Source: Escherichia coli | GTDB taxonomy: Bacteria > Pseudomonadota > Gammaproteobacteria > Enterobacterales > Enterobacteriaceae | Reading direction: 5' to 3' (one strand) | Assembly: GCF_003334785.1 (NCBI RefSeq) | Contig: NZ_QOWV01000002.1 | DNA: 64,000 bases | Part shown: positions 1 to 64,000 of the stretch, piece by piece | Numbering within the stretch: position 1 is the first letter of the stretch | Layout of the letters: each line of letters begins with the position of its first letter | Notes under the pieces: generated by a model | Databases searched by the model: none | Told to the model about the DNA's origin: nothing | What the model saw: only the letters and a program-made list of their open reading frames with translations | Translations under genes and position numbers: made by a program

Positions 1-2600
1 TCAACGTCGGTGCGAAGCTGGTCGTTCTCGGCGGCCCGGCAATGAACATCGGTCTTGGCGGTGGTGCAGCGTCTTCTATGGCGTCTGGTCAGTCTGATGC
101 CGACCTCGACTTTGCTTCCGTACAGCGCGACAACCCGGAGATGGAGCGTCGCTGCCAGGAAGTGATCGACCGTTGCTGGCAGCTTGGTGATGCCAACCCA
201 ATCCTGTTTATCCACGACGTTGGCGCTGGCGGTCTTTCTAACGCCATGCCGGAACTGGTGAGCGACGGCGGGCGCGGCGGTAAATTTGAACTGCGCGAGA
301 TTCTAAGCGACGAACCGGGCATGAGCCCGCTGGAAATCTGGTGTAACGAATCCCAGGAACGCTACGTGCTGGCGGTTGCTGCCGATCAATTACCGCTGTT
401 TGACGAACTGTGTAAGCGTGAGCGCGCACCCTACGCGGTGATTGGTGAAGCGACCGAAGAACTGCATCTTTCTCTGCACGATCGTCATTTTGATAATCAG
501 CCGATCGATCTGCCGCTGGACGTCCTGCTTGGTAAAACGCCGAAGATGACCCGCGATGTACAAACGCTGAAAGCGAAAGGCGACGCGCTGGCCCGTGAAG
601 GGATCACCATTGCAGACGCGGTGAAACGTGTGCTGCATCTGCCGACTGTGGCGGAAAAAACCTTCCTGGTGACCATTGGCGACCGCAGCGTAACCGGCAT
701 GGTAGCGCGCGATCAGATGGTGGGGCCGTGGCAGGTGCCGGTCGCTAACTGCGCGGTCACTACCGCCAGCCTCGACAGCTACTACGGTGAAGCGATGGCG
801 ATTGGCGAGCGTGCGCCGGTTGCGCTGCTGGATTTCGCCGCCTCTGCCCGTCTGGCGGTCGGTGAAGCGTTAACCAACATCGCCGCAACACAAATTGGCG
901 ATATCAAACGCATCAAACTTTCCGCCAACTGGATGGCGGCGGCAGGCCACCCTGGTGAAGATGCGGGCCTGTATGAAGCCGTTAAAGCCGTGGGCGAAGA
1001 GCTTTGTCCGGCGCTGGGCCTGACGATCCCGGTGGGTAAAGACTCCATGTCGATGAAAACCCGCTGGCAGGAAGGTAACGAAGAGCGCGAAATGACGTCG
1101 CCGCTGTCGCTGGTGATTTCTGCATTTGCCCGCGTGGAAGATGTACGTCACACCATCACGCCGCAGCTTTCTACCGAAGATAACGCACTGCTGCTGATTG
1201 ATTTGGGCAAAGGCAATAACGCGCTGGGCGCAACGGCGCTGGCGCAGGTTTATCGTCAGCTTGGCGACAAACCGGCAGATGTACGCGATGTCGCGCAACT
1301 GAAAGGCTTCTATGACGCGATTCAGGCGCTGGTTGCACAGCGTAAGCTGCTGGCGTATCACGACCGCTCTGATGGCGGCCTGCTGGTAACGCTGGCGGAA
1401 ATGGCCTTTGCTGGTCATTGTGGCATTGACGCGGATATCGCCACTCTGGGTGACGATCGCCTGGCGGCGTTGTTTAACGAAGAACTGGGTGCGGTGATTC
1501 AGGTTCGTGCCGCTGACCGTGAAGCGGTCGAGTCCGTACTGGCACTGCATGGGCTTGCTGATTGTGTCCATTATGTAGGGCAGGCGGTTTCCGGTGACCG
1601 TTTTGTGATTACCGCCAACGGGCAGACTGTATTCAGCGAAAGCCGCACCACGTTGCGTGTCTGGTGGGCAGAAACTACCTGGCAGATGCAGCGCCTGCGT
1701 GACAACCCGGAGTGTGCCGATCAGGAGCATCAGGCGAAATCTAACGACGCCGATCCGGGCCTGAATGTAAAACTGTCGTTCGATATCAACGAAGATGTGG
1801 CAGCACCGTATATTGCCACTGGCGCACGTCCGAAAGTTGCCGTACTGCGTGAGCAGGGCGTGAACTCGCATGTTGAAATGGCGGCAGCTTTCCACCGTGC
1901 AGGCTTTGATGCTATCGACGTGCATATGAGTGACCTGCTGACCGGACGCACGGGCCTGGAAGATTTCCACGCCCTGGTCGCGTGCGGTGGTTTCTCCTAC
2001 GGTGATGTGCTGGGTGCCGGTGAAGGTTGGGCGAAGTCAATCCTGTTCAATGACCGTGTACGCGATGAGTTTGCAACCTTCTTCCACCGTCCGCAAACGC
2101 TGGCGCTGGGGGTATGTAACGGTTGCCAGATGATGTCTAATCTGCGTGAACTGATCCCAGGTAGTGAGTTGTGGCCACGTTTTGTGCGCAATACCTCCGA
2201 TCGCTTTGAAGCGCGTTTCAGCCTGGTTGAAGTAACCCAAAGCCCGTCTCTGCTGTTGCAGGGGATGGTGGGCTCGCAAATGCCGATTGCTGTCTCTCAT
2301 GGTGAAGGGCGCGTGGAAGTGCGTGATGCGGCGCATCTGGCGGCACTGGAAAGCAAAGGGCTGGTGGCACTGCGCTATGTCGATAACTTCGGCAAAGTCA
2401 CTGAAACCTACCCGGCTAACCCGAACGGTTCACCGAACGGTATTACGGCAGTCACGACTGAAAGTGGTCGAGTCACCATTATGATGCCGCACCCGGAACG
2501 TGTTTTCCGTACTGTCAGCAACTCCTGGCATCCGGAAAACTGGGGCGAGGATGGCCCATGGATGCGCATTTTCCGCAATGCGCGTAAGCAGTTGGGGTAA
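1..2600 (+). CDS. purL: Phosphoribosylformylglycinamidine synthase, C-terminal ~852 aa (5' end lies upstream of the window)
   Basis: ORF 42..2600 translation recognised as the PurL glutamine amidotransferase/AIRS-like C-terminal region; reading frame stays open to the window edge. Confidence 0.95.
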
Positions 2601-2659
2601 GTCGTCAGCCCATTGGTTTTGCAGCCCGGATGCGGCATTAAGCACCAACCACTATCATA

Positions 2660-2684
2660 AGCTCCCAACTCCGGGAGCTTTTTT
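2660..2684 (+). terminator. Rho-independent terminator after purL
   Basis: Stem agctccc / gggagct with 6-nt loop followed by TTTTTT, 60 nt after the purL stop. Confidence 0.6.
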
Positions 2685-2685
2685 G

Positions 2686-2799
2686 TGTCTGTAAATCACG
2701 ACAATGGGTGGTTTGCCGTGTCGCTTTCTGGCGACACTTAACTCATTGATTTTAATATTATCTAATAAGTTTATCTTAAGTTGTCTCTTTTTAGCGACA
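2686..2799. promoter_or_regulatory. Three TGTC-N10-GACA sites (2686-2703, 2719-2736, 2782-2799) matching GlrR (NtrC-family) activator binding sites
   Basis: Three exact TGTC-N10-GACA inverted repeats read from the sequence, phased about 3 and 6 helical turns apart, 90-200 bp upstream of a sigma54-type promoter; matches the published glmY upstream architecture. Confidence 0.7.
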
Positions 2800-2888
2800 C
2801 AGTGGCTGATTTACATTCAAACAGCGGAGGAGACATAAACCCCTCAAAGCAACGTATAATCAGTACGTTACCAAACTATTTTCTTTAT

Positions 2889-2908
2889 TGGCACAGTTAC
2901 TGCATAAT
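2889..2908 (+). promoter_or_regulatory. sigma54 promoter (-24 TGGCAC, -12 cTGCA) overlapping a sigma70-like -10 (CATAAT)
   Basis: TGGCAC-N5-CTGCA at 2889-2904 with GG/GC spacing typical of RpoN promoters; CATAAT at 2903-2908. Confidence 0.7.
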
Positions 2909-2915
2909 AGTAACC

Positions 2916-3100
2916 AGTGGCTCATTCACCGACTTATGTCAGCCCCTTCGGGACGTGCTACATAAAATACGAATGACGCACAACAAGGTGCCTGCCGTCC
3001 AACTTCTGATATCAGCGTAGCTATATCAACCATCGGGCGAAACGTCGAGTTAGGCACCGCCTTATTCCATAACAAAGCCGGGTAATTCCCGGCTTTGTTG
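2916..3100 (+). ncRNA. glmY: GlmY small RNA (formerly tke1/sroF), regulator of glmS via GlmZ
   Basis: Location between purL and glrK; transcript predicted from sigma54 promoter to hairpin aaagccggg/cccggcttt (3075-3097) plus U-rich tail; about 185 nt, consistent with known GlmY; ends not mapped. Confidence 0.75.
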
Positions 3101-3157
3101 TATCTGAACTTCCCCTCGGTTAGCATCAGGCTATTCGCGTCTGACGAGAGTAACACC

Positions 3158-4585
3158 TTGAAACGCTGGCCCGTTTTTCCCCGCTCATTACGACAACTGG
3201 TAATGCTGGCATTTTTGCTGATTCTGCTGCCCCTGTTGGTGCTGGCATGGCAAGCCTGGCAAAGCCTGAATGCGCTTAGCGATCAGGCGGCGCTGGTTAA
3301 CCGCACTACGCTTATTGATGCCCGGCGCAGTGAAGCGATGACCAACGCGGCGCTGGAGATGGAGCGTAGTTACCGTCAGTATTGCGTGCTGGACGACCCA
3401 ACCCTGGCGAAGGTTTATCAAAGCCAGCGCAAGCGTTACAGCGAAATGCTCGATGCCCACGCAGGCGTGCTGCCGGACGATAAACTCTACCAGGCATTAC
3501 GTCAGGATTTGCACAATCTGGCTCAACTTCAGTGTAACAACAGCGGTCCCGATGCTGCCGCCGCCGCACGTCTTGAAGCCTTTGCCAGTGCCAATACCGA
3601 AATGGTACAGGCCACGCGCACAGTGGTGTTCTCTCGTGGGCAGCAGCTTCAGCGTGAAATCGCCGAACGTGGGCAATATTTTGGTTGGCAATCGCTGGTG
3701 CTATTTCTGGTGAGTCTGGTAATGGTACTGCTTTTCACGCGGATGATTATCGGGCCGGTGAAAAATATCGAGCGCATGATCAACCGTCTGGGGGAAGGGC
3801 GTTCTCTGGGCAATAGCGTCTCGTTCAATGGACCGAGCGAGTTACGCTCGGTTGGGCAACGTATTCTTTGGTTAAGTGAGCGCCTGTCATGGCTGGAATC
3901 CCAACGCCATCAATTTTTAAGACATTTATCTCATGAATTAAAAACGCCACTGGCGAGTATGCGCGAGGGCACTGAATTACTGGCTGACCAGGTTGTCGGG
4001 CCGCTTACGCCAGAGCAAAAAGAGGTGGTGAGCATTCTTGATAGCAGCAGCCGCAATTTGCAAAAACTGATCGAACAACTGCTTGATTACAACCGTAAAC
4101 AGGCGGACAGTGCGGTGGAACTGGAGAATGTTGAGTTAGCACCGCTGGTGGAGACAGTGGTTTCTGCTCATAGCCTGCCCGCACGGGCTAAAATGATGCA
4201 TACCGACGTCGATCTCAAAGCAACAGCTTGCCTGGCGGAGCCAATGCTGCTGATGAGCGTACTGGATAATCTTTACTCCAATGCGGTGCACTACGGGGCT
4301 GAATCCGGTAACATTTGCCTTCGCAGCAGTTTACATGGTGCGCGGGTTTATATTGATGTCATCAATACAGGCACGCCCATTCCGCAAGAGGAACGCGCCA
4401 TGATCTTCGAACCCTTTTTTCAGGGAAGCCACCAGCGAAAAGGGGCGGTGAAGGGCAGCGGTCTGGGATTAAGCATTGCCAGGGATTGTATTCGCCGTAT
4501 GCAAGGGGAACTGTATCTGGTCGACGAGAGCGGGCAAGACGTTTGTTTCCGCATTGAATTACCGTCGTCGAAAAACACGAAATAA
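3158..4585 (+). CDS. glrK: Sensor histidine kinase GlrK (two-component system GlrK/GlrR)
   Basis: ORF 3095..4585; HisKA/HATPase motifs (HELKTPL, GSGLGL); start set at in-frame TTG 3158 to give the 475 aa I recall; ATG 3095 is an alternative that would overlap the glmY terminator. Confidence 0.85.
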   Translation: MKRWPVFPRSLRQLVMLAFLLILLPLLVLAWQAWQSLNALSDQAALVNRTTLIDARRSEAMTNAALEMERSYRQYCVLDDPTLAKVYQSQRKRYSEMLDAHAGVLPDDKLYQALRQDLHNLAQLQCNNSGPDAAAAARLEAFASANTEMVQATRTVVFSRGQQLQREIAERGQYFGWQSLVLFLVSLVMVLLFTRMIIGPVKNIERMINRLGEGRSLGNSVSFNGPSELRSVGQRILWLSERLSWLESQRHQFLRHLSHELKTPLASMREGTELLADQVVGPLTPEQKEVVSILDSSSRNLQKLIEQLLDYNRKQADSAVELENVELAPLVETVVSAHSLPARAKMMHTDVDLKATACLAEPMLLMSVLDNLYSNAVHYGAESGNICLRSSLHGARVYIDVINTGTPIPQEERAMIFEPFFQGSHQRKGAVKGSGLGLSIARDCIRRMQGELYLVDESGQDVCFRIELPSSKNTK

Positions 4586-4749
4586 TGCTAACAGCCTATC
4601 CTATCAGGCTATTTTATTTGTCAGTTCGGCCCCGGGCAGTGCTCGAAATCTTCACGTACGATATGTACGCTCCGGTTTCTCCGCGCTGTCCATGTCCAGA
4701 CTGTCTGCAACAATTACGCCCACTGGGATAGGCTTTAAGTCTGGTGAAT

Positions 4750-5463
4750 ATGCGACACATTTTTCAACGATTATTGCCCCGACGGCTGTGGCTGGCAGGG
4801 CTGCCATGTCTGGCATTGCTGGGTTGCGTGCAGAATCACAATAAGCCAGCCATTGATACGCCAGCAGAAGAAAAAATTCCGGTTTATCAACTGGCTGACT
4901 ATCTTTCTACTGAATGTAGCGACATCTGGGCGCTGCAAGGTAAATCAACCGAAACCAATCCGCTTTACTGGCTGCGGGCGATGGATTGTGCTGATCGTTT
5001 AATGCCTGCGCAGTCGCGTCAGCAAGCTCGCCAATATGACGACGGCAGCTGGCAAAATACCTTTAAACAAGGGATTTTGCTCGCCGACGCCAAAATTACG
5101 CCGTATGAGCGCCGCCAGCTGGTCGCGCGTATTGAAGCGTTAAGTACCGAGATCCCGGCACAGGTTCGCCCACTGTATCAACTCTGGCGCGATGGTCAGG
5201 CGCTGCAACTGCAACTGGCGGAAGAGCGCCAACGTTACAGTAAACTCCAGCAGTCCAGCGACAGCGAGCTGGATACATTGCGCCAGCAACATCACGTTCT
5301 ACAGCAGCAACTGGAACTCACCACCCGCAAGCTGGAAAACCTGACCGATATTGAACGCCAGCTCTCGACCCGCAAACCGGCTGGAAATTTCTCGCCGGAT
5401 ACGCCGCACGAGAGTGAAAAGCCCGCGCCATCCACCCATGAGGTCACTCCTGATGAGCCATAA
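4750..5463 (+). CDS. qseG: Outer-membrane lipoprotein QseG (YfhG)
   Basis: ORF 4744..5463; signal peptide with lipobox LLGC, Gln-rich coiled-coil C-terminus; sits between glrK and glrR; start trimmed to second ATG. Confidence 0.85.
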   Translation: MRHIFQRLLPRRLWLAGLPCLALLGCVQNHNKPAIDTPAEEKIPVYQLADYLSTECSDIWALQGKSTETNPLYWLRAMDCADRLMPAQSRQQARQYDDGSWQNTFKQGILLADAKITPYERRQLVARIEALSTEIPAQVRPLYQLWRDGQALQLQLAEERQRYSKLQQSSDSELDTLRQQHHVLQQQLELTTRKLENLTDIERQLSTRKPAGNFSPDTPHESEKPAPSTHEVTPDEP

Positions 5464-6787
5464 ACCTGCGCATTTATTATTGGTCGATGACGATCCGGGA
5501 TTGCTGAAACTGCTTGGCCTGCGCCTGACCAGCGAAGGCTACAGTGTGGTCACGGCGGAAAGTGGCGCTGAAGGATTACGGGTACTGAATCGCGAAAAAG
5601 TAGATTTAGTCATCAGCGACCTGCGGATGGATGAAATGGACGGTATGCAGCTGTTTGCTGAAATCCAGAAAGTGCAGCCGGGAATGCCGGTAATTATTCT
5701 TACCGCGCATGGTTCTATTCCCGATGCCGTTGCTGCAACACAGCAGGGCGTTTTTAGTTTCCTCACCAAGCCTGTCGACAAAGACGCGCTATATCAGGCA
5801 ATTGACGATGCGCTGGAGCAATCCGCGCCAGCCACCGATGAACGCTGGCGCGAGGCAATTGTCACCCGCAGCCCGCTGATGCTGCGTTTGCTGGAACAGG
5901 CGCGGCTGGTGGCGCAATCAGACGTCAGCGTTTTGATTAACGGTCAGAGCGGCACCGGGAAAGAGATTTTCGCCCAGGCTATCCACAACGCCAGCCCGCG
6001 CAACAGCAAACCATTTATTGCTATTAACTGTGGCGCATTGCCCGAGCAATTGCTGGAGTCGGAGCTGTTTGGTCATGCGCGTGGCGCGTTTACTGGCGCT
6101 GTCAGCAATCGCGAAGGTTTATTCCAGGCGGCGGAAGGCGGAACGCTATTTCTCGATGAAATTGGCGATATGCCTGCGCCGTTACAGGTCAAACTGCTGC
6201 GCGTGTTGCAGGAGCGTAAAGTGCGCCCGCTGGGCAGTAACCGCGATATTGATATCAATGTGCGGATTATTTCTGCCACTCACCGTGATCTGCCAAAAGC
6301 GATGGCGCGCGGGGAATTCCGCGAAGATCTCTATTACCGCCTCAACGTTGTCAGCCTGAAAATTCCGGCACTGGCGGAGCGCACAGAAGACATTCCGCTA
6401 CTGGCAAATCACCTGTTGCGCCAGGCGGCAGAGCGACATAAACCGTTTGTCCGCGCGTTCTCTACCGATGCGATGAAACGCCTGATGACCGCGAGCTGGC
6501 CGGGTAATGTGCGCCAGTTGGTCAACGTGATTGAACAGTGCGTGGCGCTGACCTCATCTCCGGTGATTAGTGATGCGCTGGTGGAGCAGGCGCTGGAGGG
6601 TGAAAATACGGCGCTGCCAACCTTTGTTGAGGCACGTAATCAGTTTGAACTCAACTATTTGCGTAAGCTGCTGCAAATCACCAAAGGCAACGTCACCCAC
6701 GCGGCGAGAATGGCGGGGCGCAACCGGACAGAATTTTATAAACTGCTTTCCCGACACGAGCTGGATGCAAACGATTTCAAGGAATGA
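5453..6787 (+). CDS. glrR: sigma54-dependent response regulator GlrR (YfhA)
   Basis: ORF 5351..6787; receiver domain, AAA+ sigma54-interaction motifs (GESGTGKE, GAFTGA) and C-terminal HTH; start at ATG 5453 (444 aa) overlapping the qseG stop by 11 nt. Confidence 0.9.
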
Positions 6788-6811
6788 ATTGGCGTTATGT
6801 GTTACGTTTAG

Positions 6812-7186
<375 letters not shown>

Positions 7187-7198
7187 ACCGCGTCAAGG

Positions 7199-7222
7199 GT
7201 TGCCGGATGTTTCCATCCGGCA
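7199..7222. terminator. Bidirectional hairpin terminator between convergent glnB and hmp
   Basis: Perfect 10-bp stem ttgccggatg / catccggcaa with 4-nt loop between the two stop codons. Confidence 0.55.
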
Positions 7223-7230
7223 ACATCAAA

Positions 7231-8421
7231 TTACAGCACCTTATGCGGGCCAAAGCATTCGTAATGAATGTTTTCCTGCTTCACGCCCAGATCCACTAAC
7301 TGTTTCGCGGTAAACTGCATGAAGCCAACCGGGCCGCAGAGATAGAACTGCATTGTCGGATCGCTGAACGCACCTTCCAGTTTGCTCAAATCCATCAGAC
7401 CTTCGCTATCAAACTGACCTTTAGCGCGATCGGCTTCGCTCGGCTGACGATACCAGGTGTGCGCGGTAAAGCGCGGCAGTGACTGCCCCAGTTCCTTAAC
7501 TTCATCGGCAAAGGCGTGAACATCGCCATTTTCTGCCGCATGGAACCAGTTCACTTGTGCTGTGTGGCCTGCTTTTGCCAGCGTGTCGAGCATTGCCAGC
7601 ATTGGCGTTTGACCAACACCGGCAGAGATTAACGTCACTGGTGTGTCATCTGCGACAGCCATAAAGAAATCACCTGCCGGAGCGACCAGTTTCACGACAT
7701 CGCCAACATTGGCGTGATTGTGCAACCAGTTGGATACCTGCCCACCCTCTTCGCGTTTCACCGCAATACGATAGCCTTTGCCATCCGGTTTGCGAGTCAA
7801 AGAGTACTGACGAATTTCCTGATGTGGGAAACCTTCCGGCTTCAGCCAGACGCCGAGATATTGCCCCGGACGGTATTCTGCCACTGCGCCACCGTCGACC
7901 GGCTCCAGTTCGAAGCTGGTGATAAGCGCGCTGCGCGGTGTTTTAGCCACAATGCGGAAATCGCGAGTACCTTCCCAACCACCGGCTTTGCTGGCGTTTT
8001 CGTTATAGATTTCCGCCTCGCGATTGATAAATACATTAGCCAGTACACCATAGGCTTTACCCCACGCGTCCAGCACTTCCTGCCCCGGGCTGAACATTTC
8101 GTCCAGCGTTGCCAACAGGTGTTCACCGACGATGTTGTACTGTTCCGGTTTGATCTGGAAGCTGGTGTGCTTCTGCGCGATTTTTTCTACCGCTGGCAGC
8201 AGCGCAGGCAGGTTTTCAATATTACTGGCGTAGGCGGCAATAGCGTTAAACAGGGCTTCACGTTGATCGCCATTACGCTGGTTACTCATGTTAAAAATTT
8301 CTTTGAGTTCTGGGTTATGAGTAAACATACGGTCGTAGAAATGGGCGGTTAACTTTGGCCCCGTTTCCACCAGTAAAGGGATGGTGGCTTTTACTGTAGC
8401 GATGGTTTGAGCGTCAAGCAT
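7231..8421 (-). CDS. hmp: Flavohemoglobin (nitric oxide dioxygenase)
   Basis: ORF 7231..8442 (-); globin N-terminus [17 protein letters not shown] reductase C-terminus; start trimmed to give 396 aa. Confidence 0.95.
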
Positions 8422-8438
8422 ATGGTCTTCCTTTTTTT

Positions 8439-8470
8439 GCATCTTAATTGATGTATCTCAAATGCATCTT
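8439..8470 (-). promoter_or_regulatory. NsrR-type operator (AAGATGCATTT-n-AAATRCATCTT-like inverted repeat) in the hmp promoter
   Basis: Inverted repeat gatgtatctcaaatgcatctt plus an adjacent aagatgc half-site, 20-50 bp upstream of the hmp start. Confidence 0.6.
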
Positions 8471-8748
8471 ATAAAAAATAGCCCTGCAATGTAAATGGTT
8501 CTTTGGTGTTTTTCAGAAAGAATGTGATGAAGTGAAAAATTTGCATCACAAACCTGAAAAGAAATCCGTTTCCGGTTGCAAGTTCTTTATTCTCCAAAGC
8601 CTTGCGTAGCCTGAAGGTAATCGTTTGCGTAAATTCCTTTGTCAAGACCTGTTATCGCACAATGATTCGGTTATACTGTTCGCCGTTGTCCAACAGGACC
8701 GCCTATAAAGGCCAAAAATTTTATTGTTAGCTGAGTCAGGAGATGCGG

Positions 8749-10002
8749 ATGTTAAAGCGTGAAATGAACATTGCCGATTATGATGCCGAACTGTGGCAGG
8801 CTATGGAGCAGGAAAAAGTACGTCAGGAAGAGCACATCGAACTGATCGCCTCCGAAAACTACACCAGCCCGCGCGTAATGCAGGCGCAGGGTTCTCAGCT
8901 GACCAACAAATATGCTGAAGGTTATCCGGGCAAACGCTACTACGGCGGTTGCGAGTATGTTGATATCGTTGAACAACTGGCGATCGATCGTGCGAAAGAA
9001 CTGTTCGGCGCTGACTACGCTAACGTCCAGCCGCACTCCGGCTCCCAGGCTAACTTTGCGGTCTACACCGCGCTGCTGGAACCAGGTGATACCGTTCTGG
9101 GTATGAACCTGGCGCATGGCGGTCACCTGACTCACGGTTCTCCGGTTAACTTCTCCGGTAAACTGTACAACATCGTTCCTTACGGTATCGATGCTACCGG
9201 TCATATCGACTACGCCGATCTGGAAAAACAAGCCAAAGAACACAAGCCGAAAATGATTATCGGTGGTTTCTCTGCATATTCCGGCGTGGTGGACTGGGCG
9301 AAAATGCGTGAAATCGCTGACAGCATCGGTGCTTACCTGTTCGTTGATATGGCGCACGTTGCGGGCCTGGTTGCTGCTGGCGTCTACCCGAACCCGGTTC
9401 CTCATGCTCACGTTGTTACTACCACCACTCACAAAACCCTGGCGGGTCCGCGCGGCGGCCTGATCCTGGCGAAAGGTGGTAGCGAAGAGCTGTACAAAAA
9501 ACTGAACTCTGCCGTTTTCCCTGGTGGTCAGGGCGGTCCGTTGATGCACGTAATCGCCGGTAAAGCGGTTGCTCTGAAAGAAGCGATGGAGCCTGAGTTC
9601 AAAACTTACCAGCAGCAGGTCGCTAAAAACGCTAAAGCGATGGTAGAAGTGTTCCTCGAGCGCGGCTACAAAGTGGTTTCCGGCGGCACTGATAACCACC
9701 TGTTCCTGGTTGATCTGGTTGATAAAAACCTGACCGGTAAAGAAGCAGACGCCGCTCTGGGCCGTGCTAACATCACCGTCAACAAAAACAGCGTACCGAA
9801 CGATCCGAAGAGCCCGTTTGTGACCTCCGGTATTCGTGTAGGTACTCCGGCGATTACCCGTCGCGGCTTTAAAGAAGCCGAAGCGAAAGAACTGGCTGGC
9901 TGGATGTGTGACGTGCTGGACAGCATCAATGATGAAGCCGTTATCGAGCGCATCAAAGGTAAAGTTCTCGACATCTGCGCACGTTACCCGGTTTACGCAT
10001 AA
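8749..10002 (+). CDS. glyA: Serine hydroxymethyltransferase
   Basis: ORF 8743..10002; PLP-lysine motif [14 protein letters not shown]; start at MLKREMN giving 417 aa. Confidence 0.97.
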
Positions 10003-10041
10003 GCGAAACGGTGATTTGCTGTCAATGTGCTCGTTGTTCAT

Positions 10042-10139
10042 GCCGGATGCGGCGTGAACGCCTTATCCGGCCTACAAAACTTTGCAAATTCAATATATTG
10101 CAATCTCCGTGTAGGCCTGATAAGCGTAGCGCATCAGGC
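10042..10139. repeat. REP pair (inverted REP units) downstream of glyA
   Basis: gccggatgcggcgtgaacgccttatccggcctac and inverted gtaggcctgataagcgtagcgcatcaggc, the canonical E. coli REP family. Confidence 0.85.
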
Positions 10140-10199
10140 AATTTTTCGTTTATGATCATCAAGGCTTCCTTCGGGAAGCCTTTCTACGTTATCGCGCCA

Positions 10200-11393
10200 T
10201 CAAATCTGTCGTAACTGCGCCTCAACATACAAATAGCCAATTCCCAGCACCTGTTGTGCGCGGCTTAATTGCCCAAAGCCAATTTGCGTCGCTTTCACGC
10301 TCGGTCCTTCGTCGCGGTCGAACGGGTTAAATCCTGTCTGGCGAATAATAGTATTAAGCCAGTTCTCACCAAAGGCACAACTGCGACCGTACAACCAAAT
10401 CTGATTAATATTGAGGATGTTGAGGAAGTTATACAGACTCAAACCAATGGCATTGGCAGAGCGATCAACCCAGCTGGTGATCCACGGTTCTCCACTTTGC
10501 CAGGCAGCGATTAACTGCGCTGTAGTCAGTTTTTCAGGATCAAGTTGAGTACTAACCGGTTGTGATTTTAGCCATACCCGCGCCTGTTTTTTTAATGCGC
10601 TTAACGAGGCGACGGTTTCCAGGCAGCCATAACGTCCACAGTCGCAGACGACGCCATCCGGATTAACGATGGTGTGACCAATCTGTCCGCTACCATACAA
10701 ACTGCCGCGATAAATTTGCTCGTTAATCACGAACGACGAGCCAATGCCGTAATCAACGTTGATCACGCAGAAATCCCGTTCCTGCGAATTATTTTGCCAT
10801 TTCTCCGCCAGCGCCAGCATCACGCAGTCATTATCGACCATCACCCGAATGCCGAGCTTCTCTTCCAGCAGATATTTCACCTCCACCGGCGTTGTCCACG
10901 GCGCTTGCGGCATGGTTTGCGACACGCCGGTCACAGGATCAACCTGACCGTGGATTGCCAACGCCAGGTTGATGGTATGGTCCGGCCACAATTTACGGTG
11001 GCGATGCCAGCATTTTTCGATTTCGGACAGCAGCGCCTGCGGCGTCGGTGCATCAATCTGTAAATACTCAAATTCACCTTTCGGACTTAAACAAGCATTA
11101 GCAACCTGACACTCAATACTGGTGGGCGTCACGTTCAGGCACAGCGTCCAGTCACCTTCCGGCGCAATCAGCCATGTACCGCTACTATGCCCGCGCGTCT
11201 GGCTTTCATCGTCAATATTCACCACCCGTTTTTCGCTTTCCAGTTCCTGCAAAATATTACTGACTGCCGGAATCGAAATTTGCGCCAGCCGGGCCAGCGT
11301 TGATTTATTGGCGCGCTTTTGCCGGTACAGCAGTTCCAGAATCACGCATTTGTTATGGTGGCGAATCTGTTGATTATTAATGCAGGCTCTCAT
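10200..11393 (-). CDS. yphH: ROK/NagC-family transcriptional regulator
   Basis: ORF 10200..11399 (-); N-terminal HTH, ROK sugar-kinase-like fold with CxCGxxGC zinc motif; divergent from yphG. Confidence 0.85.
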   Translation of the reverse strand: MRACINNQQIRHHNKCVILELLYRQKRANKSTLARLAQISIPAVSNILQELESEKRVVNIDDESQTRGHSSGTWLIAPEGDWTLCLNVTPTSIECQVANACLSPKGEFEYLQIDAPTPQALLSEIEKCWHRHRKLWPDHTINLALAIHGQVDPVTGVSQTMPQAPWTTPVEVKYLLEEKLGIRVMVDNDCVMLALAEKWQNNSQERDFCVINVDYGIGSSFVINEQIYRGSLYGSGQIGHTIVNPDGVVCDCGRYGCLETVASLSALKKQARVWLKSQPVSTQLDPEKLTTAQLIAAWQSGEPWITSWVDRSANAIGLSLYNFLNILNINQIWLYGRSCAFGENWLNTIIRQTGFNPFDRDEGPSVKATQIGFGQLSRAQQVLGIGYLYVEAQLRQI

Positions 11394-11510
11394 CTTCACT
11401 AAACCTTGTTTAGTTAATTGCGTGATTATTCCGCGAAAACATTGCCAGATTGTTCAATACACTGCCACAAATCTTTTAATTCAGTATGTCTTGTTAATAT
11501 TGAGGGCACC

Positions 11511-14500
11511 ATGACTCCAGTAAAAGTGTGGCAAGAGCGCGTTGAGATCCCGACCTATGAAACCGGGCCGCAGGATATACATCCCATGTTCCTGGAAAAT
11601 CGCGTTTATCAGGGATCGTCCGGCGCGGTTTATCCCTACGGCGTGACCGATACGCTGAGCGAGCAGAAAACCCTGAAATCCTGGCAGGCGGTGTGGCTGG
11701 AAAACGACTACATCAAAGTGATGATCCTGCCGGAACTGGGCGGTCGGGTGCATCGCGCGTGGGATAAAGTGAAACAGCGCGATTTTGTTTATCACAATGA
11801 AGTCATTAAACCTGCGCTGGTGGGGCTGCTGGGGCCGTGGATTTCCGGTGGGATTGAGTTTAACTGGCCGCAACATCATCGCCCGACCACCTTTATGCCC
11901 GTTGATTTCACCCTCGAAGCCCATGAAGACGGTGCACAGACGGTGTGGGTAGGCGAAACGGAGCCGATGCATGGTTTACAGGTGATGACAGGTTTCACCC
12001 TGCGCCCTGACCGGGCGGCGCTGGAAATCGCCAGCCGCGTCTATAACGGGAACGCCACGCCGCGTCATTTCTTGTGGTGGGCCAACCCGGCAGTGAAAGG
12101 GGGGGAAGGGCATCAGAGCGTCTTCCCGCCGGATGTAACGGCGGTGTTTGATCACGGCAAACGGGCCGTCTCCGCTTTCCCCATCGCTACCGGCACTTAC
12201 TACAAAGTGGACTACTCCGCTGGAGTGGACATTTCTCGCTATAAAAATGTGCCTGTTCCAACCTCATATATGGCCGAAAAATCGCAGTACGATTTTGTCG
12301 GCGCGTGGTGTCACGATGAAGATGGCGGTTTGCTGCACGTTGCCAACCACCATATTGCGCCAGGTAAAAAACAGTGGAGTTGGGGACACAGTGAATTTGG
12401 CCAGGCGTGGGATAAGAGTCTGACCGACAATAACGGCCCGTATATCGAACTGATGACCGGTATTTTTGCCGATAACCAGCCCGATTTTACCTGGCTTGAT
12501 GCTTACGAAGAGAAGCGTTTTGAGCAGTATTTCCTGCCTTATCATTCTTTGGGCATGGTGCAAAATGCCTCCCGCGATGCGGTGATAAAACTCCAGCGTA
12601 GTAAGCGGGGGATTGAGTGGGGGCTGTATGCCATCTCTCCGTTGAACGGATACCGCCTGGCGATCCGCGAAATCGGTAAATGCAACGCGTTACTTGATGA
12701 TGCCGTGGCACTGATGCCTGCGACCGCCATCCAGGGCGTGTTGCACGGTATCAATCCTGAAAGGCTGACCATTGAGCTCTCCGATGCCGACGGCAATATT
12801 GTACTGAGTTATCAGGAACATCAGCCGCAAGCGTTGCCGTTACCGGACGTCGCCAAAGCGCCACTGGCAGCACAAGACATTACCAGTACAGATGAAGCCT
12901 GGTTTATCGGTCAGCATCTGGAGCAATATCATCACGCCAGCCGTTCACCGTTCGATTACTACCTGCGCGGCGTGGCGCTGGACCCGCTGGATTATCGCTG
13001 TAACCTGGCGCTGGCGATGCTGGAATATAACCGCGCAGATTTCCCGCAAGCGGTGGCGTATGCCACTCAGGCTCTGAAACGCGCACATTCGCTGAACAAA
13101 AATCCGCAGTGCGGACAGGCGAGTTTGATTCGCGCCAGTGCTTACGAACGTCAGGGACAATATCAACAAGCCGAAGAGGATTTCTGGCGTGCGGTCTGGA
13201 GCGGCAACAGCAAAGCCGGTGGCTATTATGGCCTGGCACGACTGGCGGCGCGTAATGGTAACTTCGACGCTGGTCTGGATTTTTGCCAACAAAGTCTTCG
13301 CGCCTGCCCAACCAATCAGGAAGTGCTTTGCCTGCATAATCTGCTGCTGGTGTTAAGTGGTCGTCAGGACAACGCGCGTGTGCAGCGCGAGAAACTGCTG
13401 CGCGATTATCCGCTGAACGCCACTCTGTGGTGGCTGAACTGGTTCGATGGTCGTAGCGAATCAGCTCTCGCGCAGTGGCGCGGTCTGTGTCAGGGACGCG
13501 ACGTTAACGCCCTGATGACCGCCGGGCAACTGATTAACTGGGGAATGCCCACCCTGGCGGCAGAGATGCTGAACGCACTGGACTGCCAGCGCACGCTGCC
13601 GCTTTACCTGCAAGCCAGCTTGCTGCCGAAAGCCGAACGTGGCGAACTGGTCGCAAAAGCCATTGATGTCTTCCCGCAGTTTGTCCGTTTCCCGAATACG
13701 CTGGAAGAAGTGGCGGCGCTGGAGAGTATTGAAGAGTGCTGGTTTGCTCGCCATTTACTAGCTTGCTTCTACTACAACAAACGTAGCTACAACAAAGCCA
13801 TTGCCTTTTGGCAACGTTGCGTAGAGATGTCGCCGGAGTTTGCCGACGGCTGGCGCGGGTTAGCGATCCATGCGTGGAATAAGCAACACGATTATGAGCT
13901 GGCCGCGCGTTATCTTGATAATGCTTATCAGCTTGCGCCGCAGGATGCACGTCTGCTTTTCGAACGGGATTTGCTGGATAAGTTAAGTGGAGCCACACCG
14001 GAGAAACGACTGGCGCGTCTGGAAAATAATCTGGAAATTGCGCTGAAACGCGACGACATGACCGCAGAACTGCTCAATTTGTGGCATCTCACGGGTCAGG
14101 CAGACAAAGCGGCGGACATTCTCGCCACGCGCAAATTCCACCCGTGGGAAGGCGGGGAAGGGAAGGTCACCAGTCAGTTTATCCTCAACCAGTTATTACG
14201 CGCCTGGCAGCATCTTGATGCCAGACAGCCGCAGCAGGCCTGCGAACTGCTTCATGCCGCGCTGCATTATCCGGAGAATTTAAGCGAAGGCCGTTTACCG
14301 GGGCAAACTGATAACGACATCTGGTTCTGGCAGGCGATATGCGCCAACGCGCAGGGCGATGAAACTGAAGCGACGCGTTGTTTACGTCTGGCGGCGACCG
14401 GCGATCGCACTATTAACATTCACAGTTATTACAACGATCAGCCGGTTGATTATCTCTTCTGGCAAGGGATGGCGCTGCGACTGCTGGGCGAACAACAAAC

Positions 14501-14792
14501 CGCACAGCAACTGTTTAGTGAAATGAAACAGTGGGCGCAAGAGATGGCGAAAACCAGTATCGAAGCGGATTTCTTTGCCGTCTCGCAACCTGACTTGTTG
14601 TCGCTGTATGGCGATTTACAACAGCAGCATAAAGAAAAATGCCTGATGGTGGCGATGCTGGCGTCCGCGGGACTCGGGGAGGTTGCGCAATATGAGTCTG
14701 CTCGCGCTGAATTGACGGCGATTAATCCGGCTTGGCCGAAAGCGGCATTATTCACCACCGTGATGCCTTTTATTTTTAACCGCGTTCACTAA
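11511..14792 (+). CDS. yphG: Large uncharacterised protein YphG (DUF5107-like N-terminal region plus TPR repeats)
   Basis: ORF 11418..14792; start placed at MTPVKVW to give 1093 aa; C-terminal half rich in TPR-like repeats; first gene of the yph operon. Confidence 0.8.
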   Translation: MTPVKVWQERVEIPTYETGPQDIHPMFLENRVYQGSSGAVYPYGVTDTLSEQKTLKSWQAVWLENDYIKVMILPELGGRVHRAWDKVKQRDFVYHNEVIKPALVGLLGPWISGGIEFNWPQHHRPTTFMPVDFTLEAHEDGAQTVWVGETEPMHGLQVMTGFTLRPDRAALEIASRVYNGNATPRHFLWWANPAVKGGEGHQSVFPPDVTAVFDHGKRAVSAFPIATGTYYKVDYSAGVDISRYKNVPVPTSYMAEKSQYDFVGAWCHDEDGGLLHVANHHIAPGKKQWSWGHSEFGQAWDKSLTDNNGPYIELMTGIFADNQPDFTWLDAYEEKRFEQYFLPYHSLGMVQNASRDAVIKLQRSKRGIEWGLYAISPLNGYRLAIREIGKCNALLDDAVALMPATAIQGVLHGINPERLTIELSDADGNIVLSYQEHQPQALPLPDVAKAPLAAQDITSTDEAWFIGQHLEQYHHASRSPFDYYLRGVALDPLDYRCNLALAMLEYNRADFPQAVAYATQALKRAHSLNKNPQCGQASLIRASAYERQGQYQQAEEDFWRAVWSGNSKAGGYYGLARLAARNGNFDAGLDFCQQSLRACPTNQEVLCLHNLLLVLSGRQDNARVQREKLLRDYPLNATLWWLNWFDGRSESALAQWRGLCQGRDVNALMTAGQLINWGMPTLAAEMLNALDCQRTLPLYLQASLLPKAERGELVAKAIDVFPQFVRFPNTLEEVAALESIEECWFARHLLACFYYNKRSYNKAIAFWQRCVEMSPEFADGWRGLAIHAWNKQHDYELAARYLDNAYQLAPQDARLLFERDLLDKLSGATPEKRLARLENNLEIALKRDDMTAELLNLWHLTGQADKAADILATRKFHPWEGGEGKVTSQFILNQLLRAWQHLDARQPQQACELLHAALHYPENLSEGRLPGQTDNDIWFWQAICANAQGDETEATRCLRLAATGDRTINIHSYYNDQPVDYLFWQGMALRLLGEQQTAQQLFSEMKQWAQEMAKTSIEADFFAVSQPDLLSLYGDLQQQHKEKCLMVAMLASAGLGEVAQYESARAELTAINPAWPKAALFTTVMPFIFNRVH

Positions 14793-14888
14793 ACCCTATT
14801 AACTGTAATATTTGAGCGGCACGCGCTGCCGCTCATCACAAAATAATTAGAATAAGCCGTTGTTAATAAAAACCCTACAGGAGGCTCT

Positions 14889-15872
14889 ATGCCTACAAAA
14901 ATGAGAACAACCCGTAATCTATTATTAATGGCTACGCTATTAGGTAGCGCACTATTTGCCAGGGCTGCGGAAAAAGAAATGACCATTGGCGCAATATACC
15001 TTGATACTCAGGGATACTACGCTGGAGTGCGTCAGGGCGTTCAGGATGCGGCAAAAGATTCCTCAGTACAAGTTCAGTTAATAGAAACTAACGCCCAGGG
15101 TGATATTTCGAAAGAAAGTACCTTTGTTGATACCCTCGTGGCGCGTAATGTCGATGCCATTATTTTATCGGCAGTGTCTGAAAATGGCAGTAGCCGTACC
15201 GTTCGTCGCGCCAGTGAAGCGGGCATTCCGGTGATTTGCTACAACACCTGTATTAATCAAAAGGGGGTCGATAAATATGTCTCGGCGTATCTGGTCGGCG
15301 ATCCGCTGGAATTTGGTAAAAAACTGGGTAACGCTGCCGCTGATTATTTTATTGCCAATAAAATTGACCAGCCGAAAATTGCCGTCATCAATTGCGAAGC
15401 CTTTGAAGTTTGTGTGCAGCGACGTAAAGGATTTGAAGAAGTTTTAAAATCCCGCGTTCCCGGCGCGCAAATTGTCGCTAATCAGGAAGGGACTGTTTTA
15501 GATAAAGCGATTTCCGTTGGTGAAAAACTAATTATCTCCACGCCGGATCTCAACGCCATTATGGGGGAATCGGGCGGTGCGACACTCGGCGCGGTAAAAG
15601 CGGTACGTAATCAAAATCAGGCCGGAAAAATTGCTGTTTTCGGTTCGGATATGACAACCGAAATTGCTCAGGAGCTGGAAAACAATCAGGTGCTGAAAGC
15701 GGTAGTGGATATTTCCGGTAAGAAAATGGGCAATGCTGTTTTCGCGCAAACATTGAAGGTTATCAATAAACAAGCCGACGGTGAAAAAGTGATTCAGGTG
15801 CCTATCGATCTCTATACCAAAACGGAAGACGGTAAACAGTGGCTGGCAACGCACGTTGATGGTCTGCCCTAA
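14889..15872 (+). CDS. yphF: Periplasmic sugar-binding protein of ABC transporter
   Basis: 327-aa ORF with signal peptide and LacI/RbsB-type periplasmic binding fold. Confidence 0.9.
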   Translation: MPTKMRTTRNLLLMATLLGSALFARAAEKEMTIGAIYLDTQGYYAGVRQGVQDAAKDSSVQVQLIETNAQGDISKESTFVDTLVARNVDAIILSAVSENGSSRTVRRASEAGIPVICYNTCINQKGVDKYVSAYLVGDPLEFGKKLGNAAADYFIANKIDQPKIAVINCEAFEVCVQRRKGFEEVLKSRVPGAQIVANQEGTVLDKAISVGEKLIISTPDLNAIMGESGGATLGAVKAVRNQNQAGKIAVFGSDMTTEIAQELENNQVLKAVVDISGKKMGNAVFAQTLKVINKQADGEKVIQVPIDLYTKTEDGKQWLATHVDGLP

Positions 15873-15894
15873 TCGCTGATTCGCAGAGGTCCCT

Positions 15895-17406
15895 ATGTTC
15901 ACGGCAACAGAGGCAGTCCCGGTAGCAAAAGTGGTGGCAGGAAATAAGCGTTATCCCGGCGTCGTTGCGCTGGATAACGTTAACTTCACGCTCAATAAAG
16001 GCGAAGTTCGTGCGCTGTTAGGTAAAAACGGCGCGGGCAAATCGACTCTCATTCGAATGCTTACCGGCAGCGAACGCCCGGATAGCGGTGATATCTGGAT
16101 TGGCGAGACGCGACTGGAAGGTGACGAAGCTACGCTGACTCGCCGTGCCGCTGAACTGGGGGTGCGCGCGGTTTATCAGGAGTTAAGTCTGGTGGAAGGG
16201 CTGACAGTGGCGGAAAACCTCTGCCTCGGTCAGTGGCCCCGCCGCAACGGCATGATTGATTACCTGCAAATGGCGCAGGATGCCCAACGTTGCTTACAGG
16301 CGCTGGGCGTTGACGTTAGTCCTGAACAACTTGTTTCAACGCTAAGCCCGGCGCAAAAGCAGCTGGTGGAAATTGCGCGGGTGATGAAGGGCGAGCCGCG
16401 CGTGGTCATTCTTGATGAACCTACCAGTTCGCTTGCGAGTGCGGAAGTTGAACTGGTGATCAGCGCGGTGAAAAAGATGTCGGCACTGGGCGTGGCGGTG
16501 ATTTATGTCAGCCACCGGATGGAAGAAATTCGCCGCATTGCCTCCTGTGCCACCGTTATGCGCGATGGTCAGGTGGCGGGCGATGTGATGCTCGAAAACA
16601 CCTCCACGCATCATATTGTGTCGCTGATGCTCGGGCGCGATCACGTTGATATTGCGCCGGTAGCCCCTCAGGAAATTGTGGATCAGGCCGTGCTGGAAGT
16701 CCGTGCGTTACGCCATAAGCCCAAGCTGGAGGATATCAGTTTTACGCTACGTCGTGGCGAAGTGCTCGGCATTGCTGGTCTGCTGGGGGCAGGGCGCAGT
16801 GAATTGCTGAAGGCGATTGTTGGGCTGGAGGAGTATGAACAGGGCGAAATTGTTATCAACGGCGAGAAAATCACGCGCCCCGATTACGGCGACATGCTGA
16901 AACGCGGCATTGGCTATACGCCAGAAAACCGCAAAGAAGCGGGGATCATTCCCTGGTTGGGCGTTGACGAAAATACAGTGCTGACCAATCGGCAAAAAAT
17001 CAGCGCCAACGGTGTGCTGCAATGGTCCACCATCCGCCGCCTGACCGAAGAGGTGATGCAGCGGATGACGGTCAAGGCCGCCAGTAGCGAAACACCCATC
17101 GGCACGCTTTCTGGTGGCAATCAGCAAAAAGTGGTGATCGGTCGTTGGGTCTATGCTGCCAGCCAGATTTTGTTGCTCGACGAGCCAACGCGCGGCGTCG
17201 ATATCGAAGCCAAACAGCAGATTTACCGTATTGTCCGTGAGCTGGCTGCCGAAGGAAAAAGCGTGGTGTTTATCTCTAGTGAAGTGGAGGAGTTGCCGCT
17301 GGTGTGTGACCGCATCCTGTTATTACAGCACGGCACGTTCTCGCAGGAGTTTCACGCTCCGGTCAATGTGGATGAGCTGATGTCCGCCATTCTGTCTGTG
17401 CACTGA
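15895..17406 (+). CDS. yphE: Sugar ABC transporter ATP-binding protein (two ABC domains)
   Basis: 503-aa ORF with two Walker A motifs (GKNGAGKST; GLLGAGRSE) and LSGG signatures. Confidence 0.9.
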   Translation: MFTATEAVPVAKVVAGNKRYPGVVALDNVNFTLNKGEVRALLGKNGAGKSTLIRMLTGSERPDSGDIWIGETRLEGDEATLTRRAAELGVRAVYQELSLVEGLTVAENLCLGQWPRRNGMIDYLQMAQDAQRCLQALGVDVSPEQLVSTLSPAQKQLVEIARVMKGEPRVVILDEPTSSLASAEVELVISAVKKMSALGVAVIYVSHRMEEIRRIASCATVMRDGQVAGDVMLENTSTHHIVSLMLGRDHVDIAPVAPQEIVDQAVLEVRALRHKPKLEDISFTLRRGEVLGIAGLLGAGRSELLKAIVGLEEYEQGEIVINGEKITRPDYGDMLKRGIGYTPENRKEAGIIPWLGVDENTVLTNRQKISANGVLQWSTIRRLTEEVMQRMTVKAASSETPIGTLSGGNQQKVVIGRWVYAASQILLLDEPTRGVDIEAKQQIYRIVRELAAEGKSVVFISSEVEELPLVCDRILLLQHGTFSQEFHAPVNVDELMSAILSVH

Positions 17407-17430
17407 TGAATTTTACCGAGGAACCTGAAG

Positions 17431-18429
17431 ATGTCTGCTTCGTCATTACCATTGCCGCAGGGCAAGAGCGTCTCGCTCAAACAATTTGTCAGTCGCCATA
17501 TTAATGAGATCGGTTTGCTGGTGGTGATTGCCATTCTTTATCTGGTCTTCTCCCTGAACGCGCCTGGCTTTATCTCATTGAATAACCAGATGAACGTGCT
17601 GCGCGATGCCGCCACCATTGGGATTGCCGCCTGGGCGATGACGCTGATTATTATCTCCGGTGAAATTGATGTCAGCGTTGGGCCGATGGTGGCTTTTGTC
17701 TCGGTGTGCCTGGCATTTTTGCTGCAATTTGAAGTTCCGCTGGCGGTGGCGTGCCTGCTGGTGTTGCTGTTAGGCGCGCTGATGGGAACGCTGGCCGGGG
17801 TGCTGCGCGGCGTGTTTAATGTACCAAGTTTCGTTGCCACACTGGGGCTGTGGAGCGCCCTGCGCGGAATGGGGCTGTTTATGACGAACGCACTGCCAGT
17901 GCCGATTGATGAAAACGAGGTGCTGGACTGGCTGGGCGGACAATTTCTCGGTGTGCCGGTATCCGCGCTGATCATGATTGTGTTGTTTGCGCTGTTTGTG
18001 TTCATCAGCCGCAAAACCGCCTTCGGGCGCTCGGTTTTTGCCGTTGGCGGTAATGCTACGGCGGCGCAGTTGTGCGGCATCAACGTTCGTCGGGTGCGCA
18101 TTCTTATCTTTACCCTTTCGGGATTATTAGCGGCGGTGACCGGCATTTTGTTGGCGGCGCGCCTCGGTTCTGGTAACGCAGGTGCCGCAAACGGTCTGGA
18201 GTTTGACGTCATCGCCGCGGTCGTGGTCGGCGGTACGGCACTTTCCGGCGGTCGCGGTTCCCTGTTCGGTACATTGCTTGGTGTGCTGGTGATTACGCTA
18301 ATCGGTAACGGTCTGGTGCTGCTCGGTATTAACTCCTTTTTCCAGCAGGTGGTACGCGGCGTCATCATCGTGGTGGCGGTGCTGGCGAATATCTTGCTGA
18401 CCCAGCGAAGCAGTAAAGCGAAACGCTAA
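17431..18429 (+). CDS. yphD: Sugar ABC transporter permease
   Basis: 332-aa polytopic hydrophobic ORF, RbsC/AraH-like. Confidence 0.9.
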   Translation: MSASSLPLPQGKSVSLKQFVSRHINEIGLLVVIAILYLVFSLNAPGFISLNNQMNVLRDAATIGIAAWAMTLIIISGEIDVSVGPMVAFVSVCLAFLLQFEVPLAVACLLVLLLGALMGTLAGVLRGVFNVPSFVATLGLWSALRGMGLFMTNALPVPIDENEVLDWLGGQFLGVPVSALIMIVLFALFVFISRKTAFGRSVFAVGGNATAAQLCGINVRRVRILIFTLSGLLAAVTGILLAARLGSGNAGAANGLEFDVIAAVVVGGTALSGGRGSLFGTLLGVLVITLIGNGLVLLGINSFFQQVVRGVIIVVAVLANILLTQRSSKAKR

Positions 18430-18494
18430 ACCTTAACGCCCCTGGCGCGGGTGCGGCAGGGATGAAAATTAATCGTATTGTTAATGAGGGATTT

Positions 18495-19556
18495 ATGAAA
18501 ACGATGCTGGCAGCTTATTTACCAGGAAATTCGACCGTCGATCTGCGGGAAGTTGCGGTGCCGACGCCGGGGATTAACCAGGTACTGATCAAAATGAAAT
18601 CCTCCGGGATTTGCGGAAGCGATGTCCACTATATCTATCATCAACACCGTGCCACAGCGGCGGCACCCGATAAACCGTTATACCAGGGCTTTATCAACGG
18701 TCATGAACCGTGCGGGCAGATTGTGGCGATGGGGCAAGGCTGCCGCCATTTTAAAGAGGGCGACCGCGTGCTGGTGTATCACATTTCTGGCTGTGGTTTT
18801 TGCCCGAACTGCCGTCGCGGTTTTCCTATTTCTTGTACTGGCGAAGGAAAAGCGGCTTACGGCTGGCAGCGTGACGGCGGTCATGCCGAATACTTGCTGG
18901 CGGAAGAAAAAGATCTGATCCTCCTGCCGGATGCGCTGAGCTACGAAGATGGTGCGTTTATCAGTTGCGGCGTTGGTACAGCGTATGAAGGAATTTTGCG
19001 CGGCGAAGTTTCCGGCAGTGATAACGTGCTGGTGGTCGGTCTGGGGCCAGTCGGCATGATGGCGATGATGCTGGCGAAAGGTCGCGGTGCAAAACGGATC
19101 ATCGACGTTGATATGCTGCCGGAACGTCTGGCGATGGCAAAACAGTTAGGGGTGATGGATCACGGCTATTTAGCAACCACCGAAGGTCTGCCGCAGATTA
19201 TCGCCGAACTCACCCACGGTGGCGCGGATGTTGCGCTCGATTGTTCCGGTAATGCCGCAGGTCGCTTGCTGGCACTGCAATCCACCGCTGACTGGGGACG
19301 GGTGGTTTACATTGGTGAAACCGGAAAAGTGGAATTCGAGGTCAGCGCCGATCTGATGCACCATCAACGGCGGATTATCGGCTCCTGGGTGACCAGTCTG
19401 TTCCATATGGAAAAATGCGCCCATGATCTGACGGACTGGAAGCTGTGGCCGCGTAACGCCATTACCCATCGCTTCTCGCTGGAACAGGCAGGTGATGCCT
19501 ATGCGCTGATGGCGAGCGGCAAATGCGGGAAAGTTGTGATTAACTTCCCGGATTAA
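18495..19556 (+). CDS. yphC: Zinc-dependent alcohol/polyol dehydrogenase (MDR family)
   Basis: ORF 18462..19556; GHEPCG zinc motif and GxGxxG Rossmann motif; start trimmed to 353 aa. Confidence 0.85.
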   Translation: MKTMLAAYLPGNSTVDLREVAVPTPGINQVLIKMKSSGICGSDVHYIYHQHRATAAAPDKPLYQGFINGHEPCGQIVAMGQGCRHFKEGDRVLVYHISGCGFCPNCRRGFPISCTGEGKAAYGWQRDGGHAEYLLAEEKDLILLPDALSYEDGAFISCGVGTAYEGILRGEVSGSDNVLVVGLGPVGMMAMMLAKGRGAKRIIDVDMLPERLAMAKQLGVMDHGYLATTEGLPQIIAELTHGGADVALDCSGNAAGRLLALQSTADWGRVVYIGETGKVEFEVSADLMHHQRRIIGSWVTSLFHMEKCAHDLTDWKLWPRNAITHRFSLEQAGDAYALMASGKCGKVVINFPD

Positions 19557-19567
19557 GGAGTTAGCGG

Positions 19568-20440
19568 ATGACCATCTATACCTTATCCCACGGGTCGCTA
19601 AAGCTGGACGTTTCTGACCAGGGCGGCGTAATCGAAGGCTTCTGGCGCGATACGACGCCGCTCTTACGTCCTGGTAAAAAAAGCGGTGTGGCAACCGATG
19701 CCTCATGTTTTCCGCTGGTGCCATTTGCAAACCGGGTGAGCGGCAATCGTTTTGTCTGGCAGGGGCGTGAGTATCAACTGCAACCGAATGTTGAGTGGGA
19801 TGCGCACTATCTACACGGCGATGGCTGGCTGGGCGAGTGGCAATGTGTCTCGCACAGCGATGATAGTTTGTGTCTGGTGTATGAACATCGCAGCGGTGTC
19901 TATCACTATCGGGTAAGTCAGGCGTTTCATTTAACGGCGGATACGCTGACGGTGACGCTCTCTGTCACCAATCAAGGGGCAGAGACGCTGCCATTTGGTA
20001 CCGGCTGGCATCCTTATTTTCCGTTGTCGCCGCAAACGCGGATTCAGGCACAGGCGAGCGGTTACTGGCTGGAGCGGGAGCAGTGGCTGGCGGGTGAGTT
20101 TTGCGAGCAGCTACCGCAGGAACTGGATTTTAACCAGCCCGCGCCGTTGCCGCGCCAGTGGGTGAACAATGGTTTTGCCGGATGGAATGGTCAGGCCCGC
20201 ATCGAGCAGCCGCAGGAAGGTTATGCCATCATCATGGAAACGACGCCACCTGCACCGTGTTATTTCATCTTTGTTTCCGACCCTGCGTTTGATAAAGGAT
20301 ATGCGTTTGATTTCTTCTGTCTGGAACCGATGAGCCATGCGCCGGATGATCATCATCGCCCGGAAGGGGGTGATCTCATTGCGCTAGCACCAGGGGAATC
20401 AACAACTTCAGAGATGTCGTTGCGGGTAGAGTGGCTGTAA
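19568..20440 (+). CDS. yphB: Aldose 1-epimerase-family protein (mutarotase-like)
   Basis: 290-aa ORF; last gene of the yph operon. Confidence 0.85.
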   Translation: MTIYTLSHGSLKLDVSDQGGVIEGFWRDTTPLLRPGKKSGVATDASCFPLVPFANRVSGNRFVWQGREYQLQPNVEWDAHYLHGDGWLGEWQCVSHSDDSLCLVYEHRSGVYHYRVSQAFHLTADTLTVTLSVTNQGAETLPFGTGWHPYFPLSPQTRIQAQASGYWLEREQWLAGEFCEQLPQELDFNQPAPLPRQWVNNGFAGWNGQARIEQPQEGYAIIMETTPPAPCYFIFVSDPAFDKGYAFDFFCLEPMSHAPDDHHRPEGGDLIALAPGESTTSEMSLRVEWL

Positions 20441-20450
20441 TTTATTAAAT

Positions 20451-20480
20451 GCCGGATAAGGCGTTCACGCCGCATCCGGC
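20451..20480. repeat. REP element
   Basis: gccggataaggcgttcacgccgcatccggc palindromic unit between yphB and yphA. Confidence 0.8.
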
Positions 20481-20487
20481 ATCTTTC

Positions 20488-20910
20488 CTAACGCCGATCG
20501 AGAGAAATTGCCCCCGGCCCGGTAATTGCCAATAGCAAGAACGCGCCAGCGATACTGACATTCTTCCAGAAATTAATCATATTTGGCCCAACCGCATCGC
20601 CGGTCATATCCCAGTAATGGTGACCAATCACCGCCGTACCCAGCGTGTAGAAAATAAACAGCACCGCCAGCGGACGGGTGAAAAAGCCAAGCACGATTAA
20701 TATCGCGGCGGGCACTTCCATAACTACCGCAATAATCGCTGCCAGCATCGGCATTGGCGCGCCCAACGAGGCCATATATTGGACCGTACCGTCAAAGCCC
20801 ATCATTTTGGGAAAACCAAAAATAATGAAAATTAAGACCACGGCGATACGGGCAATTAATAACAAAACGGGGCGGGCAGCTCCAAAATCAAAATAACGTA
20901 GTGTGTTCAT
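20488..20910 (-). CDS. yphA: DoxX-family inner membrane protein
   Basis: ORF 20488..20982 (-); start trimmed to MNTLRYF giving 140 aa; four hydrophobic segments. Confidence 0.85.
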
Positions 20911-21006
20911 AACCAATCCCTTTGCAAGATAATGTGATTTAAACGTAATACACACTCTTGCACCTCGCCACGCCCCAGGCATTGAGATATTCGCTAATTA
21001 TCCTGG

Positions 21007-22218
<1,212 letters not shown>

Positions 22219-23031
22219 TTAAAGATCCAGCCCAGCCGCTACGTGGCGAATGCCGCGAATCGCTAAACCCGCATCAGCGTTGATCATCACACCGCTTAAT
22301 GCGCGATTATTGCGCCGCGATGTCAACATCACATACGGCCCCGTAAAATCCGCCGGTTGCGGGAAAAATTGCAGCGGTAAAATGGCGGCAATTTTCTCCG
22401 GCGTCAGAGACTGCATTATCGAGGTTTCACTTTGCCCGAGCGCCTGTGGGCCGCGCAGGTCGCTGGCCATACCACACGGGCCGACGCCATTCACCCGCAC
22501 TTTCGGTGCCAGTTCATAAGCCAGTTGGCGAATAAGTCCGGTTGCGGCATGTTTACTGGCGGTGTACAGCGGGCCACCGCCGCCAGGATACCAGGCGGCA
22601 TTTGACAGTGTGAAAATCATGCTGCCTTCACTGGCGATTAACGCCGGAGCGCAGGCTTTTGCGCCCAGCAGGTAACCGAGAACATTGACGTTAAACAGCT
22701 CGTGGAAGCCGGTTTCGAGCGTCTCTGCGGGAGTATTAACCAGTGAGGCATTGTGATCCCAGATGCCTGCATTGCCGATAAAACAATCCAGCTTGCCGGA
22801 ACGAGTCAGGATCTGATCGACCGCGCGTTGATAATCGGCATAACAGGTCACGTTACCTTCCACCGCCAGAATATGTTCGCCAAATCGCTGACGCAGACTG
22901 GCGACTTTTGCCGCCGACAGTTCCAGCGTGGCAACCTGCGCGCCTTCTTCGATAAATCGCTCGACCAGCGCCAGCCCTAATCCCGATCCGCCGCCGGTAA
23001 TAAAAATGGACTCGTTATGCAGATCGCTCAT
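22219..23031 (-). CDS. hcaB: 2,3-dihydroxy-2,3-dihydrophenylpropionate dehydrogenase (SDR)
   Basis: 270-aa ORF, SDR motif TGGGSGLG. Confidence 0.92.
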
Positions 23032-23347
23032 GGCTGCGCCTCCGGTAAGTCGATGAAAATGTCACCACCTTCAACGTGTACTGGATAAGTGGTGAGCGGA
23101 TCGGTGGCGGGCAGGCATAACGCTTTCCCCGTTTTCAGGCAAAAACTGGCGGCGTGTAGCGGGCACTCCACCGTGGCGTCATCTTCCAGATACCCTTCTG
23201 ACATTGACGCATTACCATGGCTGCAACGATCGTTAATGGCATAAAACTCGCCGCCAACGTTGAACAGGGCGATGACGGGCGAGGTATCGATCCGGAGAGC
23301 CTCACCCTCCGGCACATCCGCAACGGGACACGCATAAATTCGATTCA

Positions 23348-23348
<1 letters not shown>
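23028..23348 (-). CDS. hcaC: Rieske ferredoxin of 3-phenylpropionate dioxygenase
   Basis: 106-aa ORF with Rieske CxH...CxxH motifs; start overlaps the hcaF stop. Confidence 0.92.
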
Positions 23349-25359
<2,011 letters not shown>

Positions 25360-26250
25360 ATGGAACTACGGCATTTACGCTATTTCGTCGCAGTGGCGCA
25401 GGCACTGAACTTTACCCGTGCGGCGGAAAAACTGCATACCTCACAGCCTTCGTTAAGCAGCCAGATCCGCGATCTTGAAAACTGTGTCGGTGTTCCGTTA
25501 CTGGTGAGGGATAAGCGCAAAGTCGCGTTGACGGCGGCGGGAGAATGTTTTCTCCAGGACGCGCTGGCAATCCTCGAACAAGCGGAAAATGCCAAATTAC
25601 GGGCGCGGAAAATTGTTCAGGAAGACAGACAATTAACCATTGGCTTTGTGCCATCGGCGGAAGTGAATTTACTGCCAAAAGTATTACCGATGTTTCGTCT
25701 CAGACAGCCAGACACCTTGATTGAGCTGGTGAGTTTAATCACCACGCAACAGGAGGAAAAAATTCGCCGTGGTGAACTCGACGTCGGCTTAATGCGCCAT
25801 CCTGTTTATAGCCCGGAGATTGATTATCTGGAGCTTTTTGACGAACCATTAGTGGTTGTGTTACCGGTTGATCACCCTTTAGCACATGAAAAAGAGATCA
25901 CCGCCGCGCAACTGGATGGCGTGAATTTCGTCAGTACCGATCCGGTGTATTCCGGTTCGCTTGCGCCGATCGTTAAAGCGTGGTTTGCGCAAGAAAACAG
26001 CCAGCCAAATATCGTCCAGGTGGCAACGAATATTCTGGTGACCATGAATCTGGTGGGCATGGGGCTGGGCGTCACTTTGATACCCGGTTATATGAATAAT
26101 TTTAATACCGGACAGGTTGTTTTTCGTCCCATTGCCGGAAATGTGCCTTCCATTGCTTTACTGATGGCGTGGAAGAAAGGGGAGATGAAGCCGGCATTAC
26201 GCGATTTCATCGCCATTGTGCAGGAACGTTTGGCAAGCGTAACGGCATAA
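25360..26250 (+). CDS. hcaR: LysR-family activator of the hca operon
   Basis: ORF 25267..26250; start at MELRHLRYF (296 aa) with the LysR HTH. Confidence 0.92.
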   Translation: MELRHLRYFVAVAQALNFTRAAEKLHTSQPSLSSQIRDLENCVGVPLLVRDKRKVALTAAGECFLQDALAILEQAENAKLRARKIVQEDRQLTIGFVPSAEVNLLPKVLPMFRLRQPDTLIELVSLITTQQEEKIRRGELDVGLMRHPVYSPEIDYLELFDEPLVVVLPVDHPLAHEKEITAAQLDGVNFVSTDPVYSGSLAPIVKAWFAQENSQPNIVQVATNILVTMNLVGMGLGVTLIPGYMNNFNTGQVVFRPIAGNVPSIALLMAWKKGEMKPALRDFIAIVQERLASVTA

Positions 26251-26409
26251 TTACGCATTATTTTTGCAACATGCGTCGCGGATCTCAGTTTTTTAGTGCT
26301 TGTGAACTGGCGTTACAGACATCGGGAAGCAGGCTCGAATATTCTTATTTTTCAACTTGCACCAACATTCGATTAACCCCAGACTAACGCCTCCTGACGG
26401 GAGGGACTC

Positions 26410-27549
26410 ATGGTTTTGCAATCCACGCGCTGGTTGGCGCTCGGCTATTTCACATACTTTTTTAGTTACGGCATTTTTCTACCTTTCTGGAGCGTCTGGC
26501 TTAAAGGGATTGGTTTAACGCCAGAAACCATCGGCCTGTTATTGGGGGCAGGTCTGGTTGCCCGTTTCCTCGGGAGTTTGCTCATCGCGCCCCGCGTCAG
26601 CGATCCTTCCCGCCTGATTTCCGCCTTGCGCGTGCTGGCACTGCTGACACTTCTCTTTGCTGTCGCCTTCTGGGCGGGGGCGCACGTAGCGTGGCTGATG
26701 CTGGTGATGATTGGCTTTAACCTCTTTTTCTCACCACTGGTACCGTTGACCGATGCACTGGCGAATACGTGGCAAAAGCAGTTCCCGCTTGATTACGGCA
26801 AAGTGCGACTGTGGGGCTCGGTGGCGTTTGTCATTGGCTCGGCGCTGACGGGCAAACTGGTCACTATGTTTGATTATCGGGTGATCCTCGCGCTGTTGAC
26901 GTTGGGCGTGGCATCCATGCTGCTCGGCTTTCTCATCCGTCCGACGATTCAGCCACAAGGGGCAAGTCGCCAGCAGGAGAGCACCGGTTGGTCTGCGTGG
27001 TTGGCGCTGGTTCGCCAGAACTGGCGCTTTCTGGCCTGCGTTTGTTTATTGCAGGGGGCACATGCGGCCTATTACGGTTTTAGCGCCATTTACTGGCAGG
27101 CAGCTGGCTACTCGGCCTCGGCGGTGGGGTATTTGTGGTCGCTGGGCGTGGTGGCGGAAGTCATTATCTTTGCGCTGAGTAATAAACTTTTCCGCCGTTG
27201 TAGTGCACGCGATATGCTGTTGATCTCGGCGATTTGCGGCGTAGTGCGCTGGGGCATTATGGGAGCAACTACGGCGTTGCCGTGGTTGATAGTGGTGCAA
27301 ATTCTGCATTGCGGCACCTTCACGGTCTGCCACCTGGCCGCCATGCGTTATATTGCTGCTCGCCAGGGTAGCGAAGTCATCCGTTTACAGGCGGTTTACT
27401 CTGCCGTCGCGATGGGCGGCAGTATCGCTATCATGACCGTTTTCGCCGGTTTCCTGTATCAATATCTGGGCCACGGCGTGTTCTGGGTAATGGCGCTGGT
27501 GGCGCTTCCGGCAATGTTTTTGCGCCCGAAAGTTGTTCCCTCATGCTGA
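26410..27549 (+). CDS. hcaT: MFS transporter (putative 3-phenylpropionate permease)
   Basis: 379-aa 12-TM hydrophobic ORF. Confidence 0.9.
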   Translation: MVLQSTRWLALGYFTYFFSYGIFLPFWSVWLKGIGLTPETIGLLLGAGLVARFLGSLLIAPRVSDPSRLISALRVLALLTLLFAVAFWAGAHVAWLMLVMIGFNLFFSPLVPLTDALANTWQKQFPLDYGKVRLWGSVAFVIGSALTGKLVTMFDYRVILALLTLGVASMLLGFLIRPTIQPQGASRQQESTGWSAWLALVRQNWRFLACVCLLQGAHAAYYGFSAIYWQAAGYSASAVGYLWSLGVVAEVIIFALSNKLFRRCSARDMLLISAICGVVRWGIMGATTALPWLIVVQILHCGTFTVCHLAAMRYIAARQGSEVIRLQAVYSAVAMGGSIAIMTVFAGFLYQYLGHGVFWVMALVALPAMFLRPKVVPSC

Positions 27550-28821
27550 TTCGAGCATTTTGCGGATCTGCTCCTGTTGATGTGTTGTCAGCGTCAGGTC
27601 CGTATAGATCAGCGGTGGTGAAAAGAGCGGTAATGGCATGGTATAAGGCGCAATAATCAGTGCCGCGCCACGCGGAGCGCCTGTCTGCAAAAATGCCTTT
27701 ACCGACATATGCTTAATGTTGAGCGGCAGTAACGTTAGTTCGCGTAACTGCTGCTCAATCTGCGCTTCTCGCTCGCTATCATTCCCGGTAAGAAGAATAA
27801 TCTGTTTTTCATGCAGATCGTTTTCCTGCATTAGCCAGGCACCGAAAATCACCGCGACCAGACCACTTTCCTCATCAGAAAGATGGACGCCGTATTCACT
27901 TTCAAATCCGGCCAGCGCCGCGCGGGTGGTGCGCACCAGGCGTGGGTACAGTCTGGCGAACTCTTCCGGCAGGGTATTATCAATACCGATGGCAAACAAA
28001 CTGCGATTTAACGCCTGGGCGAGGTGGGTATAAAGCTGATCACATAACCCCTGTTCATCATAAAAACGAACATTTCCCAGCTCACGAAAATGGTTTACCA
28101 GACGTTTGATAGACTGACGCAATTGTCTGTCCCGCTGATGCGCATCCCGCAATGGATCGGGAACCCGCAACATGGAAAAAAGTAGTGCCATAAACAGTGG
28201 CTCATCAGGTGGTACAGGCTGGAGCGCCCGACGCTGCCAGTGGCGTCCAATTTCCTGCGCTACCTGAAATTCAAGGCAGGATTCCGCCCAGCGACGTTGG
28301 AGCGGATTAAACTGAGGCGTAATTCCAGCGTGGTGCTGCAGCAAACAATATTGCAGATACAGACACAGGAAATGAATATCGCGCGATTCAAAGCGTTTTT
28401 GCAGCCGTCGGGAGCAGAGATTCACTAACGCTTGTAGATTGGTATCGTCGTAAAAGTTACGCGCAATTCCGCGCCGCTTCAGTTCACTCTTCAGGGCGGG
28501 GGTGAATTGGCTGGTAATAAATGACGGACACAGACGGAAACCACGTCGTAGCCAGTGAAATAAACACAAACGTTGGTTAAGCACTGTACCTTCAACCCGG
28601 TAGCTACCGTCATAACCAGTCGTCAGTGTGAGTTGATGATAGCGCAGGATCTCCCGTCCTGTTTCGCTGATATCAAGACTGGCAATATCATCATCCACAC
28701 CATTAAGCTCGCTGAAGGTTGCCATGGTGGCGGTCAACCCCGGCTGAAAGAGCGTCAGCAAGATCTGGCAGCGGCGCTGGGGAGCCGAAAGGACAGATGG
28801 TGGAGCAAGCGTAGGCATCAT
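27541..28821 (-). CDS. csiE: Stationary-phase-inducible protein CsiE (PRD-domain protein)
   Basis: ORF 27541..28842 (-); start trimmed to MMPTLAPP (426 aa); 3' end overlaps hcaT by 9 bp. Confidence 0.88.
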   Translation of the reverse strand: MMPTLAPPSVLSAPQRRCQILLTLFQPGLTATMATFSELNGVDDDIASLDISETGREILRYHQLTLTTGYDGSYRVEGTVLNQRLCLFHWLRRGFRLCPSFITSQFTPALKSELKRRGIARNFYDDTNLQALVNLCSRRLQKRFESRDIHFLCLYLQYCLLQHHAGITPQFNPLQRRWAESCLEFQVAQEIGRHWQRRALQPVPPDEPLFMALLFSMLRVPDPLRDAHQRDRQLRQSIKRLVNHFRELGNVRFYDEQGLCDQLYTHLAQALNRSLFAIGIDNTLPEEFARLYPRLVRTTRAALAGFESEYGVHLSDEESGLVAVIFGAWLMQENDLHEKQIILLTGNDSEREAQIEQQLRELTLLPLNIKHMSVKAFLQTGAPRGAALIIAPYTMPLPLFSPPLIYTDLTLTTHQQEQIRKMLESA

Positions 28822-29011
28822 CTGTAGATCTCCCATAAGCATAATTGATAAGAATAGCTAAAGTTTGCTCAAGGAAATGGCGAAGGGAATGCTAATCATC
28901 AGAAATGTTGGCAAGCGTCACAGAATTTTTCACATCTTAAACTGTTCTGACCAGTGGATTAGCATGTCTTAAGGTGGTTTTGTGAATGATTATCGTGCTA
29001 GCGATCATGGG

Positions 29012-29866
29012 TTAGTTCTGCGGATTCAACGCGCTAAGGATAAAGTCCACCATCTGTTCGCGATAAACATCGCCGTGACGATCGGAAAAAGCATCAATGT
29101 GTTCGCCATCCGGGATTAGGATCAACCGTTTTGGCTCTTTTGCCAGGCTATACAACTTTTCGCTGTGCTGCCATGGGATAACGTGATCAGCTTTACCGTG
29201 AATGAGTAAAAGCGGGATCGGGCTGACGCTGGCGATATAATTTTCGCCGCTGTAACTCTCATCAAGTAAGTAGCCACTGCCGGGGATCATCTGGTTGGCG
29301 ATGGTTGCATAAGAGGCAAATGTGGAGTCGAGGATCACCGCACGTATGCCTTCACGATCACCCCGACCAATAACATCCAGAATATTCGCCCCGCCAATAC
29401 TCTGCCCGAACAGCACCAGACGTTGTGGGTTTACATCACTGCGATGGCGCACCACATTGATGGCACTTTGCGTATCGTCCAGCAATCCGGCCTGGGACGG
29501 CGTGCCTTTTGATTTACCAAACCCGCGATAATCAAACATAAAAACGTTGAAATTACGCTCGGGTAACCAACTGACCAGCGGCCAGTGGGCGGACATATTT
29601 CCGGCATTGCCGTGAGCATGAATGATGGTTGCGATGGCGTTGTCAGCAGGGCCCGTCGAAGAAGGGATAAACCAGCCTTGCAGACGAGTACCGTCCTTAG
29701 CCGTAAATTCGACGGATTCCGCCGACCAGGGATCGGGACCGTAAATTTTATCGTCGGGATAATAGAAGAAGTTGATGGCAACGCGCGGCACTAAATAAAC
29801 GCAGAAGGCAACAACAAAGAGAATAAACAGAATTTTGGGAACGCGTTTGTTCACTGGCAGTGCCAT
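29012..29866 (-). CDS. yfhR: Alpha/beta-hydrolase (peptidase S9-like) with N-terminal membrane anchor
   Basis: ORF 29012..29893 (-); second ATG (MALPVNK) has the strong SD aggaaagg, giving 284 aa; GxSxG motif GQSIGG. Confidence 0.85.
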   Translation of the reverse strand: MALPVNKRVPKILFILFVVAFCVYLVPRVAINFFYYPDDKIYGPDPWSAESVEFTAKDGTRLQGWFIPSSTGPADNAIATIIHAHGNAGNMSAHWPLVSWLPERNFNVFMFDYRGFGKSKGTPSQAGLLDDTQSAINVVRHRSDVNPQRLVLFGQSIGGANILDVIGRGDREGIRAVILDSTFASYATIANQMIPGSGYLLDESYSGENYIASVSPIPLLLIHGKADHVIPWQHSEKLYSLAKEPKRLILIPDGEHIDAFSDRHGDVYREQMVDFILSALNPQN

Positions 29867-30010
29867 AACCTTTCCTTGCGACTTCTTTATCATCCATTAA
29901 TCGGGGAAAGATGGTGGGAGAGTGACGAAAGAAAGTAAAGCAGTGAGGAAGTATTTCGGAATAGCGCCTGAAAGGCGAGGGCGGGTGAGTGATATCACCC
30001 GCCTGAGTCA

Positions 30011-30814
30011 TTAACGCTTCAGAGCGTCGCTTAACTCGTCACGCATGTTCGCCAGCATGGCTTTAACAACGCGCGGGTTACCAGCAACGATGTTACCGGT
30101 CAGCATGTAGTTATGACCACCGGTGAAGTCGCTGACGATGCCGCCCGCTTCACGAACCAGCAGCTCGCCTGCGGCGAAGTCCCACGGGCGCAGACCGATT
30201 TCAAAGAAACCGTCAACACGACCCGCAGCGACGTAAGCCAGATCCAGCGCCGCAGAACCGGTACGACGGAAGTCTGCACATTCGTTGAACAGTTTGCCGA
30301 CGATGTTGATGTAGGTAGTGGCGTACTGTTTTGCTTTGAACGGGAAGCCGGTCGCCAGAATAGTACCGTCGAGATCGCGAGCGGTGCTGCCGCGCAGTCG
30401 GTAGCCGTTCAGCTGTGCGCCCTGACCGCGAGTGGCGGTGAACAGTTCGTTACGCATAGGATCGTATACCACAGCAACTTCGGTGCGGCCTTTGATACGA
30501 ACAGCGATAGATACCGCGAAGTGCGGCAGACGTTTGATAAAGTTGGTAGTGCCATCCAGTGGATCGATAACCCATTGAACATCCTGATCAGTACCTTCAA
30601 GTTCACCGCTTTCTTCGGTGATGATGGTGTGCTGTGGGTAAGATTTACGAATCGTGTCGATAATCACCGCTTCGGCAGCTTTATCTACGTTGGTCACGAA
30701 ATCGTTACTGCCTTTCTGGCTCGCTTCTACAGCGTCCGGGGTTTCATAGTTTTTGGCAATTAAATTACCCGCCTTGCGCGCTGCGCGCACGGCGATGTTC
30801 AGCATCGGATGCAT
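30011..30814 (-). CDS. suhB: Inositol monophosphatase / NusA-associated SuhB
   Basis: 267-aa ORF with IMPase motifs (WVIDPLDGT). Confidence 0.96.
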   Translation of the reverse strand: MHPMLNIAVRAARKAGNLIAKNYETPDAVEASQKGSNDFVTNVDKAAEAVIIDTIRKSYPQHTIITEESGELEGTDQDVQWVIDPLDGTTNFIKRLPHFAVSIAVRIKGRTEVAVVYDPMRNELFTATRGQGAQLNGYRLRGSTARDLDGTILATGFPFKAKQYATTYINIVGKLFNECADFRRTGSAALDLAYVAAGRVDGFFEIGLRPWDFAAGELLVREAGGIVSDFTGGHNYMLTGNIVAGNPRVVKAMLANMRDELSDALKR

Positions 30815-30932
30815 CGGTCTCTCTCACTGGATGTTAAAGAACGGGAAAACGGCGCAGAGTATAGCAGCGAGATCGGCATCTGTCTTCGTTTTATGATAAG
30901 ATGCGTGAATAATCTTTAGATGAAGAAAGACA

Positions 30933-31673
30933 ATGCTGCAAAATATTCGAATTGTGCTGGTGGAGACGTCACACACCGGCAATATGGGTTCTGTTGCCCG
31001 TGCCATGAAAACAATGGGATTAACCAATCTGTGGCTGGTTAATCCACTGGTGAAACCCGACTCCCAGGCGATTGCCCTGGCAGCAGGGGCCAGCGATGTG
31101 ATTGGTAATGCTCACATCGTCGATACGCTCGACGAAGCGTTAGCCGGTTGTAGCCTGGTGGTGGGCACCAGCGCACGTTCCCGCACGCTGCCATGGCCGA
31201 TGCTCGACCCGCGCGAATGCGGCCTGAAAAGCGTCGCTGAAGCGGCAAATACCCCGGTGGCGCTGGTGTTTGGTCGCGAGCGCGTCGGCTTGACCAATGA
31301 AGAGTTGCAGAAATGCCATTATCATGTCGCGATTGCGGCTAACCCGGAATACAGCTCGCTGAACCTGGCGATGGCGGTTCAGGTTATTGCCTATGAAGTG
31401 CGCATGGCCTGGCTGGCAACTCAGGAAAACGGCGAGCAGGTCGAGCATGAAGAGACGCCGTATCCGCTGGTCGATGATCTGGAGCGTTTTTATGGTCATC
31501 TGGAACAAACGCTGCTGGCAACCGGTTTTATCCGTGAAAACCATCCGGGGCAGGTGATGAATAAATTGCGCCGTCTGTTTACCCGTGCGCGCCCGGAAAG
31601 CCAGGAGTTGAATATCCTGCGCGGGATTCTGGCTTCTATTGAGCAGCAGAATAAAGGTAACAAGGCCGAATAA
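30933..31673 (+). CDS. trmJ: tRNA (cytidine/uridine-2'-O)-methyltransferase (SpoU family)
   Basis: 246-aa ORF; divergent from suhB. Confidence 0.93.
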
Positions 31674-31674
31674 C

Positions 31675-31857
<183 letters not shown>

Positions 31858-31919
31858 ACAGGTACAAACGCCACGATAAAAAAATGGCACTGAAGGTTAA
31901 ATACCCGACTAAATCAGTC

Positions 31920-32000
31920 AAGTAAATAGTTGACCAATTTACTCGGGAATGTCAGACTTGACCCTGCTATGCAATACCCCCACTTTTACAATAAAAAACC
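31920..32000 (+). promoter_or_regulatory. iscR promoter region with probable IscR autoregulatory sites
   Basis: Position immediately upstream of iscR; contains atagttgaccaatttactcgggaat, resembling IscR type-1 sites; not resolved base-by-base. Confidence 0.4.
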
Positions 32001-32033
32001 CCGGGCAGGGGCGAGTTTGAGGTGAAGTAAGAC

Positions 32034-32522
32034 ATGAGACTGACATCTAAAGGGCGCTATGCCGTGACCGCAATGCTTGACGTTGCGCTCAACTCTGAAG
32101 CGGGCCCGGTACCGTTGGCTGATATTTCCGAACGTCAGGGAATTTCCCTTTCTTATCTGGAACAACTGTTTTCCCGTCTGCGTAAAAATGGTCTGGTTTC
32201 CAGCGTACGTGGACCAGGCGGTGGTTATCTGTTAGGCAAAGATGCCAGCAGCATCGCCGTTGGCGAAGTAATTAGCGCCGTTGACGAATCTGTAGATGCC
32301 ACCCGTTGTCAGGGTAAAGGCGGCTGCCAGGGCGGCGATAAATGCCTGACCCACGCGCTGTGGCGTGATTTGAGCGACCGTCTCACCGGTTTTCTCAACA
32401 ACATTACTTTAGGCGAACTGGTTAATAACCAGGAAGTGCTGGATGTGTCTGGTCGTCAGCATACTCACGACGCGCCACGCACCCGCACACAAGACGCGAT
32501 CGACGTTAAGTTACGCGCTTAA
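32034..32522 (+). CDS. iscR: Fe-S cluster assembly transcriptional regulator IscR
   Basis: 162-aa ORF, Rrf2-family with three-Cys cluster ligands. Confidence 0.97.
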
Positions 32523-32633
32523 TAAAAAGAATTCAGAATCAGGCCGGAGTGCTAAATACTCCGTAAACACGGTCGTACATCCAGCCGGTAGCCTGATTCC
32601 TTGCATTGAGTGATGTACGGAGTTTATAGAGCA

Positions 32634-33848
32634 ATGAAATTACCGATTTATCTCGACTACTCCGCAACCACGCCGGTGGACCCGCGTGTTGCCGAGAAAA
32701 TGATGCAGTTTATGACGATGGACGGAACCTTTGGTAACCCGGCCTCCCGTTCTCACCGTTTCGGCTGGCAGGCTGAAGAAGCGGTAGATATCGCCCGTAA
32801 TCAGATTGCCGATCTGGTCGGCGCTGATCCGCGTGAAATCGTCTTTACCTCTGGTGCAACCGAATCTGACAACCTGGCGATCAAAGGTGCAGCCAACTTT
32901 TATCAGAAAAAAGGCAAGCACATCATCACCAGCAAAACCGAACACAAAGCGGTACTGGATACCTGCCGTCAGCTGGAGCGCGAAGGTTTTGAAGTCACCT
33001 ACCTGGCACCGCAGCGTAACGGCATTATCGACCTGAAAGAACTTGAAGCAGCGATGCGTGACGACACCATCCTCGTGTCCATCATGCACGTAAATAACGA
33101 AATCGGCGTGGTGCAGGATATCGCGGCTATCGGCGAAATGTGCCGTGCTCGTGGCATTATCTATCACGTTGATGCAACCCAGAGCGTGGGTAAACTGCCT
33201 ATCGACCTGAGCCAGTTGAAAGTTGACCTGATGTCTTTCTCCGGTCACAAAATCTATGGCCCGAAAGGTATCGGTGCGCTGTATGTACGTCGTAAACCGC
33301 GCGTACGCATCGAAGCGCAAATGCACGGCGGCGGTCACGAGCGCGGTATGCGTTCCGGCACTCTGCCTGTTCACCAGATCGTCGGAATGGGCGAGGCCTA
33401 TCGCATCGCAAAAGAAGAGATGGCGACCGAGATGGAACGTCTGCGCGGCCTGCGTAACCGTCTGTGGAACGGCATCAAAGATATCGAAGAAGTTTACCTG
33501 AACGGTGACCTGGAACACGGTGCGCCGAACATTCTCAACGTCAGCTTCAACTACGTTGAAGGTGAGTCGCTGATTATGGCGCTGAAAGACCTCGCAGTTT
33601 CTTCAGGTTCCGCCTGTACGTCAGCAAGCCTCGAACCGTCCTACGTGCTGCGCGCGCTGGGGCTGAACGACGAGCTGGCACATAGCTCTATCCGTTTCTC
33701 TTTAGGTCGTTTTACTACTGAAGAAGAGATCGACTACACCATCGAGTTAGTTCGTAAATCCATCGGTCGTCTGCGTGACCTTTCTCCGCTGTGGGAAATG
33801 TACAAGCAGGGCGTGGATCTGAACAGCATCGAATGGGCTCATCATTAA
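32634..33848 (+). CDS. iscS: Cysteine desulfurase IscS
   Basis: ORF 32610..33848; start at [14 protein letters not shown] (404 aa); PLP site [10 protein letters not shown] and active-site SSGSACTS. Confidence 0.97.
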
Positions 33849-33875
33849 TCGGTATCGGAATCAGGAGAATTTATA

Positions 33876-34262
33876 ATGGCTTACAGCGAAAAAGTTATCG
33901 ACCATTACGAGAATCCGCGTAACGTGGGTTCCTTTGACAACAACGACGAGAACGTCGGCAGCGGCATGGTGGGGGCACCGGCCTGTGGCGACGTGATGAA
34001 GTTGCAGATTAAAGTCAACGATGAAGGTATCATTGAAGACGCGCGTTTTAAAACTTACGGCTGCGGTTCCGCTATCGCTTCCAGCTCCCTGGTCACCGAA
34101 TGGGTGAAAGGGAAGTCTCTCGACGAAGCGCAGGCGATCAAAAACACCGATATTGCTGAAGAACTTGAACTGCCGCCGGTGAAAATTCACTGTTCTATTC
34201 TGGCAGAAGACGCGATCAAAGCCGCCATTGCGGACTATAAAAGCAAACGTGAAGCAAAATAA
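33876..34262 (+). CDS. iscU: Fe-S cluster scaffold IscU
   Basis: 128-aa ORF with GAPACGDV, YGCGSAIAS, LPPVKIHCS motifs. Confidence 0.97.
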   Translation: MAYSEKVIDHYENPRNVGSFDNNDENVGSGMVGAPACGDVMKLQIKVNDEGIIEDARFKTYGCGSAIASSSLVTEWVKGKSLDEAQAIKNTDIAEELELPPVKIHCSILAEDAIKAAIADYKSKREAK

Positions 34263-34278
34263 GAGTTGAGGTTTGGTT

Positions 34279-34602
34279 ATGTCGATTACACTGAGCGACA
34301 GTGCAGCAGCGCGAGTAAATACCTTTCTGGCTAACCGCGGTAAAGGGTTTGGCCTGCGTCTGGGCGTGAGAACCTCCGGGTGTTCAGGTATGGCTTATGT
34401 ACTGGAATTTGTTGACGAACCGACGCCGGAAGACATCGTGTTTGAAGACAAAGGCGTGAAAGTCGTGGTCGATGGCAAGAGCCTGCAATTTCTGGACGGT
34501 ACGCAGCTGGACTTCGTAAAAGAAGGCCTGAACGAAGGGTTTAAATTCACCAACCCGAACGTCAAAGATGAGTGTGGTTGCGGCGAAAGCTTCCACGTTT
34601 GA
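34279..34602 (+). CDS. iscA: Fe-S cluster A-type carrier IscA
   Basis: ORF 34273..34602; start at MSITLSD (107 aa); C-terminal CGCGESF. Confidence 0.95.
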
Positions 34603-34697
34603 TGCGCATACCGATAACCCCACCGTGGTCGCCTGCGCGTGGGGTTTGTTTTACCTGATTCGCCGTTATCGCGGCGGATCGCAGCCCTGAGAATGTT

Positions 34698-35213
34698 ATG
34701 GATTACTTCACCCTCTTTGGCTTGCCTGCCCGCTATCAACTCGATACCCAGGCGCTGAGCCTGCGTTTTCAGGATCTACAACGTCAGTATCATCCTGATA
34801 AATTCGCCAGCGGAAGCCAGGCGGAACAACTCGCCGCCGTACAGCAATCTGCAACCATTAACCAGGCCTGGCAAACGCTGCGTCATCCGTTAATGCGCGC
34901 GGAATATTTGCTTTCTTTGCACGGCTTTGATCTCGCCAGCGAGCAGCATACTGTGCGCGACACCGCGTTCCTGATGGAACAGTTGGAGCTGCGCGAAGAG
35001 CTGGACGAGATCGAACAGGCGAAAGATGAAGCGCGGCTGGAAAGCTTTATCAAACGTGTGAAAAAGATGTTTGATACCCGCCATCAGTTGATGGTTGAAC
35101 AGTTAGACAACGAGACGTGGGACGCGGCGGCGGATACCGTGCGTAAGCTGCGTTTTCTCGATAAACTGCGAAGCAGTGCCGAACAACTCGAAGAAAAACT
35201 GCTCGATTTTTAA
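34698..35213 (+). CDS. hscB: Co-chaperone HscB (J-domain)
   Basis: 171-aa ORF with HPD motif. Confidence 0.95.
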
Positions 35214-35229
35214 TTTCTGGAAGCTAAAC

Positions 35230-37080
35230 ATGGCCTTATTACAAATTAGTGAACCTGGTTTGAGTGCTGCGCCGCATCAGCGTCGTCTGGCGGCCGGTAT
35301 TGACCTGGGCACAACCAACTCGCTGGTGGCGACAGTGCGCAGCGGTCAGGCCGAAACGTTAGCCGATCATGAAGGCCGTCACCTGCTGCCATCTGTTGTT
35401 CACTATCAACAGCAAGGGCATTCGGTGGGTTATGACGCGCGTACTAATGCAGCGCTCGATACCGCCAACACAATTAGTTCTGTTAAACGCCTGATGGGAC
35501 GCTCGCTGGCTGATATCCAGCAACGCTATCCGCATCTGCCTTATCAATTCCAGGCCAGCGAAAACGGCCTGCCGATGATTGAAACGGCGGCGGGGCTGCT
35601 GAACCCGGTGCGCGTTTCTGCGGACATCCTCAAAGCACTGGCGGCGCGGGCAACTGAAGCCCTGGCAGGCGAGCTGGATGGTGTAGTTATCACCGTTCCG
35701 GCGTACTTTGACGATGCCCAGCGTCAGGGCACCAAAGACGCGGCGCGTCTGGCGGGCCTTCACGTCCTGCGCTTACTTAACGAACCGACCGCTGCGGCTA
35801 TCGCCTACGGGCTGGATTCCGGTCAGGAAGGCGTGATCGCCGTTTATGACCTCGGTGGCGGGACGTTTGATATTTCCATTCTGCGCTTAAGTCGCGGCGT
35901 GTTTGAAGTGCTGGCAACCGGCGGTGATTCCGCGCTCGGCGGCGATGATTTCGACCATCTGCTGGCGGATTACATTCGCGAGCAGGCGGGCATTCCTGAT
36001 CGTAGCGATAACCGCGTTCAGCGTGAACTGCTGGATGCCGCCATTGCAGCCAAAATCGCGCTGAGCGATGCGGACTCCGTGACCGTTAACGTTGCGGGCT
36101 GGCAGGGCGAAATCAGCCGTGAACAATTCAATGAACTGATCGCGCCACTGGTAAAACGAACCTTACTGGCTTGTCGTCGCGCGCTGAAAGACGCGGGTGT
36201 AGAAGCTGATGAAGTGCTGGAAGTGGTGATGGTGGGCGGTTCTACTCGCGTGCCGCTGGTGCGTGAACGGGTAGGCGAATTTTTCGGTCGTCCACCGCTG
36301 ACTTCCATCGACCCGGATAAAGTCGTCGCTATTGGCGCGGCGATTCAGGCGGATATTCTGGTGGGTAACAAGCCAGACAGCGAAATGCTGTTGCTTGATG
36401 TGATCCCACTGTCGCTGGGCCTCGAAACGATGGGCGGCCTGGTGGAGAAAGTGATTCCGCGTAATACCACTATTCCGGTGGCCCGCGCTCAGGATTTCAC
36501 CACCTTTAAAGATGGTCAGACGGCGATGTCTATCCATGTAATGCAGGGTGAGCGCGAACTGGTGCAGGACTGCCGCTCACTGGCGCGTTTTGCGCTGCGT
36601 GGTATTCCGGCGCTACCGGCTGGCGGTGCGCATATTCGCGTGACGTTCCAGGTCGATGCCGACGGTCTTTTGAGCGTGACGGCGATGGAGAAATCCACCG
36701 GCGTTGAGGCGTCTATTCAGGTCAAACCGTCTTACGGTCTGACCGATAGCGAAATCGCTTCGATGATCAAAGACTCAATGAGCTATGCCGAGCAGGACGT
36801 AAAAGCCCGAATGCTGGCAGAACAAAAAGTAGAAGCGGCGCGTGTGCTGGAAAGTCTGCACGGCGCGCTGGCTGCTGATGCCGCGCTGTTAAGCGCCGCA
36901 GAACGTCAGGTCATTGACGATGCTGCCGCTCACCTGAGTGAAGTGGCGCAGGGCGATGATGTTGACGCCATCGAACAAGCGATTAAAAACGTAGACAAAC
37001 AAACCCAGGATTTCGCCGCTCGCCGCATGGACCAGTCGGTTCGTCGTGCGCTGAAAGGCCATTCCGTGGACGAGGTTTAA
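35230..37080 (+). CDS. hscA: Hsp70-type chaperone HscA
   Basis: ORF 35176..37080; start at MALLQISEP (616 aa); Hsp70 motifs [16 protein letters not shown]. Confidence 0.96.
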
Positions 37081-37081
37081 T

Positions 37082-64000: not shown

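Follow-up and report, generated by a model that had tools for sequence, protein, structure and literature searches.

The glmY small RNA locus of Escherichia coli: a very probable enhancer-dependent sigma-54 promoter with a separately transcribed qseEGF

Classical sigma-54 promoters at which looping is assisted by IHF include glnAp2, activated by NtrC, and nifH, activated by NifA. Like these, the glmY promoter has activator sites lying over 100 bp upstream, a bend made by IHF, a -24 GG and a -12 GC element, and an AAA+ response regulator as its activator; unlike them, it yields a small RNA instead of an mRNA and is perfectly overlapped by a sigma-70 promoter. The architecture of glmY was established by Reichenbach, Göpel and Görke (2009, Mol Microbiol 74:1054), as that study is represented in two later papers (PMC3045617, PMC6075780), and was summarised and extended by Göpel et al. 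(2011, NAR; PMC3045617). GlrR was found bound more than 100 bp upstream of glmY at three TGTC-N10-GACA motifs, with gel-shift and mutational data behind the assignment; the sigma-54 promoter cannot do without ABS2 and ABS3 but does not need ABS1 (PMC3045617). ABS3 is flanked by two IHF-like regions to which binding has been demonstrated, and both IHF and the distal IHF site are essential for sigma-54 activity (PMC3045617). The hexamer CATAAT is the characterised sigma-70 -10 element of glmY, tested by -10 mutagenesis, and residual sigma-70 expression persists without rpoN (PMC3045617). A sigma-54 ChIP-seq study by Bonocora et al. (2015) assigned the motif TTGGCACAGTTACTGCA to E. coli glmY (PMC4591121). 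The RNA has been described as a 184 nt and a 148 nt form, together with its stem-loop structure (PMC2377431). According to PMC4152352 and PMC7073468, GlmY is a decoy for RapZ that stabilises GlmZ and raises glmS expression, and the K-12 sequence in those sources is identical to the one studied here. The two-component system downstream of glmY has been reported as "transcribed independently" (Göpel et al. 2011, PMC3045617), and a sigma-70 promoter belonging to qseEGF lies immediately 3' of glmY (Göpel and Görke 2018, PMC6075780).

The stretch of DNA considered here, called the window, is 64 kb of E. coli sequence. Its positions 2600-3200 (601 bases) match E. coli K-12 MG1655 with 100% identity; the K-12 glmY promoter and gene show no difference from the locus in the window, and the ChIP-seq motif is identical to window positions 2888-2904. 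The preliminary description, made from the sequence, recognised the organisation as that known for glmY and called for a comparison with the known promoter; the comparison agrees with it, and the layout is the one published for E. coli (PMC3045617, PMC4591121). There is very little doubt that the locus is E. coli glmY with an enhancer-dependent sigma-54 promoter activated by GlrR and IHF, and with qseEGF transcribed separately. Published K-12 experiments on the GlmY 5' end (2916 in the window), on mutation of ABS2 or ABS3, and on deletion of rpoN or glrR in combination with a mutated CATAAT all agree with this reading. The feature is real and has already been published in detail, and no new element is added to it here. 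What the present analysis itself shows is that the elements are there and are unique in the window, that the RNA matches its family and folds as expected, which proteins are encoded, and that the layout is conserved in E. coli and Dickeya. Published experiments are the source for the binding of GlrR and IHF, for the dependence on the sigma factors, for the start sites, and for read-through being absent. Coordinates are collected in Table 1.

Table 1. Features of the glmY locus and its neighbours, in window coordinates
Feature	Position	Strand	Relative to glmY start	Basis and details
purL 3' part (phosphoribosylformylglycinamidine synthase)	1-2600	+		RefSeq annotation of the matching K-12 record; ORF 42-2600
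purL intrinsic terminator	2659-2685	+		terminator scan; 8-bp stem and T-run
GlrR/QseF ABS1 TGTCTGTAAATCACGACA	2686-2703	.	-230 to -213	exact pattern match
GlrR/QseF ABS2 TGTCGCTTTCTGGCGACA	2719-2736	.	-197 to -180	exact pattern match
distal IHF consensus WATCARNNNNTTR	2739-2751	-		exact match; between ABS2 and ABS3
GlrR/QseF ABS3 TGTCTCTTTTTAGCGACA	2782-2799	.	-134 to -117	exact pattern match
proximal IHF consensus WATCARNNNNTTR	2858-2870	+		exact match; between ABS3 and promoter
sigma-54 promoter TTGGCACAGTTACTGCA	2888-2904	+		GG 2890-2891, GC 2902-2903
sigma-70 -10 hexamer CATAAT	2903-2908	+		sequence; overlaps the -12 element
glmY primary transcript	2916-3099	+		~184 nt
glmY intrinsic terminator hairpin	3069-3101	+		14-bp stem, 5-nt loop, interrupted U-run
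qseEGF sigma-70 promoter (hexamers putative)	3098-3133	+		start site ~3133, 25 bp upstream of start codon
glrK/qseE sensor histidine kinase	3158-4585	+		475 aa, TTG start; RefSeq annotation, histidine-kinase family matches
qseG (yfhG) lipoprotein	4750-5463	+		NF007997, 360 bits, above cut-off; annotation
glrR/qseF sigma-54-dependent response regulator	5453-6787	+		NF011695 equivalog, 982 bits (cut-off 763); annotation
glnB (PII)	6848-7186	+		NF008111, 243 bits, above cut-off; annotation

The exact pattern TGTC-N10-GACA occurs three times in the window, against a mean of 1.01 per window in shuffled sequence, and all three occurrences are at glmY, where the preliminary description had placed them. 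They lie within 114 bp, and the shuffle rate predicts only ~1.6e-6 such triplets. The centre-to-centre distances are 33 and 63 bp, which at 10.5 bp per helical turn correspond to 3.14 and 6.0 turns; because of these spacings, the description of the sites as helically phased is fair, being exact for sites 2 and 3 and approximate for sites 1 and 2. The range of 90-230 bp that had been given for their distance upstream of the promoter mixes two reference points: site 3 does end 90 bp before TGGCAC, but 230 bp is the distance from the start of site 1 to +1. The T-run of the purL terminator (2681-2685) runs straight into GlrR site 1, and therefore the glmY enhancer starts right where the purL transcription unit ends. 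The IHF consensus has an exact match on each side of ABS3, and the distal one is probably IHF site 1 of PMC3045617, an equation made here. When up to one mismatch to WATCARNNNNTTR is allowed, the consensus is commoner over the whole window than in shuffles (123 versus 77 ± 9 matches), which is probably an effect of composition or codon use.

The sigma-54 promoter is unique in the window: TGGCAC-N5-CTGCA has a single match in the 64 kb (2889-2904; 0.11 expected). The -24 GG and the -12 GC are 12 bp apart, and the GC lies 13-14 bp upstream of +1 at 2916. With this spacing, activator sites upstream, and an IHF site between enhancer and promoter, the locus has the composition of an enhancer-dependent sigma-54 promoter. 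The sigma-70-like -10 element that the preliminary description saw overlapping it is also present. A generic sigma-70 consensus scan flagged no promoter at glmY at a threshold of at least 4/6 matches in each hexamer, so the overlapping sigma-70 promoter is established by the published mutagenesis rather than by the strength of its sequence.

The RNA that follows matches the Rfam family GlmY (RF00128, clan CL00011) over 2916-3063 with 146 bits, where the gathering score is 33, and the match spans model positions 1-163 of 163. It folds with -66.7 kcal/mol (z = -5.7) into a pair of large, imperfect stem-loops as well as a 3' terminator stem-loop, and the sequence GAGTGAGGCACCGCC lies in its 3' domain. 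The full-length match, the expected fold, and the position between purL and glrK-yfhG-glrR place it in the GlmY family. The terminator folds by itself with -23.4 kcal/mol (z = -8.6), and its U-run is broken by G residues. The generic promoter and terminator scan missed this terminator while finding that of purL, but folding shows the hairpin clearly. From the 5' end at 2916 and the end of the hairpin, the primary transcript is therefore ~184-186 nt long, in agreement with the ~185-nt RNA with a strong terminal hairpin that had been proposed. The processed and abundant form of ~148 nt corresponds to 2916-3063, and the 184-nt form to 2916-3099.

The elements and the published experiments together give a pathway. 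Phosphorylated GlrR (QseF), encoded three genes downstream, binds its enhancer sites, which extend from 230 to 117 bp before the transcription start; IHF bends the intervening DNA at the two sites flanking ABS3, and the bound activator, through ATP hydrolysis, opens the sigma-54 holoenzyme complex at TGGCAC-N5-CTGCA. The weak sigma-70 promoter, with CATAAT over the -12 element, starts at the same nucleotide and gives basal glmY expression. The 184-nt GlmY, ending at the strong intrinsic terminator, is processed to ~148 nt and acts as a decoy for RapZ, so that GlmZ is protected and glmS activated. The genes glrK-qseG-glrR are served by their own weak sigma-70 promoter just past the glmY terminator, with no autoregulation. 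The locus thereby ties an envelope-associated two-component system to the control of GlmS, and hence to the synthesis of cell-envelope precursors; in pathogens, the two-component system linked to glmY is also tied to virulence.

The region 2600-3200 was matched over at least 80% of the query in all 5426 of the 5426 complete E. coli genomes searched. In E. coli JCM 20135, which is 96.7% identical over the region, the substitutions in ABS1 and ABS2 are confined to the N10 spacers (positions 2691, 2728, and 2732), leaving both half-sites (TGTC and GACA) and the -24/-12 elements as they are in the window. One of the 5426 genomes, that of EPSSH018 (NZ_CP125889.1), carries an IS1A (4441-5208 of locus L055) in the loop of the glmY terminator, splitting the stem. 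The insertion point corresponds to window positions 3081-3089, with a 9-bp target duplication, GGTAATTCC, and the element stands between glmY and the qseE promoter.

Downstream of glmY, the preliminary description expected glrK-qseG-glrR, with the last gene encoding the activator of the upstream sites, and this is borne out by the annotation and by the NF011695 score of GlrR. After glnB the RefSeq annotation has hmpA on the opposite strand. The start of glrK was considered at two positions: TTG 3095, which gives the longest ORF and overlaps the terminator, was rejected in favour of the annotated TTG 3158, from which the protein begins MKRWP and aligns with the start of Dickeya GlrK. A glrK start region abutting the glmY terminator, as had been proposed, does not hold, since the annotated start is 57 nt past the terminator. 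The start site of qseEGF has been placed 25 bp upstream of qseE (PMC6075780). From this position and the sequence, the -10 element of the qseE promoter may be TAGCAT (3121-3126) and the -35 element TTGTAT (3098-3103). The putative -35 overlaps the terminator tail; thus the terminator would be abutted by the qseE promoter and not by coding sequence of glrK.

If nevertheless GlrR-activated glmY transcripts read through the terminator into glrK-qseG-glrR, the two-component system would be under positive autoregulation, and the preliminary description suggested such a coupling. The genes are neighbours on one strand, only those 57 nt separate terminator and glrK, and the U-run is interrupted; in Proteus mirabilis, moreover, a glmY-qseE-qseG-qseF co-transcript was detected by RT-PCR, and qseE showed no promoter activity of its own (PMC8745638). 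Against this, K-12 qseE'-lacZ fusions that included the whole glmY locus gave virtually the same activity as those with nothing but the qseE promoter, in exponential as well as stationary phase, and deletion of qseF or qseG left both kinds of fusion unaffected (PMC6075780). Overproduction of QseF-D56E, QseG, or QseE strongly induces glmY, but chromosomal QseG-3xFLAG was unchanged under the same overproduction (PMC6075780). Earlier semi-quantitative RT-PCR, in the form in which PMC6075780 quotes it, had also indicated that read-through "does virtually not occur." The stability of the terminator hairpin argues in the same direction. In Dickeya the gap between terminator and glrK is ~200 nt rather than 57 nt; therefore the tight spacing stressed by the preliminary description is not conserved. 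Coupling by read-through has thus been tested in K-12 by fusions, RT-PCR, and QseG levels, and rejected (PMC6075780); the published experiments largely refute it for that strain, and as an account of the locus it is very unlikely.

The Proteus mirabilis locus resembles the present one in gene order, in predicted QseF and IHF sites, and in an overlapping sigma-54/sigma-70 promoter (PMC8745638). Co-transcription from the glmY promoter has been reported only there, whereas K-12 has a separate qseE promoter (PMC8745638, PMC6075780), and the coupling is therefore one found in a relative and not in the organism of the window. Because K-12 shows a separate promoter and virtually no read-through, the locus is not classed as a single glmY-qseEGF operon. 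There is a slim chance that read-through matters in natural isolates or under other conditions, for example in EPSSH018 or where termination is modulated; it would then give a conditional positive feedback, as reported in Proteus.

A second way in which the two transcription units could interact is by occlusion, with heavy transcription and termination of glmY covering the qseE promoter and lowering synthesis of the kinase and the regulator. This would be in keeping with a qseE -35 element (~3098-3103) inside the 3' arm and tail of the terminator, but the assignment of that hexamer was made in this study, the fusions gave the same values with or without glmY upstream and with or without QseF, and QseG levels did not change on full activation (PMC6075780). 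Occlusion is accordingly extremely improbable, and separate transcription of qseEGF from its own promoter is retained.

Outside E. coli, a contig scan with the pattern TGGCAC-N6-TGC-N{8,14}-GCTCATTCA gave 53 matches, nearly all of them chance matches in unrelated phyla; the only true glmY loci among them are those of Dickeya oryzae (L009), D. undicola (L020), and Thorsellia anophelis (L030). The scan missed E. coli-type loci because its gap of 8-14 nt is shorter than the 16 nt of E. coli (2904-2919), and its low yield carries no information on conservation. In the two Dickeya species GlmY scores 113-121 bits, the gene order is purL-glmY-glrK-qseG-glrR-glnB, and the promoter is TGGCAC-N5-GTGCA. 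Each carries three exact TGTC-N10-GACA sites whose starts are 32 and 63 bp apart, where E. coli has 33 and 63 bp. More variable is the interval between ABS3 and the promoter, at 134-145 bp in Dickeya and 107 bp in the E. coli window, which would agree with a loop made by bending instead of a fixed contact geometry. Thorsellia has glmY-glrK-qseG-glrR, then glnB. For glmY and glmZ of Yersinia pseudotuberculosis and Salmonella, a sigma-54 promoter accompanied by three GlrR sites and by IHF-like sites has been described (PMC3045617). Unlike E. coli glmY, Yersinia is without the overlapping sigma-70 promoter, and at E. coli glmZ the sigma-54 arrangement has been lost altogether (PMC3045617). That the palindromes and the sigma-54 motif arose by chance, glmY being a plain sigma-70 transcript, would suit the CATAAT -10 and the published expression without rpoN (PMC3045617), but practically no weight can be given to it and it was rejected, given the low expectation for a triplet within 114 bp, the half-sites that stay invariant in a divergent E. 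coli strain while the spacers vary, the site number and spacing kept in Dickeya, the sigma-54 ChIP-seq occupancy at the glmY motif (PMC4591121), and the published gel-shift and mutational data that confirm function (PMC3045617).

Several other features of the window were recorded. Compared with the MG1655 record NZ_CP032667.1, the window has ~20 substitutions and a difference of one 91-bp REP unit, none of them in the glmY region. The 91-bp units, of REP/BIME type, lie at 31673-31857 between trmJ and iscR, where they overlap an Rfam naRNA4 match (31735-31806); the window has one fewer near 31.7-31.9 kb than NZ_CP032667.1, and the two do not otherwise differ in length over the 64 kb. The sseB-sseA intergenic region contains two copies of a ~195-bp repeat (40294-40484 and 40616-40809; 82.7% identical) that coincide with the Rfam elements ryfA (40007-40310) and IS128 (40442-40650) and with the small toxin gene timP (40130-40255, minus strand). 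A repeat of ~105 bp, 90.6% identical between its copies, is found downstream of glyA (10040-10144) and of pepB (39097-39199), and is probably another REP-type intergenic element. Known RNA elements are present where expected, at 32523-32632 (the iscRS stability element, between iscR and iscS) and at 53479-53570 (sroE, between ispG and hisS).

Follow-up and report, generated by a model that had tools for sequence, protein, structure and literature searches.

A conserved TTG codon downstream of the glmY terminator is very probably the translation start of glrK (qseE) in Escherichia coli

We analysed a window of 64,000 nucleotides of Escherichia coli DNA (assembly GCF_003334785.1, contig NZ_QOWV01000002.1). 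Its plus strand carries, in this order, purL, the small RNA gene glmY, glrK (also named qseE and yfhK), qseG and glrR. The arrangement glmY-glrK-qseG-glrR 3' of purL was recognised with Rfam in the case of glmY, and from the annotated neighbours in MG1655 and in a strain identical to our query. Every one of the 5426 complete E. coli genomes contains a match to that query (601 bp, window 2800-3400), with identities of 95-100%. The gene agrees in identity, synteny and TTG start with glrK/qseE/yfhK of E. coli K-12 (b2556, NP_417051.2, 475 aa), and the 95 nt 5' of the start codon are identical in the window and in K-12. The two GlrK proteins differ at two residues (N/H and S/N), neither of which bears on the start site, and the K-12 sequence of 475 aa was found in the protein collection as QseE/GlrK. 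The MG1655 gene (2689671-2691098, 1428 nt) corresponds to window positions 3158-4585. PGAP uses the 3158 codon in the strain that is 100% identical over the 601-bp query, in an O157:H7 strain and in a divergent strain. The locus is thus the known E. coli glrK/qseE, of which both the start and the promoter have already been described. The features of the region are as follows.

2916..3099, plus strand: glmY small RNA gene, 184 nt (Rfam RF00128 match at 2916-3063, 146 bits; glmY of MG1655 at 2691157-2691340)
3069..3101, plus strand: intrinsic terminator hairpin of glmY, 14 bp (arms 3069-3082 and 3088-3101, loop 3083-3087)
3083..3085, plus strand: in-frame TAA in the terminator loop that opens the "longest ORF" (read from the sequence)
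3095..3100, plus strand: TTG TTG, rejected start candidates (496 and 495 aa), in the U-tract and 3' arm of the terminator and overlapping the -35-like hexamer
3098..3103, plus strand: putative -35-like hexamer TTGTAT, assigned from its spacing of 17 bp before the -10 hexamer (3/6 consensus), inside the -70..+107 reporter fragment
3121..3126, plus strand: putative -10 hexamer TAGCAT, assigned from TAnnnT conservation, within the conserved CTCRGTTAGCAT (3113-3126)
3133, plus strand: transcription start site (TSS) of glrK-qseG-glrR as given in the literature and consistent with the sequence, an A 7 nt past the -10 hexamer
3146..3150, plus strand: weak Shine-Dalgarno (SD)-like GAGAG, 7 nt before the start (anti-SD duplex -3.4 kcal/mol)
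3158..3160, plus strand: TTG initiation codon of glrK/qseE (MG1655 and PGAP annotation; codon periodicity begins here)
3158..4585, plus strand: glrK/qseE coding sequence, 475 aa, with two transmembrane (TM) segments, HAMP, HisKA (His259) and HATPase_c (Pfam, hydropathy)
3161..3202, plus strand: codons 2-15, KRWPVFPRSLRQLV, short basic cytoplasmic tail before TM1 (entropy by codon phase 0.36/0.18/1.24)
3203..3205, plus strand: ATG at codon 16, disfavoured alternative start (460 aa) taken from public gene calls

On the opposite strand, an antisense ORF at 2926-3156 (76 aa) overlaps glmY and bears no sign of being real.

The ORF list contains a frame of 496 codons at 3095..4585, and the predicted fold confirms that it opens inside the extended terminator of glmY, as a sequence-only reading of this DNA had reported. 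That reading took the codon at 3095 for an ATG; both the sequence and the ORF list give TTG, and a second in-frame TTG follows at 3098. Its description of an in-frame TTG at 3158, 63 nt downstream, preceded by GAGAG and leading to a 475-aa product, agrees with our analysis, in which GAGAG occupies 3146-3150 with a spacing of 7 nt. Its implied preference for this codon over a form with 21 additional residues is correct. The start had been presented there as an open ambiguity, which does not stand: the reference annotation already begins at 3158, and the published TSS places 3095 outside the glrK mRNA. The ATG at 3203 (460 aa), an alternative that public gene calls use at large scale, had been overlooked.

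The protein encoded from 3158 is a membrane-bound histidine kinase. Pfam detected HisKA (6.5e-17), HATPase_c (2e-20) and HAMP (2e-4). A simple Kyte-Doolittle scan, which is not a dedicated topology predictor, gave two hydropathy peaks at approximately 10-40 and 173-205 (475-aa numbering; counted along the 496-aa form, the 19-residue windows begin at 27-40 and 194-205). Together with the Pfam matches, the scan describes two N-terminal TM segments around a periplasmic domain of approximately 140 aa, followed by HAMP. NCBIfam offers no model specific to QseE; its matches were confined to generic histidine-kinase equivalogs, all under their cut-off, and give no placement of the N-terminus. The H-box histidine (SHELKTP) is residue 259 only in the 475-aa numbering, and His259 is the residue cited for QseE/GlrK by Goepel and Goerke (2018; PMC6075780). 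The "start codon" to which these authors refer is therefore the codon at 3158.

Upstream of the gene, the terminator of glmY forms a stem-loop at 3069-3101 (AUAACAAAGCCGGG / UAAUU / CCCGGCUUUGUUGU) with a folding energy of -23.4 kcal/mol and z = -7.6. It has the make-up of an intrinsic terminator, with a GCCGGG/CCCGGC core followed by TTTGTTGT and the annotated 3' end of glmY at 3099, and the extended stem pairs the A-tract with the U-tract. A consensus scanner reported no terminator for glmY, probably because this pairing draws the T-run into the stem. Across an alignment of 56 sequences, 96.7% of the cells were paired and compensatory changes were found in 8 of the 14 pairs (37 cells). None of 500 shuffles reached the observed covariation, and slid registers fell to 38-53% paired.

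The covariation extends to the codon at which the longest frame begins. TTG 3095-3097 pairs with 3075-3073; G3097 changes to A jointly with its partner (CG to UA) in seven sequences, and U3096 changes to G jointly with its partner in two, including one Escherichia lineage in which the codon reads TGG. Positions 3095-3097 are therefore constrained as RNA structure and not as an initiation codon. The in-frame TAA in the loop, which delimits the frame on its 5' side, reads TCA in some E. coli and in E. albertii, and the ORF then extends another 195 nt upstream into glmY. As this stop varies within E. coli, the long frame has no stable boundary.

The promoter of the qseEGF operon has been described in the literature, here by Goepel and Goerke (PMC6075780) citing Reichenbach 2009, so that the TSS is taken from a secondary citation. 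According to this account, a sigma-70 promoter lies directly downstream of glmY and transcription starts 25 bp 5' of the start codon. Counting 25 bp upstream of 3158 leads to 3133, the very position at which the conserved hexamer would place the TSS; TAGCAT and A3133 sit precisely where the published promoter was placed, and the -35 and -10 assignments are our own and putative. The authors further report that a -70..+107 fragment has weak promoter activity in lacZ fusions, that the activity of qseE'-lacZ is unchanged when the whole glmY locus is added upstream, and that RT-PCR reveals virtually no read-through from glmY. These reporter data argue against a coupling of the glmY and qseEGF transcription units. 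QseE itself is described there as barely detectable, and as undetectable in global proteomics. Since the published TSS at 3133 lies 38 nt past 3095, the latter is outside the primary glrK mRNA as defined by this account. TTG 3158 is the first ATG, GTG or TTG triplet in any frame after this TSS. In the supplements of Kim et al. 2012, b2556 appears only in the ortholog table (1428 nt), and no transcription start is listed for it.

We compared the region across 80 loci of Enterobacteriaceae (one genome per species, 77-99% protein identity). The TAnnnT hexamer was identified in 71 of the 80, its distance to the start codon being 30-33 nt in 69, and most of the loci missed by the regular expression carry one as well. 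It reads TAGCAT in 54 loci and TACGCT, TACCCT, TAACCT or similar in the others, and an A is located 7 nt downstream in 64 of the 71. TAGCAT was also found in Serratia, Yersinia-like, Klebsiella and Pantoea-like loci. The only conserved blocks between the terminator and the start are CTCRGTTAGCAT (3113-3126) and GAGA (3146-3149). TTGTAT-17-TAGCAT fits the sigma-70 consensus at 7/12 positions; the scanner threshold is 9/12, and it reported no promoter. We consider the silence of the scanner on both the qseE promoter and the glmY terminator to be a limit of threshold and format, not evidence of absence. We also considered an upstream ORF for translational coupling that would end at a conserved TAA (3151-3153), and rejected it on finding its frame closed by a TGA at 3142-3144.

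The 63 nt at 3095-3157 do not behave as coding DNA. Among the 80 loci, 41 have an in-frame stop within them, and the distance from the terminator to the start falls into all three mod-3 classes (32/26/12). Entropy by codon phase is flat upstream of 3158 (1.46/1.53/1.48 bits) and switches abruptly to 0.36/0.18/1.24 in codons 2-15. Even in the 26 loci in which the upstream frame is open, periodicity is still absent upstream (0.84/0.78/0.80, versus 0.28/0.04/0.84 downstream). Within Escherichia, the variable codons among the 21 upstream comprise five with amino-acid changes and three with synonymous ones; the corresponding counts for the first 100 real codons are 2 and 47 (Fisher p = 2.5e-4 versus upstream). 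Frame, stops and three-base periodicity across the relatives thus all speak against translation of this segment. Codons 1-21, whose conservation at the protein level had been named in the sequence-only reading as the check on its preference for 3158, are not conserved, and that preference stands unrefuted. Simple arithmetic gives a chance of approximately (61/64)^21 = 0.37 for 21 stop-free codons in random sequence, so that the extension is no more than chance would give. The 63-nt extension is a chance open frame through non-coding DNA. It resembles the generic N-terminal over-extension of "longest ORF" calls, in which an upstream in-frame start-type codon lies in non-coding DNA and the frame is open by chance. 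Unlike in the generic case, the extra codons of glrK cross a characterised sRNA terminator and a promoter, which makes the over-extension unusually easy to prove.

At the position homologous to 3158, we found TTG in 74 of the 80 loci, GTG in six and ATG in none. The SD-like element in front of it is weak, as a duplex of -3.4 kcal/mol is equalled by 24%-37% of all TTG triplets in the window; GAGA is conserved nonetheless (entropy 0.29-0.80 bits at -12..-9). DNA from more distant Enterobacterales was reached through a protein search with the N-terminal 118 aa, whose matches were mostly truncated or fragmentary entries, and in these loci, too, the start position is occupied by TTG or GTG. The codon is GTG in two Pantoea-like metagenomic loci, which combine it with a strong AAGGAAG SD and have a TAA in frame at -15. 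An extra in-frame ATG is present at -9 in Serratia and in a Yersinia-like genome (annotated MISLKRW), and likewise in some Buttiauxella three codons upstream (MIS-LKRW and MKL-LNQW forms across the carriers), and Klebsiella has one at -18 that would leave almost no leader. Downstream of the start, FPRSLRQLV is near-invariant and the net charge of the tail is +4 in 72 of the 80 loci. Initiation at 3158 gives GlrK a 14-residue, +4 cytoplasmic tail directly before TM1 and no 21-residue extension.

Weak non-AUG starts occur on low-abundance regulators, for example the UUG of E. coli cya. The TTG/GTG initiator of glrK is kept across genera and its product is reported to be barely detectable, which likens it to weak starts of the cya type and suggests that the TTG may have been selected to keep expression low.

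Four forms of the protein circulate in public collections. By exact look-up, the 475-aa form is found on at least 1000 contigs, the 460-aa form likewise on at least 1000, the 496-aa form on 54 and the 495-aa form on one. Translation from TTG 3095 (or 3098), which would add 21 residues at the N-terminus in the manner of older yfhK annotations, would account for the two longest forms; it yields the longest ORF, it is represented in GenBank by entries such as "Sensor protein yfhK" of Shigella dysenteriae, and its frame is open in 26 of the 80 loci, mostly Escherichia and Citrobacter. This codon is nevertheless upstream of the mapped TSS, and read-through from glmY is put at virtually nil (PMC6075780). 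It is also locked in the -23.4 kcal/mol stem without a free SD: the earlier statement that no SD precedes 3095 proved right, since the sole anti-SD match (-3.9 kcal/mol) relies on a GGG that belongs to the stem. When the stem partner changes, the codon changes with it, to TTA or TGG. The extension behind it is interrupted by stops in 41 of the 80 loci, has no codon periodicity and shows an excess of amino-acid changes, and the length of the spacer is not a multiple of three across taxa. We regard initiation at 3095 or 3098 as extremely improbable. The suffix of NP_417051.2 indicates at least one revision of the K-12 protein record, and the earlier version was presumably the 496-aa form.

The 460-aa form would start only at ATG 3203, with TM1 itself (MLAFLL...), as in many automatic calls. 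Some sources give the name GlrK to this form, and ATG is an intrinsically stronger initiator than TTG. Against it, codons 2-15 vary synonymously and keep their amino acids (0.36/0.18/1.24), and their constant charge and near-invariant FPRSLRQLV fit a cytoplasmic anchor obeying the positive-inside rule. Codon 16 is ATG in 61 of the 80 loci and ACG, ACA, ATC, ATT, GTG or GTT in the remaining 19, and in 14 loci the first in-frame ATG is reached only at codon 39, 46 or 61, past TM1. In E. coli, ATG 3203 has no SD (+0.4 kcal/mol) and lies inside a predicted local stem, and we judge its use as the sole start to be highly improbable. Both codons could also serve, with TTG 3158 as the main start and ATG 3203 giving a minor 460-aa proteoform. 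The two are on the same E. coli mRNA, 45 nt apart, a weak upstream start could let some ribosomes load downstream, and retapamulin profiling has revealed internal in-frame starts across the genome (bioRxiv 10.1101/520783). The lack of an SD before 3203 and the poor conservation of this ATG count against dual initiation as well, which appears very unlikely. We found no N-terminal protein or initiation-profiling data on glrK/qseE/yfhK in the retapamulin and riboproteogenomics papers and supplements consulted. The supposed ambiguity of the start is an artefact of taking the longest ORF; it was settled long ago by the reference annotation, and the comparative evidence presented here concurs fully.

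With high confidence, we thus favour translation of glrK (qseE) from TTG 3158, giving a 475-aa kinase expressed from its own weak sigma-70 promoter. For this proposal, the anatomy, the comparison and the annotation come from the present work, and the TSS, the lack of read-through and the low abundance come from the literature. The promoter would be squeezed between the glmY terminator and the glrK coding sequence, with a -35-like element at 3098-3103 overlapping the U-tract of the terminator, a -10 element at 3121-3126 and transcription from 3133. The mRNA leader would measure 25 nt and contain the weak GAGAG SD-like element and no other start codon. The 63 nt would accordingly be divided between the terminator (3' arm and U-tract), the promoter and the beginning of the 25-nt leader, all non-coding. 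The kinase would be kept scarce by the combination of its weak promoter, weak SD and non-AUG start.

A wider scenario can be sketched tentatively, and we are inclined to doubt it as a whole. The non-AUG initiator and the weak GAGA element might be actively maintained across Enterobacterales so as to limit the kinase to a few copies per cell. Core Enterobacteriaceae might have lost an in-frame ATG three codons upstream, with TTG becoming the sole start, which would amount to a small migration of the start onto what had been a Leu codon. In E. coli, ATG 3203 might in addition give rise to a minor 460-aa proteoform.

The gene order of glmY-qseEGF in Proteus mirabilis is the same as in E. coli (PMC8745638). 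Proteus reportedly has neither a terminator for glmY nor a promoter in the intergenic region, and transcribes qseE together with glmY (PMC8745638). E. coli, unlike Proteus, has both elements, and glmY and qseE are transcribed independently.

Outside annotation hygiene, these results carry little weight. Residue numbering (His259) and the 14-residue positively charged tail before TM1 follow from the correct start, and caution is due with the 460-aa and 496-aa versions in circulation, which have consequences for construct design, N-terminal tagging and topology predictions. The compact layout, with its overlap of U-tract and -35-like element, 25-nt leader and conserved TTG, may be of minor interest for the expression of glmY and qseEGF. 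Two by-products are mildly interesting: the strict conservation of a non-AUG start throughout the family, and the packing of a terminator, a promoter and a 25-nt leader into 59 nt.

Four annotated N-termini are in circulation for glrK (qseE, yfhK), since versions of 460, 475, 495 and 496 aa are all on record in the public protein collection. The 460-aa form, which starts at ATG 3203 (window 3203-3205, codon 16 of the 475-aa frame), was found in at least 1000 public contigs, and the contig count shown for the 475-aa form, which starts at the annotated TTG 3158, is the same (at least 1000). The yfhK versions of 496 aa and 495 aa are old and still present.

Upstream of the start, the motif CTCRGTTAGCAT (window 3113-3126) is kept from Escherichia through Serratia-, Yersinia-like and Pantoea-like genomes, and its distance to the glrK start codon is a constant 30-33 nt (loci L003-L090). 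We read CTCRGTTAGCAT as the putative -10 region of the qseEGF promoter.

An in-frame ATG lies three codons 5' of the conserved glrK TTG (position -9) in Serratia, a Yersinia-like genome and one metagenomic relative (L085, L086 and L089), and the same ATG is found in some Buttiauxella-group loci (L058, L068, L070, L074 and L076). Translation from it would give N-termini reading MIS-LKRW, MII-LKKW and MKL-LNQW, while the close relatives L072 and L082 carry ATA in its place. The start codon of glrK may have shifted in evolution.

The spacing between glmY and glrK is larger in a few relatives. In Citrobacter sp. 18056 (L050, about 1330-1475), judged against the near-identical L051, an insert of ~147 nt separates the conserved -10 hexamer from the glrK Shine-Dalgarno sequence and start, and begins with a hairpin and a T-run. 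The distance from glmY to glrK is also ~150-170 nt above the usual in L060 and L082. L051 itself (CACSKA010000009.1) is titled 'Chryseobacterium sp. 18061', but its glmY-glrK locus is of the typical enterobacterial kind and near-identical to that of Citrobacter sp. 18056, and the assembly is probably mislabelled or contaminated.

In E. coli strain 720632 (L001 4145-4842, NZ_CP025842.1), which is 100% identical to the window across the 601-bp query (window 2800-3400), an IS1 insertion splits qseE, annotated there as two pseudogene pieces. Three further records have glrK called as two consecutive ORFs of ~170-200 aa and ~270-290 aa, which implies a frameshift or sequencing error in the region of the periplasmic domain:

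L085, Serratia rubidaea LR134155.1
L086, VOFL01000010.1
L087, Klebsiella BTWY01000096.1

In the list of longest ORFs, starts are over-extended for both genes 3' of glrK too (window 4744-5463 and 5351-6787), and the annotated qseG shares 11 nt with glrR (5453-5463). These and two features nearer purL are as follows:

4744-5463, plus strand: qseG, longest-ORF start GTG 4744 versus annotated ATG 4750
5351-6787, plus strand: glrR, longest-ORF start TTG 5351 versus annotated ATG 5453
2659-2690: hairpin resembling a terminator, AAGCTCCC...GGGAGCTT and then a T-run, shortly 3' of the purL stop at 2600
2926-3156, minus strand: 76-codon ORF with a GTG start, antisense to both glmY and the spacer that separates it from glrK

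Nothing suggests that the antisense ORF is real. The hairpin at 2659-2690 was the sole terminator returned by the scanner within 2600-3400. The glmY feature between purL and qseE is present in MG1655 but absent from the PGAP-annotated E. coli records L083 and L084, whose users would see a purL-qseE intergenic region that looks empty.

Follow-up and report, generated by a model that had tools for sequence, protein, structure and literature searches.

In enteric bacteria, NO is detoxified under aerobic conditions mainly by the enzyme Hmp, which is also a virulence factor. At the hmp promoter, a textbook example of converging control, one short region receives input from several sensors, namely NsrR, FNR, MetR and, weakly, Fur. 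The closest described counterpart of the element analysed here is the NsrR site upstream of hmp in Escherichia coli K-12 and CFT073 (Rodionov 2005; Bodenmiller & Spiro 2006; Partridge 2009; Mehta 2015). It was predicted by Rodionov 2005 as 'E. coli hmp -48 GATGCATTTgAgATaCATC' and is listed in Table 4 of Mehta 2015, a study of strain CFT073, as 'hmp, ChIP-seq +, TTGATGTATCTCAAATGCATCTT'. In Mehta 2015, the NsrR ChIP signal peaks 34 bp before the hmp start codon, and single 11-mer motifs are reported 44 and 19 bp upstream of it, the former being the top single 11-mer motif of the hmp peak and the latter, 'hmp (19) AAGATGCAAAA', receiving a low score. Enrichment at hmp in that ChIP-seq experiment was modest (3.8-fold). 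According to a paper citing Filenko 2007, hmp is derepressed in nsrR mutants, and data from Salmonella also bear on this point. For the Streptomyces NsrR, one NO per cluster (per dimer) is enough for release from an hmp operator.

Within the NsrR family of sites, the ytfE (dnrN) operator, AAGATGCATTTAAAATGCATCTT, serves as the near-perfect 11-1-11 reference. The hmp site shares with it the architecture and the promoter-proximal arm AAGATGCATTT, and differs by four mismatches, which all fall in the other arm, at its outer positions and next to the spacer; this arm, unlike its counterpart at ytfE, doubles as an FNR half-site, ATCAA. The corresponding PatSer scores are -18.2 for hmp and -25.1 for ytfE (Mehta 2015). 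In Salmonella, Klebsiella, Citrobacter, Enterobacter and other Enterobacteriaceae, the hmp operators lie at the homologous position beside an invariant TTTACA -35 hexamer, and the divergent glyA gene is kept. Most other Enterobacteriaceae operators match the NsrR consensus at 19-21 of 22 positions and lack a good FNR match, and the AAGATGCAAAA 11-mer is found only in Escherichia. For MetR, the reference is the divergent metE-metR region, where a pair of TGAA-N5-TTCA-like sites with a centre-to-centre distance of 22 bp responds to homocysteine.

Against this background, the locus described here is the same locus in another strain. Its NsrR site is identical to that of K-12 and CFT073 (TTGATGTATCTCAAATGCATCTT), stands at the same distance from the start codon and has the same neighbours, with no difference found. 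The palindrome highlighted by the first-pass annotation is thus an already published NsrR site, and everything that we checked matches knowledge from 1995-2015. The known picture of hmp is unchanged by our analysis; its value is that a call of NsrR made from the sequence alone proved accurate and that several details could be corrected, namely the full 23-bp extent of the site, the nested FNR site and the MetR sites common to both genes.

The NsrR operator at the hmp promoter

The window, that is, the whole 64-kb stretch of DNA analysed, contains hmpA (hmp) at 7231..8421 on the minus strand and glyA at 8749..10002 on the plus strand, as given in the list of open reading frames. The former encodes a NO-inducible flavohaemoglobin of 396 aa, matching the NCBIfam equivalog NF009805 'NO-inducible flavohemoprotein' with 629 bits (cut-off 432), and the latter a serine hydroxymethyltransferase of 417 aa, matching NF000586 'serine hydroxymethyltransferase' with 678 bits. 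The RefSeq annotation of a near-identical genome (1 base difference in 8327) has hmpA and glyA in the same places, flanked by glrR-glnB at one end and by yphH-yphG at the other. This is the divergent pair that the first-pass annotation had proposed. With the hmp ATG at 8419-8421 on the complementary strand and the glyA ATG at 8749-8751, the divergent intergenic control region between them (8422..8748) measures 327 bp, exactly as previously delimited, and its GC content of 38.5%, compared with 53% across the whole window, bears out its description as AT-rich.

Both annotated starts are supported over alternative in-frame ATGs further upstream. The hmp start is preceded by a Shine-Dalgarno sequence read from the DNA, AAGGAAG (8427..8433, minus strand; 87% conserved), and the glyA start by AGGAG (8738-8742, plus strand), 6 nt before the ATG at 8749. 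Mechanical extension of the reading frames lengthens hmp by 7 codons, to an ATG at 8440-8442 (minus strand), and glyA by 2 codons, to an ATG at 8743-8745 (plus strand). No usable Shine-Dalgarno sequence precedes either of them, and the one upstream of hmp is not conserved outside Escherichia. We also rejected small ORFs of 25-58 aa within the spacer, which lack support and run across regulatory sites.

The full 11-1-11 element occupies 8448-8470 (TTGATGTATCTCAAATGCATCTT) and reads AAGATGCATTT-G-AGATACATCAA on the minus strand, in the hmp sense. The first-pass annotation had recognised the 11-1-11 design and had placed the repeat within 50 bp of the hmp start, which is correct; the string it quoted is a 21-mer (8450-8470, at a distance of 29-49 nt from the hmp ATG) and is short of the 23-bp element by the two outermost bases of its left arm. 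Two motif comparisons set this stretch apart. The consensus gATGyAT-N5-ATrCATc has an exact match at 8450-8468, the sole one in 64 kb and with none in 100 shuffles. In addition, when compared with the ytfE-type palindrome AAGATGCATTT-N-AAATGCATCTT, 8448-8470 agrees at 18 of 22 positions, whereas the next best place in the window reaches 14 of 22. The arms are unequal. The promoter-proximal, hmp-upstream half-site AAGATGCATTT (8460..8470, minus strand) is perfect (11/11) and overlaps the -10 hexamer, while the downstream half-site AGATACATCAA (8448..8458, minus strand) matches the consensus at 7/11 and covers +1 to +11.

A comparison with known NsrR sites, suggested beforehand as a check, gave a letter-for-letter match. 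The 19-mer of Rodionov 2005 is the reverse complement of 8450-8468, and the ChIP-seq-positive sequence of Mehta 2015 is identical to 8448-8470. When transferred to the window, the ChIP summit falls at approximately 8455, inside the element, and the single 11-mers at 44 and 19 bp correspond to 8460-8470 and 8435-8445. The latter is a weak, second NsrR-like 11-mer in the hmp leader (8435..8445, minus strand). It repeats the strong half-site in the same orientation at an interval of 25 bp, the shared unit TGCATCTTA occurring at 8438-8446 and 8463-8471. This second 11-mer is 47% conserved and confined to Escherichia.

The promoter itself is well defined. The experimentally mapped hmp start shown in Fig. 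S3 of Rodionov 2005, the marked A in TTTG-A-GATACA, can be placed by sequence at 8458 (minus strand), which gives a 37-nt leader. A promoter scan returned TTTACA-18-TAAGAT (9/12 matches), in agreement with this start, with the -35 hexamer TTTACA at 8490..8495 and the -10 hexamer TAAGAT at 8466..8471 (both minus strand), the latter spanning -13 to -8. The -35 hexamer is also invariant in the seven-species alignment of Rodionov 2005. Relative to the mapped start, the NsrR element accordingly runs from -12 to +11 and lies over the -10 hexamer, so that the overlap with the hmp core promoter proposed earlier is confirmed.

To place these features in an evolutionary frame, a protein-guided scan with one genome per species collected 80 Enterobacteriaceae hmp loci (Hmp identity 81-99%). 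In 78 of these, the upstream neighbour of hmp is glyA, in divergent orientation; for the other two, only about 20 bp of upstream sequence was available. Spacer lengths range from 272 to 346 bp. We aligned 79 distinct spacers and expressed conservation as column identity to the E. coli base. An NsrR-type site matching at 17-21 of 22 positions is present at the homologous position in all 79, with the E. coli site (18) near the bottom of this range; most other genera match better in the downstream arm, which ends in ATACATCAT or ATGCATCAT. Identity is 75% over the whole spacer (8422-8748), and rises to 100% in the -35 hexamer (8490-8495, invariant in 79/79 spacers), 99% in the -10 hexamer (8466-8471) and 96% in the upstream NsrR arm (8460-8470), compared with 76% in the downstream arm (8448-8458). 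Intervening stretches fall to 45% (8496-8531) and 51% (8569-8589). Within the species, every one of the 5426 complete E. coli genomes searched carries the spacer as a single chromosomal copy at an identity of at least 95%, and 5333 of them do so at 99% or more; the 71 bp around the hmp promoter reach at least 99% identity in 5095 E. coli genomes.

Taken together, 8448-8470 is almost certainly the operator at which NsrR, a NO-sensing repressor of the Rrf2 family, acts on the sigma-70 promoter of hmp, as the first-pass annotation had called it. The sequence, its position, the statistical match, the conservation and the identity to published sites come from our analysis, while in vivo occupancy by NsrR, the loss of repression in nsrR mutants and the reaction with NO are taken from the literature. 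The E. coli hmp site is at the same time among the weaker ones in its family (18/22, with a downstream arm of 7/11).

The resulting model follows published NsrR chemistry. A holo-NsrR dimer carrying [4Fe-4S] would bind the imperfect 11-1-11 repeat at 8448-8470 and, lying over the -10 hexamer, the start and the first 11 transcribed bases, would block binding or opening by RNA polymerase. Steric occlusion is suggested as the mode of repression because the site covers -12 to +11. NO would nitrosylate the cluster and bring NsrR off the DNA, allowing hmp to be transcribed, and repression would be restored once Hmp has cleared the NO. In the accessible literature, we found no study in which the hmp site itself, as opposed to the ytfE site, was mutated, and no direct test of the mode of repression at hmp.

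Competing readings of the element

The best-surviving alternative is that the element is mainly an FNR operator, TTGAG-N4-ATCAA with its centre at about +4.5, and that the NsrR-like symmetry is secondary. FNR would then repress hmp anaerobically and would itself be inactivated by NO. The FNR-type site TTGAG-atac-ATCAA (TTGAGatacATCAA; TTGATGTATCTCAA) lies at 8448..8461 on the minus strand, nested in the NsrR operator from -3 to +11, and matches TTGAT-N4-ATCAA at 9/10 positions. The first-pass inventory of regulators, right about NsrR, had missed this site. A candidate FNR site is marked at hmp in Fig. S3 of Rodionov 2005, and papers citing Cruz-Ramos 2002 credit that study with repression of hmp by FNR, its relief by NO, which FNR senses, and FNR binding in vitro. 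Myers 2013 likewise reported a predicted FNR site at hmp together with FNR-dependent expression.

Several observations weigh against giving FNR the leading part. The match is weak by itself, because six FNR-type matches with one mismatch occur in the window where 2.4 are expected. A match of at least 9/10 is kept in only 11 of 79 spacers, whereas the NsrR site is present in 79 of 79; the lineage restriction of the FNR site noted by Rodionov 2005 is the same as that seen here. In vivo, a ChIP-seq peak at hmp was obtained for NsrR (Mehta 2015) and none for FNR (Myers 2013), where hmp was accordingly classed as a 'silent' site. We therefore regard a primarily FNR-directed operator as possible but rather doubtful. 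Alongside NsrR as the main partner of the element, the nested FNR-type site may add a second, anaerobic input to the repression of hmp.

The coexistence of the two sites can also be read as a trade-off. In Escherichia, an ancestral NsrR operator might have been partly 'spent' on the overlapping FNR site, with NsrR and FNR competing for the same 23 bp; the AAGATGCAAAA 11-mer at 8435-8445, 25 bp downstream, may then be a compensating NsrR-like element. If true, this trade-off would explain why the downstream arm has degraded to one ending in ATCAA (7/11) when operators of most other genera stand at 19-21/22, and occupancy by competing NsrR would explain why the hmp site is silent in FNR ChIP-seq. 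Its ingredients are known separately, the lineage-restricted FNR site from Rodionov 2005 and the silent site from Myers 2013; in the literature, we found no test of a trade-off or competition between NsrR and FNR at hmp. We consider this scenario speculative and rather unlikely.

A further alternative is that AT-rich promoter DNA produced the palindrome by chance and that no particular protein recognises it. As far as symmetry goes, this has substance. Considered as an inverted repeat, 8448-8470 is weak, with 7 of 11 arm positions self-complementary. Palindromy alone is not beyond chance, since about 1% of the window's 23-mers pair at least this well, including 6 positions within the spacer. 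A repeat search of the spacer reported no inverted repeat, because the arms have no exact 6-mer in common. Against chance stand the exact consensus match, for which none is expected, the ChIP-seq peak on an identical sequence (Mehta 2015) and the conservation of the site in all 79 spacers next to flanks that fall to 45-51%. These refute the chance reading, to which we assign a negligible probability: the NsrR element stands out by motif match and conservation, not by palindromy.

A third proposal, that the repeat forms an RNA hairpin in the hmp leader acting on translation or stability instead of transcription, has nothing in its favour apart from the symmetry of the DNA and is excluded because the mapped start at 8458 sits in the middle of the repeat, leaving one arm only to be transcribed; the 64-nt hmp leader, moreover, folds at -3.4 kcal/mol, weaker than its shuffles (z = +1.0), and a search of the spacer against Rfam gave no family at the gathering threshold and, at a relaxed one, only a meaningless mir-67 match (E = 0.34).

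Candidate MetR, PurR and glyA promoter elements

The first-pass annotation had also anticipated elements for glyA further upstream in the spacer, and candidates for these are present, comprising MetR sites, a PurR box, which had not been named, and a glyA promoter region. Two stretches are candidate MetR sites, as judged from motif, spacing and conservation. Site A, proximal to hmp (8532..8546; gTGAA-aaatt-TgCAT, gTGAAaaattTgCAT), has one mismatch to TGAA-N5-TTCA (motif ATGAA-N5-TTCAT); its centre lies 81 bp before the hmp start. Site B, proximal to glyA (8554..8568; cTGAA-aagaa-aTCCg, cTGAAaagaaaTCCg), is more degenerate and lies 22 bp from A, centre to centre. Identity in the 79 spacers is 86% for A and 94% for B. 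The motif itself is not above chance, TGAA-N5-TTCA-like matches numbering 33 in the window against 26 expected. The pair reproduces the spacing of the metE-metR sites, but at hmp-glyA neither flanking gene is metR. The distance from the candidates to the hmp start is about 80-100 bp; that to the glyA promoter depends on which glyA start is taken and exceeds 100 bp.

Papers that cite Lorenz & Stauffer 1995 and Membrillo-Hernandez 1998 credit them with describing two MetR sites between hmp and glyA. The reported effects of MetR reach both genes: activation of glyA with homocysteine and modulation of hmp when homocysteine is nitrosated. From two tandem sites about 80-100 bp upstream of the hmp start, MetR could thus tune both promoters. 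The earlier characterisation of the spacer as one shared by two unrelated regulons is misleading, because the MetR sites are reported to act on both genes.

Closer to glyA, 8615-8630 probably represents the glyA PurR box, an assignment made by motif and conservation. The box, AGGTAATCGTTTGCGT (reverse complement ACGCAAACGATTACCT), matches ACGCAAACGTTTGCGT at 13/16 positions and is the sole match in the window at up to 3 mismatches, although 0.66 such matches would be expected by chance. It is 93% identical across the 79 spacers, in which its core AATCGTTTGCGTAA is nearly invariant. According to PMC3548332, a glyA PurR site is 'confirmed' in RegulonDB by footprinting, site mutation and ChIP-chip. 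A separate, moderately conserved block, TTCTCCAAAGCCTTGCG (8590-8606; 76% conserved, with a higher value in its core CAAAGCCTTG), is located between the MetR candidates and the PurR box.

The glyA core promoter region (8639..8677, plus strand) offers more than one candidate. The promoter scan picks TTGTCA (8639-8644), followed after 16 bp by AATGAT (8661-8666). TTGTCA is 98% conserved, and AATGAT 71%, compared with 99% for TATACT (8672-8677), which is 27 bp from TTGTCA. The glyA start would accordingly lie near 8673 or near 8684, and there may be two glyA promoters. In the proposed arrangement, the PurR box and the glyA promoter would be situated nearer glyA than the other elements of the spacer. 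The last 24 bp before the glyA ATG (8725-8748) are 98% identical across the 79 spacers.

RNA folding of the hmp and glyA leaders was no better than that of shuffled sequences. The glyA leader contains, at 8688-8712 (plus strand), two tandem 4-bp hairpins, GUCC-aaca-GGAC and GCCU-auaa-AGGC. RNAfold predicted two hairpins in 55 of 77 Enterobacteriaceae spacers, with a few genera lacking them, and some of the changes are compensatory (GCCC/GGGC, CGCC/GGCG and CCCU/AGGG). Because of indels, RNAalifold did not yield a supported consensus for this pair of small hairpins in the glyA leader.

Observations elsewhere in the window

Outside the hmp-glyA spacer, a 10/11 NsrR half-site, AAGATGCAGTT, occurs at 460-470 (minus strand) near an FNR-like site with one mismatch at 376-389 (plus strand). 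This combination is probably due to chance.

Rfam matches at the gathering threshold elsewhere in the window are GlmY sRNA (2916-3063, plus strand), naRNA4 (31735-31806, plus), the iscRS stability element (32523-32632, plus), ryfA (40007-40310, minus), IS128 RNA (40442-40650, minus) and sroE (53479-53570, plus). All six are known E. coli RNAs.

The ROK-family gene yphH is an intact ORF in the window (10200-11399, minus strand). In strain FORC 064, which is otherwise near-identical, a C-to-A change at 10490 introduces an internal stop into yphH, and the gene is annotated there as a pseudogene.

Follow-up and report, generated by a model that had tools for sequence, protein, structure and literature searches.

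The yph locus of Escherichia coli raises the question of what its products take up and convert, and of what the very large protein YphG does among them. We analyzed the locus in a window of 64,000 nt, the whole stretch of DNA under study, from contig NZ_QOWV01000002.1. The genes yphH, yphG, yphF, yphE, yphD, yphC, yphB, and yphA are all intact in the window, and both their open reading frames and the RefSeq annotation bear out the gene content and orientation that an earlier note on this DNA had stated (Table 1). Literature on the yph genes and DUF5107 consists of omics mentions, with no functional study and DUF5107 mentioned solely as unknown. The statement of the earlier note that the substrate and the role of YphG are uncharacterized holds: the published work searched assigns neither, and the relatives of YphG in AFDB and the PDB carry no functional name.

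Table 1. Features of the yph region, with positions in the window
Feature	Position	Strand	Description
REP	10042..10071	+	Between glyA and yphH; exact 30-nt match, inverted relative to the copy after yphB
yphH	10200..11393	-	ROK-family regulator, N-terminal HTH and ROK sugar-binding domain; divergent from yphG
Candidate operator O1	11396..11416		TCACTAAAC-CTT-GTTTAGTTA, near-perfect 9+3+9 palindrome; abuts yphH start codon
Invariant TTGCGTGA	11418..11425		Follows O1
Candidate -10 of yphG promoter	11458..11463	+	TACACT, conserved TAnAnT hexamer
Candidate operator O2	11480..11498		TTCAGTATGTCTTGTTAAT, degenerate second O1 motif; just 5' of yphG ribosome-binding site
yphG ribosome-binding site	11503..11506		GAGGG
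yphG	11511..14792	+	1093 aa, no signal peptide
yphF	14889..15872	+	Periplasmic binding protein of CUT2 (ribose/allose/galactose-type) importer, Sec signal peptide
yphE	15895..17406	+	Fused double-ATPase subunit, 503 aa
yphD	17431..18429	+	Single permease subunit, RbsC/AraH-like
yphC	18462..19556	+	Zinc-dependent MDR dehydrogenase, catalytic and structural Zn ligands
yphB	19568..20440	+	Canonical aldose 1-epimerase
REP hairpin	20451..20480	-	Between convergent yphB and yphA
yphA	20488..20910	-	DoxX-family membrane protein, convergent with operon; HvfX/DoxX match, E 3e-10

Conservation and gene content of the yph operon

The earlier note called the locus cryptic, a term that is too strong given the selection on its genes and their reported expression. 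Each of the 5426 complete E. coli genomes contains the yph locus, and 5371 of them cover 80% or more of the region at a single place. Purifying selection was strong on all seven yph genes tested (dN/dS 0.006 to 0.16; 0.006 to 0.03 for yphC and 0.04 to 0.06 for yphH). Because these ratios are low and the locus is present in all complete E. coli genomes, we rejected a decaying or cryptic pseudo-operon. Expression of yphD increases more than 3-fold during starvation (PMC8597633), and YphF protein is 3- to 4.6-fold higher on levoglucosan than on fructose (PMC8753852). MalE, XylF, MglA, UgpB, and YtfQ rise alongside YphF on levoglucosan (PMC8753852), which we read as general catabolite de-repression rather than specific induction; we rejected levoglucosan as the substrate. 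Overall, we put the chance at about even that yph is a functional catabolic operon of the E. coli core genome, yphGFEDCB under the divergent ROK regulator YphH, that takes up and converts a monosaccharide-sized sugar.

The complete sugar ABC importer described earlier is indeed encoded here: YphF, YphE, and YphD correspond to the Type-I binding protein, fused ATPase of about 500 aa, and single RbsC-type permease of a CUT2 system. Matches of YphF to AlsB, MglB, LsrB, RbsB, and YtfQ all fall far under cut-off (AlsB, 64 versus 335), and its nearest PDB entry is 5hsg (E 1e-24). YphE is AraG/XylG/AlsA-like (380 to 456 bits), with AraG at 456 (cut-off 689) and XylG at 435 both below cut-off. YphC carries the MDR motifs GICGSDVH, GHEPCG, CGFCPNCRRGFPISC, and GLGPVG and matches polyol and threonine dehydrogenase structures (E 1e-37 to 1e-29), with a Tdh score of 171 against a cut-off of 380. 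YphB matches PDB 3NRE over its full length (E 4.7e-210), and its residues R56, H83, H148, and E253, as expected of an aldose 1-epimerase, are invariant across 20 YphB- or GalM-type neighbors. Against the NCBIfam equivalogs for ribose, allose, xylose, arabinose, galactose, galactofuranose, and AI-2 systems, Tdh, and IolM, the proteins YphF, YphE, YphD, YphC, YphB, and YphH all scored below cut-off.

Like rbsDACBK, alsBACEK, ytfQRT-yjfF, mglBAC, and araFGH, the yph locus combines a binding protein, a fused double ATPase, a single permease, and a dedicated repressor, and, as in rbs with its RbsD, the operon holds an enzyme that conditions the anomer or ring form. Unlike the rbs, als, ytf, mgl, and ara operons, it encodes no kinase, isomerase, or aldolase. 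Its enzymes are instead an orphan 1093-aa protein, a Zn dehydrogenase, and a mutarotase, none of which reaches an equivalog cut-off.

The REP element reported to follow the operon is present, as an imperfect palindrome of the kind that recurs between genes (about 30 to 35 nt); it folds at -22.9 kcal/mol (z -4.2), and the window holds five REP copies where zero are expected. The convergent DoxX gene yphA is also where it was described, but its membership in the yph system is unsupported and the link weak, because a homolog lies near yphG in only 4 loci of the 84-locus survey described below, at differing positions.

YphH and the yphH-yphG intergenic region

YphH has the N-terminal DNA-binding domain and ROK domain of a ROK repressor. 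It is NagC/Mlc-like (112 bits for NagC and 107 bits for Mlc, both far under the equivalog cut-offs) and aligns full length to Mlc (residues 10 to 335), and its orthologs match Pfam ROK and, weakly, MarR. YphH has been counted third among the ROK repressors of E. coli and forms a small branch of its own, with an atypical linker that has RG in place of GR (PMC4288165). Papers from 2014 to 2022 still list it as uncharacterized.

Two candidate operators lie between yphH and yphG. O1 is unique in the window (zero expected) and is kept in 12 loci from about eight genera, Escherichia to Aeromonas, as counted with a motif defined from the same sequences. O2 forms a direct repeat with O1 at a spacing of 84 to 85 bp, and a second motif, likewise defined from the sequences in which it was counted, occurs at about position 89 in Hafnia, Cedecea, Citrobacter, Enterobacter, and Aeromonas. 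In the TAnAnT hexamer, the A and T columns are invariant or nearly so across 12 loci, and we infer that TACACT is a candidate -10 element of yphG. A search of the yphH-yphG region returned no consensus sigma-70 site and no good -35 for TACACT. At the invariant TTGCGTGA, the second half-site for CRP, judged by eye, is poor in all genera, and we make no claim of CRP binding there.

From their sequence and placement, O1 and O2 are candidate operators of YphH, which would repress both promoters through these two conserved TTCACT-N7-GTTTAcT-like sites; repression would end when YphH binds a sugar or sugar derivative. NagC and Mlc likewise join a ROK domain to an HTH and use two operator sites. The divergent yphH-yphG arrangement, with two related sites separated by about 8 helical turns, is as at nagE-nagB, where NagC acts through two operators, although the candidate YphH operators depart in sequence from the NagC/Mlc consensus.

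Distribution and neighborhood of the YphG family

The YphG family comprises at least 1152 clusters at 50% identity (E <1e-30) from Proteobacteria, Bacteroidota, Firmicutes, and Bifidobacterium, and in bacteria of gut, soil, and marine habitats its members adjoin sugar transporters. We surveyed the neighborhoods of 84 YphG loci from four phyla. A monosaccharide-type transporter (XylE-like MFS or CUT2 ABC) was present in 54 of the 84 loci, with an MFS gene within 500 bp of yphG in 31, while an AraC or ROK regulator was found in 59 and a YphB- or GalM-type mutarotase in 27. Minimal units consisting of AraC and MFS-YphG, with no other enzyme, also occur. By comparison, yphC was found in 10 of the 84 loci, limited to the Escherichia-type cluster and a few others. 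What bacteria keep in common is YphG accompanied by a regulator, a mutarotase, and a transporter for monosaccharides; YphC and the ABC system were added in particular lineages, and yphFEDC is the Escherichia-lineage replacement of the MFS gene. Sugar-porter MFS and CUT2 ABC systems are monosaccharide carriers. The earlier proposal of an operon for uptake of a sugar or glycoside is supported as to sugar uptake and narrowed as to substrate, since MFS and CUT2 transporters alike point to a substrate of monosaccharide size and not to an oligosaccharide.

Glycosidase genes are frequent neighbors: GH2 is present in 29 loci, GH36, GH95, and GH97 occur too, and 40 of the 84 loci contain at least one glycosidase. 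To judge from these families and GalM, the substrate is possibly a galacto-configured aldose. Specificities other than galacto-type exist in GH2, GH36, GH95, GH97, and GalM. In Bacteroidota the GH2 partner carries a signal peptide, which its counterpart in Firmicutes lacks. YphG homologs in GH2 loci start at the start of the open reading frame or within about 40 nt of it, and thus lack a signal peptide in Bacteroidota and Firmicutes alike. A periplasmic GH2 together with a YphG that lacks a signal peptide places YphG after monosaccharide release. In Firmicutes, the GH2 without a signal peptide adjoining YphG implies glycoside import. Some distant family members are secreted or lipoproteins, which is easier to reconcile with an enzyme acting on glycans than with one acting on monosaccharides in the cytoplasm; of the contexts seen for such paralogs, one was uninformative and one was a plant-cell-wall locus (GH10/GH28/GH3), and they are not decisive.

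Predicted fold and possible roles of YphG

Structure prediction, one of the checks that the earlier note had proposed for YphG, gave a mutarotase fold. Given 29 close orthologs, AlphaFold left residues 1 to 340 unfolded (pLDDT <50); given a 68-sequence alignment, it modeled YphG at pLDDT 95.2 and pTM 0.93. YphG is predicted to consist of an aldose-1-epimerase-fold supersandwich (DUF5107, residues 1 to 345), an Ig-like beta domain (346 to 440), and a TPR/alpha-solenoid of about 36 helices (460 to 1093). DUF5107 (PF17128) matches residues 39 to 324 at E 3.1e-55, over model positions 5 to 281 of 310. The solenoid is a tandem-repeat array (TPR_16, E 8.6e-07, and many weak matches) whose top Foldseek matches are the TPR regions of OGT, Ctr9, and Ski3. 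The label "TPR-rich" given to YphG is accurate for the solenoid, but YphG is not merely a TPR protein, as we predict with high confidence that its conserved core has the mutarotase fold. The high pTM suggests that the solenoid may cover part of the pocket.

Conservation is concentrated in the N-terminal domain. Positions with at least 90% conservation number 83; 62 of them lie within residues 1 to 345, and 36 of those 62 are polar, with E313 and N179 invariant and H122, H123, and H215 near-invariant; the solenoid also has a few conserved polar residues (W563, R782, E818, and E880). E313 lies in a yIELM strand toward the end of the domain, at the place of the catalytic cLEP Glu of mutarotases, and the HH motif falls in their first-His region. 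The catalytic set of GalM is R71, H96, H170, and E304. At the position of the general-acid residue H170, YphG has FLWWAN, not His, family-wide, in a low-confidence alignment. YphG gave no HMM match to Aldose_epim (PF01263) and an hhalign probability of 0.3 to 1.5%, which places it outside that family by sequence; it has no detectable sequence relation to the PF01263 proteins GalM, YeaD, YihR, and YphB, and their His/His/Glu set is not demonstrably kept. It also differs from mutarotases in being three times larger, in its fusion to an Ig-like domain and a 630-residue TPR solenoid, and in being usually accompanied by a genuine mutarotase.

A Foldseek search of AFDB50 with YphG returned only unnamed DUF5107 and TPR proteins. 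PDB entry 5CD6 (BDI_1685 of Parabacteroides distasonis, a structural genomics "TPR-domain containing protein" without a functional name) has 575 to 580 residues against 1093 in YphG and lacks the C-terminal half of the YphG-type solenoid, including the FHPWEGGEG motif; a literature search on 5CD6/BDI_1685 gave no relevant paper. In OpgG, an Ig-like beta domain follows the supersandwich. OpgD and OpgG share with YphG a supersandwich-type beta domain; our search for sequence or close structural similarity between YphG and GH186 or GH174, which have supersandwich catalytic domains, found none.

A bolder reading, to which we give about one chance in three, is that YphG represents a new enzyme class: a TPR solenoid would clamp a pocket derived from a mutarotase, and the enzyme would carry out an unrecognized step of sugar salvage. 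Candidate steps are conversion of a furanose to a pyranose, isomerization of a galacto-configured sugar, and the hydrolysis of a new glycoside hydrolase family. In the main reading, put above at about an even chance, YphF would bind the sugar in the periplasm and YphE2-YphD2 would import it, a role that follows the family type, with the substrate class extrapolated. YphG would then bind it in the mutarotase-fold pocket and, given the predicted fold and conservation pattern, would perform hemiacetal or ring-opening chemistry beyond simple anomerization, such as ring-form conversion, isomerization, or cleavage of a very small glycoside. YphB would supply or remove the needed anomer, and YphC, the Escherichia-lineage addition, would oxidize or reduce the sugar or polyol with NAD(P).

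It is possible, but we think unlikely, that YphG instead founds a new glycoside hydrolase (or lyase or phosphorylase) family, with the supersandwich as its catalytic domain, the solenoid forming the rest of the cleft, a small imported glycoside such as a galactoside or arabinopyranoside disaccharide being cut, and YphB mutarotating the product. The GH186 beta-1,2-glucanases OpgD and OpgG, whose supersandwich-type beta domain is itself catalytic, offer a precedent (PMC10514313), and the glycosidase-rich neighborhoods, the GH2 without a signal peptide directly adjoining YphG in Firmicutes and Bifidobacterium, and the secreted or lipoprotein paralogs fit this reading. However, the alternating MFS and CUT2 neighbors carry monosaccharides, the Bacteroidota GH2 is periplasmic while YphG lacks a signal peptide, and the E. 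coli operon has no other glycosidase.

We consider it improbable that YphG is a very large, substrate-specialized mutarotase, that is, an anomerase or pyranose-furanose converter that, like RbsD or FucU, conditions sugar for pathways encoded elsewhere. The predicted fold, the placement of E313 and the HH motif, the transporter-plus-conditioning makeup of the minimal units, and the galactofuranose-binding YtfQ among the weak matches of the binding proteins YphF and c18 would suit such a role. Against it, a canonical mutarotase co-located in 27 of 84 loci is redundant for plain anomerization, about 750 additional conserved residues, including those of the solenoid, are unexplained, and in the low-confidence alignment the second canonical His is not kept. 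Very improbable is a non-enzymatic cytoplasmic sugar sensor or scaffold whose mutarotase-like domain binds the sugar and whose solenoid binds YphH, AraC-type regulators, or the transporter and tunes induction or transport: TPR solenoids are protein-interaction modules and linkage to regulators and transporters is tight, but the ROK and AraC regulators are unrelated and have their own ligand-binding domains, the transporters belong to two unrelated families and thus offer no common partner, secreted paralogs exist, and the dense invariant polar residues (E, H, H, H, K, K, D, N) look like an active site.

Few catabolic operons of several genes in E. coli K-12 still lack a substrate, and yph is one of them. 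The analysis offers ways to approach it: YphF can be screened with ligands the size of a monosaccharide, the neighboring glycosidases point to a short list of galacto-type sugars, the candidate operators O1/O2 give a handle for finding the inducer, and YphG becomes a concrete target, with a predicted mutarotase-fold pocket and named residues to mutate. The family includes members from abundant gut Bacteroides, Prevotella, Lachnospiraceae, and Bifidobacterium, none characterized. If YphG is a new enzyme class, its step would be common to Enterobacteria, Bacteroidota, Firmicutes, and Bifidobacterium, and would point to an E. coli nutrient missed by 60 years of physiology. Solving yph would fill a hole in the metabolic map of E. 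coli and supply an annotation for thousands of microbiome genes.

Predicted fold and conservation of YphG

In the literature searched, we found no functional study of the yph genes or of YphG, which agrees with an earlier note that called the role and substrate of YphG uncharacterized; DUF5107 is mentioned there in a single paper, as an unknown. YphH has repeatedly been named the third, uncharacterized ROK regulator of E. coli (PMC4288165, PMC9308461, PMC4797297). YphB is the structural-genomics entry 3NRE, and the one solved structure among YphG relatives, 5CD6, is labelled simply "TPR-domain containing protein." None of the yph components reached the curated cutoff of a substrate-defined NCBIfam model.

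Pfam assigns residues 39-324 of YphG to DUF5107 (E 3e-55), together with weak TPRs. A search for the YphG family among 1.84 billion cluster representatives returned 5842 matches at E ≤1e-3 and 1152 at E ≤1e-30. With 29 close orthologs as input, AlphaFold modelled the N-terminal third poorly; a better model was obtained with a 68-sequence alignment from the 1.84-billion-representative search (mean pLDDT 95.2, pTM 0.93). In this model, residues 1-345 form a beta supersandwich and residues 346-440 an Ig-like beta domain, and an all-helical solenoid of approximately 36 helices spans residues 460-1093. The supersandwich is predicted to adopt the mutarotase (aldose-1-epimerase) fold, a kinship at the level of fold that went undetected by sequence profiles.

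We assessed conservation across 116 full-length homologs that share 27 to 81% identity. Conservation reaches ≥90% at 83 positions; 62 of these lie in the supersandwich, and 36 of the 62 are polar. E313 and N179 are invariant, and R31, Q34, E64, N65, D85, K86, K100, E116, N118, H122, H123, R124, N192, H215, K286, K287, D306, N322, Q323, D325, and E333 are conserved at ≥90%. There is hardly any conservation in the Ig-like domain, and the solenoid keeps few polar residues (Q472, Y483, W563, R782, E818, and E880, the last within the loop motif FHPWEGGEG). Judged from the alignment, conservation in the mutarotase-like domain is the signature of a putative ligand pocket or active site, possibly completed by loops of the solenoid. 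E313, H122/H123, and H215 are candidate counterparts of the Glu/His/His set of GalM. In a low-confidence alignment, the general-acid His of GalM falls on the FLWWAN strand of YphG, without a family-wide His; YphB, by contrast, retains the canonical R56, H83, H148, and E253.

Gene content, regulation, and expression of the yph locus

The region 10200-20910 is matched in 5426/5426 complete E. coli genomes in RefSeq, always on the chromosome, and at least 80% of the query is covered in one place in 5371 of them. All yph genes in the window are intact, and the block is flanked by glyA upstream and hcaD downstream. RefSeq annotation and the ORF list agree exactly with the gene content described in the earlier note, whose account of a sugar uptake operon is accurate.

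Features of the yph locus (positions in window numbering)
Feature	Position	Strand	Description	Source
REP, first copy	10042-10071	+	between glyA and yphH	
yphH	10200-11393	-	ROK regulator	RefSeq annotation and ORF list
Candidate operator O1	11396-11416		near-perfect palindrome TCACTAAAC-CTT-GTTTAGTTA, abuts yphH start	
Invariant element	11418-11425		TTGCGTGA	
Conserved hexamer	11458-11463		TAnAnT	
Candidate operator O2	11480-11498		second, more degenerate motif copy, just upstream of yphG ribosome-binding site	
yphG	11511-14792		DUF5107, 1093 aa	RefSeq annotation and ORF list
Terminator-like hairpin	14744-14777	+	8-pair stem, then TTTTATTTTT	
yphF			binding protein	RefSeq annotation and ORF list
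yphE			double ATPase	RefSeq annotation and ORF list
yphD			permease	RefSeq annotation and ORF list
yphC			zinc-dependent dehydrogenase	RefSeq annotation and ORF list
yphB			aldose 1-epimerase	RefSeq annotation and ORF list
REP hairpin, second copy	20451-20480	-	between yphB and yphA	
yphA			DoxX, convergent with operon	RefSeq annotation and ORF list
Diverged REP copies	31736-31765, 31827-31856, 39099-39128			

The mechanical ORF call for yphG begins at a TTG and yields 1124 aa, 31 codons more than the annotated form (11418-11510). These codons overlap the conserved noncoding promoter/operator region and have no coding conservation in other genera. Because the extension is conserved regulatory DNA and the ATG at 11511 has a GAGGG ribosome-binding site ahead of it, the 1093-aa form is the more credible of the two. 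The terminator-like hairpin within the last yphG codons precedes the 96-bp yphG-yphF gap and may act as a partial terminator, thereby setting the ratio of YphG to transporter, or may be a chance match; the terminator scan found 22 sites versus 13.6 expected. The first two REP copies are 30 nt long, identical, and inverted, and exactly flank the yphH..yphB block; the window holds three further, diverged copies.

The yphH-yphG intergenic region is steady in length (113 to 125 bp) at 12 loci from approximately eight genera, from Escherichia to Aeromonas, and contains four conserved elements. The O1 palindrome occurs once in the 64-kb window, with 0 occurrences expected. Across the 12 regions, the operator-like motif occurs 11 times, and its two fixed positions are 84 to 85 bp apart; shuffles gave 0.03 occurrences. 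The count is descriptive since the motif was built from the same regions. From these sites we infer a candidate two-operator arrangement for YphH, with autoregulation, that is similar in layout to that of NagC. No strong promoter emerged from a generic sigma-70 scan of the region, which would suit a promoter that is activator-dependent or weak.

We calculated dN/dS by the Nei-Gojobori method against E. albertii, Enterobacter sp. BIGb0383 and strain RIT691, and values ranged from 0.006 to 0.16 for all seven yph genes tested. Two published data sets bear on expression: starvation for 24 h raises yphD mRNA >3-fold (PMC8597633), and YphF protein is 3- to 4.6-fold higher on levoglucosan than on fructose, alongside other scavenging transporters (PMC8753852). 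Given the low dN/dS and these two reports, the operon is functional and expressed; therefore, the term "cryptic," as used in the earlier note, holds solely with regard to the inducer. The silent operon with a degenerate promoter that, according to the note, would have refuted its reading is not what these reports describe for yphD and YphF. In the otherwise near-identical strain 200112 (L001 9696-11206), RefSeq lists yphE as a frameshifted pseudogene, and truncated YphG forms large protein-database clusters (900 aa with 1109 members and 692 aa with 1402 members; P0009, P0033, P0002, P0028, P0040). These may be contig-end artifacts or genuine strain-level inactivation.

Genomic neighborhoods of YphG homologs

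A one-genome-per-species scan gave 80 loci, to which more were added by contig look-ups; ORFs were called and clustered, and recurrent clusters were annotated. A full-length YphG homolog is present at 84 loci, of which 54 have a monosaccharide-type transporter, either an XylE-like MFS sugar porter (46 loci; ≤500 bp away in 31) or a CUT2 ABC importer. Regulators, mostly divergent, are present in 59/84 loci (AraC-type 44, ROK 16), and mutarotases in 27/84 (YphB-type 16, GalM-type 11). At least one listed glycosidase occurs in 40/84 (GH2 in 29, a second GH2-like group in 8, GH36 in 6, GH95 in 5, and GH97 alpha-galactosidase in 5), and YphC-like dehydrogenases in only 10.

Minimal AraC / MFS-YphG units recur in Bacteroidota, and the module of Enterobacterales and Aeromonas is yphH / yphG-MFS-yphB, in its simplest form in Serratia and Aeromonas. 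The latter adjoins hcaT and csiE in Citrobacter, Cedecea, Phytobacter, and Enterobacter (L012, L017, L018, L019, L021), and the hca cluster lies directly downstream of yphA in E. coli; because hca adjoins yph in both settings, the two clusters appear to occupy one and the same chromosomal site. The MFS position is taken by yphFEDC in Escherichia, E. albertii, and two Enterobacter-like strains (window 14889-19556). Given the apparently shared site, the Escherichia lineage appears to have swapped the MFS gene in situ for yphFED and yphC. A second, independent dehydrogenase-YphG association beyond Escherichia occurs in Ruminococcaceae (L063, L070), where the gene after YphG is weakly metallophosphoesterase-like and those next in line are an unknown 401-aa gene and a YphC-like Zn dehydrogenase.

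In Bacteroidota the GH2 partners (PDB 8U01-like) have signal or lipoprotein peptides, which those of Firmicutes lack. In both groups the YphG homologs beside GH2 begin at the ORF start or within approximately 40 nt of it, and thus are without a signal peptide, consistent with YphG acting on a product released by the glycosidase.

Distant family members do have signal peptides. One distant clade of full-length DUF5107-TPR proteins with signal or lipoprotein peptides (P0183, P0189, P0240, P0244) has the variant motif EWNIPHHHR in place of EFNWPQHHR; the gene for one member (L088 10001-13390) has GH3, esterase, GH28, and GH10 genes as neighbors, and an SSF transporter, FGGY kinase, and DeoC aldolase are encoded nearby. 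A larger conserved block is shared by marine Flavobacteriia (Seonamhaeicola, Zobellia, Hyunsoonleella; L039, L046, L049, L077): sulfatase - MFS - SGNH-type protein (weakly thioesterase I/lysophospholipase L1-like) - GH2 - YphG - sulfatase - sulfatase-like - GH2. This composition suggests that the module there serves a sulfated algal galactan.

Proposed function

The best-supported reading is a four-step sugar pathway. YphFED would import a monosaccharide-sized sugar; two unrelated monosaccharide-transporter families alternate beside YphG, which argues against an oligosaccharide. Cytoplasmic YphG would act on the sugar through its mutarotase-derived pocket, YphB, a canonical mutarotase, would serve the anomer specificity of YphG or the next enzyme, and YphC would add a redox step confined to the Escherichia-type operon. 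The neighbors GH2, GH36, GH95, GH97, and GalM hint weakly at galacto-configured sugars, for example, of D-Gal, L-Ara, L-Fuc, or L-Gal type. Options for the YphG reaction include ring-form conversion, isomerization, and small-glycoside cleavage.

YphG might instead represent a new family of glycoside hydrolases based on the supersandwich, for which GH186 is a precedent (PMC10514313); we regard this as a tentative alternative, at perhaps one chance in a handful or slightly better. That YphG is a plain specialized mutarotase is less likely still. A noncatalytic sensor or scaffold is a very improbable role for YphG.

The yph locus and its annotation were already in databases. New here are the predicted aldose-1-epimerase architecture of DUF5107, the definition of a conserved module as distinct from its lineage-specific parts, the argument for a monosaccharide, and the candidate operators. 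Overall, yph is an ordinary repressor-controlled sugar operon with a very widespread, putative signature enzyme of unusual architecture.

Follow-up and report, generated by a model that had tools for sequence, protein, structure and literature searches.

The yfhR locus

The window, a stretch of 64,000 nucleotides of Escherichia coli DNA, carries on its minus strand a gene that RefSeq labels yfhR 'alpha/beta hydrolase' (WP_001297705.1). Its product agrees residue for residue with the UniProt entry YFHR_ECOLI, 'Uncharacterized protein YfhR'. The gene is already annotated at the same coordinates and with the same general class in every database, and as matters stand it joins the many E. coli y-genes that have a clear fold but lack an assigned substrate. 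It is flanked by suhB and csiE, the latter being the downstream gene, and the hca phenylpropionate catabolism genes lie near it. The original prediction had identified the gene as yfhR, given it these coordinates and named csiE as its neighbor, all of which coincides with the RefSeq annotation. The features of the locus are collected in Table 1.

Table 1. Features of the yfhR locus, in positions of the window
Feature	Position	Strand	Basis or remark
yfhR CDS	29012..29866	-	284 codons plus stop; ORF list, RefSeq
Codon of His256, predicted catalytic base	29099..29101	-	at least 90% conserved; aligns with ABHD13 His298
Codon of Asp227, predicted catalytic acid	29186..29188	-	at least 90% conserved; aligns with ABHD13 Asp268
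Nucleophile elbow G154-Q-S156-I-G158	29393..29407	-	Ser156 codon at 29399-29401
F34-Y35-Y36-P37, F-Y-x-P motif between anchor and catalytic domain	29756..29767	-	alignment
N-terminal transmembrane anchor, residues 12-32	29771..29833	-	Kyte-Doolittle, AlphaFold2 helix
Shine-Dalgarno AAGGAAAGG	29869..29877	-	read from sequence; kept in L005 and L006
In-frame ATG farther upstream, where the longest ORF begins	29891..29893	-	probably unused
Two tandem GC-rich hairpins	29951..30004	.	RNA fold of the intergenic region

Two starts compete for this gene. The longest open reading frame spans 29012 to 29893 on the minus strand and would encode 293 residues. Its ATG has CCCCGATTAATGG just 5' of it, which holds no purine-rich motif or Shine-Dalgarno. 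The shorter frame has AAGGAAAGG 2 nt 5' of its ATG (29864-29866), with the AGGA core 6 nt away. We compared both sites with two other Escherichia species-level genomes, here called L005 and L006. The shorter frame's ATG and its Shine-Dalgarno are conserved in both, the upstream ATG reads ATT in both, and in L006 an in-frame TAA separates the position of the upstream ATG from the shorter start. The comparison suggests that translation probably begins at the ATG at 29866, not at the upstream one. This is also the start used by RefSeq, and the one that had been preferred for its strong Shine-Dalgarno over a longest-ORF start with none; that preference stands on both counts.

The hairpins closely follow the stop codon of suhB and lie 85-140 nt ahead of the start of yfhR; no U-run comes after them. 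Scans of positions 28700-30200 found no sigma-70-like promoter and no canonical terminator. It is possible that yfhR is transcribed by read-through from suhB. On the plus strand there is a match to the Rfam P26 family, below threshold.

Fold and catalytic residues

Sequence and model both predict that YfhR is a serine hydrolase of the alpha/beta-hydrolase fold. Pfam matches it to Hydrolase_4 (E 1.7e-12) and Abhydrolase_1 (E 1.7e-10), and the AlphaFold2 model (pLDDT 96.2, pTM 0.92) has strands and helices in alternation. Foldseek returned 1827 matches in the PDB at E <= 0.001, the best 50 listed being alpha/beta-fold hydrolases throughout, and the best 50 fold matches in AFDB50 are all uncharacterised bacterial proteins. 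The putative triad of S156, D227 and H256 is conserved in at least 90% of 106 family representatives, as are the HGN and DYRG motifs and, within the elbow, each of G154, Q155, S156 and G158. A 17-sequence alignment has the triad invariant and in the canonical Ser-Asp-His order. The fold and the nucleophile elbow had both been claimed at the outset, and we recover them as a confident model, the Hydrolase_4 match and GQSIG at residues 154-158. The lid, at about residues 183-215, is short and of no marked hydrophobicity.

Carboxylesterases and monoacylglycerol lipases are among the PDB neighbors of YfhR, as is a lipase caught with a monoacylglycerol intermediate. The closest solved structures have Foldseek E values of 1e-15 to 1e-17 and TM scores of about 0.65-0.70. 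Among them the Pyrococcus furiosus esterase Pf2001 (5g59) matches the YfhR family by profile with E 9e-32. It shares the YfhR fold and a small lid with the Thermoanaerobacter lipase TTL (7q4j) and with bacterial and human monoacylglycerol lipases, and all of these hydrolyze carboxyl esters with medium or long acyl chains. They are 15-23% identical to YfhR but soluble, lacking both its anchor and its F-Y-x-P motif. The curated families come no closer. No NCBIfam equivalog matches YfhR, the best model being that of Serratia UilS (NF047920) with E 4.7e-17 and 62.6 bits against a cutoff of 400. The searchable literature gave us no functional, enzymatic, genetic or localisation study of the protein. 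The function had been called uncharacterised, which is a fair description of a protein with no equivalog, no functional paper that we could find and a closest solved structure at most 23% identical.

The membrane anchor

YfhR has a single hydrophobic segment. Kyte-Doolittle windows of 19 residues exceed 1.6 solely at starts 5-17, with a peak of 2.55 over residues 12-31, and AlphaFold2 makes residues 5-32 one helix, which upholds the N-terminal anchor that had been predicted. Three positive charges (K7, R8, K11) precede the anchor and three negative ones (D38, D39, D44) follow it. Because this distribution fits the positive-inside rule, YfhR in E. coli should be oriented N-in/C-out; that the anchor is retained is likewise a prediction. 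Pfam, hydrophobicity, conservation and AlphaFold2 all agree with the reading of YfhR as a membrane-anchored alpha/beta hydrolase.

Behind the anchor stands the F-Y-x-P motif, which aligns with LYFP of human ABHD13. Its P37 is at least 90% conserved among the 106 sequences, and F34 and P37 are both invariant in the 17-sequence alignment. The distance of this motif from the N-terminal signal is informative in the wider family. A lipobox-like motif (a signal peptide that closes with [LVI][ASTVI][GAS]-C) is found in 72 of the 106 representatives, and in 66 of those 72 its Cys precedes the conserved Pro by exactly 7 or 8 residues. Because most members carry a lipobox whose Cys is held at this fixed distance from F-Y-x-P, the catalytic domain is likely to be extracytoplasmic and to lie against the membrane. 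A further 26 of the 106, among them all the enterics, lack a lipobox but are hydrophobic at the N-terminus. At the lipobox site the other enteric orthologues read IAVC, VVVC, LLIC or LGYC. As far as these sequences tell, the lipoprotein signal is ancestral in the family, and the enterobacteria have exchanged the lipobox for a predicted uncleaved anchor.

We also considered YfhR itself as a lipoprotein processed by Lgt and LspA and rejected the idea. The pattern is unmet in YfhR, which reads V-A-F-C22 with Phe at -1. Cys22, the sole cysteine, lies inside the anchor. As a separate observation, an OxICAT phagocytosis paper includes a Keio delta-yfhR strain, and two of its supplementary files contain no YfhR entry that might show a Cys22 peptide.

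Kinship with ABHD13

By sequence comparison ABHD13 is the closest characterised relative of YfhR. The human protein (ABHDD_HUMAN, sequence verified) is 29% identical to YfhR over 265 residues (E 5e-28, 97 bits), and hhalign gives a probability of 100% with E 7e-42. The family profile scores 192 bits on ABHD13, matching positions 7-285 of 288, as against 118 bits on ABHD12 (sequence verified) and 113 bits on the best PDB chain. ABHD13 outscores ABHD12 for 153 of 156 family members. ABHD13 and ABHD12 match each other with only 74 bits, and BLASTP of YfhR against ABHD12 gives 70 bits in an alignment of only about 190 residues. For ABHD17A, whose sequence as used is unmatched in the collection, the values are 79 bits with YfhR and 126 bits with the family profile, a lead that we do not count as evidence. 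Both ABHD12 and ABHD17 are more distant from YfhR than ABHD13 is. They share with YfhR the motifs HGNA, DY(R/S)G-G-S-G-PSE and HG/HA-x-D-x-V. ABHD17 enzymes are protein depalmitoylases; ABHD12, the lysophosphatidylserine lipase, spans the membrane once and has lysolipids as its substrates.

The resemblance to ABHD13 extends to its design. Both proteins have an N-terminal membrane helix followed by an F/L-Y-x-P motif (FFYYP in YfhR, LLYFP in ABHD13), and YfhR shares with ABHD13/BEM46 the motifs HGNAGN, DYRG(Y/F)GKS-G, G-x-S-x-GG, (H/S)G-x-x-D-x-x-I-P and DG-x-H. ABHD13 depalmitoylates NLRP3 by means of S193/D268/H298 (PMC12134225), and it is with these three residues that S156/D227/H256 of YfhR align. 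The esterase 5g59 is the closest solved template for ABHD13 (bioRxiv 10.64898/2026.05.12.724499), as it is for YfhR. There are differences too. YfhR has GQSIG at the nucleophile where ABHD13 has GRSLG, and NLRP3 is a cytosolic S-acylated protein, whereas the catalytic domain of the bacterial family is extracytoplasmic and mostly that of a lipoprotein. We know of no established substrate class in the periplasm comparable to the one on which ABHD13 acts.

It has been said that the ABHD13/BEM46 subfamily of the Hydrolase_4 proteins, whose BEM46 is fungal, is without bacterial homologues (PMC13116537). The pairwise and profile scores between YfhR and ABHD13 would appear to contradict that statement. 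If the link is true, it corrects a claim in the literature on the origin of the family and offers a genetically tractable bacterial relative for a eukaryotic enzyme whose range of substrates is uncertain.

Neighborhoods and domain fusions

We surveyed the neighborhoods of YfhR-family genes in 80 genomes, found by means of the 17-sequence alignment. No partner gene is common to the family in these genomes. The top recurrent neighbors occur at no more than 8 of the 80 loci, and they are mostly housekeeping genes or lineage-specific synteny. A TIGR03790 protein stands beside the homologue in the Kiritimatiellales only, an HcaT-like MFS transporter in the enterics and one Oxalobacter, and the hca neighborhood is not conserved outside the enterics. 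The gene contexts of two homologues (P0116 and P0110) have nothing in common.

One neighbor recurs across great distances. A gene with an Lnb_N/DUF4105 domain (E 9.5e-61) adjoins the YfhR homologue in 4 of the 80 genomes, which belong to 3 phyla, and in 3 of these 4 cases the two genes are co-directional and abutting. In Bacteroides the lipoprotein N-acyltransferase family is DUF4105 (PMC12994826). No such neighbor accompanies yfhR in E. coli. Domain fusions tell a similar story: one YfhR homologue is fused to a ceramidase domain (PF05875) on 3 contigs from 2 independent assemblies, and another to an Exo_endo_phos (EEP) domain. Two further extended homologues (P0146 and P0235) have no extra domain in a Pfam scan, and nine long homologues gave only generic hydrolase matches in NCBIfam. 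Taken together, the fusions and the Lnb_N adjacency speak for substrates of a lipid or acyl kind, though the homologues that supply this evidence are few and distant.

A proposed acyl hydrolase on the periplasmic face of the inner membrane

We believe the better part of this evidence favors an acyl hydrolase, and we put the chance of this somewhat above even. YfhR would be a single-pass inner-membrane enzyme, kin to ABHD13/BEM46, ABHD17 and ABHD12, that works at the periplasmic face on a membrane-embedded substrate. It would be the enterobacterial form of a large bacterial hydrolase family that consists mostly of lipoproteins. The compact hydrolase domain, with its Ser156-Asp227-His256, begins at the end of the transmembrane helix and would rest against the membrane on its periplasmic side. 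Most likely Ser156 attacks a fatty-acyl oxy-ester or thio-ester of a substrate embedded in the membrane, with a free fatty acid and a deacylated molecule as the products. That the substrate is an ester and not a peptide is our inference; its identity is a guess, the candidates being a lysophospholipid, a monoacyl-glycerolipid, an acylated (lipo)protein or an acyl-enzyme intermediate. If the acyl-hydrolase reading is true, it adds a step to envelope lipid homeostasis, beside LplT/Aas, TesA and PldA. To our knowledge E. coli has no known periplasm-facing inner-membrane hydrolase for lysophospholipids or for the acyl groups of lipoproteins.

The overall design proposed here has a precedent. PlaF of Pseudomonas aeruginosa is an inner-membrane phospholipase A1 with one N-terminal helix and a periplasmic catalytic domain, and it acts on membrane glycerophospholipids. 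The analogy is a functional one only. PlaF is absent among the best 60 PDB profile matches, so any relationship to YfhR is distant.

Several points may weigh against an acyl hydrolase. The similarity to ABHD13 is just 29%, the nucleophile motifs differ, and the family has no conserved operon. The substrate specificity of alpha/beta hydrolases changes readily.

A more specific version of the proposal is one that we hold only tentatively and would not ourselves bet on. YfhR may represent, in E. coli, a widespread bacterial clade that corresponds among prokaryotes to ABHD13/BEM46 and is possibly its ancestor, and may serve as a periplasmic-face deacylase in an envelope acyl cycle. The clade could clear the lysophospholipid by-products of lipoprotein N-acyltransferases such as Lnt or Lnb, or alternatively could take off acyl groups, ester- or thioester-linked, to which enzymes of the Lnt/Lnb type give rise. 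Such a role would fit the tether, the abutting Lnb_N neighbors in three phyla and the fusions to lipid hydrolase domains. If so, E. coli would offer a workable model for the little-understood ABHD13 class.

Other functions

YfhR could instead be a periplasmic esterase or lactonase for small molecules (acyl-homoserine lactones, or feruloyl, acetyl and xenobiotic esters) whose anchor merely retains the enzyme. A small soluble ester would also fit the lid, which is short and not markedly hydrophobic. The PDB neighbors include feruloyl esterases, acetyl-xylan esterases, PET46 and MHETase, the hca genes are close by, and UilS is the best NCBIfam match. However, that match covers residues 76-189 only and falls far below its cutoff, on which ground we do not count YfhR as a UilS acyl-homoserine lactonase, and UilS is reported to be cytoplasmic (PMC11633161). 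The hca neighborhood is confined to the enterics, and the nearest characterised relatives are hydrolases of acyl proteins and lysolipids. The spacer of 7-8 residues in 66 of the 72 lipoprotein homologues would be hard to explain if position at the membrane were irrelevant. We regard a small-molecule esterase as rather unlikely.

A serine peptidase of the MEROPS S9/S33 type, which would trim periplasmic or membrane-proximal peptides, seems improbable to us. The idea has some history, with 'peptidase' among the database names and 'putative peptidase' in older annotations; the Hydrolase_4 family is itself named 'serine aminopeptidase S33', and the distant PDB matches include DPP4 and an S9 carboxypeptidase. 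However, the match to Pfam Peptidase_S9 (E 1.2e-6) is weaker than those to the generic hydrolase families, and the proline iminopeptidase models of NCBIfam reach 21.5-27.8 bits against cutoffs of 168-500. The protein has 284 residues, its domain starts at about residue 33, and its sole insertion is the lid of some 30 residues, leaving no propeller or cap to gate peptides. With neither a beta-propeller nor a large helical cap, and with scores below the curated thresholds, YfhR does not belong to S9 or S33. Its closest characterised relatives are esterases and thioesterases.

Conservation of the gene

Complete E. coli genomes contain the yfhR region without exception (5426 of 5426), and the gene has a dN/dS of 0.04-0.06 at a dS of 0.4-0.7. 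At E<1e-30 the family comprises 406 cluster representatives. This is a real, functional gene under purifying selection. That it is dispensable, decaying or barely expressed, with no important role in the laboratory or the host, is very improbable: the upstream scan found no sigma-70-like promoter, the searchable literature yielded no yfhR phenotype, the alleles of Shigella flexneri and S. sonnei are frameshifted or truncated, and some E. coli have a 22-residue in-frame deletion in the lid, but against this stand the strong selection, the presence of the gene in every complete genome, the conserved Shine-Dalgarno and the catalytic residues kept across phyla. Gene loss is typical of the general genome decay of Shigella, which the broken alleles fit. 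The yfhR transcript has also been detected, 2-fold up, in EHEC on ground beef with microbiota (PMC5543532).

Gene identity, start codon and expression

The gene order around yfhR is that of the E. coli chromosome: hcaT, csiE, yfhR, suhB, trmJ, iscR. All 5426 complete E. coli genomes contain the 1.4 kb around the gene, and several match it at 100% identity. The original prediction had delimited the gene exactly as RefSeq does, and the translation matches UniProt YFHR_ECOLI ("Uncharacterized protein YfhR") residue for residue. yfhR is therefore a gene already annotated, an orphan enzyme. Nearby, hcaT (26410-27549, +) and csiE (27541-28821, -) are convergent and their 3' ends overlap by 9 bp (27541-27549). 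RefSeq starts csiE at 28821; the ATG of its longest ORF is at 28842.

Features of yfhR and of cassette-type loci in other genomes
Feature	Sequence	Position	Strand	Remark
yfhR CDS	window	29012-29866	-	RefSeq "yfhR: alpha/beta hydrolase", WP_001297705.1
Cys22 codon	window	29801-29803	-	only cysteine of YfhR, middle of transmembrane anchor
Cassette-type locus	L045	5286-7924		
Cassette-type locus	L077	5063-7977		
Cassette-type locus	L083	5241-7844		
Cassette-type locus	L081	4392-5729		

The preference for the ATG at 29866 over that of the longest ORF is settled by two other Escherichia species-level genomes, L005 and L006. AAGGAAAGG and then TT directly precede this ATG, and inspection of the sequence before the longest-ORF ATG at 29893 found no purine-rich motif. 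Both genomes keep the Shine-Dalgarno sequence and the 29866 ATG, and both replace the upstream ATG with ATT; in L006 an in-frame TAA additionally separates the two candidate starts.

In enterics yfhR lies downstream of suhB in the same orientation. Two tandem GC-rich hairpins without a U-run follow the suhB stop codon (29951-30004), and a promoter scan upstream of yfhR did not find a sigma-70-like promoter, so transcription by read-through from suhB is possible. On the strand opposite suhB and yfhR (29951-30004, +) the same two hairpins match Rfam RF00630, "Pseudomonas sRNA P26", but at 32.4 bits (E 4.6e-4 over 3.7 kb) the match stays below the gathering score of 36. This match may merely reflect terminator-like hairpins beside suhB.

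A catalytic domain close to the membrane

Both what was originally observed in the sequence and how it was interpreted were correct. The proposed N-terminal anchor is the single strongly hydrophobic segment in the 284 residues of YfhR (Kyte-Doolittle maximum 2.55 at residues 12-31, all other windows at most 1.6), and the nucleophile elbow GQSIG lies at residues 154-158. Among 1.84 billion cluster representatives, 406 are related at E<1e-30, and the number rises to 9785 at E<1e-10. When 106 representatives are aligned, the triad of S156, D227 and H256 is at least 90% conserved at each position, as are H85-G86-N87, D112-Y113-R114-G115, Q155 and P37. The AlphaFold2 model built from this alignment (pLDDT 96.2, pTM 0.92) has a helix at 5-32, which leads into a compact alpha/beta domain whose lid, at about 183-215, is short.

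Judging by their N-termini, most relatives of YfhR are lipoproteins: in 72 of the 106 a hydrophobic signal sequence closes with a lipobox-like [GASN]-C. Another 26, every enterobacterial one among them, start with a hydrophobic stretch but show no lipobox. The remaining 8 have no such stretch, perhaps because of truncated gene calling. Since the N-termini of these 106 sequences are mostly lipoprotein-type or hydrophobic, the catalytic domain is probably extracytoplasmic throughout the family. In 66 of 72 cases the lipobox cysteine precedes the conserved proline of F-Y-x-P by exactly 7 or 8 residues, so this very short, fixed-length spacer would hold the domain against the membrane.

Enterics have R-V or similar where the lipobox has G-C, and judging from the alignment the Enterobacteria probably swapped the lipid anchor for an uncleaved signal anchor. 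YfhR itself has K7, R8 and K11 before the helix and D38, D39 and D44 after it, a distribution that agrees with the positive-inside rule if its domain is extracytoplasmic, the topology we infer for E. coli.

We considered and rejected YfhR as a lipoprotein, for the context of Cys22, V-A-F-C, is no lipobox. Cys22 is kept, outside any lipobox, in all enterobacterial orthologues examined (AFC, AVC, VVC, LIC, GYC), and several lipoprotein homologues have a second cysteine about 8 residues before that of the lipobox. The residue following the lipobox cysteine is mostly V, A, S or T, rarely D. The E. coli sorting rule would direct such non-D lipoproteins to the outer membrane; these rules vary between phyla.

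Kinship with ABHD13

Among solved structures the nearest (15-23% identity, TM about 0.65-0.7) are carboxylesterases, feruloyl and acetyl esterases, monoacylglycerol lipases and a lipase from a thermophile solved with a monoacylglycerol intermediate. The motif pattern of YfhR suggested the human protein-deacylase ABHD13 and the related acyl hydrolases ABHD12 and ABHD17, so we took up this group for comparison. The ABHD13 query matches ABHDD_HUMAN exactly and the ABHD12 query was likewise confirmed; the ABHD17A query gave no exact database match, and its scores are a lead only. Between the F-Y-x-P motif and the C-terminus, a stretch of 265 residues, YfhR shares 29% identity with ABHD13 (E 5e-28; hhalign probability 100%, E 7e-42). 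Under the settings of the PDB search (same profile, same database size), the family profile scores ABHD13 at 192 bits over positions 7-285 of 288, anchor included, ABHD12 at 118 and the best PDB chain at 113. Scored pairwise, ABHD13 gives 97 bits with YfhR and only 74 bits with ABHD12, its human paralogue. Of the 156 bacterial family members, 153 favour ABHD13 over ABHD12 by score, at identities of up to 36%; the top one lies on a contig from a MAG that is gene-dense and of prokaryotic type in its gene content. PANTHER, we presume, already places YfhR among ABHD13-like proteins.

ABHD13 reportedly depalmitoylates NLRP3 via S193/D268/H298 (PMC12134225), residues that align with S156/D227/H256 of YfhR. 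According to a 2026 paper, earlier phylogenetic work found no homologues of the ABHD13 subfamily in bacteria, and the paper infers a eukaryotic origin (PMC13116537). Our comparisons of the YfhR family appear to contradict this claimed absence.

Neighbours and fusions

All-against-all clustering of flanking ORFs from 80 genomes (Proteobacteria, Verrucomicrobiota/Kiritimatiellota, Planctomycetota, Nitrospirota, Desulfobacterota, Bacteroidota) gave no partner gene common to the whole family. We believe the scattered associations are informative and point to lipids. One homologue is fused at its N-terminus to an alkaline-ceramidase domain (PF05875), in a gene read on 3 contigs that belong to two independent assemblies. 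Another has a C-terminal Exo_endo_phos domain, whose superfamily includes sphingomyelinases. An Lnb_N/DUF4105 gene (Pfam E 9.5e-61) adjoins the homologue in 4 of the 80 genomes (Methylomirabilota, Lentisphaerota and two Nitrospirota), co-directional and abutting in 3 of them. DUF4105 is a permuted NlpC/P60 acyltransferase family whose Bacteroides member Lnb is a lipoprotein N-acyltransferase (PMC12994826). A genome carries about one such domain, so by a rough estimate 4 adjacencies in 80 genomes are far above chance.

After the ceramidase fusion comes a Sulfatase/Phosphodiest-family gene with faint EF-hand matches (L085/L086, 5690-7251); this superfamily also includes lipid phosphoethanolamine and glycerophosphate transferases. 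In Methylomirabilota and Nitrospirota one or two small paralogous ORFs of about 160-250 aa, for which we found no family match, precede the yfhR-like gene. At 3 of 4 such loci the small ORFs are followed by a protein of about 650 aa with Lnb_N, DUF7843 and DUF7840 domains. Together these genes resemble a conserved cassette of three or four members.

Proposed function and alternatives

Our best reading is that YfhR would be a Ser-Asp-His hydrolase that lies flat against the inner membrane on its periplasmic side, where it would take an acyl group off a membrane-embedded substrate. Of this picture the analysis shows the fold, the triad, the purifying selection, the membrane tether and the kinship. 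Our guess for the substrate is either a lipid of the lysophospholipid type or a protein or intermediate that carries an acyl group. Lipoprotein ancestry, kinship with ABHD13 and the lipid-pointing associations sharpen this hypothesis and make it testable; they leave yfhR an unsurprising gene.

A weaker reading is that YfhR acts on small molecules, as an esterase or lactonase that its anchor simply keeps at the membrane. The best NCBIfam model is the acyl-homoserine lactonase UilS, where YfhR scores 62.6 bits and the cutoff is 400, and no NCBIfam model reaches its cutoff. An S9/S33-type peptidase is also weaker: Pfam gives Hydrolase_4 (E 1.7e-12) and Abhydrolase_1 (1.7e-10), with Peptidase_S9 behind at 1.2e-6, and the substrate is probably an ester, not a peptide.

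That yfhR is a gene of no consequence is likewise weaker; it is under strong purifying selection, since dN/dS among the Escherichia lineages compared for the start codon is 0.04-0.06 (dS 0.40-0.68). Variant alleles do occur among the proteins compared (P0007, P0065, P0092, P0064). P0007, found in some E. coli on 65 contigs, has an in-frame 22-residue deletion (IANQMIPGSGYLLDESYSGENY) that takes away most of the lid. Shigella flexneri alleles have a frameshift after Asp227 and lose the catalytic histidine, and S. sonnei forms are N-terminally truncated or internally deleted.

Follow-up and report, generated by a model that had tools for sequence, protein, structure and literature searches.

How can one operon mRNA be divided into parts of unequal stability, and where in its sequence would the division be written? 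The isc operon of Escherichia coli raises this question in the 64,000 nucleotides of DNA analysed here, which we call the window: its genes follow one another on the plus strand in the order iscR, iscS, iscU, iscA, hscB and hscA, and the first two are separated by a non-coding spacer of 111 nucleotides. The stop codon TAA of iscR occupies positions 32520-32522 and is followed by a second TAA in frame; the ATG of iscS starts at 32634, and the spacer spans exactly positions 32523-32633. The RefSeq annotation agrees on both flanking genes, and places the element between a stop codon and a start codon on the mRNA strand. An earlier note, made from the sequence, had proposed that complementary segments of this spacer form stem-loops just upstream of the Shine-Dalgarno sequence of iscS, and that the differential stability of iscR and iscSUA depends on the region through the small RNA RyhB. 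The coordinates that it gave are exact, and the two strings that it quoted are both present, ccggagtgctaaatactccg at 32544-32563 and gtacatccagccgg at 32575-32588.

The spacer has been met before. When the region is scanned against all Rfam families, the spacer is matched by RF01517, the iscR stability element, whose gathering score is 40 bits. It is identical, base for base, to the spacer of E. coli K-12 MG1655, and, when the window is aligned with that genome, not one base differs from the iscR promoter through iscR and the spacer to the start of iscS (100% identity). The 1-kb alignment shows a single difference: the gap between trmJ and iscR, which holds a REP/BIME array (31674-31890), is shorter in the window by one repeat unit of 91 nt. 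The RyhB experiments behind RF01517 were reportedly carried out on the MG1655 spacer by Desnoyers, Morissette, Prevost and Masse (EMBO J 28:1551, 2009); judging by the identity, the spacer of the window is the very sequence used in published K-12 experiments. Interval 32523-32633 is a curated and experimentally characterised cis-regulatory RNA, real and functional, and already known.

Our main conclusion, which we hold with high confidence, is that the iscR-iscS intercistronic region of the iscRSUA mRNA is a known cis-regulatory RNA made of two modules, with a proposed mechanism under iron limitation. Table 1 gives the features on which the argument relies, together with the other structured RNAs of the window, in which there are no tRNA genes.

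Table 1. Coordinates of the features of the iscR-iscS spacer, of its flanking genes and of other RNA features; positions are those of the window, except in the last line.
Feature	Position	Strand	Basis or remark
iscR CDS, 162 aa; cistron that the element would protect	32034..32522	+	ORF list; RefSeq annotation of identical MG1655/other E. coli sequence
iscS CDS, 404 aa; opens the part that is degraded upon RyhB pairing	32634..33848	+	ORF list; RefSeq iscS = 1215 nt
RF01517 iscRS, 'iscR stability element', full match	32523..32632	+	Rfam; 138.1 bits, model 1-110 of 110, E about 1e-37
A-rich single-stranded linker UAAAAAGAAUUCA; Rfam helix P1 has its 5' strand here (32530-34)	32523..32535	+	
Stability-element core: 64-nt Y-shaped fold, basal stem P2 and two hairpins	32536..32599	+	folding, comparison
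P2, 5' arm GAAUCAGGC	32536..32544	+	pairs with 32591-32599
Hairpin 1 (P3): CGGAGU / ACUCCG, loop GCUAAAU	32545..32563	+	inverted-repeat scan, covariation
Hairpin 2 (P4): AC-CGG / CCGGU, 12-nt loop UCGUACAUCCAG	32567..32589	+	pair probability, conservation
P2, 3' arm GCCUGAUUC; the protected iscR fragment may end here	32591..32599	+	inverted-repeat scan, covariation
P5, the weak third hairpin in Rfam	32602..32617	+	-2.9 kcal/mol alone; probability ~0.15 in context
Predicted RyhB pairing region: three blocks, ~29 nt, carrying Shine-Dalgarno and AUG	32608..32636	+	hybridisation and accessibility
iscS Shine-Dalgarno GGAG	32619..32622	+	read from sequence, 11 nt upstream of ATG
naRNA4 (CssrE)	31735-31806		Rfam; 72 bits
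naRNA4 (CssrE), below gathering score	31826-31889		Rfam; 35 bits
GlmY	2916-3063	+	Rfam
RyfA	40007-40310	-	Rfam
IS128	40442-40650	-	Rfam
SroE	53479-53570	+	Rfam
RF02783-matching loci of other species	L017:1896-2078, L018, L011, L016, L020, L022, L015, L024		Rfam

The first module is a Y-shaped structure. Its base is helix P2, in DNA GAATCAGGC (32536-44) against GCCTGATTC (32591-99), with nine complementary positions out of nine, and this helix encloses two hairpins; the arms of the first are, in DNA, CGGAGT (32545-50) and ACTCCG (32558-63), six base pairs around a loop of seven nucleotides. The folding energy of the 64-nt core is -25.6 kcal/mol (z = -4.67), a value that none of 200 shuffles equals, and that of the whole 111-nt RNA is -31.5 kcal/mol (z = -3.08), equalled by three of 200 dinucleotide shuffles. 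In a context of 311 nucleotides that includes the coding flanks, P2, P3 and the G-C core of P4 have pair probabilities between 0.95 and 1.0; within hairpin 2, the three G-C pairs reach 0.98-1.0 and the two outer pairs about 0.7. The stem-loop potential claimed upstream of the Shine-Dalgarno sequence is well founded, given the z score of the core and the compensatory changes in P2 and hairpin 1 described below, but the choice of segments was only partly right: ccggagtgctaaatactccg does hold the CGGAGT/ACTCCG repeat, while gtacatccagccgg is mostly loop, plus the 3' arm of hairpin 2 (CGG...CCG). A part of the latter string, GTACATC, is complementary to GATGTAC at 32612-32619. The pair of hairpin 1 and part of this loop pairing had been seen; the main stem, the nine base pairs of P2, had been missed.

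Two motifs of hairpin 1 occur a second time nearby: CGGAGU, its 5' arm, is also found in the Shine-Dalgarno region of iscS (32618-23), and ACUCCG, its 3' arm, in codons 9-11 of iscS (32659-64). Of these, the CGGAGU at the Shine-Dalgarno region and the ACUCCG in the coding sequence pair with each other in the extended fold. Directly 5' of P2, the A-rich tract AAUAAAAAGAAUUCA (32521-32535) contains four consecutive A-R-N triplets, and its A-richness is retained in relatives; this tract could be a candidate site for the distal face of Hfq.

In order to compare this structure across Enterobacterales, IscR was scanned for in one genome per species, which gave 80 loci, and every iscR-iscS spacer was extracted. 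The two modules differ in evolutionary reach. The 3' block, ...UGAAGUGAUGUACGGAGYUUAAGAGCA-AUG, is kept in most Enterobacterales, including Serratia, Dickeya, Pectobacterium, Tatumella, Pantoea, Edwardsiella and Budvicia; among the spacers extracted, the structure GAAUCAGGC...GCCUGAUUC is limited to Enterobacteriaceae proper, namely Escherichia, Citrobacter, Pluralibacter, Enterobacter species, Pseudocitrobacter, Superficieibacter, Cedecea, Siccibacter, Shimwellia, Mangrovibacter and a Klebsiella species. Of the 16 loci with the P2 structure, 13 reach the gathering score of RF01517; loci L009, L013 and L025 fall below it, as does L021.

Applied to 21 Enterobacteriaceae sequences, RNAalifold finds P2 with two compensatory changes, one from A-U to G-C and one from G-C to A-U, and a single cell of the 189 is broken. 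The MAFFT alignment of these 21 sequences fails to align the inner hairpins of the distant genera; covariation was therefore counted on a subset of 14 sequences, and the conservation of the architecture was judged from the fold of each sequence taken separately. Most of the 21 sequences yield the Y shape when folded separately, despite differences in the sequence and length of hairpin 1. On the 14-sequence alignment, 92.6% of the cells of the Rfam structure are paired, versus 31-46% when the partners are slid, and five pairs have changed on both sides where 1.4 would be expected, a count that none of 500 shuffles reaches. Taken helix by helix, P2 has 100% of its cells paired among 13 distinct sequences, and P3 has 94.9%, with three of its six pairs changed on both sides. 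The three G-C pairs of P4 are invariant, hence uninformative for covariation, and the comparison is equally uninformative for P5, which is also invariant.

The plus strand is more stable than the minus strand in 18 of the 21 sequences, by a mean of -3.6 kcal/mol, an advantage that is due to G-U pairs. Since it is the plus strand that folds better, the selected molecule is the mRNA.

Other lineages have stable structures of their own at this place. The long spacers of Erwinia, Pantoea and Providencia contain unrelated stable hairpins after iscR, with z = -4.9 in Erwinia psidii and z = -3.0 in Pantoea stewartii, and those of Rahnella and Rouxiella have terminator-like hairpins followed by U-runs. 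Among the spacers compared, the short-spacer lineages are without such hairpins after iscR. This distribution hints that separate lineages found independent solutions for uncoupling iscR from iscSUA.

We now turn to variation within E. coli. With blastn (word size 11, E <= 1), 5425 of the 5426 complete genomes have the spacer, each at a single place. Sorted by identity to the allele of the window, 2169 genomes have at least 99%, 1242 have 95-99%, 1547 have 90-95% and 467 have 80-90%; among the strains sampled, the IscR and IscS encoded on either side do not differ in protein sequence. The differences concentrate in hairpin 1 (32545-32563), of which there are at least three alleles: CGGAGUGCUAAAUACUCCG in the window, CGGGGCGUAUCGCGCUCCG in other strains, and the intermediate CGGAGUGUUUAGCGCUCCG. 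Pairing is kept in each of them, through changes from U-A to C-G, from G-U to G-C and from A-U to G-U, and P2 shows one further change within the species, from A-U to G-U. These changes are a case of compensatory evolution inside one species. The allele of hairpin 1 that differs from K-12 is also carried by E. albertii.

A variant of another kind is found in strain N96 of E. coli (L082:472-600), where 129 nucleotides are inserted directly after the iscR stop codon, upstream of the stability element. The insertion is present in 493 of the 5426 genomes, and also in the spacer of Citrobacter werkmanii (L002); it extends the 3' region of iscR and leaves the stability element untouched. It belongs to a dispersed repeat, found at 7 places in the median genome with 60-80% identity, which we take to resemble the ERIC/IRU element.

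The second module is the translation initiation region of iscS, and here the question is whether RyhB can pair with it. The RyhB sequence used was verified: it matches RF00057 at 83 bits, lies between yhhY and yhhX, and agrees at every base (100% identity) with a site that 5425 E. coli genomes contain. Scores combine windowed hybridisation with opening energy; an unrestricted duplex between full RyhB and 178 nucleotides was discarded, as it produced a physically meaningless pairing of 88 nucleotides with large loops. The predicted pairing comes in three blocks. RyhB 40-47 (CAUUGCUC) would form eight perfect base pairs with 32629-36 (GAGCAAUG, which includes the AUG), RyhB 53-57 five base pairs with the Shine-Dalgarno region at 32619-23, and RyhB 61-68 would pair with 32608-15. 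The hybridisation energy is -22.9 kcal/mol, for a net value of about -9 to -10.5 kcal/mol with opening costs.

Corrected for accessibility, iscS ranks first among the initiation regions of the 50 gene-like open reading frames of the window. Ranked by raw hybridisation over the 64 kb, the iscS site is outside the top 15, with many more stable duplexes involving the core of RyhB; the site is thus distinctive only when accessibility is taken into account and the search is restricted to start codons. In the 21 Enterobacteriaceae sequences, the RyhB block is invariant save for two substitutions that preserve the duplex: a C replaces the U that faces G53, and a G replaces an A that faces a U. The core of RyhB is thus predicted to pair with the translation initiation region of iscS, as is expected of a RyhB target. 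The third-best predicted site among the 50 starts, at 35164-35179 and -7.9 kcal/mol, lies just upstream of the hscA open reading frame; RyhB is described as a repressor of hscBA-fdx-iscX in a 2025 paper (PMC12533949).

The earlier note had staked its reading on a pairing with RyhB, and the duplex predicted across the Shine-Dalgarno sequence and start codon provides one. It had also placed the structure and the action of RyhB in the same region: both do lie in the spacer, but RyhB is predicted on the single-stranded 3' end and not on the hairpins. The hairpins would rather act as a passive barrier, with RyhB pairing elsewhere in the spacer.

What is known of the mechanism comes from published work: RyhB pairs with the segment that separates iscR from iscS, and the downstream iscSUA part is degraded; a strong structure in the spacer is behind the RyhB-dependent accumulation of the iscR fragment; and the stable 5' part that encodes IscR is still translated, which favours suf expression (PMC12533949, PMC11572966, PMC7038943, PMC11475020). 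The fragment is credited to decay that depends on RyhB and RNase E (PMC12533949, PMC11572966). All four papers cite Desnoyers et al. 2009; for the details of the probed structure and of the mapped RyhB pairing, we rely on such secondary citations and on our own prediction. Together with the RF01517 match and the identity to MG1655, these statements uphold the claim that RyhB acts through the spacer on the stability of iscR relative to iscSUA. The spacer 32523-32633 is without any terminator-like or promoter-like site, which is consistent with read-through co-transcription followed by differential decay.

The proposed sequence of events is the following. Module 1 (32536-32599) is a very stable Y-shaped structure just 3' of the iscR stop codon, and module 2 (about 32608-32636), the translation initiation region of iscS, would pair over its Shine-Dalgarno sequence and AUG with RyhB, itself controlled by Fur. 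Under iron limitation, RyhB and Hfq would block the translation of iscS, and the unprotected iscSUA part would undergo cleavage and degradation dependent on RNase E. Decay running back toward iscR would halt at module 1: nucleases probably stall at the base of P2, which would put the 3' end of the iscR fragment near 32599. A stable mRNA with iscR as its only cistron would be left, from which apo-IscR would continue to be made and could activate suf. That the element is required for the RyhB-dependent iscR-only transcript is taken from the literature, and presumably applies to the window through its identity to MG1655; repression at iscS dependent on Hfq and RNase E would likewise carry over from published work (PMC12533949, PMC11572966, PMC11475020). 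The 2025 paper, which comes from the same laboratory, describes the expression of IscS as roughly constant across iron levels in the wild type (PMC12533949), and the physiological output must therefore be subtler than 'iscS off, iscR on'.

Could the structure have a second role, or another role altogether, through contacts with the iscS start? In DNA form, the inverted-repeat scan shows CGTACATC (32574-81), in the loop of hairpin 2, to be complementary to GATGTACG (32612-19). This complementarity is present in 12 of 13 close relatives and shows no covariation, because the partner at 32612-19 is invariant; Superficieibacter, Cedecea, Shimwellia, the Klebsiella species and Mangrovibacter, all of which keep P2, lack the complementarity, and in single sequences it has p ~0.06 against shuffles. 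It is unlikely, on this record, that in the clade of Escherichia, Citrobacter and Enterobacter the loop UCGUACAUCCAG forms a pseudoknot of eight base pairs with GAUGUACG (32612-19), next to the Shine-Dalgarno sequence of iscS on its 5' side. Were it to form, it would physically tie the stability element to the region of ribosome binding and RyhB pairing; it could tune the basal translation of iscS, or compete with block 3 of RyhB (32608-15), and the 'passive barrier' would double as an active translational module.

A stronger version makes the structure mainly a mask over the Shine-Dalgarno sequence of iscS, by way of helix P1, of the loop of hairpin 2 paired with GAUGUACG, or of a thermometer like the Yersinia IscS-1 ICR; we judge it quite improbable. 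Each of the three routes has something to recommend it. In the isolated 111 nucleotides, P1 pairs AAUUC with GAGUU and overlaps the Shine-Dalgarno sequence; but P1 is paired in 73.8% of the cells of the 14-sequence alignment, with zero compensatory changes, and its pair probability falls to 0 in the 311-nt context, once flanks are included. Helix P1 of RF01517 is doubtful, being without comparative support and having probability 0 in a longer context, and it was rejected as a mask of the Shine-Dalgarno sequence for want of comparative and ensemble support. The loop offers eight perfect base pairs, CGUACAUC (32574-81) with the same segment at -12.4 kcal/mol, and is kept in 12 of 13 close relatives whereas hairpin 1 varies; against this stand the missing covariation, the loss in genera that keep P2 and the shuffle value given above. 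As for the thermometer, Rfam family RF02783 spans the same junction in Yersinia, Serratia, Photorhabdus and Dickeya, but it is unmatched in the window even at E <= 10, and a thermometer of the Yersinia type was rejected for the window on that ground. An anti-Shine-Dalgarno pairing of the 3' arm of hairpin 1, ACUCCGUA with UACGGAGU, was also discarded: its ensemble probability is 0, and the arm is unconserved across genera.

The reading that places the function of the structure in decay has, for its part, to be distinguished from two more general devices. The first is the REP or BIME element, which would make the spacer an ordinary repeat that stabilises upstream mRNA generically. The literature does use the label REP for the spacer structure (PMC7038943); like REP elements, the spacer lies outside genes, is an imperfect palindrome and can fold into a stable stem-loop in the mRNA, and the arms of P2 share seven nucleotides (GCCTGAT / ATCAGGC) with the REP units upstream of iscR. 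However, the spacer is single-copy in all but one of the 5426 genomes, where the ERIC-like repeat, used as a control in the same blastn mode, has a median of 7 copies, and no extra genomic copies of the 64-nt core are found at blastn sensitivity. The REP core (GCCKGATGCGRCG and its complement) is absent from the spacer at up to three mismatches, whereas nine other sites of the window lie within one mismatch of it; the spacer has no match to Rfam naRNA4/REP, and the two such matches are at 31735-31889; and the arms of the stem come in reverse order relative to the REP stem. It is thus very unlikely that the spacer is an ordinary REP: membership was rejected on copy number and consensus, and the element works in a REP-like way outside that repeat family.

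The second device is an intrinsic terminator or attenuator after iscR, by which the difference between iscR and iscS would arise from transcription and not from decay. A stable G+C-rich stem does lie directly after the stop codon, and the equivalent spacers of Rahnella and Rouxiella have, as noted, terminator-like hairpins with U-runs. But the terminator search of 32523-32633 returns no such site: the stem is followed by CUUGCAUUG and not by a U-tract, a Y-shaped three-way junction is dissimilar to a terminator hairpin, and the literature attributes the iscR fragment to decay dependent on RyhB and RNase E (PMC12533949, PMC11572966). A Rho-independent terminator was rejected, the combination of a G+C-rich hairpin and a U-tract being absent, and we give very little credence to this reading.

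Finally, that the hairpins are chance complementarity with no structural role is next to impossible: short inverted repeats are common, and the minus strand of the window allele folds about equally well, but the stability of the core beats all of its 200 shuffles, the compensatory changes beat 500 of 500 shuffles and every slid control, the fold is kept despite sequence divergence, with a strand asymmetry toward the mRNA, and covariation already refutes this reading as far as computation can.

The iscR-iscS element is a textbook case of one operon mRNA split into parts of unequal stability. In iron starvation, IscR persists while the mRNA of the Isc machinery is removed, and Fe-S assembly shifts toward Suf, a shift that affects aminoglycoside tolerance (PMC11572966). 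To this picture, the present analysis adds that the element is not a true REP, that P1 is doubtful, and that hairpin 1 is polymorphic with compensation; it adds further that the structured module is found only in Enterobacteriaceae proper, and the block of RyhB pairing and translation start is far more widely conserved.

How does the element of the window compare with known systems? With RF01517, the locus, the sequence, the full-length match to the model and the proposed function are all the same; nothing substantial separates it from the literature on that family, apart from two refinements, that P1 is unsupported and that the label 'REP' is not borne out. With the REP/BIME 3' stabilisers, such as that of malE-malF or the REPs at 31674-31890, it shares an extragenic palindromic stem-loop in or after a cistron that shields upstream mRNA from 3'-to-5' decay and so produces differential expression within an operon. 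Unlike them, it is single-copy, lacks the REP consensus and folds into a three-way junction in the shape of a Y, and its effect is linked to cleavage that a small RNA triggers downstream. With the IscS-1 ICR thermometer of RF02783, it has in common only the junction and the initiation block of iscS, GAUGUACGGAG...AGAGCAAUG: the spacer of that family is short, about 50 nucleotides, and without P2, P3 and P4, its model spans the 3' coding end of iscR, and it matches loci of Yersinia, Serratia, Photorhabdus, Dickeya, Hafnia and Brenneria, but not those of Enterobacteriaceae proper. The closest parallels in regulation by small RNAs are Spot 42 on galETKM, SgrS on manXYZ and NarS on nirBDC-cysG, in which a small RNA acts at an internal cistron, the downstream part decays and the upstream part is retained; unlike in those operons, the iscR fragment is set by a dedicated structured barrier, and not by a terminator or by translation alone (PMC7038943).
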